From Octopus sinensis (Eukaryota): DNA of 7,165 bases. Below are positions 1 through 7,165 of this stretch, piece after piece; position 1 is the stretch's first letter; every line of letters begins with the position of its first letter. The stretch is taken from assembly GCF_006345805.1 (NCBI RefSeq), contig NW_021828930.1, forward strand, positions 1 to 7,165, in the 5' to 3' direction. Position numbers and translations under genes: made by a program. The notes beneath the pieces were generated by a model. It searched no databases. It worked only from the letters and a program-made list of their open reading frames with translations, and was not told the DNA's origin.

Positions 1-131
1 GTCCGTTAGAGCATGAGATAAAATACTTGGCATTTTTTTGTTCCGAGTTTCTGCACATCGAGTTCAAATTCTCTCGTGGTCAACTTGGCATTTCATTCGT
101 TTGGAGATGGATAAAAACTTTCAAGTACTTT
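1..131 (+). mobile_element. Old, diverged tRNA-derived SINE copy (5' end outside window or eroded)
   Basis: Exact B-box-containing GAGTTCAAATTC at 60-71, followed by GGTCAACTTGGCATTTCATTCGTTTGGAG. This aligns to GGTCGACTTTGCCTTTCATCCTTTCGGGG in the better-preserved copy (reverse complement of 4862-4890). Boundaries approximate. Confidence 0.55.
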
Positions 132-140
132 GTTGTCTTT

Positions 141-157
141 TCTCTCTCTCTCCCTGA

Positions 158-212
<55 letters not shown>
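141..212. repeat. (CT)n microsatellite
   Basis: Near-perfect TC dinucleotide run with two short interruptions. Confidence 0.97.
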
Positions 213-264
213 CGAATAAGTTACTTTGAAGGTACCCATCGGGCTAATATTCCGTAAATTCGTA

Positions 265-439
265 GGACGGCGGCTGTCAGCATCGTTAGCACACTGGACA
301 AAACGCTTGAGTTCAAATTCCGAAGAGATCGACTTTGACTTTCATCGATTCGGGGTCGATAAGACAAATACCAGTTGAACACTTGGGAGTCGATGTATTC
401 GAAAATGCTGGCCTTGTACCAAAATTTGAAACCAATATT
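265..439 (+). mobile_element. tRNA-derived SINE, diverged, with internal deletion and a different 3' tail
   Basis: A-box-like TGTCAGCATCGTTAG (276-290), B box GTTCAAATTCC (311-321), then GATCGACTTTGACTTTCATCGATTCGGGGTCGAT...TACCAGTT...GTCGATGTATTCG matching the central region of the other copies. About 25-30 nt between A and B box is missing relative to 4811-4981. Including the tail GCTGGCCTTGTACCAAAATTTGAAACCAATATT rests on recall of octopus SINE 3' ends, so the right boundary is less certain. Confidence 0.75.
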
Positions 440-536
440 CTGTGAAATCGATAAGAAATAAATGGAATTGCACAAAACCAATACTAACCATGCAATGAAT
501 GGTGAAAATGGCGAAACAATAACTGATAGAACCAGT

Positions 537-547
537 ACACACGCACA

Positions 548-578
<31 letters not shown>

Positions 579-620
579 CACATGCACACACACGTACACA
601 CATGCACGCGCATACTCACA
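537..620. repeat. (CA)n microsatellite, imperfect
   Basis: CA run with CG, CC, CATG and GT interruptions. Confidence 0.95.
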
Positions 621-718
621 AACATTGTTATATAAGTTTTAGACGAGACAAGAACATTCTGGAATGCTTTGGGTTAGAGAGATCAGAATTGACCTGCGCG
701 TTAAACATTATCATTTTT

Positions 719-858
719 CATCATCACGATGATGATGGACATCATCATCAACATCATCGTCGTCATCATCTTCATCATCAACATCATCATCATCATCATC
801 ATCTTCATCATCATCATCGTCATCGTCATCATCAATATCATCATCAACATCATCATCG

Positions 859-899
<41 letters not shown>

Positions 900-935
900 T
901 TCATCATCATCATCATCAACTTCCTCATCATCAGC

Positions 936-975
<40 letters not shown>

Positions 976-980
976 ATATC
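719..980. repeat. (ATC)n trinucleotide microsatellite with GTC/TTC/AAC variants
   Basis: ~260 bp of ATC units; source of the poly-His/Ile/Asp/Met ORFs. Confidence 0.97.
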
Positions 981-1184
981 TGTTTCTTTAATTATCCACA
1001 AGGGGCTAAACATAGAGGGGACAGACAAGGACAGACAGACGGATTAAGTCGATTACATCGAGCCCAGTGCGTGTCTGGTACTTGATTTATCAACCCCGAA
1101 ACGATGAAAGGCAAAGTCGACCTCGGCGGAATTTGAACTCAGAACGTAACGGCAGACGAAATACGGCTACGCAATTTCGCCTAG
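981..1184 (-). mobile_element. tRNA-derived SINE, 5'-truncated (A box missing), inside the ATC microsatellite
   Basis: B box (reverse GGAATTTGAAC, 1128-1138). Body closely matches 4811-4950 and tail (CCACAAGGGGCTAAACATAGAGGGGACAGACAAGG) matches 1987-2050. Match stops at ~1181, before the A box. Flanked by CAATATC at 974-980 and 1185-1191. Confidence 0.9.
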
Positions 1185-1276
1185 CAATATCGTCATCATC
1201 AACTTCGTCGTCATCATCCTCATCATCATGAATATCATCTTCATCATCATCATCGCCGTCGTCTTCGTCGTCGTCG

Positions 1277-1323
<47 letters not shown>

Positions 1324-1374
1324 GTTATCATCAACAACAACAGCAACGCTAAAGCTGATAAGAACAACAACAGC
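1185..1374. repeat. (ATC/GTC)n microsatellite grading into (AAC)n
   Basis: Continuation of the ATC array on the other side of the SINE; source of the poly-Asp/Met/Ile ORFs. Confidence 0.95.
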
Positions 1375-1440
1375 ATTATAACCCAAGGAGAATATAATGA
1401 CATTCATATTTGTCAATGTAGCTTGTTTTCCCTTTTCCCT

Positions 1441-1619
1441 ATATAAATACATACGTACACATACATACACATGTGCGCCACACGCCTATTATACACACAC
1501 ACACACACACACATAAACTCATACACATATACATATTTACACACATATAAACATACATATATAACAAATTTACACGCACATATATAACAAATTCACACAC
1601 ACACACACTCTTTCACACA
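1441..1619. repeat. Compound (CA/TA/TACA)n low-complexity repeat
   Basis: Mixed ACAT, AC and AT runs. Confidence 0.85.
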
Positions 1620-1986
1620 TTGATGTATATGACATAGCAAGATCTTCACTTAACCATTTCTCCAGAGATTTATTCTGCCATATCAGTTTTAATAAAGACA
1701 TGAATAATAAATAACACAAATTGTGACAAATGCGTTAGAGTTAATACGTCAGAATCGTTGAGAAGCTGATCGTTAAACGCTTTTGTTTCAACAGCTAAAC
1801 TAATGAACACTTATTATAACACAAATTTTTTGTTTTGTGCTCTGTTTACTTAGCGCAGCCTTGAATAATTTTTCACGAAGCTTATGTTTTGACGAAGTTT
1901 CATAAAATGAATATGAGCGCAAGGCTTTGTTGCAGGGGTTAATAGATCGTTTCTCTTCAATGTGCTTCCGGCTTCGACCTCATGTA

Positions 1987-2050
1987 TTTATTTCTTTACT
2001 ATACCCACAAGTGGCTAAACACAGAGGGGACAAACAAGGACAGACAAACG
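1987..2050 (-). mobile_element. SINE 3' tail (left half of the SINE interrupted by the LTR element)
   Basis: TTTCTTTACTATACCCACAAGTGGCTAAACACAGAGGGGACAAACAAGGACAGACAAACG aligns with 983-1041 and stops exactly at the LTR start. Confidence 0.88.
2047..2050. repeat. Left target-site duplication AACG
   Basis: AACG immediately before the LTR TG; repeated at 4807-4810. Confidence 0.9.
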
Positions 2051-2145
2051 TGTAGTGATATTATAACGGTGCGCGCGCGCGCGCCGTCCATTTGTATTTC
2101 GCGCGTGTTGGTGCCTTTACCAAGGCAGAGAAAGGAAGGGCCCTC

Positions 2146-2159
2146 TCGCGCATGCGCGA
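2146..2159. promoter_or_regulatory. 14-bp perfect palindrome TCGCGCATGCGCGA containing an NRF1-type GCGCATGCGC motif (second copy 4298-4311)
   Basis: Palindrome is directly visible. The factor assignment is by consensus match only; binding is untested. Confidence 0.45.
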
Positions 2160-2378
2160 ACCACCGGAAGCACGACCCGCTTGCCTATTGTGGTGGTTAG
2201 CGAGGCAAGGGGGCCGTAGAACGTTTGACCACTAGTAGCAGCAGCGGGAACTTGGGACCCAGCGATTGACGGCGACAGTCACGCATATATTCTCTCCGTC
2301 TGAACTGATTCTAGCAGTCCTTTGGCCGAAGACTTTTAACCAAAATTGTTGCAGACCAACATCGTCTCCATTGTTCGA

Positions 2379-2388
2379 CGCCATCTTG
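2379..2388 (+). promoter_or_regulatory. YY1-type motif CGCCATCTTG in LTR (second copy 4531-4540)
   Basis: Matches the CGCCATnTT YY1 consensus; sequence match only. Confidence 0.4.
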
Positions 2389-2510
2389 GACCCTTTCTGT
2401 TTTCATCGGCTGGACATTGTAAATATTACAATCTATTAACTTTCAGCCTTGCGCGCCCGAATCAAGGACATCAGATAACACACTTATTGTTATTGTTTAC
2501 CAAGAAAGAG

Positions 2511-2516
2511 AATAAA
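2511..2516 (+). promoter_or_regulatory. LTR polyadenylation signal AATAAA (would act in the 3' LTR, 4663-4668)
   Basis: AATAAA ~140 nt before the LTR end, followed by GT/T-rich sequence (TGCGTCTTGTTGTTTCTG), the usual layout at an R/U5 boundary. Confidence 0.6.
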
Positions 2517-2659
2517 GTAGTTATATGTATATTTTACGTCTGCGTCTTGTTGTTTCTGACTAGTAGAATTCTGGAGCGATTAAAGCAACGGCTAGTGAGT
2601 GATTGCTTTGTGCACCAAAAGTGCACGAGGATACACACTCACACGAAGTTCGTTACAAG

Positions 2660-2680
2660 TGGTGACCTCCCGACGTGATT
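2660..2680 (+). promoter_or_regulatory. Primer-binding site complementary to the tRNA-Trp 3' end, with a 2-nt insertion
   Basis: TGGTGACC-TC-CCGACGTGATT versus TGGTGACCCCGACGTGATT, the reverse complement of the animal tRNA-Trp(CCA) 3' end as I recall it (...AATCACGTCGGGGTCA+CCA). Starts 2 nt after the LTR terminal CA. Confidence 0.8.
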
Positions 2681-4191
2681 CTGGTCTAAAACCAGAGATC
2701 ACTTATCAACAAAAAAATCCAGTTTTTCTGCGAAGTCGGAACACGATTTAACACTACGCATTCATCTTTCGACGATTTGTTTCCGGCCACCACAAACAGT
2801 TATATAGAAGGAGCCTTTTATTCTTCACCATGATGACGGACGCCATCACATCATCGATGCTATTTCTCTGCCTTCGTCATCATCATCGTCGTCTTAGAAC
2901 TTCACGTCGTCGCTATCTTCGTCGCCATCATCACTGAGAACGATGTTGTCCCAAGTCCACTACAGTCGCCTTCCACCACCATCGTCGCCTTTCAACACCG
3001 TCGACCTCCACAAGATGTACATAGCAACTCGCGGAACTTTGGCGTGCACGCTGTATGTGCATATGGCACCAAGGATTCACAGCACCGTCTATCTACGAGA
3101 TTTCTTCTGTTCCAGTTAACCTGTCACAGCATTGAAGCCACAACCGCTACACATTGTGTTCAACCGGCATCTGCATTTTGTGATTTCAACATTTCTGTTA
3201 CAGAACGAACTGCTATTGTACATCAGGCTATCACAGACTGGTAAATTAATTCTTGTCTGAGATAGCACTTGAGAGACATTTTTTTCTATGCGCTGTTTTT
3301 ATATTTTGCTCGCATTCACCTTGTATGTATTTCTGTCGCACACACGTACACACACATAAATGCTCTCTCTCACATACATACGTCACACATGCTTTTCTCG
3401 CTTGTTTTTTTTCCCATGCTGAATTTGCCTTTTGTGGACACCCCTCATTTCTATAGACCCTAGGTCGGTCACGTATACATAGAGAGGGTTGTTTGTCCAT
3501 TATAACGCGCCAGCATGTCATACTTTTGTTCCTGTGCGAACGAGGCATATAATCGCTCAACCACTGGCATATTCTTGCTGTTTTTTGGTCTGGCAAGCAC
3601 TGTTGCATTTCATGCGCCTATTGCTTCGCACGTGTACTTGCCTTGTTTTTGCAACACGTTTTGCGTTAGCTTGATTTCTTTTCCCGACTCATGTCGGATG
3701 TTCATATGCGCTGCGCCATGTTTAGGCGTAATTATTTTTCCCTGTTAGACCCTTGTTGGTCACGTAATTAACAGAAAATTATCTGTGTCGCGCATCACAC
3801 CGGCATGTTTGCACTTTTGCCTTTTGTGTTACTAGCGATCTTCTGTCAATTCCATTTCCTCTCCTGCAGCAATTGATTTAACTGCTATTTTGCAGGATCA
3901 ACTACCTTTAGAGAAGTTGGATTTTAATTTCGCCTAGGTACATCAACTGTGAGTTTTGCTTTTCCCTCCGCTCCTTTCAGCGGAAGGGTTTATATTTTTG
4001 TGACGTATACACTTTCATGCATGCACTCTTGATTTTTGCTCATTGTGTATTTTTTTTCTCTTTTTCCTTTAGTAAATTTCTTGTGTATGTTATAAATTTT
4101 GCCATGATATTATTGTGTGCTATTTGGTTATCTGGTGTCCACCTTGAGTTTTGCAGTCACTACAATAAGTTTCCTTTCGTGCGTACGCACT

Positions 4192-4200
4192 GGAGGGGAG
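4192..4200 (+). promoter_or_regulatory. Polypurine tract GGAGGGGAG
   Basis: Purine run ending 2 nt (CC) before the 3' LTR TG. Confidence 0.8.
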
Positions 4201-4202
4201 CC

Positions 4203-4806
4203 TGTAGTGATATTATAACGGTGCGCGCGCGCGCGCCGTCCATTTGTATTTCGCGCGTGTTGGTGCCTTTACCAAGGCAGAGAAAGGAAGGGCCCTCTCG
4301 CGCATGCGCGAACCACCGGAAGCACGACCCGCTTGCCTATCGTGGTGGTTAGCGAGGCAAGGGGGCCGTAGAACGTTTGACCACTAGTAGCAGCAGCGGG
4401 GACTTGGGACCCAGCGATTGACGGCGACAGTCACGCATATATTCTCTCCGTCTGAACTGATTCTAGCAGTCCTTTGGCCGAAGACTTTTAACCAAAATTG
4501 TTGCAGACCAACATCGTCTCCATTGTTCGACGCCATCTTGGACCCTTTCTGTTTTCATCGGCTGGACATTGTAAATATTACAATCTATTAACTTTCAGCC
4601 TTGCGCGCCCGAATCAAGGACATCAGATAACACACTTATTGTTATTGTTTACCAAGAAAGAGAATAAAGTAGTTATATGTATATTTTACGTCTGCGTCTT
4701 GTTGTTTCTGACTAGTAGAATTCTGGAGCGATTAAAGCAACGGCTAGTGAGTGATTGCTTTGTGCACCCCAAAAGTGCACGAGGATTCACACGAAGTTCG
4801 TTTACA
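4203..4806 (+). repeat. 3' LTR (604 bp)
   Basis: Direct repeat of 2051-2657 at offset 2152; starts TGTAGTG, ends CGTTTACA. Confidence 0.95.
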
Positions 4807-4810
4807 AACG
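4807..4810. repeat. Right target-site duplication AACG
   Basis: AACG immediately after the terminal CA; matches 2047-2050. Confidence 0.9.
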
Positions 4811-4981
4811 TATTAAGTTGATTATATCGGCCCCAGTGCGTAACTGGTACTTATTTAATCGACCCCGAAAGGATGAAAGGCAAAGTCGACCTCGGCGGAA
4901 TTTGAACTCACAACGTAACGGCAGACGAAGTACCGCAAAGCATTTCGCCCGGTGTGCTAACGCTTCTGCCAGCTCGCCGCC
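4811..4981 (-). mobile_element. tRNA-derived SINE head and body (right half of the interrupted SINE)
   Basis: On the minus strand: GGCGGCGAGC, A-box-like TGGCAGAAGCGTTAG (4957-4971), B box GTTCAAATTCC (4897-4907), GGCGG/CCGCC acceptor-stem-like pairing, then a body matching 1042-1181. Confidence 0.92.
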
Positions 4982-5030
4982 TTTTGTTGTATTATATAAT
5001 AACCGGGAAGGTGTCCCCGTCTCCGTTGTT

Positions 5031-5131
5031 GGCAAAGTCGACCTCGGCGGAATTTGAACTCAGAACGTAACGGCAGACGAATTATGGCTACGCATTTCGC
5101 CCGGCGTGCTAACGTTTCTGCCAGCTCGCCG
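5031..5131 (-). mobile_element. SINE head-only fragment (tRNA-like region with A and B boxes, 3'-truncated)
   Basis: GGCAAAGTCGACCTCGGCGGAATTTGAACTC...CTGCCAGCTCGCCG is a near copy of 4879-4979; similarity ends abruptly at 5031. Confidence 0.9.
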
Positions 5132-5195
5132 ACATCATATAGGAATTCTGACAAGTTCTTTTAAACCAGCATAGTTGCAGGTCACACATTTGTGC

Positions 5196-5224
5196 GGGAC
5201 GGGGGGTGGGGTTGGGGTGGCGGG
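5196..5224 (+). other. Potential G-quadruplex-forming sequence
   Basis: GGG-AC-GGGGGG-T-GGGG-TT-GGGG-T-GG-C-GGG: five tracts of 3 or more G with short loops. Confidence 0.55.
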
Positions 5225-5340
5225 TTAAAATATCGGACGGAAACCTCGGGGGATAGGAATTGACAATTTCTACTTCCAAGATACTATTGAACAACCTGAA
5301 GTTATGCCAGTTGAAAACACGCACGTGGCGCGTATGTAAG

Positions 5341-5410
5341 TGTACGTGTGTGCGTGTGTACGTGTGTGTGTGTGTGTGTATGTGTGTGTGTGTGTGTGTG
5401 TGTATGTGTG

Positions 5411-5450
<40 letters not shown>

Positions 5451-5688
5451 TGTGCATGTGTGCGTGTGTGTGTGGTTGTGTGTGTTTGTGCATGTGTGTA
5501 TGTGTTGTATGTGTGTGTGTGTGTGTGGTGTGTATGTGTGTGTGCATGTGTGCATGTGTGTGTGTGTTGTGGGTGTGTGTGTGTATGGTGTGTGCATGTG
5601 TGCTTGTGTGTTGTGTGTGTGTGGTGTTGCATGTGTGTATGTGTGTATGTGTGTGTTGTGTGTGTGTGTATGTGTTTGTGCATGTGTG

Positions 5689-5724
<36 letters not shown>

Positions 5725-5831
5725 ATGTGTGTGTGTGCATGTGTGTGCGTGTGTGTGTGTGTGTGTGTGTGCATGTGTGTATGTGTGTATGTGTGTGTGT
5801 GTGTGTGTGTGTATGTGTGTGTGCATGTGTG

Positions 5832-5871
<40 letters not shown>

Positions 5872-5877
5872 TGTGCA

Positions 5878-5910
<33 letters not shown>
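5341..5910. repeat. Long imperfect (GT)n microsatellite with GCAT/GTAT variant units
   Basis: ~570 bp of GT units; source of the His-Thr and Cys-Val ORFs. Confidence 0.98.
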
Positions 5911-6059
5911 TTGCGGATGAAACAAGTGGGTGTGTAAGTTGGCATCATGCTTCGAAGAAATTAGATAGAAACGACGAAAACATATATAACGAAAAAGCAA
6001 AGAGAGAAATCCGCCCCCTCCGTCAGCAGTCTAGCTTATGAAATATTTATTCATATATA

Positions 6060-6088
6060 CGAGGGGCGTTCAATAAGTAATGCCCCTG
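6060..6088 (+). repeat. Left terminal inverted repeat of mariner (partner outside window)
   Basis: Follows TA at 6058-6059 and resembles the (TA)CGAGGG start of many mariner TIRs. Exact start and length cannot be fixed without the right end. Confidence 0.65.
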
Positions 6089-6149
6089 ACCCACTTGCAG
6101 TTAATTGTGGTTTCCGGTTTACAGGTGTTTGAACTGAGTCAAGTGTGAA

Positions 6150-7165
6150 ATGGAGCCTGTTGAGTGTCGAGCAGTGATCCGGTTTTGTATTTGAAAGGAC
6201 GCACACCACGGGAGACTTTTGATGAAAAGAAAGTAACTTATGGTGATGATGCCCCATCATATGACCTTGTAAAACGCTGGCATCGTGAATTCAAACATGG
6301 TCGGAACTCTGTGGAAACAGCTCCCAGATCTGGTCGCACCCCTTCTGCCATTGATGAGGCATCTGTCTGTCAAGTTGAGGCTGCTATTTTGGAAGATCGA
6401 CGCATAACTATTCGCCAAATAGCCCATGAGGTCAAGATTAGTACCGGGTCTGTGAAAACTATCATTCATGACCATTTGCATATGCAAAAGGTGTCTGCCA
6501 GATGGATTCCCAGGTTGCTCACACCTTTCCAGAAGCAAGAACGCGTCGATTGTTCGAGGATGAATTTGGAGATGTGCCAAGAAGATGAGTCAAAATTTTT
6601 CAAAAGTCTGATTGCATAGGATAAAACCTGGGTCCATCACTATGATCCAGAGACCAAATCCCAGTCAATGCAGTGGAAGCACCGTGACTCACCTCCTCCA
6701 AAGAAGGCAAGGGTGTAGCCCTCCGCTGGCAAGGTCATGCTTACAGTCTTCTGGGACCAGGACGGAGTAGTGAAGACAGATTTCCTGGCAAAGGGTGCCA
6801 CAATTACAGGAGTCTATTATGCTTCACTTTTGAGGAATTAAGAGAAGCTATCAATCAAGAGGCGGGGCAAGATCAGCAAAGGCATCCTCCTCCTGCAGGA
6901 CAACGCTCCGATCCACAACTCGCGTGTCGCCAGATCAGAAGCCAGGCGTGCGGCTATGAACTCATCCCCCATCCCCCTACTCTCCTGACCTTGCACTCTC
7001 TGATTTTCACCTCTTCCCAGCCATGAAGTTGTTTTTGAAAGGAGCGTTTCCCAGATGATGCAGCCTTGATTTCTGAAGTCACGTAGTGGTTGGAGGACCA
7101 AGCTGGGGTCTTCTACAAAAACGGTCTCAGAGCTGCATCAAACGATGGGAGAAAATGCGTAACTC
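6150..7165 (+). pseudogene. Mariner transposase pseudogene
   Basis: ATG at 6150 (MEPVECRAVIRF), -1 shift in the T run 6183-6186, HTH region to WIPRLL (WVPHEL equivalent). Then TAG 6617-6619, D1 in DKTWVHHYDPE (6620), TAG 6716-6718, KVMLTVFWD, D2 in LLLQDNAPIH (6899), and YSPDLALSDFHLF with D3 (7002). After correcting two -1 shifts, 34 residues separate D2 and D3. Further TAG at 7084-7086 and several 1-2 nt indels. Confidence 0.95.

What the first reader, a model, noticed from the sequence alone, without database searches (positions are those of the whole stretch)
2051..4806. Young, non-coding LTR retroelement with a complete set of cis signals
Seen: TG...CA LTRs of 607 and 604 bp, TSD, PBS, PPT and AATAAA are all present, yet the 1545-bp interior has only short ORFs with no gag/pol motif I can recognise. 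Established: the two LTRs are identical at insertion, and non-autonomous LTR elements (TRIM, LARD) are mobilised in trans. This one has LTRs longer than typical TRIMs and a total size smaller than typical LARDs, classes described mostly from plants. Inference: a recently active parasite of an autonomous tRNA-Trp-primed retrotransposon. It may be an undescribed family, but I cannot check databases.
Basis: partly seen in the sequence, partly recalled or inferred. Interest (0 to 1): 0.7.

Follow-up and report, generated by a model that had tools for sequence, protein, structure and literature searches.

The report
Young non-coding LTR retrotransposon in octopus
This is a real, recently inserted, complete but protein-less LTR retrotransposon copy sitting inside a SINE in an octopus-type genome; it is an ordinary example of a known kind of element that must borrow enzymes from a coding relative.

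Summary
Two direct LTRs (2051-2657, 607 nt; 4203-4806, 604 nt; TG...CA) differ by 2 transitions and 3 small slippage-type indels. A 4-bp duplication (AACG) flanks them. The flanks rejoin without a gap into a SINE copy, which shows the empty site.

A tRNA-Trp primer-binding site lies 2 nt after the 5' LTR, but it carries a 2-nt insertion. The only purine run of 9 nt or more in the interior (GGAGGGGAG) ends 2 nt before the 3' LTR. AATAAA is in the LTR.

The 1545-bp interior shows no sign of coding. Six-frame Pfam scans gave nothing, retroelement motifs are absent, and the longest open frame is no longer than chance predicts and has no homologue.

The insertion is young, roughly 0.5 My (0.06-1.7), so decay after insertion cannot explain the missing genes. 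Most likely the RNA was already non-coding and was copied in trans by a helper, probably Ty3-like.

The SINE places the window in an octopod genome. Copy number, the helper and catalogue status could not be tested, because no searchable collection holds the source genome.

The "between TRIM and LARD" size is a documented continuum, not a novelty. Verdict: new member of a known kind, low to moderate interest.

The parts
2002..2050 (-). Left half of the SINE copy that was the insertion target. The SINE's tRNA-like head lies on the minus strand.
   Evidence: Aligns to the intact SINE copy at 993-1041 at 90% identity. It is continuous with the right half once the element and one AACG are removed.
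2047..2050 (.). Target-site duplication, left copy (AACG)
2051..2657 (+). 5' LTR, 607 nt, TG...CA. Inferred layout: U3 about 2051-2315, R about 2315-2535, U5 about 2536-2657.
   Evidence: Alignment to the 3' LTR shows 2 substitutions and 3 indels. The U3/R/U5 boundaries are inferred from the TATA-like and AATAAA positions.
2072..2159 (+). CpG-rich part of U3. It holds a (CG)6 run at 2072-2083 and the palindrome TCGCGCATGCGCGA at 2146-2159, which resembles an NRF1 site.
   Evidence: motifs. CpG observed/expected is 1.29 in the first 250 nt of the LTR against 0.82 in the flanks. The link to NRF1 is from my own knowledge and is untested.
2284..2291 (+). TATA-like box CATATATA, the candidate core promoter
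   Evidence: CATATA match at 2284; the remaining bases are read from the sequence. Its function is inferred.
2511..2516 (+). AATAAA polyadenylation signal, followed by the GT-rich stretch 2538-2558. The working copy would be the one in the 3' LTR at 4663-4668.
   Evidence: sequence read
2660..2680 (+). Primer-binding site complementary to the 3' end of tRNA-Trp, with a 2-nt insertion (TC, about 2668-2669)
   Evidence: Sequence. The tRNA-Trp antisense sequence is printed in PMC6379413.
2675..2702 (+). Stem-loop overlapping the 3' end of the PBS (GUGAUUCUGGU-CUAAA-ACCAGAGAUCAC)
   Evidence: Present in both the MFE and the centroid fold of 2640-2830. The whole leader is only weakly better than shuffles (z = -1.85). 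A role in packaging or dimerisation is speculation.
2658..4202 (+). Non-coding interior, 1545 nt. Its sense strand is T-rich (35% T, 22% A). It contains degenerate microsatellite-like stretches at 2816-2933 (CAT/CGT) and 3337-3392 (CA).
4192..4200 (+). Polypurine tract GGAGGGGAG, ending 2 nt before the 3' LTR
   Evidence: It is the only purine run of 9 nt or more in the interior.
4203..4806 (+). 3' LTR, 604 nt
4807..4810 (.). Target-site duplication, right copy (AACG)
4807..4990 (-). Right half of the target SINE copy
   Evidence: 87% identical to 1035-1176; alignments

Best explanation
[quoted passage not shown] It was already protein-less when it was reverse-transcribed, and it was mobilised in trans by the Gag, reverse transcriptase/RNase H and integrase of a coding LTR element in the same octopod genome. 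That helper was most likely Ty3/gypsy-like.

Proposed mechanism:
1. RNA polymerase II starts in the 5' LTR, downstream of the TATA-like box near 2284, and the transcript is polyadenylated after the AATAAA of the 3' LTR. This gives an R-U5-PBS-interior-PPT-U3-R RNA.
2. The helper's particles package this RNA.
3. tRNA-Trp anneals to the PBS (2660-2680) and primes minus-strand DNA.
4. The polypurine tract at 4192-4200 primes plus-strand DNA.
5. The two strand transfers regenerate identical LTRs.
6. The helper's integrase joins the TG...CA ends across a 4-bp staggered cut inside a SINE, which produces the AACG duplication.

Shown here: the anatomy, the duplication and empty site, the youth of the insertion, and the absence of coding capacity. 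Inferred: transcription, packaging, trans-complementation, and the identity of the helper.
For: - All cis elements are in the canonical order and spacing.
- Integration is proven by the 4-bp duplication and by gapless reconstitution of the SINE target.
- The LTRs differ by only 2 substitutions in about 596 aligned nt (K = 0.0034). At about 0.0036 substitutions/site/My (JC 0.09 = 25 My, as quoted in PMC13282606) this gives about 0.47 My, with a Poisson range of 0.06-1.7 My. The interior therefore cannot have decayed from gag-pol since insertion.
- The interior has no Pfam hit in six frames at E<=10 and no retroelement motifs.
- Its longest open frame is no longer than chance predicts (P = 0.29).
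- That frame lies where gag would start, yet it found only two translated tandem-repeat artefacts among 1.84 billion representative proteins.
- The interior's sense strand is pyrimidine-rich and carries microsatellite-like stretches. This is unlike coding or UTR sequence of typical retroelements, which are A-rich by my own knowledge.
- In Octopus vulgaris, recent LTR activity exists and is almost entirely Ty3-like: 147 of 153 recent insertions (PMC13282606).
- A 4-bp TSD is what animal Gypsy-dependent TRIMs make (PMC10886601).
Against: - Only this one copy has been seen, so neither a family nor a helper is demonstrated.
- No LTR or interior match was found in about 117 kb of Octopus bimaculoides and O. 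sinensis DNA. That sample is tiny and only excludes tens of thousands of copies.
- The PBS has a 2-nt insertion relative to tRNA-Trp, which would bulge the primer duplex.
- The PPT is separated from the LTR by 2 nt (CC).
- The octopus tRNA-Trp sequence itself was not available. The comparison uses the human sequence and assumes conservation.
- The helper's superfamily cannot be read from cis signals alone.
Confidence: 0.6

Rival explanations
1. This is a one-off, internally deleted copy of an autonomous element. A single deletion removed all of gag-pol and left only the 5' leader and 3' untranslated sequence. The deletion arose either by template switching during reverse transcription (dead on arrival) or in the genome shortly after insertion. 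On this reading it is not a propagating family.
For: Internal deletion derivatives are the most common defective LTR copies; for example, most defective elements found by LTR_STRUC in Culex relate to an active family (PMC3286476). Only one copy is seen here. Some insect Ty3/gypsy elements have long leaders (my own knowledge).
Against: Both breakpoints would have to fall in untranslated sequence, and those UTRs would have to add up to 1545 nt. In a copy this young, any retained piece of gag or integrase should still be recognisable, yet none is. The T-rich, microsatellite-bearing composition does not look like retroelement UTRs.
Confidence: 0.27
2. This was an autonomous element whose genes decayed by point mutation after insertion.
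For: None beyond the absence of ORFs.
Against: The LTRs are 99.7% identical at substitutions. The interior evolves at the same neutral rate, so it should be about 99.8% intact, yet it has 15-30 stops per frame and no domain hit. At 2.76 kb the element is also far too short to have held gag-pol.
Confidence: 0.01
3. This is not one element. It is either two independent solo LTRs that happen to bracket host DNA, or an assembly artefact that duplicated a repeat.
For: The three LTR indels all lie in slippage or homopolymer contexts and could be sequencing or assembly errors.
Against: The PBS sits 2 nt inside the 5' LTR and the PPT 2 nt inside the 3' LTR. The outer flanks carry one matching 4-bp duplication and rejoin into one SINE. 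Two separate insertions or a collapsed assembly would not produce this.
Confidence: 0.03

Closest known systems
TRIM / LARD non-autonomous LTR retrotransposons (first described in plants; TRIMs also reported in hymenopterans, cestodes and bivalves)
   Same: Two LTRs, PBS, PPT and TSD, no coding capacity, and presumed mobilisation in trans by an autonomous LTR element (PMC10886601, PMC13570524).
   Different: At 2756 nt with about 605-nt LTRs it is above the strict TRIM limit (<1 kb, or <1.5 kb) and below the LARD limit (>4 kb). That gap is only terminological, because 1.5-4 kb non-coding families are common in sugar beet (PMC13570524). No sequence relationship was tested.
cqUNK non-coding LTR elements of Culex quinquefasciatus
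   Same: Animal elements of about 3 kb (for example cqUNK_1, 2994 bp) with LTRs, a tRNA-type PBS and a TSD, no ORFs and no recognisable master copy (PMC3286476).
   Different: Those elements carry long internal tandem repeats, have 5-bp TSDs and shorter LTRs (about 210-340 bp), and use other tRNAs. Here there are only short degenerate microsatellite-like stretches, a 4-bp TSD and a tRNA-Trp PBS.
MaLR (mammalian apparent LTR retrotransposons)
   Same: Mid-sized animal elements of roughly 2-3 kb with LTRs of a few hundred bp and a largely non-coding interior, thought to depend on ERV-L machinery (my own knowledge; MaLRs are cited as an analogue in PMC3286476).
   Different: MaLRs are a mammalian lineage related to ERV-L. 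There is no evidence of any relationship, and the host here is a mollusc.
Helenus / Ajax / Cassandra (TRIMs with a Pol III promoter, 'TRIMp3')
   Same: Non-autonomous LTR elements. Animal Helenus elements, including one family in the oyster Crassostrea gigas, make 4-bp TSDs (PMC10886601).
   Different: Those have a tRNA- or 5S-derived sequence inside the LTR and are 1.3 kb or shorter. ARAGORN and Rfam find no tRNA or 5S-like sequence in these LTRs.
Ty3/gypsy-like LTR retrotransposons of Octopus (candidate helpers)
   Same: They are the only LTR group with appreciable recent activity in O. vulgaris: 9 families and 147 recent insertions (PMC13282606). A 4-bp TSD and TG...CA ends are compatible with them.
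   Different: This copy has no RT or integrase with which to place it in that superfamily, and no helper sequence could be retrieved for comparison.

Membership tests
LTR retrotransposon (structural definition) | Two direct long terminal repeats ending in TG...CA | tested here: met
   LTRs of 607 and 604 nt with 2 substitutions and 3 indels; ends are TGTAGT...TTACA
LTR retrotransposon (structural definition) | Target-site duplication of 4-6 bp and a reconstructable empty site | tested here: met
   AACG on both sides. The joined flanks align without a gap to a paralogous SINE copy. The orthologous empty site in another individual or species was not available.
LTR retrotransposon (structural definition) | tRNA-complementary PBS next to the 5' LTR | tested here: met
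   19 nt complementary to the 3' end of tRNA-Trp, starting 2 nt after the LTR and interrupted by a 2-nt insertion. The octopus tRNA-Trp itself was not available.
LTR retrotransposon (structural definition) | Polypurine tract next to the 3' LTR | tested here: met
   GGAGGGGAG at 4192-4200 is the only purine run of 9 nt or more in the interior and ends 2 nt before the LTR
Non-autonomous LTR retrotransposon (TRIM/LARD continuum) | No gag/pol coding capacity | tested here: met
   Six-frame Pfam scan at E<=10 gave no hits. No motifs were found. The longest open frame fits chance and has no homologue.
Non-autonomous LTR retrotransposon (TRIM/LARD continuum) | Multiple copies with the same non-coding interior at different sites (a propagating family) | not testable with these tools
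   No collection holds the source genome. The LTR 21-mer and the SINE 28-mer control both gave 0 hits in the metagenome and prokaryote collections; the LTR 21-mer alone was also run against viral contigs. The protein database lacks ORFs from octopus repeats. About 117 kb of Octopus DNA gave no hit.
Non-autonomous LTR retrotransposon (TRIM/LARD continuum) | An autonomous partner sharing LTR ends, PBS or leader | not testable with these tools
   No helper sequence could be retrieved.
TRIM (strict definition) | Total length under 1 kb (extended definition under 1.5 kb) with short LTRs | tested here: not met
   2756 nt in total with LTRs of about 605 nt. Thresholds are from PMC10886601 and PMC13570524.
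LARD (strict definition) | Total length over 4 kb | tested here: not met
   2756 nt. Threshold is from PMC13570524.
Helenus/Ajax/Cassandra (TRIMp3) | tRNA- or 5S rRNA-derived sequence inside the LTR | tested here: not met
   ARAGORN found 0 genes. Rfam at E<=1 gave no hit inside 2051-4806.
Ty3/gypsy superfamily | RT/RNase H/integrase phylogeny and PR-RT-RH-IN domain order | not testable with these tools
   The element has no coding sequence. Only the 4-bp TSD and the host's TE landscape (PMC13282606) point this way.

The most novel reading that the evidence does not exclude
The copy belongs to an uncatalogued family of mid-sized, wholly non-coding LTR elements in cephalopods. That family is still being mobilised, within the last ~0.5 My, by a tRNA-Trp-primed Ty3-like helper. 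Its interior derives from non-retroelement (host or other repeat) sequence rather than from a deleted gag-pol. This would show that LTR retrotransposition machinery is active in trans in octopus genomes, where LTR elements are a very small minority of repeats.
Probability: 0.4. Interest if true: 0.35.

Novelty: new member of a known kind. Interest (0 to 1): 0.22.

Why it matters
Octopus genomes are dominated by SINEs, LINEs and DNA transposons. In the O. vulgaris annotation, recently active LTR insertions number only about 150. A very young non-coding LTR copy with a clean integration signature therefore has two implications. A functional LTR-element reverse transcription and integration machinery was operating in this lineage within roughly the last million years. 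That machinery could also act on an RNA that encodes nothing. This is useful for repeat annotation, because such elements are usually left as "unknown" or mis-split into LTR and interior. It also provides a marker insertion for population or species comparisons. It does not change any concept: non-autonomous LTR elements of this size are already documented in plants and animals.

Tried and rejected
1. Copies via proteins. The 110-aa ORF spanning LTR and PBS (2346-2675) gave 0 hits among 5.8 billion proteins. Ten window ORFs are not in the collection. A control with a SINE-derived ORF also found nothing, so the database holds no ORF calls from octopus repeats. The null says nothing about copy number.

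2. Copies via DNA. The 21-mer from the 5' end of the LTR gave 0 hits in metagenome, viral and prokaryote genome contigs. The SINE 28-mer control also gave 0 in the metagenome and genome collections. The source genome is therefore absent from those collections.

3. Gag remnant. The open frame 2837-3241 lies where gag would begin. It found only two translated tandem-repeat artefacts, and its length is expected by chance. Rejected.

4. Internal duplication. I suspected by eye that about 3440-3530 repeats at about 3740-3830. Neither alignment nor BLAST supports this as significant. Rejected.

5. Structured RNA, tRNA-like or 5S-like content in the element: none found.

6. Source genome via the neighbouring mariner remnant. 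The best matches were a mantis shrimp and unidentified ENA/Logan contigs that lack the SINE. Octopus loci carry the SINE but not the LTR or interior.

7. Literature. No paper holds the SINE fragment, the run accession, or a description of octopus LTR elements with their PBS. The supplement of the O. vulgaris repeat paper held here is a short document, not a repeat library.

8. Splice signals. A GTAAAT follows the open frame at 3242, and polypyrimidine-CAG sites lie at about 3868 and 3893. In a T-rich sequence these are expected by chance, so I did not pursue them.
Full report
**Observation**

The window has two direct repeats, at 2051-2657 (607 nt) and 4203-4806 (604 nt). Both begin TGTAGTGA. 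They end GTTACA and GTTTACA, so both are TG...CA.

They differ by two transitions and three indels of 2, 6 and 1 nt. Every indel lies in a short homopolymer or dinucleotide context (CC, ACACAC, T). They may be real slippage events or assembly errors.

AACG lies immediately outside the repeats on both sides (2047-2050 and 4807-4810).

The flanks are the two halves of one SINE copy. The left flank joined to the right flank with a single AACG aligns without a gap across the junction to the intact SINE copy at 985-1180. With both AACG copies kept, the alignment needs a 4-nt gap exactly at the junction. This is direct evidence for an integrase-type insertion with a 4-bp staggered cut. It is much stronger than a 4-bp match alone.

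**Cis signals**

- PBS. Two nucleotides after the 5' LTR comes TGGTGACCTCCCGACGTGATT (2660-2680). The antisense of human tRNA-Trp, printed in PMC6379413, is TGGTGACCCCGACGTGATTTGAAC. The element therefore matches the first 19 nt of the tRNA's 3' end, apart from a 2-nt insertion after position 8.
- The insertion cannot reflect a normal tRNA, because it would lengthen one strand of the acceptor stem. It is either a mutation in this copy or one inherited from its template. Inheritance is possible because the minus-strand copy of the PBS comes from the RNA, which is established retroviral biology.
- PPT. The only purine run of 9 nt or more in the interior is GGAGGGGAG at 4192-4200, ending 2 nt before the 3' LTR.
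- LTR signals. The LTR carries one AATAAA (2511-2516), followed by a GT-rich stretch. It also has a TATA-like CATATATA at 2284 and a CpG-rich upstream part with a (CG)6 run and the palindrome TCGCGCATGCGCGA.
- From these I infer U3 at about 2051-2315, R at about 2315-2535 and U5 at about 2536-2657. These boundaries are inferences.
- A stem-loop at 2675-2702 overlaps the end of the PBS. The leader as a whole folds only marginally better than shuffles.

**Coding capacity**

- The interior (2658-4202, 1545 nt) has 15-17 stops per frame on the plus strand and 24-30 on the minus strand.
- All six frames, with stops masked, gave no Pfam family even at E<=10.
- No CCHC knuckle, YxDD, D[ST]G[AS] or HHCC pattern is present.
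- The longest open stretch is 135 codons (2837-3241), lying where gag would start. It is no longer than expected for sequence of this composition (P = 0.29 in 2000 first-order Markov simulations).
- An exhaustive HMMER search of that frame against 1.84 billion representative proteins returned only two weak hits. Both are translated tandem repeats.
- The interior's sense strand is pyrimidine-rich (35% T, 22% A). It contains degenerate CAT/CGT and CA microsatellite-like stretches.
- Rfam and ARAGORN find nothing in the element.

**Age, and what it implies**

Two substitutions in about 596 aligned positions give K = 0.0034. The calibration quoted for octopus TEs is JC 0.09 = 25 My and JC 0.2 = 56 My, or about 0.0036 per site per My (PMC13282606). 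With that rate the insertion is about 0.47 My old, with a Poisson range of 0.06-1.7 My.

The interior has had the same short time to change. The lack of genes therefore cannot be post-insertion decay. Either the RNA that was reverse-transcribed was already non-coding, so a non-autonomous element was mobilised in trans, or one clean deletion removed the whole of gag-pol.

The deletion scenario requires both breakpoints to lie in untranslated sequence and those UTRs to total 1.5 kb, with no recognisable coding remnant left in a very young copy. I therefore prefer trans-mobilisation (0.6) over a one-off deletion derivative (0.27).

The element cannot be two unrelated solo LTRs or an assembly artefact. 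The PBS and PPT sit at the inner LTR edges, and the outer flanks share one duplication.

**Host and context**

- The flanking SINE occurs many times in loci fetched from Octopus sinensis, with 18-19 BLAST hits per SINE query in each 20-kb locus and up to 93% identity. It also occurs in O. bimaculoides.
- It is absent from three non-octopus ENA loci that share only the mariner.
- The window therefore comes from an octopod genome. The species was not determined.
- In O. vulgaris, recently active LTR insertions are few: 153 insertions in 15 families, of which 147 are Ty3-like (PMC13282606). This is why I name a Ty3-like element as the most probable helper.
- The 4-bp TSD fits that choice. Animal Helenus TRIMs also make 4-bp TSDs, and Gypsy families of the oyster are discussed as possible partners (PMC10886601).
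- The superfamily cannot be proven from a copy without coding sequence.

**What could not be tested**

All need the source genome or Repbase/Dfam, and neither is available here.

- DNA scans with an LTR 21-mer found nothing in the metagenome, viral or prokaryote collections. A control 28-mer from the very abundant SINE, run on the metagenome and prokaryote collections, also found nothing.
- A protein search with the LTR-PBS ORF found nothing. A control with a SINE ORF also found nothing.
- These nulls are therefore uninformative.
- About 117 kb of non-N Octopus DNA contained no LTR or interior match. This only excludes copy numbers in the tens of thousands.

**Comparison with what is known**

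Functionally this is a TRIM/LARD-type element. It fails both strict size definitions, since TRIMs are under 1-1.5 kb and LARDs are over 4 kb. A 2026 survey of sugar beet shows that non-coding LTR elements form a continuum. It states that 1.5-4 kb families are common and merely lack a name (PMC13570524).

In animals, non-coding LTR elements of about 3 kb with PBS and TSD and without a recognisable master are described in Culex (PMC3286476). TRIMs are reported in hymenopterans, cestodes and bivalves (PMC10886601). MaLRs are a mid-sized mammalian analogue. The element is not a Helenus/Ajax/Cassandra type, because its LTRs hold no tRNA- or 5S-like sequence.

**Verdict**

The interpretation as a non-autonomous, recently mobilised element is reasonable and is my preferred explanation. 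Family status, the helper and "undescribed" remain open. The kind of element is well known, so the most this can be is a new member of a known kind. Interest is low to moderate.

Noticed in passing
window 2660-2680: The tRNA-Trp primer-binding site carries a 2-nt insertion (TC, about 2668-2669) relative to the tRNA 3' end. It splits the match into 8 + 11 nt. It is unclear whether this is a post-insertion mutation, was inherited from the template RNA, or is an assembly error.
   Followed up: partly
window 6057-7165 (runs off the end): A broken mariner/Mos1-type transposon (HTH_48 plus Transposase_1; longest ORF 151 aa, with in-frame stops). Its protein is 87% identical to a 'GVQW3-like' protein of the mantis shrimp Oratosquilla oratoria. 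Its DNA is 91-95% identical to contigs from unrelated ENA/Logan samples that lack the octopus SINE, but only about 70% identical to the copies sampled in O. bimaculoides and O. sinensis. This pattern suggests horizontal spread among marine invertebrates.
   Followed up: partly
window 985-1185, 2002-2050 + 4807-4990, 5030-5135, 290-400 (inverted), about 27-100: At least five full or partial copies of one tRNA-derived SINE lie in 7 kb. One served as the insertion target. The partial copy at 5030-5135 lies about 40 nt after the split one. The same SINE is abundant in the O. sinensis and O. bimaculoides loci, at up to 93% identity.
   Followed up: partly
window 715-975 and 1186-1325: The intact SINE copy at 985-1185 sits in the middle of a long imperfect (ATC)n microsatellite present on both sides. 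Either the SINE inserted into the microsatellite, or the array expanded around it.
   Followed up: no
window 5340-5910; also 133-212 and 537-600: Very long imperfect (TG)n array of about 570 nt, plus (TC)n and (CA)n arrays. The sub-threshold Rfam hits (mir-297, sR2, sR5) all fall in such repeats outside the element and are chance matches.
   Followed up: yes
window 2072-2159 (and 4224-4311 in the 3' LTR): The U3 part of the LTR is CpG-rich (observed/expected 1.29, against 0.82 in the flanks). It holds a perfect palindrome, TCGCGCATGCGCGA, that resembles an NRF1-type promoter element. One of the two LTR substitutions is a CpG-to-TpG change.
   Followed up: no
window 2614-2615, 2634-2639, about 2655 versus the 3' LTR: All three indels between the LTRs lie in slippage-prone contexts (CC, ACACAC, T run). 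Indels outnumber substitutions 3 to 2. This is unusual for real divergence and may reflect long-read assembly errors.
   Followed up: no
window 3242-3247, about 3855-3868, about 3880-3893: A GTAAAT directly follows the longest open stretch, and two polypyrimidine-CAG sites lie 620-650 nt downstream. Together they look like a donor/acceptor pair. In a T-rich sequence this is likely chance, and it was not tested.
   Followed up: no
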